A stretch of DNA of 64,000 nt, from the NCBI RefSeq assembly GCF_037042905.1, contig NC_087245.1, forward strand, positions 20,214,001 to 20,278,000, in the 5' to 3' direction. This document shows, one piece after another, positions 1 through 64,000 of this stretch. The DNA is from Lytechinus pictus. Taxonomy: Eukaryota. Numbering within the stretch: position 1 is the first letter of the stretch; every line of letters starts with the position of its first letter. The notes beneath the pieces are model-generated. The model searched no databases, had not been told where the DNA came from, and saw only the letters and a list, made by a program, of their open reading frames with translations. A program made the position numbers and the translations under genes.

Positions 1-2788
1 TTCGTGGGCAACAGTAATATTCTGTCTGGTATACATGCAGACGAGCAATCACAACCTTTGAATTTCATGAGCCGAAAATATTTCATTATTTCTTTCGTCA
101 GTTGCACCAAGTTGTTATAAATAACGAATTGTCTGTTTTTCTTATAAATTTTACATTTTCTTTTTCCTGTTTTCTAATCCCATGCGGGAACGCTGCAACC
201 TCAAGGCCTTCTATTTTTATTGCTATGAAAATTCAAATAATTCATGGGTCTGCCTAAAACAGTAGAGCATAAAATTCTGTTTAGTGACCTTCAATTATTA
301 TGGAATTATTCTAGACTTGCCTAGTCTAATTCAATTTCATTATACGACGTTATTAGCGCGTATATAATCATCAATATTTTAAGTTTGTGAACTGAAATTG
401 GCCCCATTTCATAAAAGTCTGTGTGAAAAGCAAATTTCCCGTTAATTCGTTAAATTTTTTAGGCAATCTATTTTCAGAGTGATAGAAATATTGTCCTCGA
501 TATGTTTGAATTTCTCTTAGATTATGAATTTGTTGATGATTTTAATTACTATAAAAGGATCAATATTATAAATTACATTTTGCTATTTTTTTTACTTCTT
601 GGGAAAATAGTACACATATTAAGACATTTTATATAACTTAGGGGCGATTAATTTCTCACGCGAGCGTATTATTTGATCTGTTTTATATATCTGATTTGTT
701 TGTCAATTAAGAAATAACTGAAGAAATAATTTAGAATGTAATTTAGCAAGCAACGAAAAAGACAGACTGTATGACAAAGCAAGTAATTAAATGTATATCT
801 TAACAGAAATGAGACAGAATACCCATGAGTTGGTAAAATATTTGTAAACATCAGCGTTATATAATATGACACACTATTTATTTACACAACATTGTTTCAA
901 GTTTATTTTACTCACCCGTGATCATTCTATTAAAAATACTGAGCAATTTTCTTTGGAAACATCGACATCAGGTTTTGACCAAATATCAAACATTTCATGG
1001 TAAATCGTATATGCGTATTTTTACTTTGACTTCAGTTCTACAATAATGATCATTAAAAATTTTAATGAAAATAATATAGTTTTTATGACTTACTTATATT
1101 TTATCGACATACTTAGTGTGAAGTTCAACATCAATTTAAAGAAATTATGATCTTATACATTCATCTGCGCACACAACATCATGCCTATACGTATTTCGGT
1201 GAAAGAGAAGTTTACTACGATATGGTACAAAAGCAAGCGATGTCATAACTTCTATAACTCTCTTTAGACATGTTAGAAGCGTCGCCTAGATAAGATGTCA
1301 TTGACCTGGTTGGTCTTGAGTAATTATTTCAAATTTTCAATCATCTTGACAACCAACTTGAGCGCTGGCTGGATGAGTAACATTAATTCTGATTCTCAAG
1401 TGTCAATACCACTCTTACAAGAACCACTCGTCGTGGTCTCGCATGATCGAATACTTAAACACTCATTTTAACCACAGCAAAGCCTGCTCGGGATTGAGCA
1501 TGAAGATTTTGGGAGTGGTGTGTCCTTCAAAGCGGTAAAACACGGGTCTTCCAACTCAGAGGGGCTTGAGTGAATTGATTCTGTCTTTTTATTTTGGTAA
1601 TATTTAATCAGAATTACCCCATCAATTTTAGAAATAATACCATTACATAAAGGTGTGATGTAAGTTATTTCTTATATATTTATTGTGCAGCTTCATTAAT
1701 TATTTATTTTATTAGTTTAATTAATTTTTTTGTTATACTTCTTTATTTGTTGTATATATTTATTTATTCCTTTTATGTTTATCTATCTGTTCGTGTTAAG
1801 CTGTCGGTTAGGGGTATTATTCGGTGCTATGAGAAAAGGGCTACGGACTTCGAAGAGGGTAGGGTGTCTCAAATATCCCATTCCCTTTAACAATAATCAA
1901 TGTTACCAGTAAGTGTATCATAAAAAGCTGTGCAGTAAGGTTATGAACAACCTTACAAACATCTAGAATATGACAAGCCAAGATGTATTGAAGTTATTCT
2001 GACACACAATAGAGTAAGGTAAATAAATATATTAGAGATAAAAAGATTCATTAAAAAATACAATTTTGCCTCATCACAAACATTAAAAATACACCCAAAC
2101 TGCATTAAAATGTAGTGAAAACAAAACTGAATTCGCCTTTTGGCAGACAATACGCCAGACATTGTAAAGTCAATGTGTCCCTTCACGAAAGGGTTTGTGA
2201 AACAATCCTCTGGTGTTGTGGTTCATTTCCTTGACTCTAATATAAATCTTAGATACTGTGCTTCTGCCTTAATGCATCACGAGGAAATAAATCCCTTCAC
2301 GAAGGCGGTTTCATGCAGCTCCTGCAAACTCAAAACTCGTCTGCCGTGTATGGTACTATGGTTTACTTCATTTTCTGCTTTTGTTTCCAGGAAATAAAAT
2401 AAAATAATGATATAGTTTTCGATCATCAGCGAGGATTCTAAATCGCAAAGATAACAGAGGTGATGGTGACAAGAAATCTGATGAAATATCAAGAAGGCAC
2501 CAGGCAGCAGCAATACAGAAACAGGACGGTCTTATAGGGTCATGGGGCTACATTTATGAATAATACGACCATTAATCACACCAATCGAAACAGGAATATG
2601 AACTACCTTGGCCTTTAGATCTGTGTGAATTTAAATGGTTATTTATTGTAAAAAATGCCAAAGCGTGAACAGAAGTAGGGCGAAATATTTGAGCTCAGGA
2701 ATATATTTACCCGAACCCATGTAGGAGAAAAAAAAACATAAAAGTGAAATAACAAAACTTTATAGTTAATGATGAAATATGATTGCGC

Positions 2789-2869
2789 ATAGGTATTTTT
2801 TTTTAGCAATAAGAGAAATTCCTGTTTTGTATCACACAGGAATTTCTCTTATTGCTCAAAAATACCTAT
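2789..2869. repeat. Short palindrome/hairpin (perfect 21-bp stem, 10-nt loop, outer 12-bp arm)
   Basis: AGCAATAAGAGAAATTCCTGT (2805-2825) is the exact reverse complement of 2836-2856. ATAGGTATTTTT (2789-2800) pairs with 2858-2869. Confidence 0.9.
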
Positions 2870-3140
2870 TCGTACTAAATACTTTTCGGGGGAGAATCAT
2901 TTTCTCTGAACCAATTTGATCTTCGTTCTATCATCTCATTGCTTATTTTTCTTATTGTTACGTAACGAGTAATGTTATTGCGCAGTATTTTCTTTACTGT
3001 TACGTGACAATTTGATCATCACAAACAAGCGTTACTATGACTACATTTGTTTCTGTGAAGGGCGCGCATCATCAGCCAGTCATCATAGCAACATCTGTCT
3101 GAGGATGCGCTCTAGCTCTCTGATTGATCTGATACCACAC

Positions 3141-3192
3141 ATTGTAAACTCCTGAAGAAGACGGAGGACCGTCGAAAATTCGAGTGAACAAT
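3141..3192 (+). ncRNA. Minimal type I hammerhead ribozyme (Penelope pLTR type)
   Basis: Stem I ATTGT-aa-ACTC / GAGT-ga-ACAAT; core CTGAAGA (3152-3158); stem II GACGG-agga-CCGTC; GAAA (3174-3177); palindromic mini stem III AATT; cleavage site after C3181. AATAAA follows and (TA)n lies ~70 bp downstream. Confidence 0.85.
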
Positions 3193-3256
3193 AAAAACTT
3201 TATTGACAATCAAAGCATTATCGTCAGCATTATTTTATTATATTTATATATATGTA

Positions 3257-3258
<2 letters not shown>

Positions 3259-3300
<42 letters not shown>
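3259..3300. repeat. (TA)n microsatellite
   Basis: Pure TA run directly downstream of the hammerhead-bearing segment. Confidence 0.95.
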
Positions 3301-3301
<1 letters not shown>

Positions 3302-3554
3302 TTATCACCACTGAAGTAAAGGAAGTGTCGATTTTGATATACCCAGTATTAAGTTTTTACGCTATCCAAGTACGATGCGTTATTATACTATAGATAAAGA
3401 GATTGATATGAAAATCTTCACGGAGGAATATTTGAATGTCACTCAGCTTTTACACTCTCGTTATCGACATGACATTCAAATATGCCTCTGTGAAGATTTT
3501 CAAATCTATTTTTTTGTCACAGGTATAACAACACTTATAAAAAGCATTTTTATA

Positions 3555-4171
3555 CTGGGTGTATAAAGAAAGAAAATCAATCACATACATGTATTTCTTA
3601 AAAAAAATATCACAAATTATTGACAATATAATAACATCACTTAAAACTTCATATTATTTATATTTGCATGATTCTTTGACACATATTAGTTACCATGCAT
3701 CACAAAAATTGTTCTAAAGAAGCCGTAGAGCAAAACAGTAGGTGTATTTGAAGGAAAATTGTTAGTGTGTTTCAAGGATCTATGCAAATATTTCCAATGC
3801 TTTATCAAAGTCTTACTTTGGTGTATTTTAAATTAAAATTCTGAATCTTTTCATTCAAAAGCAAAGGTCTGTTGACAAAACTTAAAAAAGATCATGAATC
3901 CAGCAATTTCAGTAAATTGTATTTGTTTTCTTTCATTCATTTTTATTGTTGACCAGGTCCAGTATGTGTTTCATGCAAATGAAATAACTTCACAATAACT
4001 TCTTCACAATAATAGGTTTCAGTGATGAATGGTCCCAGAAAATTCATTGAGGTATCATTGAAATGTAAATAATCTGTATGTTTTAAATAACGCGATTTTT
4101 ATTGTTACTGATCCAATATTTTTCTTAAACGAAGAAATCAAAATTTGGTTTCCATTTTCCTGTACACCCTG
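3555..4171. mobile_element. Old non-autonomous Tc1/mariner-type element with long degenerate TIRs
   Basis: Ends TA|CTGGGTGTA... and ...TACACCCTG|TA. Inverted similarity continues for roughly 100 bp (TTAAAAC..CA.ATTATTTA.ATTT). Confidence 0.55.
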
Positions 4172-5657
4172 TAAAGGGCATACCTTGCATGGGTATGAAA
4201 CACTCGAATATGAAAGCAAATCAAGTAACAACGCACATATCTTCCCACGCTGTCATCAATCATTGATTCAACCAAGAGAAAGACAAATCTTACTTATTTC
4301 CAAGTTATATTCCCGATCTCTGTTTTTTCATGAATCATAATTTGGCTTCTTCATTTCATTACTATCTCAGACGCGCGAACTTTTGATGAAACTTTCCCCC
4401 TGCATCCACTTTGAGTGATGGGATTCATTCCGTTCCCTGCCAGGACAACCCGCCTTTCGTGTTTACCAATCGTTTCACGGAGGGGAATATTGCCAAATAT
4501 CGGGGTTTTTCTATTTCACGAGCCCTCGACATTATTTGCCCGCATGTAGTTTGGCCATTTGTCATTTTTGAAGAGAATCTTCCCGCCAAAAGGAGTCTCC
4601 ATTCTACAGGAAATGGGGAATACTCGGGCCAAGCCGGTTGAGTAATATAGCAATGAAAAGAGGACGCTTGGTCATTCACTTCGAACCTACTTGGTCATTC
4701 TATCCGTCGTCTTTTTATCATTAAAGATGAAACAATGATTTCTTTTTTCTTCTAGGATTTCAAAATCATTACGAATACCCTGTAGAGATAACAAGGAAAT
4801 AGATTCTTTTTGTTTTATACGAAAATATTGATTGATATAAATGACATATGAAAACAAACCAATGACTGCCCGACGTCATGTCCAGACATCAAATCGATTT
4901 TGTAAGATCCAGTAAAATGAGAAATCAGATGATAGTGTTGTCTAGCCTAGATTAAAATTCAAGAACATTGTGAGACACAAATTCAGTAAATTATCACTCA
5001 TACATGGTTTTTCTTCTCTTCGAAAATAATTCACAATTGTCTTTTCATGAGTAAATGAAAATTAAGTACTTGTAAGAAAACTGGATTTCGGTTATAATTT
5101 TTACTCGAAAAAAATCGGACCGATTCAAGGAAAAAAAACACGCCATATCGACCACCATTTGCTACACTCTCGATAAAGCTTGATCTAAATGACCAGCATG
5201 TTTTGAATATGACAGATATGGTCAAACCTAACCAAATTATTGGGAAATTTCTTCCAATATTATTGTTGAAGACCATTTTCCACCAGGACACAAAAGAATT
5301 GTCATTTTGTCCAATCCTTTATTACGAGTAAATGGTCCTGAACTTCTCAAGCATACCCGAGTTCTTTACGCAAGATGCAACAGTTTAAGAATGTAGTCAT
5401 GAAATATATACCCAATATAATGATAAATCCTTTTTTCCGATGAAGATCATATAGTCATCAGAATATAACTATGTATAATGATTCAAGACTGTTTAATGGC
5501 ACACAAGTGTATATGAACTCTAAATGACCGATTGAGCTTGGGGATTGTTCTCCTACGTTGCAACGAAACAGTTTTTTTAAAATAAAGATCTCTCCTCTTC
5601 AGCCTTCTACAACATTTCATCATTCTATTCATGGAAAGTTTAATGACTAATATGATC

Positions 5658-5831
5658 CCAGGGGTGTTTTATAAAGCTGTTCGTAAGTTAACAGACTGTT
5701 GATCCTTTCTTACGCGCTAAATAATCACCAATGAACATTTAAAGGTGAATAACATTTACCACAAGAGAGGGTCACCAGTCGTACTTAAAGTCACTCTTAA
5801 CTTACGATCAGCTTTATGAAAAGGCCCCCTG
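5658..5831. mobile_element. Palindromic MITE, same family as 19269-19447
   Basis: ATAAAGCTGTTCGTAAGTTAA ... TTAACTTACGATCAGCTTTAT inverted arms, closely similar to the copy at 19.3 kb. Confidence 0.85.
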
Positions 5832-8800
5832 CTTTCATTCATTTCATTTTCAGATCCATAAAACTGAGAGAAATAAGAGAAAGAGAGGGGGCAAATAGAA
5901 GGGGAGTAGAGCATAAAAGCGAAAGTCCATGCGATAATAACCCACACCTGGTCGAATTACCGTCATTTTAATCGCTTCGTTTGCTTAACCAAGGAGTAAC
6001 GGAGCTGACCGTGACGTCATCAATAGCCTTTACACGTCTAATGATGAGAACCTGGATTCATCTTTACCTCATTTGCATCACAGTGACGTAAGACAAAACT
6101 ATTAGTATTTGATTATTCACCGAAGGAATAACGTCGATGGGATATACATGTAACATTTTAAAATAATTGAGTCCGAAATCTAAACTACTAGACAACTAAT
6201 ATAAACCAACGTCGGTTTTCTAAAAGAGCAGGCTTAAACAAAACAAAATGGTGTTGTTGTTATTTTTTTACATGAACTGTTACAGTACCAGAAAACAACC
6301 CTTGAATTTCAAATGAGCAATTTTGATTGGATTAAATTCAAGTTGTAATTGATATTTGTAATTATGGTATATCACTGCATTCCGAATGCGACCATGCAGC
6401 TTTAGGCTATTCTCTCAATAAAAAGAGTTGAAATAAAGAAGGCTGTACTTTAGGAAGGATGAAACTGGATCAAAGTTATGCTAATGAAGCCGACATATCA
6501 AATACATCATCCTACAATTGACATTTATTCATCGCCTGTCGGGAAATGTGCCTTTCAATTTCAATATTATTGAGGCAGTCTGCTCTCTTTAACCTCAATT
6601 CTATCTTAATAACTCAATGTAAAATGACCCTATCCATGCTTGCAAAAAAAATGAAGATCTGAAACTTGCATCTTAGAAGCATTTTCTTGTGTTTTAAAAT
6701 TAGTGAAAGTGTATTTATCCACATAGACAATAGCAAACATTGTGGGATTGGTAAGGCGAATTTTATCGCACCTAAATCGATTTATTAATTTCTTTAAAAT
6801 TCTATGCAGTTTAAATGTAAAATATATATATTTCATTTTCCACTTAGTCCACTTTACGTTATAAATTGGGTTTAAGGGACTTACAATTCATTTTAATAAA
6901 AAGTCGAGTTTAAGATTCATCCAAACCCGATTAAAAAGGAGAACAATAGTCTATCTAAACATGACCTGCAAGTTTCAAAATTTAATTTTGATAAAAGTTC
7001 AGAACACTCCAAAAATGTTTTCATTTTCACAGCAATAATGATGTTCCCGCATTGCTGTGTTTGATTTTAACTTCGTGCTTTAGTTTTATAGCTTTGCTAT
7101 TCTTACACATCAAGTCAGAAGATTTATCTTGTAATTGGTTGAAAATATTTCATTGGATATCGAGTATAGGAGGATCTTTGTTTCATCTCAGATTACGCAT
7201 GAATGAAAATTTTTTCACAAAACATATAAACATTGCTTTTTTAAATATTGATTTAGTATTCATTCATGTGTGAGGCCATAATTGATCACAGTGATAACAA
7301 TTTCCCAAGAGAAATAGTACAAGAAATGATTTTTTATCAATTTATAGACGGTAAAATGCTAAGCGATTGCTGGGAATACACACAATGTCTTATGACAATT
7401 CATACATTTTCCATTGCCTTTTTAGAAGATATGCTAATGAGCTATCACTTTCTTACGTAAGGCCGTAGCATCCTAAACAAATCTCGGCCCCCTTTTCTCC
7501 ACAATTTGGTTTTGACATTAATATGTTTTCTTCTCGTTCATCTATGCGTAAAACATTTATATCATAATTATTTGGTGTCAAACTGAAGAGGAAAAGTTGG
7601 ATTTTATGATGATATAGATAAAATAACATAAATTGTTTGGGTATGTTGAAATAATAACTTTGAACTCCTGTTTCCGATTTGTTGGGACTCACTATAATAA
7701 TTATATAGTGTAATTTCATACAAGGTTGTAAAAAACGAGTACTAATAAGTAATTTGATCATTTGAAACTGCATATTATTCAAGAATTGAGTGGTGTTACC
7801 GACAAATGAACCTGTATGATGTACAAAGTTTTAATCAAACAATTCATGACAGGTCGTTTACCTGTTATAAAATGAATATACCAAAGAGTCATGGGAAATT
7901 TGTTGAACAGGCAAAGTCCATATTTTCTAAGCGTCAAAAAGGCAGGTGGAATAATGGTATGACGACAAATAATATTTTCTGATAGAATGGCGTTATCTCC
8001 AGAACTTTTTCAAAAGGAAACGGAGACGAAGGTGAAGATGATCATGATAATGATGATGTTCATTTTTGGATGATGGTAATTACATTTATGTTGATGACGA
8101 TTGGGTTTCTATGGAGACGGCGGAGAAGTAAATAATGCAATGACGAGATTTTAATTTTCTAACATTTATGATAGCTAATGATACCTGTCATGAACTACAT
8201 TGACAAAACCCGCAAAGGACTACTGCAAAATTCTACTGACATAATGGTTCATATGTGTATGTCCTATATGGCGTCTGCCAAGAGTTCAATGTGTTCAGTC
8301 GGAAATGACGCCATTACGTACAGTACCTGCCACACGTGACAACCCCCCACAGTCGGGCGTTTTGTTTACAAACGTGACAGGGGGCAGTTTCACCGGGCGT
8401 CCTCGAGGCCAGGGACCCAATTCCTAATCGGTTTAACTTACCGGATGATCGGAACGAATTTGTATCGACTGGATCAACACAAAAAGTGGGCCATGAAATG
8501 ATGCAAAATATCTTGAGGTCCATTAAAAAGAGATCCGCCGAGCTACCGGTGGTGAAAATAGGTCGGGACGAAGTACCTTGCAATACGCTACCAACATGAC
8601 CAAAAAGACTTCATTAAATTTAATGTGATGGACTGAGCTCTACATGAAGCGTGTCTAAACACACTAGCCAAGACTAAATTGCTCATTCCAGAGGAAATAC
8701 CATTAGAAATAAATTATTTCAAGTATGAATCTATCTCAAATGACCGCAATGTATTTTGCATCATCTAGCAGTCTGAAAATTTGTAATAACGTTCTCCAAT

Positions 8801-9384
8801 ATGATTGTGTTAACAGTTTCAATAATATTCAACCATATTTCTTTCACTTATACATTTTTTTTTGGGGGGGTCGATTTTTTTTCTATCCACGTAATTAATT
8901 ACTACATTAATTGGTTAGAGGTAAGATTTTGGTATATTTAACCAATATTACCCATTGTGTTGATCAATTTTCAGGTTTGTTTTTCGAGCACATACTATAG
9001 CCACATATTTGTCATCTTGACCAATAGTTTTAGAGTTTACTTCGAGTTAGGAATATTCTTCCATTTCTATTTTTCTTATAGATTAAATAAGAAAATAAAT
9101 CTTACAAAATGAATAACACAACAAAATGATGTATGGTAAAAAATATCACAGTTAAATTTTAAAAATAAAAATGATAAATAAATAGGCTGCATTGAAGTTG
9201 GAGCAATGTATATCTGGAAAGCGAAACATGGAAACTGGTACACCTAGGAAATAAAAAAAAGACGAATTATAATTTGAATATCCAATAGAGAAGTAGTCGT
9301 TGATCATTTAACCAACCACTCAGACATGAAACAGATCAATATTGTTTAAACTAATTAATCAATCAGCTAACAAATCAACCAAGT

Positions 9385-9406
9385 GATCAATCAATCAATC
9401 AGATAA

Positions 9407-9483
<77 letters not shown>

Positions 9484-9535
9484 TATGAATGAATGAATGA
9501 ATGAATCAATCAATCAATGAGTCTAACAATCAATC

Positions 9536-9571
<36 letters not shown>

Positions 9572-9640
9572 TCAATGAATGAATGAATCAATCAATAAAT
9601 AAATCGATCAACTAATCGATTCATAAATCCATCCAAATCA
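9385..9640. repeat. Compound tetranucleotide microsatellite (AATC)n/(AAAT)n/(AATG)n
   Basis: Directly visible tandem tetramers. Confidence 0.95.
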
Positions 9641-12289
9641 AACAAATAATCGACAGTTTGATCGATATGAAATATCCAATTCCCTTTTTCCCTCCACATA
9701 ATTTGTAATGGGTAGGGAGTAAAGTCCCCTCATGCCCTTTTAATCTACTTCCATCTCCTTGCATGAAACCTTCCAAACCGAATGAGTCAACTTCCGTGAA
9801 AGCATCACGCCTCAGGTGTAGAAGACAGACTGGATTGAAACTTCTAGCACGGTTCCACGTGCACCCCAGTACTAGACAGACAATTTTTCCACCTTAAGCA
9901 GCTGCCAATCGCTGCACCTATCCAGTCTGACTTCTAAGTCCTGTACTATACCTTATATGGTGATAAACAAATCCTTTCCATATTGGTGATAGAATTAAGT
10001 CACGTACGATTTGAATATAGCCTGACTTTGACAAGCAAAATGTATATCTCGATCATTTCTAATCGCAACAATTTACTTAAAAATAATTATGCACATGTTT
10101 TATTTGCTGTTAAAACACATTTTATTGGCCTTATGATTGTCATTGGTAACATTGTTGGTAACTTTACGATAAGCTTTATGGAATACTTGCCAGGATACGC
10201 TGCGCAATGTAAAGTCTACTTTGCGTGGAATGGTTAGTGACTTGATGTCAACAAACCCCCATCTAACATAATTACTTCTGAATACATTTTCACAGCCCCT
10301 CATGTGCTAGGAGAATCATGATGGATTTCATAATTGATTAGATTTCAGTCGGCTTAATCAAACATTATCACATAAGCTAACGGGTTTATAACGCGACCTC
10401 GAGAGGGTGTCAATTGGTTAGTGTGGAGACGATAATACTCTTTAAACTGTATTTATACTCCCACCCAAGCGATTGCACATATGACGTATTTTAAAGGATA
10501 TTTTTTTACGCTTAACATGCATCCTACTATATCTTCTGTGAATGGTAGAGGTGAATCTGATAATCAAATCATGAAATGGATATTCATTTAAATTATTCAA
10601 TGGTACATCATTCATCCGATTAGAGTGTGATGATAGAGTGGAAAACCATACAAGGAAGTCCCATATTTAAGAAAGAATCAGTAATTTACTGATTCTTTCA
10701 TGGATGGGTATTAAATAAATACGGTATACGATTCATATTTCATGATTATCATGTCTAGGTATCAGGGATGAGGTTTCGAAAAAACACCCATCTCAGTTCA
10801 ATCTATAGCGTATTATTTTGATCCCATCACTGGCCTTCACACGGTTATGGCGAAACAAGAGTATGAGATCAAAGCTCACTCTCCAACTAAAGTGCTATAT
10901 GATATGGCTTCAAGTTATGTCAAGTCAGCCAGTCGACTCAATTTTCCTCAAAAAATATCTCACGTTAACAACAACTTTAAGTGAGAAACATGTGACATCT
11001 AAATTAATCTTGAAAACAAACGAGAATCACCAAAAGTTATCACAAAGTCACGTAACCAGTTTCGCCAGATATGAGAAACATTAGTAGAGTGAGTTTCGAG
11101 TAGTCCCAGAGTATACACGGCGGTACGTCAAAAATTAGTTAATGATACGAATTTTGCTACAAAAAGAACCCAAACTTACTCTTAAAGATATCAACTAATT
11201 AAAGGTTTAAAACTTGTGCCCTAATATGAAAGAGTTCTTGGTAGAGGACAACCCTAATCCTGTCAATATCTTGTTGAATATTATCTTTTTGTATGTTCAT
11301 CTACATATTTATGTGTACCATTAAGGGCTATCTGGAGTTTACGGCCAATGCCCAAAGCTGCTTCAATCTATACATGGCTTTGGCAATGGACGAATGTTAA
11401 CCCTATATCAAAAGAGGGTAGAATGGGGATTTCCGTTTTAAAAGAGGGTTATCGGGATATTGTGCAATGCGGAACACCATTCTCGATTACGAAGTCAATA
11501 CTTGACCCTTTTAATCAACAGGTGAGAAACGAGATCAAGCAGTCGGACTTCCAATCAGACTGTAACTGAACTTAACATTGATCCAAAATCGAGGATGTCA
11601 ACCTGCTCTAAAAGATCAACATGCATGTGAGAACTTAAAGATAAAGGTTCAAGGAAAATATCAACAGTGACAATTCTTCGTGCTTTGGCTTTTGAAAAGG
11701 GAGATAAAATATTTTGAATATCATGAAAAAGAAAATGACCGAATTCATCGATTGAATCTTGATGAAAACTACATCGTGATGAATACGTGGTGAAAGGGAA
11801 TAGAATCAGTGATGAGCCTATAATGTGTTCAAAGTTATGGATCTTAATCTTGAAGATTGATGATTCGAGGATAGCCTTGCACTTGATAACGTATAAATGA
11901 ATTACTATGGAATTAAATAGATCATTTAATTTTTTTTCTTGTATCCTTCCTCCGTTAAGGTCGGAGATCGCTGGTATCAGTAGAAATGACTACAGACACA
12001 TCACCACATCATCTTTAAGGTTGAATTAAAGCACATTTCCGGCTTAAAATGAATCCCCAAAAGTGGACTAATTGGGGATACATTTCTGCAAGCATAGCCC
12101 GGAACCTGGTTTTAACATCCTCTTGTCATCCATTTCCTTCCCCATTCCTAGAGGCAACAAGTGGAACGTCTCTGGCAGTCTCGCATGCATTACGCGATTC
12201 GATATAGCTGCAGTGCTGACTTTGAAAACAGCTATTATGGAATAATTATTTACAAAAGTAAACACTCGTATGATGATAAAATACTATGT

Positions 12290-12647
12290 CCATTGATCCA
12301 GCATGACCTTTGACCATGATCATGTGACCGAAGACATGTGCAAACCATACTTGATTACCCTTATGTCTATGTTTCATGAACTACATGTGTAGATCTATAA
12401 ACTTTCTAAGTTATGATGCCAATTCAACAGATACCCCCAACACGGCCAAAGTTAATTGAACTTAAATGACCTTTGATCTTGATCATGTGACCTGAAACGT
12501 GCACAGGACATTGCAGGATATTCAGGGATTTCCCAAAACTTAACCTTGGTTAAGATTTCAATGTTGACGACGACGCCGCCGTCGCTTTCACCGTCGCCGG
12601 AAAAGCGGCGCCTATAGTCTCGCTCTGCTATGCAGGCGAGACAAAAA
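12290..12647 (+). mobile_element. Non-autonomous Helentron/DINE-like (pearl/Tsp-type) element, 3' part
   Basis: Two TGACCTTTGA..TGATCATGTGACC cores ~162 bp apart, then a GACGACGCCGCC short repeat and terminal hairpin GTCTCGC...GCGAGAC (12617-12642) followed by AAAAA. Confidence 0.7.
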
Positions 12648-12696
12648 TTGGAATTGCTTCAGGATTCTCGTCCGTCTCAGTAAGGGACTGACTTAC

Positions 12697-12832
12697 CCTT
12701 GTGCTGATATTATGAAATAATGGAGGTAAAATCAATGTCCAAAGTAAAAGAGTCATAGGAGATGCTGTATGGAACATGCTAAATGCAATAGTGTCTCATG
12801 TAATAACTTTTATGATGAAAACATATAAATGG
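12697..12832 (-). other. Candidate exon of a minus-strand gene
   Basis: Acceptor TTTTATTTCATTTACAG| and donor CAAGG|GTAAGT flank 136 nt. Contains ATG-initiated MFHTASPMTLLLWTLILPPLFHNISTR ending in phase 0. Confidence 0.45.
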
Positions 12833-12907
12833 CTGTAAATGAAATAAAACCGAATACAACAGACATGACAACTGTTCAATGTGTAGTTTAATTCTAACAT
12901 AAATATA

Positions 12908-13125
12908 CACTCTTAGGGACCCTTCGTACCGTATTTGGAACCCTCGAGAAAAATGGTTCCCAAAAGGGTTATATGCGTGCTCAAGAACTTAAAATAGTTT
13001 TATTAAGAATCTAGAAGGTTCCAAAGTGGCTGTTCAAGGTAAATTAGAACCTTTTAGGGAACCTTTAAACATTCCAAATAAGGGACAAGCATTGAACCTT
13101 ATAAGAACCCTTGGTTTATTTTTTA
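12908..13125. mobile_element. Degenerate MITE with GAACC/GGTTC sub-repeats (CACT-type end)
   Basis: Starts CACTCTTAG; multiple GAACC(C/T) and GGTTC motifs in both orientations. Confidence 0.45.
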
Positions 13126-15019
13126 AAATATTATATAAAAAGATAAAGCAAATATGATTTTGTAGCAATGTGCTGATAATAAATACTCTAAGATACAATG
13201 TACACGCGTAAATTCTCTGTGGCATCTGAATACAAAAGACGATTTGAAATACTACTTCGAAGAGTGTTTTGGTCGTGTTGGAAATATGTATCTTCAGCGT
13301 GGCGCAATTGAATTAGCAATTACGGAAATGCAGTGTATTAAACTGTTCATCAGTCACTTCACTTCCGGTCTGACTACCCCATGAATCGAATTTCTTACTG
13401 TAGGGCTAGTTCAATCACCAATCAACCCATCATCGCTTCATCCATGCTTAAATCAACAAAGGCAATAAAACAAATACAAAATTGATAGAAGAAAGTACAT
13501 CCAGGCAATTGAATGGTGTTTTTCCTTTTCCTTTTCCTCCCGCAAGCGTATAATCGTATCTCTCCTTTTTTCATTTTCCTGTGATGATATTTGAGCGTAT
13601 TGCTTCCCAGGTAATCAGTTTACATAATTCTCCGAAGGCTCCTCGCTCGCTTGGTCATGACGTCACGAATCAATTGAATTTGGTTTGGATATCCATCAAG
13701 AATCTAGACCCAAAGTAGGCATTATCACCTTCCAATCGAAGGTGCGAGACCTGTGGAATAAAAATAAACACCCTCAACCCATCCCCCGAGTTTCCATGCC
13801 TTTCTGGTGTTACCTGAGGGCGGATGCCTGTGACCCTGTGGATTCTGCCCCACCAAGGAAACCGAAGGCCTATCGACAACAGCCCCAAACACAAACTCTA
13901 TCATCTTGCATCGCTGAAGGTTGGTCGATTGATTTGGAGTATCCATGGAGTCAGCTTGAAAATAGATCAGACTGGTTTGGCGTTGTGACCGAAGTTTTTT
14001 GGTGTACATCAAAATGTTTCGCATATAAGCGCCTTGTGCATACATAATGTCACAGAAGTATGGTCTACTAAACGCAAGTTTTCGATTAGTTTATAATCAA
14101 TCAAATAACAAAATAGTCTATCATTGGCGTTGAAAGACTTACGCCGTATTAGGATTAATTTAATCTTAACAACGGAAGATATTTAATGAATAAATTATGA
14201 TAAATATATCATAATCTTATTCAATTCAATTCAAGGTATATTAAAAACATGAGTCGCAGCAAAATGGCTGAATTGATCATGTATACAAAGTACAATTAAA
14301 AAACTCGTTACATATTACAAACCTTAAAAAGCAGTAACCTTTGTAAAAACTGACATAAGAAATATGTATATAGTTAATAAGGCAAGCATACTTAGGCAAT
14401 GAGAATAGCATTACTTATCCAATTCCGTTACCAACAAGGGAGAGGGGGTGGGGGAGGTCGGTTGGCCTCTTTGAAATTTTTAAAGTGATGAATAAAGAGA
14501 AAAAGAAAGTCGAGAAAAGAGATACAGAAGAAGAAACGATTAAAGAAAAAATGACCCAGAATACTATTGAAACTTACATCTTACATTTCATAAACAATAT
14601 ATTAAGATAATTTAGTCCCATATTGATCTACCGACCATTCTATTGACGTAAAATGAAATAAATGCATGTAATTCACTGAAAAATCACAGATTTAATTCAA
14701 TAATATGATATATATCTTTATTAATGCCTTATCATAATATTTTTACCTTTTTATTTTTAATTAGTTTGTAAATCAGGTCTTCAGGCACTCCGATGAAATA
14801 TATTATGTTCATTATCATCAATAATGTTAGCTAATAATGTTAGCTATGTTTGAACAATTTAATTTTCATGATATTCAATCTTACACAATTTATGAAATGT
14901 GTAAAATATGAAAAAAATCTATAAATCTTTTTAAAACTTACAAATGAATATATTCTTTTCATTCATTGTAACTTAAATATTTCATTATGAAATGAGTGAA
15001 AAGAGATAAGATATTAAAA

Positions 15020-15228
15020 CACTCTAAAAACACTGGGTAAACTTTGACCCAATTTTTGGTAGAAAGGGAACATTCATGTTTGCTGCGTATTTTTTACCCC
15101 ATATTGGACCCTTTCAACGCAACATTGCGTAAAATTTAGTAATTTACAAAATATTGGGTATATTTTTACCCAACTAACATGCATGTTCCCATTTTCCCCA
15201 ATATTGGGTAAACCTTTTTTATTAAGTG
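15020..15228. mobile_element. Degenerate CACT...AGTG MITE with ATATTGGGTA sub-repeats
   Basis: CACTCTAAAAA ... TTTATTAAGTG ends; repeated TTGGGTA/TACCCAA; inner inverted GGGAACAT/ATGTTCCC. Confidence 0.6.
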
Positions 15229-16545
15229 AAGTGTCATATATTTCTGGAAATATTTTTTTGTTCCCGCTATATTGTGACAAACTTTGAGACATTGAAACGG
15301 TATTCAAAATGAGTCTTCAACAGTATTCAAAATGATGTTCTCCGATCATATATTTTTAAACATGAATAATTTCAGCTTTAAATGTATTGCAATTTACATT
15401 ATAATGGACTGCGGCTTTGGCACATTGAAGAACACTTAAACAAAACTCCTGGCTTTGGGGGAAATATTTCTATAAAAAAAGTGTACAATATTTTGAAATG
15501 TTAACGCTTTCTGGTTTTGATTGCACTTAACCGCATTCTACTTTTATAGCAGGTGTCGTCATCATTATAAAGATGTGAATGAATACACGTCAGAAAAACA
15601 TGAATTTTGTATAAAATAATACCATGTGAGAATTCAAACGATTCCAGTTACTCTTTTTAGAAAGAACATGGATTGAAGGGGAAAAACCGCGTAAGATTGA
15701 TCAGTTTTCATATTGTACTGGTGTACGCATCACTTGTAATTCCAATTAGTGGCATAAACTATTTTTATAGCCCGTATAGGAAGTGTATATTATGCATGCA
15801 TAGGACCCCAATCATTCACGTGTGTCTTTCATTTTCATGATTAAAAAGCTGAAAGCATTATCGCATCATGTGGAAGAATGGTGTCAACAAATAATAGAGT
15901 GGAACGCCCTGTTTAATAATCAATGAGTACCAATCACGAAGGCATACCGACAAACTATTTTCAAATGGCGATATCTGGAAGACACCTATGAGAAAGATTT
16001 TCAAAGGGAAAGTACTTTTACTGCATCGTATTAATTGATTGAGAACCATGAGAAGAAATCGATTGTGGGTTTATTAATGGAATATCATTAAACATTAAAG
16101 AAACATGAGATTCACTACCGACTCTTAAACAATCTTACTCCGAGTATGAAATGTTGAGTGTAAATGCTTAATTATGAGATCTGTGAAATTATTCCATAAA
16201 AGGCCGTAGCATAATAAATAAAAAAATGTTGGGGCTAGAATTTCGCATTAATATCATTTTGTGATAGATTTTGACATATTATTCAGAAAATAATATCAAC
16301 ATTCATCCATTTTCCTTTCCTGCCTTTCATTTTCTGCTTTTTTTTTTATTGGTGGAGAGAATTTCAGGAGGTCCATTGCCCCCAAAGACCTAATTTGTAC
16401 GCCAGCAATATGAGGTGGATAAAGTTTATAAAATGAATGGGAATTAATCAATAGTTCCAGTTGAATACTGGGAAAACAAAAAGAGAGAAAGAGAGAGAGA
16501 GATGATGACACGATAAACATATACATTAAAAAATAAGAAAAGAAA

Positions 16546-16586
<41 letters not shown>

Positions 16587-17933
16587 GGTGAAAGTGGGAT
16601 ACTATTGGTTGCTTCCATACGACGGGGGGGGGGGGGGGTTGATATTTCGGAAGCAATAACGGGGTATGAAAGGGCTAACAATAGTAATAACGTTGTATTT
16701 AGAATGGTTTGCGTATGTGGGGATGCGTCTTTGTGTGTGTAGGTGCGTGGGTGTACACCGACCAATGGAAAGTTGACTGGGTGCTTCATGCAGAATAAAA
16801 GGAAAATAATCCCATTAAGATATGAGAGAAGTCCGATGTAAACATTAAGTTTTTTTAAGTCCACATAACAGATATTTGACAAGTATATATAAACTATTGA
16901 GAAGTGTATGTTTGGTAATAAAACTAAATCTTCTGTAAAAAAATAGGAAAACACTCAAATAAATATAGAAGAGTATAGTCAAAATGATTATACAAAATAT
17001 GAGAGAATTGAATTAACACTTTTTGGTACCATCAAAAGCTTGATGTGCTACCATCATTCGCATGTTCATCAAGATAGAATTTTATTTATCATTCTTATTC
17101 AAATATGACTTGCACTATAAAAGAAAGATGGCAATACACACTCTGTATTTGGTTTGACTCGTACTTTTTTGTTAATTGACTTTGCTAGTTTCTATTTCAC
17201 CCAATTTGTTTTCTGTCAGAATTTGGTTTTGAAGGATATTTTACCCCACAAAAATTAAATCTGCGATTTTATGTCATTCCTCAAATCAAATAAACTATAA
17301 GCTTTGTGTATAGATTCACGGGATAAAAAATGGATTAGAACGGCCTGTTGGAAGTAGGTCGAGTGCAAACCTAGATAGCGGTGTGCAACGTCTCAAAATG
17401 TGCAGGCTAATGCCGTTATAGGCGATATCTCTAATTAATATTTAACGAGAATATGAATGCAATACCATGCTAGGACGAATCTCAGGCCATCCTACTGTGT
17501 GATAAGATGGTGAATTGGAAGGTAGTTATTATATTTCGTCCGACAGCGAGTCTAGGAATCAAGATTGATCTCACCCTTTCAGAGTTATGTCTTAAAAGGA
17601 AATTAGAAAGAAATCCCGCATACCAACTTTATCGCGCAATTATGACCAAAAAAATGAAAGTTTGAAAATGCCGTTTGGTCTAAGTTGGTAGATTTGTCTT
17701 AGCTGTTCAGCTTAATCTGTTTTGATAGATATCTACTTACACTACTCTGATTATAATAAATTATAATAATGCACATAACAAATCTTAAAGTATGTATCAG
17801 TATTACGGAGTCAGCGCTCTAATATATTTTTCACCTTTCGATTGTCCATGTTGATTTTATTTATGATTTTTCCCTACCCAACCCTAATCGCGAAGTTTAT
17901 GTATATATATATATATATATATATATAGTTCCA

Positions 17934-18147
17934 TATTTTTAATGAGAAACTCCTTTAAAATTAACGATAAGATAACATCATCTTGCCAAGATACATGAAT
18001 ATACTCAACAAATAAATCTTTCACCCAGAGATTTTAGAGGCAAGAACCTGATCGGCACGTGCGAATTTTAAAAGCAGGCTTTATTTCAACCTAGGGAGCA
18101 CCTGTACAAGCTAACTCTGTAGAAGAAAATACATTGACTGAGAAACC

Positions 18148-18151
<4 letters not shown>
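17934..18151. mobile_element. ~220-bp (TA)n-associated interspersed repeat, copy 1
   Basis: Highly similar reverse complement of 39056-39280. Flanked on both sides by (TA)n-GTTCCATA (17928-17935 and 18198-18205). Confidence 0.85.
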
Positions 18152-18200
<49 letters not shown>

Positions 18201-18206
18201 CCATAA

Positions 18207-18297
18207 AATCCAAGACGCTCTTCCTTTTTTTTTAGTGTCTTGGGCGCCCTGCAGAGTGGATTTAGCGAATAGAATAGATCTATTATTATTATTGTTA
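18207..18297 (+). mobile_element. Probable decayed SINE/L2-type 3' tail
   Basis: GCGCCCTG..GTGGATTTAGCG..ATAG..TATTATTATTATT resembles the tail of the SINE at 62.5 kb. Confidence 0.4.
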
Positions 18298-19268
18298 TGG
18301 TCACTGTTATAATTTCTGTCGCAGTCACATCTACACCTAAACTGACTCCAGACCGATCAAAGCTGTTGCATTAAATCGATATCGGTTGGTTGGGCTGAAA
18401 CATAATCACGTGAGTTTATCACCTGACATTTAAAGCGGTTTTATGATCCATTCGACAATGAATGCATTTTATATAAAGGGTTATTTCTTCTTGTTTACTT
18501 CATGGCCAAACGTTTGTAGTCTAAACACGTAAAATAAGAAAGGCTTTTTTGATATTTTACGAACCAAATTGAATTTCGTTATGCTTGTGAATATCAAGGT
18601 CGGTTTTCTTCATTCTTCCTTATCAGAATTTAGGCAGACAATCCTAAAAACAACCCGTTGTTGGATAAACTGACCACGAAACCAAAAATGGACTCAAAAC
18701 CTGAACAATTCTTTATGGTTAGTAAGAGGATTTCTTCCTAATCTAGAAATACTTCGATCAAAAAGCTCAAAATAGAGCTTTTTAAAATTCACATTCATCT
18801 GCTATAGTAGAAAGCTTTATCAGCGATGGTAGCACTGAAATCACCACAACTTAGCATTCGAAGTCTGTGTTTGGGAATCCGTCTTATGCACGAAAAGGAA
18901 TGCATCTTTTGATCTCTTTACATTATGGGAACAAATGCAGAGGACTGAAAATAAAAATAGCATTTGAAGTAGCTACAAGTATATGCTATATATGTAATCG
19001 CCAGTTCGTAGTGTTGTAATTTAAAATAAGAAAACGAAATCTCGTTCCTTAAGCAAAACTGTCGGCATTAATATCGCAATAATAATTGAGTTTCCTCTAA
19101 CCATGGAAGGAATGTGACTATAAACGGAATGAAGGAACTAAGTATTTATAACTGTTAGAAGAATTGTAACTATATAAATTGCGACGAAAAAAAAACCACA
19201 GCAGAAAAATGCCAATTGAAATGAGATATTCAAAGAATTTTGTTTATAACTCCTTTATCAAATTTATT

Positions 19269-19447
19269 CCAGGGGGCCGTTTCATAAAGCTGTTCGTAAG
19301 TTAAGAGCGACTATAAGAACGACTGGTGATCCTATCTTACGTCCTTAACCATCGCCCAAGAATATATCATTTACCACAAGAAAGGATCACCAGTCGTTCT
19401 TAAAGTCGCTCTTAACTTACGAACAGCTTTATGAAACACCCACCTGG
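19269..19447. mobile_element. Palindromic MITE
   Basis: ~60-bp near-perfect inverted arms GTTTCATAAAGCTGTTCGTAAGTTAAGAGCGAC..GAACGACTGGTGATCCT, bounded by CCAGG/CCTGG. Confidence 0.9.
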
Positions 19448-20402
19448 TTCCATGCTATTAAGGCACCTTTAAATCATTCAAGTTTTTAAAATCATAAATA
19501 TTCAGCTTCCCACAATATATGTTTGTGAAACCGGAATCAGAAAGCTAAAAAAACACCACAAAACACTAAAGTGCATAAGTAGAGCGTCAATGAACCTGTA
19601 TTTGTTCGGCATTGAAATAAGATGACTAAAGTGTCGTAAAAATAAAGATATACTGTGAAGATTTTTACATACAAAGATTCCATTACGATTTCCGATAAAA
19701 AAAAGATTAATCTCAATTTTCATTCACGTTTTGAAAAAAAGAGAGGAAGTAATGAATAAACTTCATGTTCTTCTAGTATACCATGCAGAACGAAGCAAAC
19801 AGAAAATATGTCAATAAATGAAGGAGAAGAAACATTTCATCAACTTTTGTCTTAGATTTATCTACATAAATTGTCTTAGATATGGTTTGGGATCAAATAT
19901 CAAAGAGTTGTGAATAAATCATGTGTATTACCAGAGAAACGAAACAAAAAGGGAAGACACATGATAACCCCTCCCCCCAATTTGTCAAGTAATTAAGGTG
20001 AAACATTCAGTTGAATAAGTTTCCATTATATAGCATTATCTAAAGACGTTCAAAATTTATATCTCTCATTTTCGAGTCCCCACTCAGTCCTATCAAATTA
20101 GGCAAGCCGATTTGAGAGTGGAGGAGATAGGAATGAATTATGTGCAAACTACAGACGACAGATGAGGGACGTGGCGTCGGATGAGCAAAGGAGGTAACAA
20201 TGAACCTTTTAAAGGTTAAGATTCATTTCCTTTCCACTAACCCACTTACCCAGTGATTATTGTGTTCTCCATCGCAATTTTATCAGATATTACATAGACT
20301 AATCCCTTTTTTACGCTTCAGTGTCGAATTAAGTCTACCACAATCTGAAATAAAAATGCACCATCTGGTCATCTTCCTTAGATATGAATATATACATGCA
20401 TT

Positions 20403-20406
<4 letters not shown>

Positions 20407-20492
<86 letters not shown>

Positions 20493-20650
20493 TGCGTGAG
20501 GGTGTGTGTGTCTGGGTGCGGGTGTGTATGCTTGTGGATATGGGGATAAGTGGATGTGATTGGGTGTGTTTTTGATTGGCGGGTATGTTGGTCCGTGTGT
20601 AATTGGGTGTGTGTGCGTGTATATGAGATGATGATGTGTGTGTGTATATA
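20407..20650. repeat. (TA)n(TG)n microsatellite with degenerate TG-rich tail
   Basis: Directly visible; explains the YIYI/HTHT ORFs. Confidence 0.95.
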
Positions 20651-21995
20651 CTGGCACCGTAAGATATCAACAGATTATCACACCACAGAGTGAAATCAAT
20701 AAGGAGGCATTATGAAATATTATTTCCTTATCTCTTCTACAAATCTTCTCTATTACGGATGTCAAGGTAACAGGACAATACACATCAAGATTCTATAGGT
20801 ATGGGCATTGACATTATTTTCCTGTTGGAGAGGTTTGATTTATGCCTATTCTGATCTTCAATATTCTAAAACTATAGCATAAAAAGAATTTGGTCAGCAA
20901 AAAGCCAGAATAAAGGTTAAGTCATACAGTTGTTCCATTTGTAGATGAAAATTAGGCCTGACATCTGACGACGTCTTATATCAATTTATTTCTTTCTATT
21001 TTTCAGGCAGCTTTCGTCTTTTATAAGCTATTGGTTGGAATTCAATGGTGCAACTGTCAAGTAATGCTGTATGACACACTAGGGTTATATTTGAAGAAAA
21101 TCATAAAGTTGCGTGTCGTAAACCAAAGTTTTACTATCACCATTGGTTGCCTTCACAAAGATTAATCAATAATTAACGGTTGGAAGGGAAGATGCGAACA
21201 CCTGTTTGCCAGTAAAGAGTATCGTACTTCCTTATTTACTATCGGTATTTCAATAGGTGAGGTCGAACTCAAAAGCATAATATTGATCATTTGATAAATG
21301 ATGAGAAGGGCAGGTCAAAAATGTGAAAATACATAATTCGTGTGGAAAAGAGAGGTCGCCTCATCTCGTACAACACAAATATATCTTCAAGATTTTGTCA
21401 AATCATTGGAAAGAGATATATTTTAAGAATTTCGAAAGCGTCTGACGAAATTTGCTGCAACACACGATTAATTTGATAACCTTAATTTTTGTTGGAGGCT
21501 GATGAGTCTAACCGGAGTTTTCAACCAAGGGATATATTTGATCAGTATTAAACATCATGACGTTTTTACAAGAGTGAGTGAGAGAGAGGGAAAGGGGGAG
21601 GGGGGGGGGGGGGGGGGGAGAAGAGAGAGAGAGAGAAAGAGAGAGGGTGAGAGAGGCCAGGATGACTCGCATTTCTCATTCATCTTATATACCTCCTTAA
21701 TGAATATAAACTTAAAATAAATATCTAGGAGAAATCTTTGATGCTTTCAAGATCTAATTCATATGCGAAGATAATCCATTGTCCAGACCAACCAGTGTGG
21801 TTTTTCACAAAGTTGCTCGGTGATCTGTTCTTGTGCTAGATGGCATAACCCTGATCAAATTTGACAGATAATAAACATTGCATATCAAGACGCTTATGTT
21901 AACAGCGCGGATTTTCATCTACAAAAACAATGTTCAAACGTTAGCTGATGGGAATCAAAATGATTAAGAATTTATTTGGCAACAAGAATATGTCA

Positions 21996-22131
21996 CCAGT
22001 GTCCTGTAACGCAAAGCTTAGCAAAGATCGTATAACATTTTTTACGATTGATTCCACTGACTACAATGTACAATCAATCGTAGAAATCAAGCGTACGATT
22101 AATCGCTAACCTTTGCCGTACGGGACCCAGG
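21996..22131. mobile_element. Palindromic MITE
   Basis: GTCCTGTAACGCAAAGCTTAGC..ATCGTA..TACGATTGATT versus AATCAATCGTA..TACGAT..GCTAACCTTTGCCGTACGGGAC. Confidence 0.75.
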
Positions 22132-23095
22132 CTGCAAAGTGGTGCGTATTCATAACTTACAACTATATGAAACAACCTCCCAGTTAGAGTTGGGATGTAA
22201 TGTTTGACCATAATGGTAAAACAAATTGTCTGAGGAAACATGATGGTGGATATATTTAAGTGGCAAAATATGAAATCGCATATTAATTGATTAAATATTG
22301 CATTTTTAGAATTTGCAAGGTAGTTATAAAGGCTATCATTTAACCCATCTGAACAGAAATGAGCCATGCAAATTCGATCAGGGGTAAATATCATAATTGA
22401 ATGGGGGATGGGATAGGGTGGTGGAATAGATGAGAGGTGGAGTTAAGAAAGAGAGAGACAGAAATAGCGTCTTCCTATAACAGCCAGTTTGATGAAATTA
22501 CTGGAAAAGTACTCTACCGAACGACTGTCTGGTAAACTTGACATTAATCAGGGCACGGTAACCAATCTGACGTTGATAGCCCACTTCGTAAATAGAAAAC
22601 ATGGAAGAGTGGAGAGGGTACAACGGTGGACAGGACCATCAAGATTGACATCCTGGGAAAAAGATGGGAGAGGTCAAAAGACCTGAGGAGAAAACAAGAG
22701 AAAGAGAGAGGAAGAGAATTGAAAAAGCAATAATACACGGGAATAAGGTTCGAGAATTGCGATTAGAATTTCATTCGATGAAGATGTATAGATTGAAATA
22801 TGAAGGAAATGGTAGAAAAAAGAAATAGAACAAAATAACCAGAAGTATACAAATGAAGTGTTTAAAATATCACCTGGGTAATAAAACTAGTTAATATTTA
22901 GATGAAGATTACTAAAAAAAATATATGTATATATGCTCCAGCCTAATGAGCAATTTACACAATGACTGATGCAAGATGGCAGGAGCATGATCATGTGATC
23001 AATCTTGTTGTGAGTTAGCACTATTAGCGTGAAAAGGCGCGAAGTGGTCAGGTCAAGGAAATAGGGCAGTGTGAAGATATACCTGCAAAAGCAGG

Positions 23096-23182
23096 TAAGA
23101 TACTGAAAGAAACAAATATGAGTACAAACCACCTGTATAAGATACTGAAAGAAACAAATATGAGTACAAACCAGCTGTATAA
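23096..23182. repeat. 42-bp tandem duplication
   Basis: TAAGATACTGAAAGAAACAAATATGAGTACAAACCA(C/G)CTGTA twice, one mismatch. Confidence 0.95.
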
Positions 23183-26100
23183 AAAAAATCGTTGGCTTCT
23201 GAATGTATGAAGCGTGCGCTAGTGTTTCTTTGCGATTGTGGGAGCGTGTGGGTCACTTCATGTGTGGTCATAAGGGATTTTCTTGTATAGCCACGTAAGG
23301 AAGATCCAAGAACATAGAAAATATATTGTCAAATGCCCTTCATGACAAAGACAGCCAAGAAGTCTTTGTCGAAAATTGGTAAATAACAACAGCAGTTTCA
23401 TCCGTGACTCTGGTCAAACGATATATTTTCGACAAAGACTTTCAAGCTGTTCTTCGTCGTTTTGAATGGCATTTTGAATACATTTACTCTATTCTCGAAA
23501 CCTCCCTACGTCGTGACATGATATTTCCGATTGTTTTGGGGAACAGAACATCGTGCAACACTTTAAATCCTCATATAAAGTTCAAAACAATAATAACATT
23601 AAAAGAAAACAATGCAGTTCATCCATAAGTATGCATTGCGTGGGATTTTGTGTGCGTGGTATGTGAGGGGTGTGCGCGTGTCTCTGTATTAAGAGTGGAA
23701 CTATTCTCAGGTTAGCAACATAATAAGCTGTTGACCTGTTTTGATCCCTGCATCTAATGACTTGCGTAGCTTGTACGTTTCCTAACGTTTATTATTTTTT
23801 TCCGCTTTTTTACTTTTTCCGTTTTTATTATACTTTTTAGAAATATTTTTTCAAAGATGCAAATAAAATTCCACACTAGTCAATTAATAAATTTCAATGA
23901 ATACACGGCATAGAATAAGAAAAGTACGTAAGTCAATAATTACGGTTAGCAGGAAAACATCCCTTTTTTATCGTTGCCACAATCTTGCCAATAGATCACA
24001 GTAAATAAATTAGCTTATTGTGAAGAAGTAGAAAGAAATCACATGAATGCTAATATATTTATATTAATTGTATATTATCGATGAAGACTTTATTTCATGT
24101 AATTGGTCGGAGTCGGTCGCTTTTGTGTCTGACACCTGCAGTCGCAGCGTTCCCAACGGTAGTACAACGTTAATTGGTGACTGCTCGTTTTAAGGTCATT
24201 AGTATGACTGCAATGAAATTAGGACGGTAAAAAAAGGATTTTATTCCCCTGCTCGACATTATTCAATTCGGAGCGACAGACCTTTTGTGAATTTAAAAAC
24301 AAGGTATTCCAGTTACATTCGAAATGAATAGCAATATATTTTACCACTTTGACGACTGTCAGTTTGAGAGAATAGCGTTTGTCAGTGCAATAAATTAAGA
24401 AATAAAAAAAGCTTAACACACCCTTAGGCATATATTACTGACACTTAATTAAGCAATTCTTTTGAGCATCAGATTAGTATTTTCATCCATGAAGAAAAAA
24501 TAGGCTATTAATATCCATGGAGAAAAATGCAATATTTGTTTGGCTCATACGGTGTAATAAAATATGTAGTAGTTGTGTAAGGGAGTGTTTGCGATCTCTC
24601 AAGATTAATTGAAATCTCTGAAAACAAAAATACAATCGCCTAATAACTTTTGGTGACAACTTACTTTGTTAGAATCTAATAATGACTCGGTCGAAGAAAT
24701 TTAATTTTTCATATCTACAGGATAGGTAGATCTATAAAATAAATACCTCGTAGCTCTGTGTTTGTTTGTAAACTACACCCAATCATAAACCCCTCAAACC
24801 GCGAACCCCCTAAACAAATACAAAGCAAAATCAGAATAAGCGGATAAAAATTGAAAAAAATGGTACACCAAACAGTAGAGTATGGATACTTAGAGATATT
24901 TCCCAGGAGTCAAGGGCTTCCGTAAGCTACATGTTACGGATGAGATTAGGATCAAAGTTAATCTGGAAGTCAGAAGGGAGATAATGATATAAACACCACG
25001 AGCGCCTAATCTATAGGGAGGAGTGAGGGACCGGGCGGGGACGGTAGGTGTCAAAAAGGGGCCTATTTCTGTCAATTGGTGCCAAATTTAGTGACATCTG
25101 CTTTTTCGTTCGGTTAGTGCAAAGACATGAAGGAGATGTTTAGAGGATATACGGCGTCAGGCAGGCAAATCAAATCAAATCAAGGATTAGTCAGCCTGTG
25201 GGTTGGATTAAAATAGCAGTTAAGCTTCATGGGGAAAGGGTTTAATGGCAACAAGTATCTGAAATATAGCTATTGCTAACAGACCCGATTGCATATTACC
25301 TTTATACATGTTATTGTTTTAATCGGATGTGACCCTCGTGCACATGGGTATCTGCGTTAAGAAAGACCAACCTTTGTCATTTCAGGCACAAATATGGAAG
25401 TAATCCGAAAAAGTTGATGAAGTAGATATATCATAATTGACCCAAGACGTGTGGTAATCTAATGAAGAGAGCGATCCGCCATTGTAGTGCCTTCGTCATT
25501 GCGTCATTGCAGGTCATGATCATTTACATGATATTTGATATTTCTTTATTTAAACGAGTGCACACATAGATACCAAGAAAATGTATAGTGTTAGTGTTAT
25601 AGCCTTACTGACGGGCATTAGTTTTGGACAGGGATCGAATCCCGGACTAATTAACTGTGATACATTTCGCCCTAGAACGGTTTGGCATAAGTTGAGCAAT
25701 TTGTTAACTCAGCAGCCCTTGAAAATAGAGCTCCAGGATGCTAACATGATGGTGGGCATGATGGAGGTGCGTTTACAAGCATGATGCAAAACTACTCTTC
25801 TACAATATCGACATTCAATTAAAGGGGGTTAAGATGTGACAACTCTATACGTTTCAAGTAATTATAAATAAAAAGGAGGAAGAAACAAGAGAGAGAGGGA
25901 GAAAGAGAGAGAGAGGGGGGGGGGGGAGGAAAGGAAAAAATCTACCGTAATAATAATGATATGTATATTTGTAAATGATTACATCTGGTTAATCTTTCGT
26001 ATGAAATTTTAATTGATTTTGAGTAAAATCAACGATTTATAACTTAAAAGTAAAAAATAGTTGATTTTATTCAATGGATGATTAATTTCAATAGTCTTTA

Positions 26101-29100
26101 TTTACAGACGAAATTTAGTTCTTTTTGTGAGTTTGAATAAGGTGATTTCAAAGGATGTCTATTATATATCTTAAATTTGATGACATGTTTTTATAGCCAT
26201 TGTGGACTCACCAACACAAAAATAAATTTAGATGCTATTCTACGGAGTGAAAAACACAGGTCCTGCCACAAAGAAATGTTTATTTCCTATAACAAAATAA
26301 CTATTCCCTATACATCTCTTTAATGCTAAGGAAAATAATGATTTAAGTATCGAATAGCTAAACAGGTTTGGTGGATAAGTCACCGAAGATGCACGTCATT
26401 CTAATCCATCTTCCTTAAGATTTTTAAGGAGGATGTTTCGATTGAATTATGAGAATCTATGCTCAGAAATCTTACACCAGTGGTTCTTTTACACTGGATG
26501 GTTCATCTCCTAACTCCTAAAGAAAAACGCTCTATTAATTTTTTCTCGATTTTTTCTTGTTCCATTCAAAAGCAACATCGTCATGTTCTATTTTTGCTTC
26601 TCTTGTCTGTTCGCATTGTAAAATATGAACGGGTAAACACTATGAAGCATATTGAGTTACTTAAGACGGTTGCATGCTTAACGACACATCCCATCAATTT
26701 CAGAGTTCCAGAGAGGTGAATGGAGGAGTTTGAGTGACGGTAGCACTGATACCATGGGTGAAGGTATGTGTTATAAGTAGAAATGGTTATTAGAAAGCAT
26801 ACTAAGAAAGAGATAAAAGGAATGAGAGAACAGTAAAAAAGGAGATAGAGATAGAAAGAGTGTAAGAGAGAGGGAGATGGGGAAAATACATATATAGAGA
26901 GAAAGTGGGTAAGCAGAAGAAAGAAAGAGTGAGATTGAGAGAAAGACAAAGTCAATGAGAACAGAAAGTAAGCGATGCACCGACATTCGGATAAGGATAC
27001 ATCGAGAACTCATAGGCTCTCTAGATTCCTCTAATTGCCCAAGAGTTTTGTTTATTCAATTTTCCGCGCCTAATTAAATTCCCGCCATCCTAGCTGTATT
27101 CAGGTGTCCTAGAAATAAGTCCCGGATATCGCCGAGCCGAGCTTGATGTGAGGGGAAGCGATATAGATCACGTTACCTCCCGAAATGATCGATACCAATT
27201 TGCTGTACTCTTAAGTTATTACCTTCGGGCCACCTTAGCTACATTTTGCTCAAAGATTCCCCTCCACCCGGGGTGAGAGCGTCAATGATTCGTTTTAGTG
27301 ATATACCTTTCGCTCCTTTGAGCAAAAACCCAGGGAAGTTTTCTGAAGACCGGGGCTATGTTAATGGTTTCAAGGGCTCATGACTCGGCACCATCCATGT
27401 CAATTCTACATATGCTAGTATATTATGCTACGTAAAACCTATATCAGATACCTTTTACATCTACAGTAAAGGTACTTTTGCTTTATTTTTACCATAACTC
27501 TAAATATCTCACTGTTGCATGACCGTTGGCATCAATTATTAATCCTTTGTTATGTAATTCAAATTAGATGGAATAGTGACTTCCTGATTATAGATTTTGT
27601 ATATCGTATATTCTAAACTTGCTGTTTATATTTAGTATCATTTGGCTAGAGGAAAAAAATGACTTACATATCCCTTTTTTAACTTCATGTGAATGCGAAC
27701 TGTTTGTTCATCATTTTGTAAAACTATTTCTATCAACTGCCTTTATATCAATTACTATACTAATGATCATAATTTTGTTCGGATAGTAAGATGATAAAGA
27801 GCTAAATAGTAGCTCGCATGAAGATAAAAAAAGATGCCTAAATATCCAGTGCAAATAGTGAGTTGTGATTGGTCATTACGATAATCGAACGACATGCGGA
27901 AGATTATTGATTAGGCTGAAAGAATGACTGAAATATCTCCCCATTTAAGTATCCATTTCTTCAGAGGCGCCACAAACTCGTAGCAATAGTTATCTACTAT
28001 AGCTCTCGTGTACCTAAAAAATCTTATATTCATTTTATTTCACATGCACGATGAATGCATAAGACATGAAATAGACATAACCTCATGATAGGCGAATTAA
28101 CACTTCAAATACACTTCTCCTAAATGGCTGTATCACCCTCGCTCTCTCAATTTCATTTCGAGCCATTAATTTGACACTGATGCTTTTCAATGGTAGACAT
28201 TTATCGACTGATTCTGGTGTTTCATCTGGTTTACATCAACAGAAGCAGTTCCGTGGAATCTATTCAGATACTACATCTTGTTTTCACCAAGGTCAAATAA
28301 TACAAGAAACAGGGCTATACCAAATATGATTAAATTTGCTCATGCAAAGTAAAAAACACGTAGAGCCTTTACATATAAGTATATATTTCTTATTACATGA
28401 AGAATATCCAACGATTGTCTCCGAAACAAGGCATTGTTAAATGCAAACATTCTAAAACATGACAGAGAAAAAAATAATAAAACCATTCTTATAAATTTAT
28501 GGAAGTAAATTTAATACCCTTGGACTTCATGGTACTGTTAATGGACGTATTGTCAAAAGACATCTATGTAATTCTGTGGGCTAATATACTGAATTGAAGG
28601 GGAAAGCGTCAATTTGAAAAAAGCATGTATGCACGTATTAAAATGTTTATCAGATGTCTAACATAACGTTAACACAATCACAATTTTAGGATGATTAAGT
28701 TTAGTGGACAGCTCTCGAATTTCGTAGACAACTGAGCCAATTGTAATACTATTAAAGAATTAAATTGGTTGATATCTTGTAAAATCATATATGACAGAGA
28801 AATATGTACAAGCACAAAAACAATCATAACAAGCAAAAAAAAAGTAATATGTTAACAAGATTTTCTTCAATTCCTCAGAGATCCCGTATACTATGGTAGG
28901 TTGATTGATAACATGAAACTTCTTAGGAGATCCTAATGGAACTGAATATCAAGATCCTTAAAAGATAAACAAGTATGTTCATTCATAGGTCCATGGTTCA
29001 TTCAAGCCATGATAAATGTCTCTGATGGATATCTGATATTCATTCATTTGATTCCGTCAAATACAATATTTTAATGCAAATTATTAACGCCTGTAATTTT

Positions 29101-29249
29101 GTCTTTTAGAGTTCTTGGAAAACGCTGTTTCGATGAAGACTATATAGGCAGCACATACCTCTTTACACATCAGGCTCTCAATTTCGTCAATAAAGCAATA
29201 CACAGTCCATATTGAATCACTTTATTACAATACAGTCATTTGCTCAACC

Positions 29250-29690
29250 AAACTCTCACTCTCGTCCACTCACTCACTCTCTTACACTCTCCATCACTCC
29301 TTCCCTCACTACAACCCTCTTTCCCTCACCACTCACTTCCACTCCCTCACGCCTTCCTTTGCTCACCTACGCACTCACTCCCTAACTCACACACCAACTA
29401 CCTCCCTTACTCCATAAATCACTCACTCCCTCTTTCACTCGCTCCCTAGCCCCTTCCCTCTCTCCCCACTCACTCATTCATTCACGCTCAATCCCACACT
29501 TACTCCCTTCCTAATCCTTCTCTTCCCCCTCTCTCACACACTCACTCCCTCACCCGCACACTTCCTCACTCACTCCCTCCCTCATTCCTTTAATCCCACT
29601 CCCTCTCTCTCTCACTCACTCACTCACTCACTCACTCACCCTCTTACTCGCGCACTCACTCACTCACTCACTCACTCATTCATTCATTCC
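29250..29690. repeat. Degenerate (CACT)n/(CCCT)n simple repeat
   Basis: Directly visible. Confidence 0.9.
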
Positions 29691-32600
29691 CTCGATATTC
29701 CTTGATGTCTTAAAAGTAATCCCATTTTCACTATTCATCCGATAAAATATCACCAAGTGATAAACGTCGAATTACCCCTTAAACACGTTAAACAATAAGT
29801 GTTGCCTGAATCGCGTTTTATATCTTACGCCTAAAAGCTTGACTTCTGATATTGTTCAGCCGTTAGCTGGTAAACATGCGTTTTTAATTTAACAAGCCTT
29901 TTGGAGTGTAGAAAGGGCTGTGACGCTAAAAAAGCAGCATGGATGTGTCCTGTGTTTTCGAAATATATTTACACTTATAGTAGCGTATTTCCTTAATATG
30001 TTGATTTAAAAAATAACGGTAGACATTATCATGTTAATCATATATTATTCATATACCATTTCAAAACCATCAATTATCAGGTTGCTCCAATGAAGAGAGA
30101 AACATTAAAATTGTAAATGTAAATCTGCGACTTTTTAAACTTAACAAAACAATCAAATTTACAACAGCGACGATCTTTGGGAGTGTATATCGAATGATTT
30201 AAAGAGATGCTTGAAAATGACTTGGAAATGTGTTAATATAGTCCAAAGAATATATCAGTCAGACAGAAAAAACAAAGAGGAATGGGAAAGTGGTGATACA
30301 CGCGCACGTATCCACATGACAAGTAGTTGCCACTTTCTTCCAGCTTGTATATATATCACCACAAATCTGGTCACATGAACCCTAGGGTCCCCAATAGATG
30401 ATAATACAGGTGGATCCAGCAAATTATTGTACGTTGGAAAGCCTACAGATATTGGATTCCCACAAGACTTAACTAAATTATGTATGTAAATGACTGGACC
30501 ATTAGCAAAGCATCACCGATACATGACATTTTGAAGCGGGTGTCGGAGAAAAAGTCCCCCGCTCAGCTGGCGCAGATGTGAAGCCCCTGCCCGTCACTGG
30601 TCTGTGAAAGGCCTGAGGAAAAGTTAAAGGAGAGTTAAACACATTTGGCATACTTTTTATTGACTCTTATTTCGTTATGCCTTATATATTCGACAGATTG
30701 TAGAGGTATTAGACTGGTCGGTACACGAGGAAGGGAGGAATTGGTTTGGATTACGATATGATGATATTCGAACACAAACAGGCACTTGGGGAAAAAAATC
30801 AAAGTCAATGTTTCTTACCTTCGATGTTTTTAAGATATCCTTCTTAAGTAATTAAGTTGATCTTAACTAATAATACATTTATTTCATTAACAGCCTACCA
30901 CACATGGCCTATGACAATAAAATGCATAAAAAAGTATATGTCTACACCACTAGGGTTATTTTGGAGAGCTTTTCTCAAACGATATCAACCGTAAATCCTC
31001 TTCTGTTCTATGGAATACTCAGTCTTCGATCGACAACGCGGTTAAACGCTGATGTATACACAATTTTCTGCTAATTGCTCATTCATTCAACTCTAATGAC
31101 CAAATCTACTAATTTGATTCAAAATTGAAATCAGGAGGAAATTTGACGAATTCGTCAGGACAGTTTTTATTATCCACTGCATAGTTTTGCTTTTCTTCGA
31201 AGGTAATATCCTCTGCAGCCATTCAATGGGATTGAAAGAAAGTCACCGTGCGCTTGTTTGTGCGCGCGTGAGTGAGTGAATCTGACGCGAAAGAACTTTC
31301 GTGGCTTGAATTGAAGCGAGCGTCCGTGGAAAGCTTCACTATTTGATGCATAATTGCAAGACTCAATTCATTTATTTGACCACGGCCATTTAGGTATTTT
31401 ACAATTATTGTTATTTTTCGTTCATCATCCTGATTCACCTAAATTAAAGGGAAACGTCACTGTTTTTCAGATACACAGCGCTTTACAAACATTTTAATGA
31501 ATACGCAAACGTTTATGTAAATGCCTTTCTCCCCAAAAGTGTTCATATTAAAGTAAATAAAGAAAGACACCACTTGCTCTTCCTGCGTGAATGTGAAAGG
31601 GCAGATACTAACAAATTCTCATATGAAATTATGGCGTCGGAACCGTGGCATGAGACAAACCATGATTCAACAAACCTCCTCAATTCCCTGTTTCACCGGC
31701 ACCATATAATACGATAGTATCAACTGCATATTGTATGATACCTGTATGGTCCCAGCGGCAATTTGGTCGTGGACGAAAGATCAAAGCTGTGCGTGCAATC
31801 AACTTTTGTGACTTTTCGTCGTCAAAATCGAATGAAATTTTCATTGGAATTGTTTCACGGTGGACAGTTACACTGCACAAGTAAACTAGCCATTGGGAAA
31901 TAGATGCAGCAAAGTAATGAATAATTTTTATGATATTTCATGCAATATTGATCATATTCTTTCTTTGTCAAATACACTCGTACGTTTCTTGATTATAATA
32001 ATAACGTGAAAATCGGCAGATAAAATTCATCACATTAATTCAAAAGAGTTATAGTCAAAATAATACTTATGGGCCTATGGGATCACTGTATCCTGTTGGA
32101 TAGGCAACAGTATCACACAATGTGTTCATAATGTGTTCATATGGTAATATATATGAAGATGTGATTTACAGTGTTGGAATGCGCAAATTATCAATGTGGA
32201 GATGATTTCACACTATGGACACCTCTAGAGAACAAGTGATTAGTATGTAGACTCTGCGAATAGGAGATGCATAGTGTTAAATTTGAGCATTTTAACAGTG
32301 TGTATGTAAGTCATCATTGTATTCCACACTGTGAGGACAATGTGTTCTTTCCAATATGGTTATAGAAACCTATTCAATCTTATACCCTCTTTAGCTATAC
32401 ATGTGTGTTAAATAACACTATCGGAGTGGGTGAGAGAGAGAGAAAGAGGGGAGAGCAATTTAGAACATGAAAAATCAAATAGAGATCTACAAGAAAATGG
32501 CTACATGAAAGGACTCTATTCGGCAATTGCCTTAATCATTACACACATAATACCTCACTTTAAACACATTTTGCTGACACACCGTGTATAGGAATCGACA

Positions 32601-33086
32601 TCTCCCAAATTGAAGCTCGGCGTTGCTCCTGGCCCCTGAAGACATTTATCGCCCCGTTCATGCGGGGCATCGACTTGCCAAGAAACGATCGCACGGATTC
32701 GATAGTACACGATGAAGGTGAACTGACTGTGGGGACGAGGCTAATGTTCAACTTAAAAAAAGTCGACTCCACAAATTATTCCAGATTTGACAGCTGTGTA
32801 AATGCACAGGCTATCATTCTAACCTTCTTGTCAGGATCTGTCAATAAAGATACATCAGGTGGGAATGATAATGGACGTACTTGGTGCGTCCATACCAAAG
32901 ATTGCGTACGGAGATGAGGTCATTGAAAATTATACCTTATTTTTCATCAGTTTTGTTATTTGAATAATTTTTATAAAATGTAATTTCATTTCAATCATTA
33001 TGAACATAAGAAAATTTAAAATATATTACAAATTATATTATTCTTTATCATCTGTGATATTATCATTATTTTTTAATTATCATTAT

Positions 33087-33323
33087 AGAGTACCGAAGCG
33101 GATGGCGTCAGTTGCCATGGTGCTATGGCGGCTTGGTTCTAAACACATGAACCCGGAATGAAAGCGTGTATTTCTCATAGGAGAAAATGGATGCTATCGG
33201 AATGATCGCTTGCAACCTATTTTTCAGACCAGCCAAAATTGTGTAGACGATCGTCACGTGCGACTCTGTTTAGAACCAGCCCGCCATGCCACCATGGCAA
33301 TTGACGTCACACTTCGGTACTCT
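33087..33323. mobile_element. MITE with ~60-bp TIRs
   Basis: AGAGTACCGAAG..GTCAGTTGCCATGGTG..GGTTCTAAACA versus TGTTTAGAACC..CACCATGGCAATTGACGTCACACTTCGGTACTCT. Confidence 0.85.
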
Positions 33324-33662
33324 TTTCCTGTTATTATTATTATAATTATCATTATTACTATTATTACTATTGCTATTATCATTATCATTATTTTCTTCAT
33401 CATTATCAGCATCATCCTTATAATCGCTAACACAGAGGCTTTACAGAGTACTCTGTATAATTCAATGATGAATAATTTTGTTGTTTGCATGATCATAACT
33501 ATCATTGATTGACATTCCAGAACTGACTGTATGTATACATATATATAAATATTATGAATAATCATACAACACCCTGCAGAACCTGCCATGAAGCAAATTT
33601 TTGGATTTTTAAAGTAAATTGATAAACATTCTTCAACATTTTTTATTGTTATAATATACAAG

Positions 33663-34455
33663 TATATCAGGCTTTGAGAAAGTATAGTGGGAATTATTTA
33701 TCCGAGGATGGACTGGCAATCACTATTTTATCCGAAGGTTATTATTGCCAGTCCAACCGAGGATTAATAATTCCCACTATGCTTTCGAAGGAAACGCCTG
33801 ATATATTTGTTTTATATCCCTCTTTAACTTGTAGACCCAGTCCTTGCTGATATGTGACCGATCTAGACCAATTCTTACGTTGCCGGACCTAGTCCTACAA
33901 ATCACAATGTAGGTCTGTCGAGCTAATGCTATCCAGTTCCTGGGTAGATTGCGCGCCGCTTCTAGCCGACTGCAGTCAATGAGAGGTCCGCTGCGCGGCG
34001 CCGCTGCAGTTGCACTTAAAATGAAATTGTAAACGCGCAGGCTAAATAACGGATCGTGACTCACCTTGTTACTTGATAGATCTAGGTATAATTTGAATAA
34101 TAATGTATGAAAGGCCGTCATGGAATTAAATTTTCTGCATGATAATGTAGACCCGATTCCACACTGTTTTTTTTCTTCAGATTGTCGGTAAGTAATTTAT
34201 ACGAGAACTTATTGTTATCTATTTTTGCGGATATCGGGTCAGGGAGCATGCGCAGTTCAACTATGAGGGAACATATCGAACATGAACATGCGCAGTTTTT
34301 TTATAGCGAAAAATGTGCGAAGCTAGAAGAAAACTATACGGAGCTAATTTGCAGCGATATGCTTTCCGAATGATATTATACTTTGTCACATGATCGCGAA
34401 TTGACCAATCGTTTATCTAGAATACTCATGAATATTCATAAGAGGGATATAACAA
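33663..34455. mobile_element. Non-autonomous element with a terminal long hairpin and asymmetric sub-terminal inverted repeats (Helentron/Crypton-type, unresolved)
   Basis: Hairpin 33663-33805 (TATATCAGGC/GCCTGATATA, ATAGTGGGAATTATT/AATAATTCCCACTAT, GGACTGGCAAT/ATTGCCAGTCC). TTATATCCCTCTT (33812-33824) is inverted to AAGAGGGATATAA (34440-34452). Confidence 0.7.
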
Positions 34456-35209
34456 GAAATATTAAGTTATTTCTAATCCATTCATTGGTAATTATAACTT
34501 AAATACACGGAATGAAACTGAATCATACGATTTGTAATGACTTAATCTTCTACATTAAAAAAAGTATGTTGACACACATCAATTAAATTCATATTATTCT
34601 TGGCAAGTTTAAGCACTACAAGTCATTTCATTTGCGATACAATGAAAAACGTAGTATAGATAATGAAATTAGCTGTCACTTACACCAACTAGAATGCACA
34701 TAATGGAAAGGAAAAGCATCTCAATCATTTTCCCGAACTCATAAAAACAAAGTAGAGCGTGATTTGGCAAATAAACCGGCCACTTAAAAATTGGAGGAAA
34801 CCCGTGGCGTATCATTATATCCCCGTGCTCGCAAACAAGCACGTTTTCTCGAAACACATCTCTCAAATCCATTTCATGACGAGAACATAGAAACTATATC
34901 ATGAAACATAACTTAAATAATCTAATATGTCCACAATTTGACGTCTATGACATCATGCTTGGTCATGTGATCAGGAAGTTGCCTTGGATTAAAATCATGA
35001 ACATAGCTCTTCATTTGAATTTGAAAGAACATACCGATGGCGTTCGTTAATCTTTTTCTCTGAAATACTCACAGTCAAGGGGCGCTACCCTTTGGGCTGA
35101 GAAATTCCATATTCTTGAAAAGTACAGTGATATTTTAAAGTCGTTTTCACGCTGTTATGGGAATATAGTCTGGGCCAGTTGAGGACACATAGCATTTGAT
35201 TTTAACATA

Positions 35210-35302
35210 GGTGCCGTGGTGGAATGGTTTTGGACACATGACCTCTGACTACATGACTAGAGACATGAGATACGTGAAAGTCCAGGGTTCGAAACCTGGC
35301 TT
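35210..35302 (+). mobile_element. Decayed tRNA-derived SINE head
   Basis: A-box-like TGGTGGAATGG and B-box GGTTCGAAACC; no intact cloverleaf. Confidence 0.5.
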
Positions 35303-36501
35303 GTTTAGAGTAAGATATGATATCTTCATTGCTCTTTTACGTCTTTCACATGATTTTTAAAACGTACACAATCGCATCTGATAAACCCCAATACACTCAC
35401 CCACAAACACATGACCCATTCACACGCACACAAGAGCATGATTTCATTAGGATTAATGTTAGTTTATTAGAGATTATTGATAAGTCTTCTATTGGTCATG
35501 TTGTGTATGGAATAATTATGTCCATTTTAGAATAATACCTCTAAGGAAATCGTACGTGCTTGCATTATTAAAGAACTTCCTATGAAAAAACAATGGGAGT
35601 TCATGAAAAATTTTCTCGAGGCTTACATCAAAAGGAACTACAGTAGCTTCAAGTTGGTGATTATTATGTTTTATGAAAATGACCCATCAGCTGCCTGAAA
35701 TCATAGACGTGGTTGCGAGTCCATGATCAAATCAAAGGATACGTTTTCTTCCGCTAAAGTTTGGCTAGGTAGACAATATCAAAACATGTGAGCTTAAACA
35801 AACACAAAATGTATCTTTAGGAGGGCTTGACCTCCTTCCTAAAGTATGGTGCTTGGTCTAGCTCATCAAAAATATACAAAAATACACTTTAATTATGAAA
35901 CTTGCATACACTTATGGACGAAACCCTACGTCACCGAACGTTAAAGAACAAGCCTTTAAATTAGCTATCCAAATTTATTGACGCGTTTTAAAGGAGACTG
36001 TTGACCTCTTGAGCTAGTAAAATGAAAGATAATATTCTTATTGGGTCGTCTTGGGATTAAGATATTTTACCCATTTCAAATTTGAAAATGTGGTTGGAAT
36101 TATTCGGGTGTAGACATGTATAAATGTCTGGACATGTACATACACGGTATCACAGGGTCAGGATTGGAATTTTACCTGGAAAATCATTGTTGTCCACATT
36201 TGACTCAGGTCTAAAAGTAAAATTTGATATCTTGGGTTGTTTCTTAAAGCTGTATATACACAGACCTTATTGATGACTAAAGTGACAATTTTTCGTCTTT
36301 ATTAGATATCAGGCATTTTGTCTGAATAGCCCAAATCGAATGTTCTTGTAGTTTTAACAACAATAATATGTTTTAACAGATTTTTAATCTTAAAAGCTGA
36401 TGGAATTCAAAATGTCTGAGGCTATGATAACAGAACTGCCAAATATAGCACAATTGGTCTAATGTAAGAATTCTAAAAAATACGCTTTCATTTTATATAT
36501 A

Positions 36502-38394
<1,893 letters not shown>

Positions 38395-38452
38395 AAAGCG
38401 TATTTTTTTATCTGACGGTCAATCGGATCGGGGTCGCCCTAGCTACTAACCC

Positions 38453-38524
38453 GTCTCTGTGGTCTAGTGGTTAAGGCACCGGCGTTCAAAGCTGGGGGCC
38501 CGGGTTCGATTCCCGGCAGGGACA
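38453..38524 (+). tRNA. tRNA-like gene, anticodon TCA (opal-suppressor-like; not tRNA-Sec fold), copy 1
   Basis: Acceptor GTCTCTG/CAGGGAC; D stem GTCT/AGGC; anticodon stem CCGGC/GCTGG with loop GT-TCA-AA (38486-38488); 4-nt variable loop; T arm CCGGG-TTCGATT-CCCGG; discriminator A; TTTTTT terminator. Function unproven (G32 is atypical). Confidence 0.75.
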
Positions 38525-38860
38525 TTTTTTCGGCATCACCAATTTTTCCAAAAGGGTAGATAGCTCTGGGGAACCCTGATTTAAGCTACGCCTACCATTG
38601 TTCTCTTCATCCATTTCTTTCACACAATATTTAAATAAAAGAGTTGCCAAAGCTGTAGTACATGTATAACTTCACACATTTGTATACTTTCTCCCATACG
38701 TGTACTGTATCAAACAATAGCTTTGATCCAGCTGAGGCATGGCGGCTTGTCGTTGTTCAAAACCCACCTTCACCCGACAAAGGAAATTATAGCTGGTATG
38801 GTGTCGAAAATCTGTCGATCTGACGGTCAATCGGATCGGGGTCGCCCTAGCCACTAACCC

Positions 38861-38932
38861 GTCTCTGTGGTCTAGTGGTTAAGGCACCGGCGTTCAAAGC
38901 TGGGGGCCCGGGTTCGATTCCCGGCAGGGACA
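38861..38932 (+). tRNA. tRNA-like gene, anticodon TCA, copy 2 (identical to copy 1)
   Basis: Same 72-nt cloverleaf; anticodon 38894-38896; T6 at 38933-38938. Confidence 0.75.
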
Positions 38933-39055
38933 TTTTTTCGGCATCACCAATTTTTCCAAAAGGGTAGATAGCTCTGGGGAACCTTGATTTAAGCTACGCC
39001 TACCATTGTTCTCTTCATCCATTTCTTTCACACAATATATATATATATATATATA

Positions 39056-39280
39056 ATATGGTTTCTCAGTCAATGTATATTATTCTACAGAGTTAGCTTG
39101 TAAAGGTGCTCCCTAAGTTAAAATAAAGCCAGCTATATGCTTTTAAAATTCGCAAGCGCCGATCAGGTTCTTGCCTCTAAAATCTCTCGGTGAAAAATTT
39201 ATTTGTTAAGTATAATCATGTATCTTGGCAAGATGATGTTATCTTATCGTCAGTTTTAAAGGAGTTTCTCATTTAAAATA
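39056..39280. mobile_element. ~220-bp (TA)n-associated interspersed repeat, copy 2 (inverted relative to copy 1)
   Basis: Reverse complement of 17934-18151; the same end (ATATGGTTTCTCAGTC) abuts (TA)n in both copies. Confidence 0.85.
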
Positions 39281-41806
39281 ATTTAAATCCAATGAAATGA
39301 TTTAACAAAAACATATACCTTTGTATGTATTTCGAGGAACAGGCAGGGGATTTCAGAGGAAATTATCCTAACATAAAACACATATCCTCGTGTAATCAAT
39401 TGGCTAATTTGTCGTCGCGCAAGTAAACGGTTTCGTAAATATCTTATCTCGTTCTGACAAATAATGCTTATGAGAAGCCCTATGCTAGTACTATTATCTT
39501 TGCAACGTCATAATTTTCTCAATTATTGTATATAATTCATTTTTTCATTAAAAAAACAAGTTATAAATCCTTTTTTCTGCCTCTAGATATCCTGGAAGTG
39601 CAACGGTGATACCTTTAAGAAGGAGATGCTCTTTGTGCAGTCTTCAACCTTGATCTGTCACCGTAAGATGTAAGCTTTGTGAAGCTGAGGGGATCTTAAG
39701 TGAATCTTATACCCTTACTTAAAGATCTTATCATGACAGAAGGTTGAAGTGATTGCGGCAAGACCCAATTCATAACGTATTCTCAAGTTGTTCTGTCTTG
39801 TCTGCTACGTGATGTTTTGCACAGATGAATATGTGAATGTCAATATGTCATATGATATAACCTTTCGTCCTCTCATTTGTTTTGCTGCTTGATTCATCAA
39901 CTCTTTCCCCTCCTCAGTACACCACCTTTCCAAAATTCCACATTTCTCTGTTGATCCTCCTGTTCTATTTACCTTTTCTTTATTTCCCTCCGCTCAACCC
40001 CTAAATCTTCTTTGCATCTACATCTTTCTGTCGTAGTGTTCCCTCTCAACAGCTCTTTATAGCTATCAACTACTCTTATTTCAAGTTGTCAATGGCAGAA
40101 TTCTATTCATTCATGAATCAATATACGATATGCTTTGAAAGTACAGCAGCGAAATGGTGCTTTTTCGCGTATCCAGACGGTTTTGAAAGATTGCCTGGAC
40201 ATTGGTCACTTAAAAAGATAGGAATTGACAGAGGAGCCGTGTAGTGTAAGTTTATTATGTAATTGAATAATTGTATGACCATATAAAAAAGATTGGCCGA
40301 AGTTTTTGTGCATTCAAGCTCTTGATACAGTCTAACAGAGTGTAATCTTGCTACGAATGTGATGATAATCATATACTTGTCGTAAAGACTCATTAGAGCC
40401 TTCAGGAAAATGTTACTCGAAAGAACGATCAAAACGGAATCTTGGGCATAATGATATGCGATGGTTTGAAAGAAGAGAAAGTAGAAAATAGACAAAATAG
40501 AAAAAAATGTAGTTTTGGACATCATCTTAGAAATAAAAGAACGTATGATTTGGGACGAGAAAATGGTGACCTCGTTTTGCTATCGAGAGAGATACCCATC
40601 ATTTTACATCTTTGATAAGTGTAGCACAGCATTTTGGCAATCCTCGCAAACTGTGAAAATCATGAAAACTAACTTTAAGTGTTTGATGATCTTCAGATGG
40701 ACACTAAAGGTCAACTTTAAAACAGTATTTATCCAATCATTAAATCATATTAGACATTTCACGCTCTAGCCGTGCAGTATTGGAGTATAATAACGCTTTA
40801 AAAGTTATTTAACCTTCACGCTTAACTCACGTTCTATCGCCTATTTTTCAAGGAGGGTAAATAGAATTATCGTGCATGTTTCGCAAGTACATTGAACGAA
40901 TTTATCAAATTATGTAAAATAGTTTATGCGCATACTAGCACATGTCGGAGCCAGCGGTGGAACCTGTCGTCTGACCGAGCATGAGCTATTACAATCTGAA
41001 AGAAAAATCATCTGGAGTTGCTAGAAGCATATGAAAATATGGTCTTAATATAAGAATATAAAGAGAGAAAATACATTTATTCTAACACATCCTGAAGCGG
41101 AAGATTTGATAATATTTTTTCCTCCTTGAAAGGTTGCATTGTCTGACTGAATAATCAGGAAGCAAAAATTGTGATTTTTTTTTTTCAATTTTAATTTCCA
41201 GAAGATGGGGTGAAAAAGCGGAAAATGTCGAAGATTTTAAAGGAAACGAGGATTTACAACCCCATTCCACTACAGCTTACATCAAATTTATTAAATTCAG
41301 CCTAACTTTTAATGCATGCTATTTCCCTGGATATTAGATAAAAATGTATAAATATTAAAGAGATAATAGAACATTTAGAACATTTAAACTCATATACAAG
41401 AATTGGAATAGATGTTATACGTATAAGATCGATCTTATTCGTATAATTTCGATTTCAAAATCCTCCTACATGGTTACAGATTGGCTATGAAAAAAATTTT
41501 TTGATCAGCATTTCAAAATAAATTTCAATCTGTCTGAAATGTGTATTCTAATGGGAGAATTATCATGGGGAGATAGACATGATCATCTTTGGTAATTCTT
41601 ATACTATGCCAGTAGTAGGATATCCAGTTGGCACTGTTATAGTTATACCACATCATAATTATAACATTTAAAGTTATGTCTTCAATTTCAGTCTGTTCAA
41701 GCATTACAGCTCAGCATCGAAAATGCAGAAGTCTAAAGTAACTACAAAACTATTGATGTATTTCGCAAACCAAATCATTTCCGGAAAAACCAAGGAAGGG
41801 GGGAGG

Positions 41807-42209
41807 GGTAAATTGCCAATTCGTCCACTGCCAACTCGTCCACTCACCACATGGTCTACCTTCATTTAGTCTAATACCATTCCATCCATCAACATTTTGT
41901 CGAACAACCATTTGGTCCAATCATCACGTCGTCTAATTACCAGTTCGTCTATGACCACTTCGTCTCATAACCAGTTGGTCTTATATTCGTTATATTTTCA
42001 TTCATATTGCCCAAACAACACTTAGTCTAATTAGACCAAATGGTATATGGAATAAATGACTATTGGCTCAACTGGTTATTGGATGGAATGGTGAGTGGAC
42101 GAAATGGCAATTAGACCATGTGGATAATGGACGAACTGACGGTAGACCAAATGATAGTACACGAGTTGCCAATTGGACGAATTGGTATTGGACCAAATGA
42201 AAATAAACC
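41807..42209. mobile_element. Foldback-type MITE built of ~15-bp sub-repeats
   Basis: Left arm repeats CCANTT(C/G)GTC(C/T)A, right arm the inverse T(G/A)GAC(C/G)AANTGG. Ends GGTAAATT... and ...AATAAACC. Confidence 0.85.
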
Positions 42210-43958
42210 GGGAGAGGTAAGGGTAAAATATAAGGAAGGGTGGTTACAGGTAAAGGTATAGAATGATGTAATTGTAAAGAAAGATGGAAAAATGTATAGA
42301 GGGTGGGGGAAGGGTAGAGAAAGAGAGAGACGCGCACCCAAAGGAAGGAAGAATAAGGCAAACACATAACGGTAGAGAGGGAGAGAGACAGACAGACAGA
42401 CAGAGAGAGGAGAGGGGGGGGGGTATTTCAAAGATAATTCTCGTTTGCAGACGCCCACGGTGTGTATATATTTATCCCGTAATCATTAATCGTCAAACAT
42501 TGATATTAAGCCGAGGTCAAGTGACATTTTTCCGCCCGTACCTTCACAACTTAGGCCAGCAGAAATCAATTTTAAAACGAGCATTGCGTCACGGAGGAGA
42601 AACTATCAAACCGTCAAAATCGACTTGGGAATTTGATCGACAGACAAGGTCCTTATCGAGGGAAAACCGAGTTAGTTTGTTGTCTACAAAATAGGGTAGT
42701 CGTCATTAGAGATGATAATTACAGAACGATGATGAAGCACATCAGAAGCAATGTTAGCAATTTTGAGAATCACAAAACACGGGGCGACATATCAAAGCAC
42801 AGAAAATGTCTCAAAGAAAACCTTGTCTACATACACAAAATCCTACATGAAAACTACATAAAAATGAGAAATGAATACGCAAAATCTGTACGAACTGTAG
42901 AACGTAAACTGAAAAAGATACATCTAAGCTTATGGTGTTTTATGGAAACTAATTCAATCTTGATCCATATGTTGATGAATCAAAACAAAACAAAATGGAA
43001 AATAGGGTGTGTGCGGGTATGTGTGAATGGGTGAGCGCACGCTTGTGTGAAAATATGCATACATTATTTTACCAACGTTTGAGTACCTATTTGCTTTACA
43101 AGTAGAAGAAGAGACAGTCCAACAAGTGATACGGCTCTGTTGAAAAAATTCAAATGATAGGTTTAGTTGTAAATCAGAACTGACATTTCACTCATAGGGA
43201 ATGTTCATATTTTGCTTACATTATATATTTCAACATCGTTCGACGCCACAAACCCTGTTTAAATGTCTAATTTGCTTCTGAAATATCAATAAGATTTCTG
43301 GTATAATCGCTCCTGTTTGCTCCATCTTATTTTAACTAGGTGTTCAACCGAGATTAACAAACACTCGGTAGTAGACAGGGAATTGGGGTTCGATTAAAGT
43401 TTCCTGATGCCTGTTTGATCAGCTTCATTCAGAAACCAGGTGAGTGACCAGCTAATTCTACCGACAGCCTGACTCAAGGGGGTTTCAATGTTTCCTATCT
43501 CATTATTGCAGCTAAATATCGGCATCCTTTCAAGTTGAAAAGGTGTATATTGTATGATTTTAGGGGGTAATGAACACTATTGTGGGTCATGTGTTGATTG
43601 CATCGATAAGATGCATGCTATAATCAATGAATGAATAGTAGAATGAACTTTGAGGGAGTTCAAATCACAGACAGAACTATCAATTTGACATATTTAAAGG
43701 TCATATGTGCCAGATACAAAAGCTATGATGTTCTGAAATACATATATTACATTCTTACCAAAAAATGCAACCTCTTTTATTTTGTAGGGAGGGGGGGGGG
43801 GGGGGCAGTTCCCTCAACCCTCGTGAACATGCCCATGCTAAACATTGTTTTTAAAGTGACAAAAATTTACTTTGAAAAATAAACGTGATATCCAATTTAT
43901 TTACACAATTATTCACATTTATTTACATTATTTATCCAATTTATCTACACATGAGGAT

Positions 43959-44224
43959 CTAAAAACAAATCAGTCAAAAATGACTAGTTAATAGGGTCAG
44001 CTGGGTGCAACTGTCATTCTAGTCATATTTGACTATTTTCTAGTCATATTTTACTAGAACAGAGATATTTCTATAACTAGAATATATGTCAGAAATGTGA
44101 TTAACATATCAGTTGCACCCGGCTTAAATAGTCAAATCTGACTGAAAAGCCGTAAAAAATAACAAAACAAAAAAATAAAAAGACTACTTGTCTAGTCAAT
44201 TTGACTGACTTGTTTTAAGAATGT
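43959..44224. mobile_element. MITE with TAGTCA/TGACTA sub-repeats
   Basis: AAAACAAATCAGTCAAA / TTTGACTGACTTGTTTT termini; inner GGGTGCAACTG / CAGTTGCACCC. Confidence 0.75.
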
Positions 44225-45149
44225 ATATGCGTTGCATTTTATCCCTTACGTGCTAAAGAAACAGCAGGTATGGCAAGTATGTATTCCTTCTTCTATGTAC
44301 TCAAATCAAATGGTTTGCCATCCTATTACAGTGCATTGCGACAGATTGATGTATTATTTATCTACTTAGGTAATGGACAAGATCAAAAAGGAATAAATGA
44401 AGATCATAGAAGCATGACTCATGATAATCCATCAAAATCCAAAGAGGGAGACAAGTGGGAGACAGGACTATCCGATTCGAAACATATTATGCAGTTTATG
44501 ATTGAGTTCGATTAAATCTTCATAATTGATTCGTTGAATTTGCTATTTTTCTCCAAAAAATAAACAATAATAAGACTTAATTGATTGTCTGACCAAAGAG
44601 TTCGGGAACAAACCCACGAATCAGTAATGGCATGTTATGCAATTATTTAAGAAATTCTCTGAAGTCATTTATCATATATCATTAAAAGTTTTTTAGCCTG
44701 ATTTACAGTATATACATGTACACATAGTCACGAAGTAATTTTTGATACGATATTTAAGAGGATGAATAAGGACTGTAGATTTCTGGAAAAAGGAGTACAG
44801 TTTATCCCATCAAAGTACACTTACAGTACATGCGTGATTAGACTGTTTAATGGCTGCAAGTGAGAGGGATGGGGAGAGAGAGAGAGAGAGAGTGGTGGTG
44901 CTCTAGGAAGGGAGAAGGGGGCTGGAGAAAGATTTAACTGAAATTAAATAAGTTCTACTACTTGTGATTTACTGATGTTAAGGGCAGATACACCTTAAGT
45001 CTAGATTAGTATCTTCAAATATCCGAATGAGACGGGTCATTTTGACTATCTATACTGACATCGTTGATTTTATGGGCCAAGTTTCATCTGATCTCTATCC
45101 AATTCCTGAAGCCAGGAACTTCATATAACACGTTGTCTATATGATGATA

Positions 45150-45210
45150 CTCCTAACAATGTAAATAAAGCAGGTCCGTAAATAGTCCCTTAAGGAACCC
45201 ACACTCTACG
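45150..45210 (-). pseudogene. Ancient CR1/L2-type reverse-transcriptase remnant
   Basis: Minus strand reads VP*GTIYGPALFTL, matching the GVPQGSxLGPxLF RT motif. Confidence 0.5.
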
Positions 45211-46000
45211 TCCCATCTCGCTACTATGCTTATTTGAACAAGCATAATGGATGGTAGAAATAGCAACGTGTATTTCATGTATCCCTGATACGTCAGATAC
45301 AAAATACATCATTATCAACCTCTTAAATATATTATTCATTCTGCTCTATAACAGCTTTAATATACATATCGACAATTCATAGTTACTTGAACTAAAAACT
45401 GAAATGAAACTTTTGATCGTTTGCAGAATCTATACCGGTATTCATGTAGTTTTAAGTCTTATACATTGATAAGCAACACTGTAAATGCCTAGATACTTTT
45501 ACTGAAGGTTTCAGGGGATTTTCCCGGAAAACCGTACGAATGCAGTTGAAATGAGCCATTAAACTACAAAATCATCGTCGTGGAGAAAGACGTCAGATAG
45601 AAGAAAGTGATTTATCTGATACTCAATGTAAAGGAATGATACTTCGAATTATAGCCCTGCAGTTACGTTCACTGTCAGATTGTATCAGAATTTTTAGTGC
45701 ATTTTGTGTAAATGTATGGAATTTTGAATATATTTTTGGAGAATACGTGTCATATGTCATTCCATAGAATTGAGCCCTAATCCTTAAATGAACTAGGAGC
45801 AGTTATACAACTTTCTTTTAGATCCGTCTATACGTATATTCACAAGCATTGCCAGGTTTATCAATTAAGCAGGTACTTTAGGAAACAGTGCGAGGGGAAT
45901 GTATAAGTCTCACTGAAATGCGTTTTCATTTTGAAACTCGAGGAAACGAATATCTCATTACAACATTGGTCAAGGCTAATGCAACTGCCAATTATTTGTA

Positions 46001-47251
46001 CTAACAAAAAACAACTTCACATTCATGGGCAAGCACTACCTACAGATATTCGGTACAGCAATGGGCACCCGGATGGCTCCTTCATTCGCCTGTCTCTTCA
46101 TGACGAAGCTGGAACAGCAGATGTTAGATTCAGCCCCCTGTCGCCCATGGATTTGGTGGCGTTACATAGACGACATTTTCTTCATCTGGACCAGGGATGA
46201 AGACAGCCTCCATACATTCATTGACCACATCAATTCCTTCCACAGGACCATCCAATTCACTTCTGATTTCTCCCAACAGGAAACCCACTTCCTTGATGTT
46301 ACAGTCCAGAAAAAGTCTAATGGTATCACCACTACCCTATTCTCTAAACCCACAGATACCCACCAGTACCTCCACTCATCCAGCTGCCACCCCCGTCACT
46401 GCAAAACCGGCATCGCTTACAGTCAAGCCCTCAGACTTCGCCGTATCTGCTCCGAGGACCCTGATTTTTCCTTCCATGCCAGGAATCTGCAGAAACATCT
46501 CTGTGCTAGGGGCCACGGGGCCAGGGCAGTCCAACTGGCAATTAACAAAGTTCGTTCTCTCCCCAGATCTGAAGTTCTCAAACCAAAAAGTGACAAGGAG
46601 ACCACCGACAGAATACCGCTTGTGACCACCTTCCATCCCAATCTACCCCCTCTCCGCAAAATCCTGTTTGATAACCACCACATTTTACACACTTCTGATC
46701 GTCTCCAACAGGCCGTTCCCGATACTCCCCTTCTAGCATACCGACGCCCACCGAATCTCAGGGACCTCATTGTTCGTGCTGAAGTGCCCTCCCTCACTAA
46801 CCATTCTTCTCCCATACAGCATGGCACCTTCAAATGCACCAGCAACAGGTGCATCATATGTGAAATACACCTTCACGAGGGCGATACTTTCACCAGCAAC
46901 TCTACCAGCCTGTCTCACCAAATCAAGGGCAACATCACATGCACTACCACTAATGTTGTATATCTCATCACTTGTAGAGTTTGTAGGGTACAATACATAG
47001 GGGAAACCAAGACCAAACTCAAGAAACGATTCTACGGGCACAGATCCACCGTCAACACAGCAAAGCTGGACACTCCAGTTGGCCGCCATTTTAACCTCCC
47101 CAACCACTCCATCACTGACATGATGCTACAGGGCATCGAATCTTTAGGTACCCGTCCTGACTCAGTCCGTACTAGCAGGGAGAAGCTCTGGATGAGACGA
47201 CTTCGCACCACCCAACCTCATGGCCTGAACATCCAAGAGGGGAACGACTGA
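46001..47251 (+). CDS. Penelope-like RT (C-terminal part) + Cys-rich linker + GIY-YIG endonuclease, N-terminally truncated
   Basis: LTKNNFTFMGKHYLQ, GTAMGTRMAPSFA, WWRYIDDIF, HFLDV, PPNLRDL, CTSNRCIIC linker, NVVYLITCRVCRVQYIGET, RFYGH, HGLN. No stops or frameshifts; the Met at 46025 is internal. Confidence 0.95.
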   Translation, partial: LTKNNFTFMGKHYLQIFGTAMGTRMAPSFACLFMTKLEQQMLDSAPCRPWIWWRYIDDIFFIWTRDEDSLHTFIDHINSFHRTIQFTSDFSQQETHFLDVTVQKKSNGITTTLFSKPTDTHQYLHSSSCHPRHCKTGIAYSQALRLRRICSEDPDFSFHARNLQKHLCARGHGARAVQLAINKVRSLPRSEVLKPKSDKETTDRIPLVTTFHPNLPPLRKILFDNHHILHTSDRLQQAVPDTPLLAYRRPPNLRDLIVRAEVPSLTNHSSPIQHGTFKCTSNRCIICEIHLHEGDTFTSNSTSLSHQIKGNITCTTTNVVYLITCRVCRVQYIGETKTKLKKRFYGHRSTVNTAKLDTPVGRHFNLPNHSITDMMLQGIESLGTRPDSVRTSREKLWMRRLRTTQPHGLNIQEGND

Positions 47252-48160
47252 TTTTTCTTTCCTATCCACTTTCAATTTATATATACATATGATTTTTCCC
47301 CTCAGCTCTTTTGAATAGTTACATTATAGTTTCTTACTCTACTTTCCTCCCATATCTCATACAAGCTCAGCTCCAATTTTTCCTTCCTTATTCAGGCGAT
47401 ATAATAATTATATATATATATATATATATATTTGTTTTTTCTCCACTCACCTCTTTTAGATTTACCACATTTGCTTATTTACATGTATACTATGGTTTCT
47501 TCATAATACACCCCCTCTCTTCTATATTTGCTTTTACCCTTTTAGGCAATTTGCTTCCTCTTTTTCACATATACAGAATTTTTTTTCTTTCCTACTATAT
47601 AGTCTTATGTTTTTTCCCGTCACACCTAGCGGATTACCATATCAGTTACACCATATGTGTATATATTTATATATATTTTTTCATATACATTTCTTTTTTG
47701 GATATATTTATATACATATCACTTATAGATACATATTTACACTTACCTTCTTCTCTTAGTTTGTTTAATGCTTTATCATATATACTTATATGTCTTTTGC
47801 ACATTATCAGTTGTTCCCCATTCTTTTTCTTCTTTCCCCCCCCCCCACTCTTATGCACCAGTTTATTAAGCCTTTCTTTGTAACCTGTTTGACCCACCTC
47901 TCACTAATTCTCTAGTTATTCATCCCTCTATCACTGTTTTGTTCCAGATCCTGTTTGATGTTGCCTGCCTCATTATCTTAATCCCTCTTGGCCTTACTTA
48001 CACTAACTTCCCTTTGTGTCTGCCTACTCCTTTTCTTTCATCCCCTTCACTAACCTGATTGGTCTTCTCTTACTCACTAATGCCCCTTTTGTCTCCTTGT
48101 TTCTAGTGTTGCTGTAGCTTGTTTGTGGTCTATATTATGGTTGTTCCACTTTATATGTTT

Positions 48161-48218
48161 GTCATTTTGCCTCCGACGAAGATTCTGCTAGGATCGAAAG
48201 CTTAGGCCCCTTTTTGAC
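48161..48218 (+). ncRNA. Minimal type I hammerhead ribozyme with variant core (CCGACGA)
   Basis: Stem I GCCT/AGGC (plus GTCA/TGAC); core CCGACGA 48173-48179; stem II GATTCT-gct-AGGATC; GAAA-GC-TT with palindromic AGCT stem III. Confidence 0.8.
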
Positions 48219-51200
48219 TTTATAATTATTTGAACTATAAAATGACTTACTATTCCGACTGTCTGGTTGATATTATGAGCTTAATTAATTATTTAGCGTC
48301 GCTGATCATTAATTTTTGCAAGATCTCTGTCTTATTTTGAAATAAAACTTTGTACTCATAAAATGGAGAGCATGAATTAGATATCGAGGTAAACCTCGAT
48401 GAGTGGGCACCACGGTTCAGTTAAATGAGTACTCTTTATGTATATCTTGTCATCCTTCGCAAGATTTTACGTCACAGAAGCTCTACTTCAAGGGAGAGTA
48501 AAAGACTATAAACATGAACGAGAGCAAATGAATGAAAGATGAAAGGATATAAACGGAAGTATATACTACGAGTGGGGAATAGGTGTAAATCTTGTAAGAG
48601 CATCGTAACGTCAAGGGCACAAACTGGCGCAATCTTAGCTGCTTAGCTACCTCTTCTGCATTCGTTCCCATAAGCATCAGCTTTAACATGCTCGAGTGTC
48701 ATTTTAGAAATCGACTAAAAATATTGCTCTTCAAGGGTCACATAGTCAGCTTTTTCTCTCAGATTCATTCCAACCAAAGCAGATATAATATTGACAGCAA
48801 ACATAGAAGCATTGATGAACATCAACTCTATAGGTACCCCAAGTGACTAAGTAGAGAGGTTTTAATTCTCCATCATTGTGCAAAAGACGAGGTCGTGTTA
48901 CGGGTCTCGACGAGCTCCAAGATACATGTCATAGGTCTGTCATTCGATATTATTTCAACGGAAATTTCGTCCCATCCTCCGTTCAGTTCAACTTTTTTGA
49001 ACAGCATCTTGTGTCTCTAAGACCCAGTTTTGGTCAGATGTACATGTTTCTGTTCAGAGGATGAAGGCATGTCATGTAGCTTACCGTTGATCATCCTTTC
49101 AAGAACGAAAGAATGATATAAAGAATTTTAACGTCCGAAATAACATTTCAGAAATAACGTTACATTTAATTGGACGAGTCTACTCATTCCATAAGATTGG
49201 ATATGTTTATCCCTGTGAAGTAACGTCTGTAGTTCCATTTTCATCCTCATATCGATTTACACCTAAGATGGAAGACGCGTACCGTCAATGAATTAGCATT
49301 TAACACATGAAAACATTATCATTCTTTCAGAATAATTTTTTTTGTAGTATTCAAGATGCAGCAACCTGGAGAATGATACGTCAATTTTTATTTTTAGAAA
49401 ATAGGTTTTAACTCTTGATTAACGATTTCGTTGGTGACGAGCAAATACCATCTCAGTACAGGAGCTTTCGTGTTTCTATTTAGAATTTTATTGAGTTTTC
49501 ACTGCTCAATGAAAGAAATGAATAGAAAAATATTTACGCTCTGTACACGTTACAACTTTTTTCATTGAGATATAAAAAAAAATCCTTTCTTTGTATATTG
49601 GGGACAATATCATTTTTCCAGAAATATCTTTATCATTCTCCATTCGATATTATAGTATGGATGGTACTTTGTTTAGAGTTCGTGGTGGGCGAGTGAGCTC
49701 TATTTATTGTTCTCACTGGAATCTGACACTTTTCCCTCTTTAACTCAATTATTCTCTGGTATCATTCATCGTCGCAATATTTAATAATCGATAAATAAGT
49801 TTGTCTCGACAAACCGGTGGAGCCTGCACTGAATCGATCGATGTAAAACAAAGTATAATTTTTCAAACATAACTTAACTTTCTTCGTCTCAAGTTTTATA
49901 TCTAACATTGACGATCCTACAGGGTCTAACAAGGTTAAGAATATCTTTCTCTGGATGCATCTATAGTTGCACAGCTTCTATTCTTCCTCCTATGCTGGAA
50001 TCTATATTAAGAGCTTAAATCAAACATTGGGAGATTGGCCCATCGTGACGATCTGCGCTTTACTATTCTTTACCCAATTAGACATTTGTGGATACATTAA
50101 GATGGGCCGTTTAAGAATCTCGATTACACATCTGATATGAGGGTATAACACTAATGGGCAGGTCAACATGCTCTCTTCGGGAGACTTATTTTAACATCAA
50201 TGAACAATGACTGGCGCACTGCGAGAAGCAAACATAGTTTCACTCAAATCCATAGTAATTTCACTAATGACGGGGGTAAGATCAATCGGCGGGTAGGAAG
50301 AATCTGTTTTCCGCGCTTGACCGATTTGGCATGATGGTGTCTGTGCATGCAAGCCAAGACTGAAACGGATACCCCCTTTTAGGATTTACATATACATTTG
50401 ATTTATTGTTGAAGAATAACTCTTAATCGCAATATTTTCAACCAGTGATGATTTTTTTTAAATCTTTGAATATACCACAATGCTTCAATTACATTTCAAT
50501 TAAAAATGACGTCAGAAGAGTTTTTTTATTTGAGGTAATGCCTTCGACATGTGCGGATGTTCATGAACATACATGTATTTCATGATATTGTTAAAAAAAT
50601 TGTGTATTAGTTAAAACAACAAACAACCGTATAATTCTCAACCACATCCTGATAGTATGATGTATTTAAGATACATATGCTGCACAATTGTGAACACGGG
50701 TATAAATTCATAATTCTTGTAATTTCTTTCACCTGATTACGTTGTGGTAAACGTTGTTACTTTTCACATTAAACACGGTGCGTCTAATCAGAAGATTTAG
50801 TCATGAAACTACTTCTGAGTGAGAAATAAATTTGTACTTATAAACTCAAATGCGTTATAATTTGGATAGACTGTGCGGTTTTGTATAACACGAACTATTC
50901 CTTGAATATGGGAGCGGAGTTAAATATCGCTTGACGGATAATTTGAAGAATAATTAGTTCACAGTCTTTGAGATGATCAACAAAGAAATACACAGCTATA
51001 TCTGACATGCGAGCGCAAGCCTTATAACTTCGTCATTTTTCATGTGATAAAGTAACCTTTTTTAAGCGTACGTGATTTAAATAGAAGAGTATTCATAATC
51101 CATTTCAAGTGCATGAAGTAAAAAGAAAGATCAGAAAAAAGGGGAAATACAATTAACCAGTTATCCACATTCGTAAGGAAATAAATATTGATTTTGAGGT

Positions 51201-51450
51201 AATAATTCAGATTACACACTTATGTGTTGAAAATAGTTTCCTACATTACCTTCTGAACAATGAGTATATATTTTTTAGCTTCCACTTCATTCATACCACT
51301 ATTGGAGATTTCTTATTATCAATTCCCTCGATTTCTTGAATGACCGATTGGTCTGTCAGAACGGGGTAGATTGATTGGTATAATCTCTAGAATTGTGCTC
51401 CATTGAACCTGACAAAGTATCGCATCGGAATTCATTAGATCACGGCAATG

Positions 51451-51622
51451 AGGGGTCCGTTTCACAAACAGTAATGTTTGACATAGGCCATATTTAAATG
51501 GCCCCGGTCCTCTCATTGGTCAATAAGCCACACAGCACATCCCCTGAGCACGATATGACCAATGTTGTTATTTTAAGTGCGATTTGGAGTCACGCATAAC
51601 TCTTCGTGAAACAATGCCCAAG
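51451..51622. mobile_element. Degenerate MITE related to the GG..CGTTTCA.AAA family
   Basis: GGGGTCCGTTTCACAAAC ... CTTCGTGAAACAATGCCC ends. Confidence 0.45.
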
Positions 51623-54600
51623 GATACTATAATATCAAGACGCCAGACGTTATATATGAACTGAATTCTTAAACGGGGAATCATCAGGAAGACAAGGAAG
51701 AAGTACAATGCCCAAACCGTGAAGTTTTGTATAAGATATATCTCCTGTTAATTTGCCCGACTCTGGTACCTTGTTCTACTTGTAGCATAATTTCTTTGAC
51801 CGACGGTTACAGCAAAGACTGATTTGGTCCGTGACGAATGATACGATACAGAAATTAAGAATGTTTCATCGTACTTATGTAGGGTAGCTTATTTTGGTGC
51901 AAGGCTGAATGAGGTATGTGGCTAGGGGAGAGTCAAGCATTGCAAATGTTTCTTATGGAAGAGGACCTAGGTTCGATCAACACTCTTGACTCATGTCTAT
52001 TTCATCTTTCTTGATAGTTGGTGTTACTGGTGTTTATTCCGTCAATTGATTTTTTTTTGGTTTTTATTGCCGTTTATTTAGTGAATAATGCCAAAATGAC
52101 TCATTCTTTTTCTTTTAGTGTTAGACTCTCTTCCCAGCCACATGTCTGATATGCTATCCTTTTGTAGACCTACTGTACAATCAATGACTGTCAAACTAAA
52201 GGAAATAAAAAAGAAGAAGATATATATTAATGGACTGACATTGCTGGCGTCCTTGACCGTCGAACAAGCAGTTCCGTTTTACTTTGAACTGTATCAGTGA
52301 TTTGTGAAGTCAATAATACCAACAACTTATACCGCGATCGAAAACATTTCACGCGCACGTAATTTTACAAGCTAATTTTTTAGATCTTTAAATTTCCATT
52401 CTTGCATCATTTATACGAATATGTTCCCTTAACATCCAGTGACACGGCTCTGATTTCATTTTGTTTTCCTGAGAAGACAGACAAACTGGATGGGATATAA
52501 CTTGCACGACGATGTATCAATCACAGATTTGTCAGAAAATCAATGAAATCAATTCCTAGAAAAGACACAGCAGGATATCAAGTTCGTTACCCTGGTCGCA
52601 GCAAGCGCTATCATTAATGTACTTTGAGTAGTGACTATGACCAAGCGACATGTGTTTGAAATCTAGCGCTCGGCCTGAGGTCGAGGGAGTTATGGAATCA
52701 CACCCTTCTACATTTTGAGATAAGACACTAGTTTTTTTTTTTTCATTAGAACGAAATCAACACTCCAAAATTTCAAATGATAGTGTTTGCTTTTTGGCGC
52801 CCCCAAAAAGAGGTGCGCGGTGCAAGGGATCCTAGACCCATGCAGATATACCTTATGCCCAGTATGTTCATGCATACTTACTTGCTCATACACAAGATAT
52901 TCAATGCAACCTTGATGCAACAATCATTGCACATCATGCGTAGATAATGAATTATTATTTAATAACCATATATACGTGGAATGCGTTTACGCAGATTAAT
53001 GCTAATTCTTTTAGAAAATACAGTTTATAAACTGAAAATGAAGGTTCTCACTTGATAGATCCTGACTTAGCTTTCATAAAACATATCAGATGCTGAGTAC
53101 ATATGGATCAGTAAAGAACTTGTCCAGAAAGGGAGACTTGTATGTTCAAAATTATAAGGGTTTGGTCTATTCAACTTCATAATCCATATAGATGGTGTCA
53201 CTCGCCAGGAGTGCTTGGATTTTCAAGCATATTATTTATAAAATATTGATATGCGGTTTTCTTTTTGTCAAGACAATTGCAAGTGGCTTCCTGAAACTTC
53301 ATGAAAATCTTCATGAAAAGTTCATGTTCTTCATGAAAAACCACAATGAATTGGATTCAAAGAGCTATAGCATCCTCCTTATTGGCCAGTTTATTAAGAC
53401 TAGCAAGTTTATCAAATAAAATTGAAGTCGTCTTTCTTGATGTTACAATGAGAACCATTTCACCTCGTAAGCTCCAACCAACTTCAAGAAGGATAAGGTC
53501 TTCTCTGTTGTGATTAATGTATGTTACTTCCCTTATCATGAATGTTTTCCTAAGTATAGATACTGATTAATCATCCTCTGCAACTGCCTCCCTGGGAAGC
53601 CACCTATCCAACATCATTTCGTCAAAAGTACAGAGTGAAGGGTAACTATTCTTGTAGTTGGGGTATAGTATACCTCAAAGGGTCTCTTTACATGATTGTA
53701 CCATTCTGTGGGAAGTGACTTGGTTGGATGACTTCATAATAACATTTGATATCATTATGAAAGCATGAATTTTGAATGGCACATGATGTACATCGTCGAT
53801 TGGAATCGTCCAAAGCAACTAATTTTTATTTATTTTGAAAGGGAAGCAGGGTGGTGGACTGAAAACGTCTCCATGGTTTACGTCATGTTATGCGCAGCAA
53901 GTACATTGAACAGAGACTAGTAACGGTCATCGGAACTCTCTATGAATTAATTTTGAACGCCATCTTTCCTGTCATTCTATCTAAGTTGTCGAATTGCCAT
54001 CATTTCAGATACGAAGATTGAGGGTTGTATGTCTAAAGAGCAAAGCCAGAAATACTTTAAAGTGATCTTTTTCAGAAAAGTCAGCATGGAGAAAAATATA
54101 TCGCAAGTTTTTGCTAACATCAGATATCATATTTTTTTTGTTAATGCAGTGAGTGTGTATCTTTAATTCAATCATAACTTAACTATATAGACCAATTTTA
54201 CAAACTGTAGCATGCCGCTCCAGATTGTTGAATTATTAGCTGTAGTCTTGATTCTATTATTGATGGACTTAACGGACATGACATAAGCTCCATTTTTATC
54301 TCGCTGTAGATATATGTATATATTCAAAGTCGTGATAAGCAACATAACAGGAATGATAAAAACAGCACTTTGGTTTCATTAAATACACGTTTTAACAATA
54401 CAGGCTAAGTGGACATCCATTAGGTTCTCTATTAGGCAATCGGTAAAGACATGATAAACCTTGGAGTTTAACAATATATTCATGATACCTTACTTTATTC
54501 ACCTGGTAAGAGCTTAACATGTTGTTAATCTATCTCGGATCACGAAGGGATCCTCACATTGACGGACAGGAATAGGCTTGGGCCTCGTACCAAGTTGTAC

Positions 54601-56930
54601 CCCCGGGTTGTACCTCAGATGTTACCATTTGTTCAGATTACACTGGTGCACAAAATTACAACGTACCCTTCTTAAATATTTTAGAACATCCCCTTTAAAA
54701 TGAGAGACAAACGAACAATTTTTTTATTCGATATTAAGTCTCCAGGTCACGGTTTTCTTGTTCCCATTACAGTCAGTCTCGCCATTAATATTTATTTTCA
54801 TTATTGGTTCCTATCTTTTATTTATGCCTCGCATTTTTTGTCATGCGACGCTAATACGCGGAAGCGATAGCCGGGTAAATCGATGTCCATCTGCAAAAAG
54901 CTTATTATCGGTTTTGTTTTTATATGTCATGAAATTGATTTCTCATACAATGAAGCCCATCAAGTTATGCGTCAAGCTGAGATGTACTTACCGTGGGGAG
55001 ACATGTACTTTGGTAACGTACAAAACATCATAGAAGTTCGGCCACTCTTGAAGAACATTTTATATAGGAAACTATAGATACTTACAATTCATACTGTAGA
55101 ATCATGGCACCAGTCCATATATATATAAGAGGAGAGACTGATCTAAGTGAGTGGTATTTTTGTCTTCACCTGTTTTTTATCATCCCCTGTTTTTGTACTT
55201 CTACTCAATCATGCATCAATGACTAAGTGATTATGTGTCATGAAATTTTCACATTTATTTTATTCTGTCCATATATAATTGTTTCTTTAACAAGGAATTG
55301 TACGACGAGTGTATAATTATCTAAATAACATATTTAATATTTAATGAATCATTGATGTGCTTTCACAAATAATATGGAGTATCATAAAATAAAAATAGAT
55401 GTTTCAGAGGATTGGGAAGATTTTACATGGGAGCAGGAACCAGAGCATGCCGACATTTTTCAAGAATCTTATAGAATGTCCATTCTTGTTAGGAACTGGA
55501 TTCTTTCCTTACCCTACTTTTATTAATTAATTATCTGAAAATCTATTGGAACAAGTCTTAATGTACACTTTTTAATTCGAATGGACTTCACGAGGTTTCG
55601 TAAACTGAATTGCTGCTCAGGAAAGGTCCCATGGTTAATGTCTAAGTATCTAATATGTAATTTACACATACATCCATTTTGTTGAGGTTATGTTACATCT
55701 TCCAGGACAGCAAATGCCACTTGTTCTTGTTATTGACCTTCTAAAATCATTGAAGAACAAGAACCTTGCCGGAATTATATAGCGACTGCAGAGAGTGAGT
55801 TCTTGACAAACTGAATTACAAGTCTGATGTCTCAAGACCCAGTCTCGAGTCTCCTTATATCACTTCAAAAGACGAGTGACATTCCTCGTTACTTCTTTCA
55901 TAACCTTTCAGATGTGGTCAATTCAGATCTGGAATAAGTCAAGCATTTAATTTATTGTACGCCTTTGCATCAGAGGAACATTTCCTCTGGCGAAAGGTGA
56001 ACATTTCAATACTTTTCGGTTAGACTTTGCCAACATCAGCGTAAAGACATGACACCCTTTGCATTGTCCCACCTCCTAACCACCAACATACTTTTCGTTT
56101 CGTCCTGGTGAAATTGTTTAGAACCTGACGTGGTTCACGGTTCGTTATGCACAAATGTAACGTCAACGTTGGACAAGAACCCTAAGGCTTTGAATTGTCA
56201 AAATAAAAGCTGAAATCCAGGTAGGATTATCAAAACGTATTTGAAGAGAATCTCAGTAGACATTTTTAACATTGAAGCTGCATGTGTTTTGTAATGTGTG
56301 CAGGAGGGCAGAAAGCATTTTATGATACCAAATCACCGTTTACTTTCCATATTATGATAAAAATAATACGGGACAAGGTATGCATTACTATTCGATAAAA
56401 ACTATGAGCTACTATTCTAACAATTCTGCAACCGTATCTGGTAATGTTTTTCCGAAGTCGAAACACTTGCCAAAGACAGTGATCTGAAGAAGTTTAATCG
56501 ATATTTATTTGAATTTTCCTTCAAGGTAGGTCATCATTCTGGAAGGGATCTTACACCTGCCTGTTATAATAGTTGAGGTGTGCCTTTAAAACACAATTGA
56601 AATCATTTTGTTCACCTGTACCTCGCATCTAGTGTGACCTGGTAGCTTGTGAGCTTTCCACAGCCATACTATTAAGAAAACCTGAGGATGTGATAAGTCA
56701 TGGGAAGCATTTTTTTTGTAAATACAAATATCCGATTATAGGGTTCTTCGGCTTAGCCCAGGGGCAGAAAGACAGTCATTGTTCGTTCAAAATTGCATTA
56801 AACATTTATTCATTCAATTCAGCATATATATATTTCTTCCGTTTATTGTTTTGGTTCGCTGAACAAGTCATCAAGTTTGACTTAATGCAACTCTCCTTTA
56901 GGTTATCAGCGCAAGGAAGCTCCCATTCAA

Positions 56931-57494
56931 AGGTCAAGTCTACCCCAGAAGAATGTTGATTTGAATAAATATAGAAAAAATCAAAATAGCATAATGCTGA
57001 AAATTTCATCAAAATCGGATATGACATTGACAAGTTTCGATGATTTTTCACAGAACAGTTATATGCACAACTCAGTGATATGCAAATGAGAGTCGATGAT
57101 ATCCCTTACTATTTTTTTGCTATTTATTATTTGAATTATACAATATTTCACATTTTAAAGATTTGACAATACCAACTTGACTGACCTACAAAATGTTAAT
57201 TTCACGTATACAGAGAAGAATAAATCTTTACATGACAATGAGGAAGAAATTAAAGTTTTTTACATTTCATACTATGAAATACATAAGAAATAGTGAGCGG
57301 GAGACGTCATCTGTCCTCTCCATTGCATACCGACCAGGATGTGCACATAACTGTTTTGTGGAATTAAGCGAACCTTGACAATGTCATAACTTTCTTATTC
57401 TACATCCGATTTCGATGAAATTTTCACTGTTATGATTGTGTGATTTTCCGCCCTTTTATTAAAATGAACTTTTCGTTAGGGGTGTACTCATCCT
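56931..57494. mobile_element. Kolobok-like non-autonomous DNA element with long imperfect TIRs
   Basis: TCAA|AGGTCAAGTCTACCCC ... GGGGTGTACTCATCCT|TTAA. Inner inverted GAAAATTTCATCAAAATCGGAT / ATCCGATTTCGATGAAATTTTC and ACAGTTATATGCACA / TGTGCACATAACTGT. Confidence 0.85.
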
Positions 57495-59593
57495 TTAAAC
57501 AACGTACTTTTGATATTTCTTATTTGAAATAAAAAAATTCATAATGTGCACTTTCTATGAATATGAAGAAATGTATTGAATACAATTAAAATGTGCTATG
57601 GAATAAGAACGTCACTCTCATAACTGTCATGGCCTCACAGGGGGATTCTATGTCATTTTTTAGTGTGAAGTTAATTAGCTTCTTGACGTGCATCCGAAGG
57701 TATCATCGCATATGATTTATTGTTTTGGTGTAACATTCGGTTCAATGTCATGATTTTCCATGATCGGTCATCAGTAAGTGTTGATTTGATTAAGGTATAT
57801 AGACCTCAGTATGTTAAATACACCAATGATTTTACCATTAATTAATCATTTCAAACACCTTCAACGCATTGTCAGTTGTTGAAGGCCTTACCAGAAGGAT
57901 ATTTGCTGTACGAAAATCTGTTTTGTAATCAGATTGATTCGGATTAATTATTTTTTTTGACAGAAATGGGATAATAGATATTTATTTTCATTCCTAATCG
58001 TTTTGGCAAGTGATTGATTGGCATAATAAAATTACGTATATGAAATTTCATGTCCATACATCCATCCCCATCACGCATTAAGTATTTATTTATTTGATTT
58101 GCAATAGAACTAATTAGCGAGCTTATTATCTAATCGTAGCTCAAGAAATTTACATTATCAATTTGATCTCCCGTACTATCATAAACGAGAAAATTAACCT
58201 CCGATGATCAAACAAGTTTTGAAAGGAAAAAAAACATTAATTCGAAGTCATATCGAGAAGCATATTAGCCGAGCTATATAAACATGTAAAACGTGGGAGG
58301 AAACAAACGTTCTACTAGCTATCCGAAAGTGGGCTATTAACTTTCGTAGGCCCGTGTTTACGACATTTACGTTCAGGTATAAATACGATCGATGGCTGAT
58401 CGATGCTTAATTTGATGGTATCGGAATGAGAATGTATTCGGATAAAAATTGTCAGCAGGTCTCGAGGACATTTTCTCTATTTCATTCATGTCTTCCTCCT
58501 GTTTGTGTTTAAACCTGCGGGTCGATAAAAGTCAGTTTCATATTCTCGATAGTGTTAAAGAGTAGTACTTGAATGAGATATGAAAAACTCAAGGATGAGA
58601 AGGCAACACAAATTTTATTCCAAAAAAGTTTACTATATCACATTAACGTCTTGCAATATCGCGAGAAAAGTTTTGAATACATTTTTATGAGGAACGAGCG
58701 CATGGGAAAATAACAAGCATAAACGTTCCAATAAAAAAAAAATCAGTATCGACGAAAGATTTTTCAGCTATCTTGCTTCCTTTAATAGGTGACAAAAAAA
58801 TCATTTTCAAATATCCTGTAATTATACATTTTATATACAGGCATGGTAGATTATTAATGTGATAATTATTGCATTATACGATGGAAATGAAATTAAAAGT
58901 AAAGAGCTGACAAATGAAATAAAATACGATGGCTTTTGTTGTAATTTAATGAAGAATGAACTAGGAATTCCTTGGCCATGAGAATGTTTCTGTTTGTGGC
59001 GAGACAACGTTTTGTAATTGTTGTGATTAGCGGTAGTCATTAAAGAATAACGCACCTTATATATGGGCTTTATTATCTTACAGCTTTATTCAAATTATGG
59101 GCAATATTTCAAGGATTCATGTATCTTATTATATTATATAATCACATTTCTTTTTATTGCATTATGTTGCACTGTATCGTATTAAATAGGCCATCTTACG
59201 TTGTTCTATCCTGCAAAACATTATATTTCATTGTATTAAATTGTATTATATTGACGAAACTATATTTATATTATATCACACTATTTATTGATTTGTGTTA
59301 TATTTTCCTGTGATATATCATACATTTGTGAATATTTGAATAACAAAAATTTTAAGAATGAATTGGAGAAAATATTAGATTTAACGCGATCAACTTACAT
59401 GGTTATTCTTATGATTATAGTAACAAGTTTACCGAGCAAATTAAGAAACAATTATTATTAAAACTACAAAAGTGGGAAAATATATATGGATCACAATCAA
59501 TATATAGAAATAGAGAGAGAGAGAGAGAGAGAGAAGTAAACAAAGAAAAACAGAGAAACAGAAGGAAAAGCAAAGAAGGAATTAATGACCTAC

Positions 59594-59842
59594 CTTTTGA
59601 GTGTAAGAAGATAAATCCTACGACGAATCCCTTCCTCCGAGTCGTTTTTTGATTCCTGGATATCGCGTCTCTTTGATTCTTAGAGTAAAAAAAATAACAA
59701 GGCAAGAAGAAAAACCAGAGTGACGAAAGTTGCTTGGAACAACCAACAAGCTCGATTCTCCCTACTATTTTCCTCATCCACAAAAGAGAATTCTGTGTCT
59801 CGCGCGCGACTCTTCTTTTATCGTCTGATGTGAGAAACTGGT
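59594..59842 (-). other. Candidate non-coding first exon of a minus-strand gene
   Basis: CpG-enriched; begins ~31-34 nt below a TATA box at CA/CCAGTT; ends at AAAAG|GTAGGT, followed by a (TC)n tract. Confidence 0.6.
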
Positions 59843-59875
59843 GGCGAAGTCGGATACACTCTTGCGCTTTATATA
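59836..59875 (-). promoter_or_regulatory. Pol II core promoter: TATA box + initiator-like element
   Basis: Minus strand TATATAAAG (59875-59867) and CCAGTT (59841-59836). Confidence 0.6.
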
Positions 59876-60539
59876 CGGATGAACTCTGTGTGTAGTATAA
59901 TGATGAGTTTCTTGTATCGGAGTTTTTCCGCCGGTAACTCTACGTCTGCGTTAGACCAAACAAAGCTGATTATTTCAGTTGTATGATTAACGTTGACGTG
60001 AGTGGAGACCAGTGAAGAAATATAATTGAAATAAATCTGCTAATCTCTATGTGCTTCATTAATCATAAGACCACAATGGGTTAGATCATATAGATACATT
60101 TTTCACTCAGGGCGTAAATAACCTAATTTTTGTCAGTATGCTTAACATCCTCTATACTTGGATAAATAGATTTGTTCGGAAAAAATATGGAAGATTTAAA
60201 CTGTCAAATAGTCTGAGTAATACATTTGTAGGTCTGTTTCATGTTCAAACGAATCAATACTGTGATAGGGTTATTACTTTCCGCCTAAGCCCCAGGGGAA
60301 CAGCTCATATAGTATTCGTAGAACGTGGAATGCGATTAAGAGCAATGTATTATTATGTTTGACACTCAATCACTGAATTCCAAGAAATGTTAAAGTAGAT
60401 ATAATTAGAAATTTAAATATTAACTGTCATATCCTTTTAATCGGGTAAAAAGAAAAACACTTATTGCAATATTTGAATGTTTTCGAAGAACGAAAAGTTG
60501 AAAAGTAGAAGAATACACTTCTAATTAAAACTTGTCAAA

Positions 60540-63128
60540 AAGCTCTTTCCATTCAGTTCTTTAAAGCTCTACCAAATAATTCTATTCTTTAAAGCTCAAT
60601 CCATTCCATTCTTTAAAGCTCTATTCATTCATTTTTAAAGCTTTATCCACTCAATTCTTTAAAACTCTATCATTTCAATTCTTTAAAGCTCCTATCAATT
60701 CAGTTTTTTTTTTCTTCTATCCATCCAATTGTTAAAAGATTTATCCATTCCATTCTTTAAAGTTCTATCCATTCAGTTCTTTAAAGCTATATCAAATCCT
60801 TTCTCTGTCCATTCCATTCTTTAAAGCTCTATCGGTTCAGTTCTTTAACGCTCTATCTATTCAGTTAATGGAATGGAATGGATAGATCTCTAAAGAATGG
60901 AATTGAAAGAACTTTAAAAAACCAAATTACTAGAAACTTAAAGAACTGAATGGATAGTGTTAAAGAAATGAACGGATGGAGCTTTACATAATGGAATGAA
61001 TAGACCTTTAAAGAATGGAATGGAAAGAGCTTTAAAGAATGGAACGGATAGAGATTTAAAGAATTGAATGTAGAGAACCTTAAAAACTGGAATGGGTAGA
61101 GCCTTAAAGAACTGAATGGATAAAGAAAGGAATTGATTGAGCTTTAAAGAACTGAATGAATAGAGCTTTAAACAACTGAATGGATAGAGTGTTAAAGAAC
61201 TAAATGGATAAAGAAAGGAATTGATAGAGCTTTAAATCCTGAATGGATAGATCTTTAAAGAATGGAATGAATAAAGCTTTAAATAACTGAATGGATAGAG
61301 CTTTAAATAACTATTTAGCGCTTTAAAGAACTGAATAGAAGGAGCATTAAAAACTGAATCGGTAGAGTTTTTAAGAACTGAATGGATATAGAAAGGAATG
61401 GATAGAGGTTAAAAGAATCGAATGAAAAAGCTTAAAAGAATGGAATGGATAGAACTTAAAAAAATGGAATGGAGAGAGCTTTAAAGAATGGAATTGATAG
61501 ACCTTTAAAGAATGGAATGAATAGACCTTTAAATAATGCAACGGATAGAGCTTTAAAGAATGGAATGTATTCAGCTCTAGAACTGGAATAGGTAGAGTTG
61601 TAAAGAACTGAATGGATAAAGAAAGGAATTAATTGAGCTTTAAAGAATGGAATGGATAAAACTTTAAACAATTGAATGGATAGAGCTTTAAAAGAATGGA
61701 ATGGATAGAGCTTTAAACAACCGAATCAATAGAACATTAAAGAACTAATTAATGGATAGTGTTTTAGAGAATTTAACAGATGGAGCTTTAAAGAATCAAA
61801 TGGATAGAGCTTTAAGTAATGGAATGTATAGAGCTTTAAAAACTGGAATGGGTAGAGCTTTAAAGAACTGAATGGATAGAGCTTTAAAGAATGGAATGGA
61901 TAAAACTTTAAACAACTGAATCGATAGAGCTTTAAAATAATGGAATGGATAGAGCGTTAAACAACCGAATCAATAGAACCTTAATATAGTTTTAGACCAC
62001 TGAACTGATAGAGCTTTCAAGAATGGAATGGATAGAGCTTTACATAATGGAATGAATAGAGCATTAAAGAATGGAATGGATAAAGCTTTAAACAACTGAA
62101 TGGATAGAGCCTTAAAGAATTGAATGGAAACAGTTTTTAAGAACTGAGTGAATATAGAAAAAAATGGATAGAGCTTTAAAGAACTGAATGGATAGAGTTT
62201 AAAGAGTGGAATTGATAGAGCTCTCTCCATTCCATTCTCTAAAGCTCTATCCATTCTTTTCTATATCCACTCAGTTCTTAAAAACTTTTTCCATTCAATT
62301 CTTTAAGGCTCTATCCATTCAGTTGTTTAAAGCTTTATCTATTCCATTCTTTTAAAGCTCTATCCATGCAGTTCTTTAAAGCTCTATCAATTCCTTTCTC
62401 TATCCATTCAGTTATTTAAAGCTCCTTTCATTCTATTCTAAAAACTCTATATCCGTTCCATTCTTTAAAGCTCTATCCGTTCCATTCTTTAAAGTTCTAT
62501 CCATCCAATTCTTTAAAGCCCTATCCATTCGGTTCCTTAAAGCTCTATAATAATATGACAATAATAGTAGTAATAATAATAATAAGCATTTATATAGCGC
62601 TTTATCAATCTACGACTGCTCAAAGCGCTTCACAATTATTATTACCCGGTCACTGGATTCACAGCATTTCAAGCAGCCTGTTAGGCGCACACTTGCTAAA
62701 CCAACCACAATGACAGTTGTTTCCTACCGGTACCCAATAAGCATCTGGGTGGCAAAATGTGGATTGACGCCTTGCCAAAGGATGCTAGGCCATGATGGGA
62801 TTCGAACACACGACCCTCTGTTTACAAGGCGAGAACCGCTACACCACGGCGCTTCCACTTCTATCCATTCAATTCTTTACAGCTGTACCCATTCCATTTT
62901 CTAAAGCTATATCCATTACATTCTTTAAAGCTCTACCCATTCATTTTTTTAAAGCTCTATACATTCAGTTATTTCAAGCTTTATCCATTCTCAGTTCTTT
63001 AAAGCTCAATCATTTCTTTTTTTTATCCATTCAGGCTCTACCCATTCCAGGTTTTAAAGCTCTATACATTCCACTCTTTAAAGCTCTATCCGTTCCAATT
63101 CTCAAAGCTCTATCCATTCTATTCTTTA
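60540..63128. repeat. 24-bp minisatellite (AAAGCTCTATCCATTC[C/A][A/G]TTCTTT)n with internal orientation reversal
   Basis: Forward ~60540-60866, reversed ~60867-62220, forward ~62221-63128; interrupted by a SINE. Confidence 0.95.
62549..62857 (-). mobile_element. tRNA-derived SINE with L2-like 3' end and (ATT)n tail
   Basis: Minus strand GGAAGCGCCGTGGTGTAGCGG..GTTCGAATCCC head, CCTTTGGCAAGGC body, AAGCGCTTTGAG..AGCGCTATATAAATGC(TTA)n tail. Confidence 0.88.
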
Positions 63129-64000
63129 ATTCAATTCAATTTCAATTCAATCTTTATTTCGCAAAATAAGATAAAAATACAAAGAAACATCAAATAATGT
63201 GATTAGATAATAAAATAAATTGCGTGGCTTTCCATGAAGGTTATAAGAAACCTGTAAGGCTGGATCGCCAAAACATAGTAAAACGACAACAATATTGAAT
63301 TAAAAAAACACAGAATGTCATATCATTATAGTAAATACAATGTAGGAAAAAGGAGGAAAAAAACAACAACAAAGAATACAAAAAGACACGAATCGAAGGA
63401 GGGGGGGGGGTAGATATGGTACAAGTAATGCATTGATATCAACTGCGAAAATTAATAATCATTTACTAGAAAAATTTTGTACTGTTTTCTAAAGGATGAT
63501 ATAAATTGTGAATTAGTTATTATTTGGGGAATCTCGTTCCATTGTTTGGGACCTACATAACTCAATGATTTAGCTTCGTGACTAGACTTGATAGACCATA
63601 AATGAAATTTATTGGAAGAACGGGTATTATGATTATGAACTTGATTATTGTATTGAAAAAGATCTGAAAAAGGAGTGGGTAACAACCTCTTCTTGTACTT
63701 ATACATAAATATTGCGAGTTCTTGCTTATTAATATCATATATATTAAGTAAAGACAATTTCTTAAATAAAGGTGCGGATGGTGCTAGGTAATGGGAATTG
63801 GTAATTATTCTTAAACATTTCTTTTGAATTTTGAATATTGAGTCCAATTCATATGAGGTAACATTGGTAGCCCAGACAATATTGCAATATTTTAAATAAG
63901 GGAAAATTATGGAATGGTATAGAGTTATCAGATTTTTATGAAGTAAACTATGCTTAAGTTTGTAAATTAAACCAGTATTCCTACTTATCTTATGTAATAC
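63128..64000 (-). mobile_element. 3' end of a CR1/L2-group LINE (Crack/Daphne-like), continuing past the window end
   Basis: ORF2 C-terminus, 3' UTR, then AATAAA and an (ATTGA)n tail at 63128-63160. Confidence 0.88.
63452..64000 (-). CDS. LINE ORF2 C-terminal (post-RT) region, partial
   Basis: Open from the window edge: KISRNTGLIYKL..LYHSIIFPYLKYCNIVW..IQKKCLRII..SAPLFKKL..HNHNTR..GPKQWNEIP..FRK. Confidence 0.9.
   Translation of the reverse strand, partial: VLHKISRNTGLIYKLKHSLLHKNLITLYHSIIFPYLKYCNIVWATNVTSYELDSIFKIQKKCLRIITNSHYLAPSAPLFKKLSLLNIYDINKQELAIFMYKYKKRLLPTPFSDLFQYNNQVHNHNTRSSNKFHLWSIKSSHEAKSLSYVGPKQWNEIPQIITNSQFISSFRKQYKIFLVNDY

Follow-up and report, generated by a model that had tools for sequence, protein, structure and literature searches.

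Twin UCA-anticodon tRNA-like genes in Lytechinus pictus: probable passengers of a young, non-coding, tandemly inserted retroelement

Two predicted tRNA genes whose anticodon would pair with UGA lie close together in the genome of Lytechinus pictus, raising the question of whether they decode anything or simply travel with the DNA around them. In the window, by which we mean the whole 64-kb stretch of DNA analysed, ARAGORN finds exactly two tRNAs, at 38453–38524 and 38861–38932, both on the forward strand and both with the anticodon tca at position 34. A first-pass annotation, made from the sequence alone, had described two identical 72-nt cloverleaves, each having an A box, a B box and a T6 tract, and that description holds good. 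The two 72-mers are 100% identical, and each scores 58.9 bits against Rfam RF00005 (gathering score 29, E 3.5e-10) over its full length (1–71 of 71), with no non-standard pairs flagged by the alignment in either cloverleaf. By inspection of the sequence, both contain the A box TGGTCTAGTGG and the B box GGTTCGATTCC, elements with a known consensus in Pol III promoters, and the same boxes occur in the genome's own tRNA-Glu genes. TTTTTT follows directly upon each discriminator base, at 38525–38530 and 38933–38938, with a T5 run at 38543–38547 downstream of the first; the genome's own tRNA-Glu genes terminate in T4–T9 runs within about 10 nt. The cloverleaf occupies positions 44–115 of a 408-bp unit, of which the window holds 1.56 copies between two (TA)n tracts, as follows.

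38186–38389, no strand: (TA)102 microsatellite, the presumed target tract on the 5′ side (TRF: period 2, 102 copies, 100% matches)
38390–38409, forward: 20-nt junction segment from the TA tract to unit position 1, unlike the usual unit end (sequence)
38410–38817, forward: full 408-bp repeat unit, unit positions 1–408 (direct repeat, spacing 408)
38410–38452, forward: 43-nt leader, complementary in part to the D and T arms of the tRNA downstream (predicted minimum free energy (MFE) helices)
38453–38524, forward: tRNA-like gene 1, 72 nt, UCA, G32, discriminator A (ARAGORN, Rfam)
38525–38530, forward: T6 run resembling a Pol III terminator (sequence)
38525–38637, forward: trailer, unit 116–228, ending in TTCACACAATAT, the commonest 3′ end of the family (3′-end counts)
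38638–38817, forward: inner 180 nt, unit 229–408, with a second 3′-end site, TTCACACATTTGTATA (unit ~262–277), and a 12-bp hairpin
38818–39045, forward: second, partial unit (1–228), 3′-terminal, ending at the canonical 3′ site (direct repeat)
38861–38932, forward: tRNA-like gene 2, same sequence as gene 1, followed by T6 at 38933–38938 (ARAGORN, Rfam)
39037–39059, no strand: short TA tract on the 3′ side, overlapping the AU-rich end of the unit (sequence)

The direct repeat formed by 38410–38637 and 38818–39045 is thus 228 nt long, 98% identical and spaced by 408; in our set of loci, array L031 has a length of 636 and two units, starting at unit position 1 and ending at 228. The final 8 nt of the junction segment recur in some copies, the alignments of three other loci (L002, L014 and L018) reach back to 38402 and that of L001 crosses the whole segment, which may represent a unit end in variant form or a 'tail' of the insertion.

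The identity of the tRNA itself can be narrowed considerably. As in tRNA-Sec and natural opal suppressors, the anticodon is UCA, preceded by U33 and set in an A36-A37-A38 loop. True tRNA-Sec is about 86–90 nt long, with a long variable arm and extended acceptor and T stems. In contrast, the present genes measure 72 nt and combine a 7/5 acceptor/T arrangement with a short variable region, so that a tRNA-Sec architecture, already rejected in the first-pass annotation, is ruled out and the 'SeC' label given by ARAGORN reflects the anticodon only. Bona fide tRNA-Sec (RF01852, 76.9 bits) is found elsewhere in the genome, at C2:54020026 and C25:889015. Elongator tRNAs typically carry a pyrimidine at position 32. 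The loop seen here, G-U-UCA-A-A with a discriminator A, has the atypical G32 that the annotation had pointed out, and with G32-U33-UCA-A37-A38 it combines neither a pyrimidine at 32 nor a sense anticodon as a canonical elongator would. The D loop and T arm are common to the tRNA-Glu(UUC/CUC) genes of the genome, again as first proposed, and alignment with tRNA-Glu(UUC), the one isotype compared, is compatible with a one-base register shift. A tandem tRNA-Glu array on C16 (386-bp period) was considered as the source of the unit and rejected: likeness is confined to the tRNA body (75% over 64 nt) and does not extend to the spacers.

The unit is far from unique. A search with the anticodon-arm pattern gives 1,934 matches (1,189 + 745) in the 812-Mb genome, against none for the reversed control, and the inner 180 nt of the unit retrieves 1,487 first-look candidates genome-wide. 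Units of 404–411 bp recur across the 60 loci fetched, where arrays span 0.1 to 4.3 units within 3 kb, and an array on C2 reaches at least 29 units at a spacing of 406 bp. The earlier suggestion of a mobile repeat is thereby strengthened, there being some 1,900 or more copies with the signature of retroposition described below.

Is the tRNA preferentially conserved within this family? In a search with the 72-mer, all 40 full-length matches scored, a subset of 95 first-look candidates, were 100% identical. TCA is kept in 98 of the first 100 genomic copies listed, and tca in 49 of 50 ARAGORN calls from 24 independently chosen loci. The anticodon is retained, but the remainder of the unit is kept too. 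Across 81 copies selected through the inner region instead of the tRNA, the tRNA diverges from the majority base by 1.01%, the leader by 1.65%, the trailer by 1.77% and the inner part by 1.18%. The tRNA is therefore about 30% less diverged than the remaining unit (1.0% against 1.5%), with a p of 0.02 calculated over non-independent cells. As the flanks have held their sequence almost equally well, the tRNA's high identity is attributable to the youth of the family. The tRNA-like gene of the window is in fact a minority variant, whose G at unit position 111 forms a U:G pair within the acceptor stem: among 54 unbiased copies, two are identical to it and 26 carry A at that position. Similar sequences are also visible in Logan contigs of two further organisms, where 30/30 and 29/30 bins are covered at 90% likeness or better; under two further species labels, no anticodon variant at 10% or more appears among the rows listed.

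The manner of insertion is the most informative feature of the family. It was studied in 55 distinct complete complexes in the 60 loci, drawn from the best-scoring matches rather than from the whole genome and ranging from 51 to 1,756 bp. Outer 5′ ends (n = 37) are spread across unit positions 1–360. Outer 3′ ends, in contrast, fall at two sites in 58 of 73 cases, 35 at unit 228–231 and 23 at unit 269–277. At 61 of the 73 outer 3′ ends, a (TA)n tract of at least four repeats lies within 24 bp, and on the 5′ side (TA)n adjoins 26 of 37 outer ends; target-site duplications are unreadable inside such tracts. Copies occur in head-to-tail runs, and 18 of the 55 complexes contain copies on both strands. 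Every one of these 18 is arranged head-to-head, with no tail-to-tail pair among them (p about 4e-6 if orientation were random).

These boundaries bear directly on the role of the tRNA. As in tRNA-derived SINEs, a tRNA-related module with A and B boxes forms part of a high-copy retroposed element. In those SINEs the tRNA-related part is the 5′ head and acts as Pol III promoter of the entire element, uninterrupted by a terminator. The differences are that a full cloverleaf begins only after 43 nt of the unit, with T6 and T5 runs immediately behind it, and that insertions are tandem or inverted, not single. The first-pass view that this is not a classical SINE head is borne out, with the tRNA at unit 44–115 and none of the 37 outer 5′ ends at its first nucleotide (unit 44 ± 3). 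The T6 and T5 runs directly after the tRNA tell against a template made by Pol III. The alternative role proposed, that of a tRNA-mimic processing or promoter module, is a less likely one, to which insertion boundaries lend no support: besides the absence of 5′ ends at the tRNA +1 position, only two of 37 lie near its 3′ end at unit 116 (0.63 expected, p 0.13).

Taken together, the two tRNA-like genes are probably parts of one insertion, of 1.56 units, of a young, selfish, non-coding and non-autonomous retroelement family with a 408-bp unit. The pattern of ends suggests RNA-mediated copying, probably by a Penelope-like enzyme and with priming by microhomology, and the embedded tRNA presumably does not decode. 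A tRNA-sense RNA exceeding one unit in length, transcribed from an array already present or perhaps circular, would serve as template for reverse transcription at a (TA)n microsatellite that has been nicked. There the target's TA 3′ end would anneal to either of the AU-rich sites that follow a TTCACACA motif (unit ~228 or ~277), and cDNA synthesis would then cover one or several units before halting at a variable point. Since (TA)n has one and the same reading on its two strands, a second nick could prime likewise, which would explain the frequent head-to-head pairs in which both canonical 3′ ends face outward. A tRNA-Glu-like gene with its own terminator would travel in every copy, looking intact because the family is young and its master copies keep the tRNA, and the UCA anticodon would be a frozen property of the founder.

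The case for a Penelope-like enzyme comes from comparison with described elements. The relevant sections of Craig et al. (2021, PMC8557442) report that insertions of Naiad and of further Penelope-like elements are strongly truncated at the 5′ end, show partial tandems and a neighbouring inverted copy that is itself 5′-truncated, and favour (TA)n; they describe Naiads as lacking canonical hammerheads, with non-autonomous relatives that form multicopy head-to-tail insertions. The present family resembles Penelope-like elements and MRC1 of Chlamys, as presented there, in its 5′ truncation, tandems, inverted copies, (TA)n bias and absence of a hammerhead. This combination makes an element of the Naiad/Neptune kind the most likely supplier of the enzyme. 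The family departs from Penelope-like elements in that its unit lacks an RT/GIY-YIG coding part, and in that no similarity of its 3′ end to an autonomous element was found in two families compared. A complete terminated tRNA gene, as held by the unit, is not described for Penelope-like derivatives in those sections (PMC8557442). A link to Penelope-like elements had been raised earlier on account of UGA codons; it finds support in the style of insertion, but not in UGA or selenocysteine.

Potential partners were sought both in the window and beside the arrays. The window contains a Penelope-like fragment at 45980–47251, comprising RT (YIDD), Cys linker and GIY-YIG, for which 99 matches were scored out of 1,149 candidates, mostly 95–99% identical; Penelope-like elements are abundant and young in this genome. 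For now, this family is rejected as the partner: it has no sequence in common with the unit, and four 3′ ends examined lie in non-TA DNA. The TA tract found about 165 nt past its stop codon is conserved and lies within a 3′ UTR of about 980 nt, not at its end. A second Penelope-like family, beside arrays at two loci (L014 and L016), is a nested insertion into an array. A Pfam scan of 31 ORFs, each 130 aa or longer, in the flanks of the 60 loci detects only nested or neighbouring elements, namely GIY-YIG at the same two loci and a LINE RT at L057, along with a Tc1-type transposase (L040) and host SRCR and Ig exons.

The LINE match at L057 is relevant to an unlikely alternative, in which a SINE-like element is moved by a LINE with an RNA that terminates in TA repeats or has its priming site there. 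Truncation at the 5′ end, a fixed 3′ end by a microsatellite and inversions of the twin-priming type are hallmarks of LINE retroposition also, and at this locus the array's TA tract is preceded, at a distance of about 40 nt, by the end of a LINE-type RT fragment (YADD). However, that copy is old, 70–86% identical to its nearest relatives, and is a single case; no 3′ similarity between a LINE and the unit came to light. Furthermore, ready-made head-to-tail multimers with head-to-head pairs in one complex out of three correspond to the Penelope pattern as described in PMC8557442.

Slightly less probable again is a scheme in which the tRNA does work for the element, taking the place of the hammerhead in a ribozyme-free counterpart of the animal retrozymes. 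Here host RNase P and/or RNase Z would cut tandem transcripts at the tRNA into pieces of unit length, or the tRNA would drive expression in some other way, and the unit RNA, perhaps circularised, would be the template for rolling-circle copying by a Penelope-like enzyme. By recruiting host tRNA-processing enzymes or Pol III factors, the tRNA would mark off tandem transcripts, or license them, so that they can be copied in Penelope fashion into TA microsatellites. An antisense leader built into the unit would let the RNA alternate between a rod, with the cloverleaf masked, and a form in which the cloverleaf is free, and some 1,900 Pol III units could supply UGA-pairing tRNA-like RNA as a by-product. 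Animal non-LTR retrozymes are described by Cervera and de la Peña (2020, PMC7229834) as non-coding tandem units of 150–450 bp with a type I hammerhead, a range into which the 408-bp unit, in dimers to at least 29-mers, falls readily. Likeness extends, from what is set out there and in Li, Clavereau and Pollet (2026, preprint), to non-coding units a few hundred bp long that are present as dimers to long multimers, to highly self-paired predicted RNA and to a proposed dependence on Penelope-like elements. Unlike retrozymes, our unit has a tRNA gene in place of a type I hammerhead: no ribozyme of any kind, hammerhead included, was found in 38380–39080 (Rfam, E up to 10), and even in this permissive search the two tRNAs are the sole matches above gathering score.

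Structure prediction, which also fits the main account, favours this scheme in part. The sense unit RNA is predicted to fold at −134 kcal/mol (z −5.8, with none of 100 shuffles as stable), the antisense at −117.6 kcal/mol (z −1.9). The strongly structured sense fold is rod-like, the trailer (unit 116–228) and unit 332–408 forming a long imperfect rod and unit 247–258 pairing with 287–298 in the inner hairpin. Predicted MFE helices between leader and tRNA (unit 12–20/94–102, 22–26/88–92 and 31–39/56–64) suggest that the leader would sequester the tRNA in long transcripts. On the other side, the cloverleaf is masked in this predicted long-RNA fold, and forcing it costs 21 kcal/mol. The two AU-rich 3′ ends would be easily explained by internal priming on a circle or multimer. 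RNase P and RNase Z leave 5′-phosphate and 3′-OH ends. These differ from the ends joined by RtcB, the ligase that PMC7229834 implicates for retrozymes.

The evidence from RNA is similarly divided. Raw RNA-seq reads of the family number 1,643 and 1,052 of about 12.9 million, with thin and even depth over the unit and equal mate orientations. Retrozymes are expressed as circular RNA, and reads across unit junctions, as a circle or multimer would give, are present here, with some 200 in X21 and about 110 in X22; tandem copies in the genome predict the same reads. There are no pile-ups of read starts or ends, at the tRNA borders or elsewhere, in these standard cDNA-type libraries, which are blind to small RNAs. 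Among the rows listed, sites variable in at least 10% of RNA reads are fewer in the tRNA (2/72) than elsewhere in the unit (37/336; Fisher p 0.03), so that the tRNA is poorer in variable sites among transcribed subfamilies. The reads stem largely from a diverged subfamily that is not represented among 121 distinct genomic copies. When the scarcity of outer 5′ ends at the tRNA borders is also considered, copying of longer array transcripts by a Penelope-like enzyme, with the tRNA as passenger, appears the better account.

That the family should consist of working opal-suppressor or recoding tRNAs, transcribed by Pol III, charged and reading UGA, is very improbable. The intact cloverleaf, the U33 and A36-A37-A38 loop, the boxes and terminator, and the constancy of the anticodon here and under the two further species labels are all as such a function would have them. 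However, the near-equal conservation of the non-tRNA parts points to the youth of the family rather than to selection on decoding, G32 is atypical and a canonical tRNA-Sec exists elsewhere. The enzyme that charges tRNA-Glu reads the anticodon, which sits badly with a tRNA-Glu-like body bearing UCA, and some 1,900 suppressor genes, if active, would presumably do harm. Standard RNA-seq, which cannot see small RNAs, contains neither a tRNA-shaped product nor processing ends. Both the idea of a spreading opal suppressor and a suppressor function for the UCA tRNA are unsupported.

Small elements with repeats at both ends also invite comparison. Plant Cassandra TRIMs are LTR-type elements with a primer-binding site and polypurine tract, each of their terminal repeats containing a 5S rRNA gene. 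Like them, our family is a small non-autonomous retroelement with a Pol III gene per repeat and the capacity for tandem arrays, but its polarity is that of non-LTR or Penelope-type elements. The account of biv-TRIM of bivalves in Satovic et al. (2019, PMC6934838) includes direct repeats of 100–250 bp around a short core, solo and tandem forms and no clear primer-binding site, all as here; as far as that account goes, the repeats have no reported tRNA gene, their inner motif is absent from our unit and the phylum is different. An origin at the DNA level, whether as recombination satellite, foldback element or MITE, Helitron passenger or TRIM with 228-bp terminal repeats, is scarcely credible: the window copy alone does resemble two 228-bp direct repeats flanking a 180-bp core, head-to-head copies resemble foldback arms and the long C2 array is satellite-like, but unit number is continuous across loci and varies, like the starting point, from one to the next, 5′ ends are scattered and 3′ ends fixed, terminal inverted repeats and tail-to-tail pairs (0/18) are absent, the sequence after 38637 has no tRNA-complementary primer-binding site and the unit lacks the inner motif that is conserved in the bivalve TRIM.

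In the literature searched, which left Repbase-type libraries outside its scope, we found no description of such a tRNA-carrying element; a paper on repeats of Adamussium (PMC5874043) likewise offered nothing that bears on it. For annotation, the immediate consequence is that tRNA scans of this genome will report about two thousand high-scoring 'suppressor' or 'SeC' tRNA genes; as these calls are repeat copies, they should be masked. For retroelement biology, the family represents a clean, young and abundant case of Penelope-style tandem and inverted insertion at TA microsatellites that involves neither a coding part nor a ribozyme, and could help reveal what Penelope-style enzymes recognise. 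The tRNA part may yet matter to the element and, if it is needed, would constitute a second solution, beside hammerheads, for handling tandem retroelement RNA.

Both tRNA-like genes of the window probably arrived in a single insertion of a selfish retroelement that codes for no protein and lands in TA microsatellites in Penelope-like fashion. They are the only two tRNAs found by ARAGORN in the 64 kb, and their 72-mers show no differences.

38453-38524, + strand: tRNA-like gene 1 (ARAGORN, anticodon tca at position 34)
38525-38530: T6 run (TTTTTT) directly 3' of the gene 1 discriminator
38861-38932, + strand: tRNA-like gene 2 (ARAGORN, anticodon tca at position 34)
38933-38938: T6 run (TTTTTT) directly 3' of the gene 2 discriminator
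38410-38637 and 38818-39045: direct repeat holding both genes (228 nt, 98% identity, spacing 408 bp)

ARAGORN labels the genes 'SeC' because of the anticodon alone. With the Rfam tRNA model each scores 58.9 bits (threshold 29), full length and with all pairs standard, and each has promoter boxes TGGTCTAGTGG and GGTTCGATTCC, a seven-base anticodon loop (G-U-U-C-A-A-A) and A as discriminator base. The folding energy of the 72-mer by itself is unexceptional (z -1.35), as is usual for single tRNAs, where the covariance score is the measure that counts. The first-pass annotation had described the two genes from sequence and proposed such scoring; ARAGORN, Rfam, the sequence and the repeat comparison bear it out on all points.

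A genome search with the 72-mer gave 95 first-look candidates, the best 40 of which were scored; all 40 are full-length copies with 100% identity. The anticodon arm, as a pattern with the loop left free, has 1,934 matches (1,189 + 745) in the 812-Mb assembly and its reversed control 0. The 180 nt separating the window's two copies produced 1,487 first-look candidates genome-wide, with full-length matches 96-100% identical among the best 40 scored. From these three sets of matches it follows that the tRNA is part of a 408-bp unit, numbered here from window position 38410.

Unit 1-43: leader
Unit 44-115: tRNA
Unit 116-228: trailer
Unit 229-408: inner part

Units are arranged head to tail, 1.56 of them in the window copy and at least 29, spaced 406 bp, in an array on contig C2. 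The tRNAs are the only Rfam matches above threshold within the unit, where even with the cut-off relaxed to E 10 no hammerhead or other ribozyme was found. The 43-nt leader (window 38410-38452) resembles a shortened antisense copy of the tRNA T and D arms and may descend from a head-to-head junction that became fixed in the master copy.

The insertion pattern of the family is visible in 60 loci of around 3 kb each, which hold 55 distinct complete insertion complexes of 51-1,756 bp. Outer 5' ends (n=37) are scattered across unit 1-360. Outer 3' ends (n=73) favour two sites, unit 228-231 (35 ends) and unit 269-277 (23 ends), at both of which TTCACACA is followed by an AU-rich stretch. A (TA)n tract adjoins 61 of the 3' ends and 26 of the 5' ends. 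All 18 two-orientation complexes are head-to-head with 3' ends outward and none is tail-to-tail (p about 4e-6). The window copy matches this pattern, reading (TA)102 at 38186-38389, a 20-nt junction piece, unit 1-408, unit 1-228 and TA. Target-primed reverse transcription of a tRNA-sense RNA is what the fixed 3' end, the variable 5' end and the inversions point to. A microsatellite, once nicked, would anneal by its TA 3' end to the AU-rich sites of this RNA, and both nicked strands may prime alike since (TA)n is self-complementary, which would explain the head-to-head pairs seen in one in three insertions. That the genes lie inside a mobile repeat, as first proposed, is confirmed by the 1,934 anticodon-arm matches and by the fixed 3' and scattered 5' ends.

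Craig et al. (2021, PMC8557442) describe the same insertion traits for Penelope-like elements, namely frequent truncation at the 5' end, partial tandems, an adjoining inverted 5'-truncated copy and microsatellite bias. They also describe Naiads as biased to (TA)n and without canonical hammerheads, and non-autonomous relatives as multicopy head-to-tail insertions. The family is closest to non-autonomous Penelope-type tandems and to animal retrozymes, but differs from both in having no ribozyme and in holding a terminated tRNA gene. No description of such a family was found in the literature, curated repeat libraries lying outside the search. One array (L036:701-1435, and L007 with the same flanks) is broken at unit 165-177, where about 730 bp of inserted DNA with inverted-repeat ends ATGGACCTATGAAAAGATGGAC... 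/ ...GTCCATCTCTTCATAGGT is probably a small nested DNA transposon.

The window itself contains a candidate source of the enzyme.

45980-48231, + strand: 5'-truncated Penelope-like copy, with RT (YIDD), Cys-rich linker and C-terminal GIY-YIG in 45980-47251 and its 3' end at 48231

Its family is abundant and very young (mostly 95-99% identical in the best 99 scored of 1,149 first-look candidates); the longest open frames reach 981 aa. The 3' UTR of the window copy, about 980 nt, has a variable internal TA tract at about 47411-47432, downstream of the stop codon, and ends ...GATCGAAAGCTTAGGCCCC-TTTTTGACTTTATAAT, hammerhead-like by eye and below the Rfam threshold. As a partner this family was provisionally rejected: it has no sequence in common with the unit, the TA tract after the stop codon is internal to the long 3' UTR, and the four 3' ends inspected, that at window 48231 and those of three further copies, are set in ordinary, non-TA DNA. 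A LINE, instead of a Penelope-like element, is an improbable source, kept because a LINE-type RT fragment stops about 40 nt ahead of the TA tract holding the array of locus L057; that fragment, however, is old. A second Penelope-like family, with 39% protein identity to that of the window, lies by the arrays of loci L014 and L016 and was discarded as a nested insertion cutting the array at unit 194.

Other repeats occur in the window. A probable Tc1/mariner-type DNA transposon at 36494-38193 ends directly at the (TA)102 tract; its inverted arms, 175 nt long with 87% complementarity, are 1,350 bp apart and flank a partial ORF that has a Sleeping Beauty-type HTH (36936-37271). A 24-bp satellite, its unit about GAATGGAATGGATAGAGCTTTAAA with about 70% matches, occupies 60539-63129 in both orientations with higher-order periods of 48-244 bp, and an (ATCA)57 microsatellite lies at 9386-9611.

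The unit tRNA has its D loop and T arm in common with the genome's own tRNA-Glu(UUC) and tRNA-Glu(CUC) genes; the acceptor, D and anticodon stems differ, yet are fully paired in the repeat's version. With tRNA-Glu(UUC) it is 75% identical across 64 nt, in a comparison made with tRNA-Glu isotypes alone. An origin of the unit from a tRNA-Glu array was rejected, the array spacers being unrelated to it. Such arrays on contig C16 have a 386-bp period. Ordinary tRNA genes, among them tRNA-Lys (UUU/CUU) genes spaced about 460-490 bp apart, form dense tandem clusters in this genome at C4:9,700,000-9,736,000, C16:2,595,300-2,598,800 and C17:25,858,000-25,881,000, and the tRNA model gives about 73,000 rough first-look candidates genome-wide. 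The unit tRNA is also not a tRNA-Sec, as first stated: with the tRNA-Sec model, two genuine 86-nt loci elsewhere score 76.9 bits.

T6 and T5 runs lie directly downstream of the unit tRNA, and T4-T9 runs behind the genome's real tRNA-Glu genes. Pol III would therefore stop past the tRNA, so that its promoter, unlike a SINE tRNA head that can drive a template, cannot make one longer than the unit. A tRNA-guided processing module, one of two roles initially suggested, receives no support from insertion boundaries: of the 37 outer 5' ends, none falls within unit 44 +/-3 and two are close to unit 116, against 0.63 expected (p 0.13). The other, an opal-suppressor tRNA, is not upheld as regards decoding, conservation extending over the whole unit; a decoding role is unlikely given G32, the tRNA-Glu-like body and the roughly 1,900 copies.

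The 40 identical 72-mers are a biased sample because the tRNA itself was the query. A less biased sample came from a search with the inner 180 nt, whose 30 loci supplied 81 distinct copies. TCA is kept in 53 of its 54 complete tRNA segments; the commonest form (A at unit 111, acceptor stem Watson-Crick throughout) accounts for 26, and the window's (G at unit 111, a U:G pair) for 2. ARAGORN called 50 tRNAs (49 tca, one tta) on 24 of the loci, a set leaving out the window itself and five loci overlapping neighbours. Among the first 100 genomic anticodon-arm matches listed, 29 of them from the single C2 array, the loop is GTTCAAA in 91 and TCA is present in 98. Neither the freely varying anticodon nor the pseudogene scores that the first-pass annotation regarded as damaging were encountered.

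Share of bases differing from the majority in these copies (all sites; CpG sites removed)
tRNA: 1.01%; 1.04%
Leader: 1.65%; 0.51%
Trailer: 1.77%; 1.75%
Inner part: 1.18%; 1.19%

The tRNA is about 30% less diverged than the remaining unit pooled (odds ratio 0.68, p 0.02, with non-independent cells). The first-pass annotation had proposed to test whether the anticodon and stem pairing are conserved better than the flanks; the anticodon is kept, and over all sites the tRNA is only slightly less diverged (1.01% vs 1.18-1.77%). The tRNA is not set apart from its flanks, the whole family is young, and anticodon conservation says little because all of the unit is conserved.

Permuted to the insertion 3' end, a one-unit sense RNA has a predicted energy of -134 kcal/mol (z -5.8, 0/100 shuffles as stable) and the antisense RNA one of -117.6 kcal/mol (z -1.9). 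Single-sequence prediction, the family being too young for covariation, gives a long imperfect rod (unit 332-408 with 112-183) and pairing of the leader with the tRNA D and T arms (12-20/94-102, 22-26/88-92, 31-39/56-64); the cloverleaf, if enforced, would cost 21 kcal/mol.

Raw RNA-seq reads with at least 90% likeness to the window copy number 1,643 and 1,052 of about 12.9 million (about 0.01%) in two runs labelled as the same species; by copy count the family's share of DNA is roughly 0.1%. Depth tracks the copy-number profile, mate orientations are equal, and reads span the unit junction, as genomic tandems would also give. Read starts and ends form no pile-ups along the unit in these two cDNA runs, a library type that cannot show a 72-nt product. 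Just 90-95% likeness is seen in 1,117 of the 1,643 reads, which come from a subfamily absent among the fetched loci. Among the sites listed, those varying in at least 10% of reads are 9/43 in the leader, 2/72 in the tRNA, 5/113 in the trailer and 23/180 in the inner part (tRNA vs rest, p 0.03), the one hint of the tRNA being preserved in master copies. In two other organisms, contigs span the complete unit and carry the family majority bases, with no anticodon change among those listed. A complete UCA-anticodon tRNA-Glu-like gene probably just happens to ride in this retroelement.
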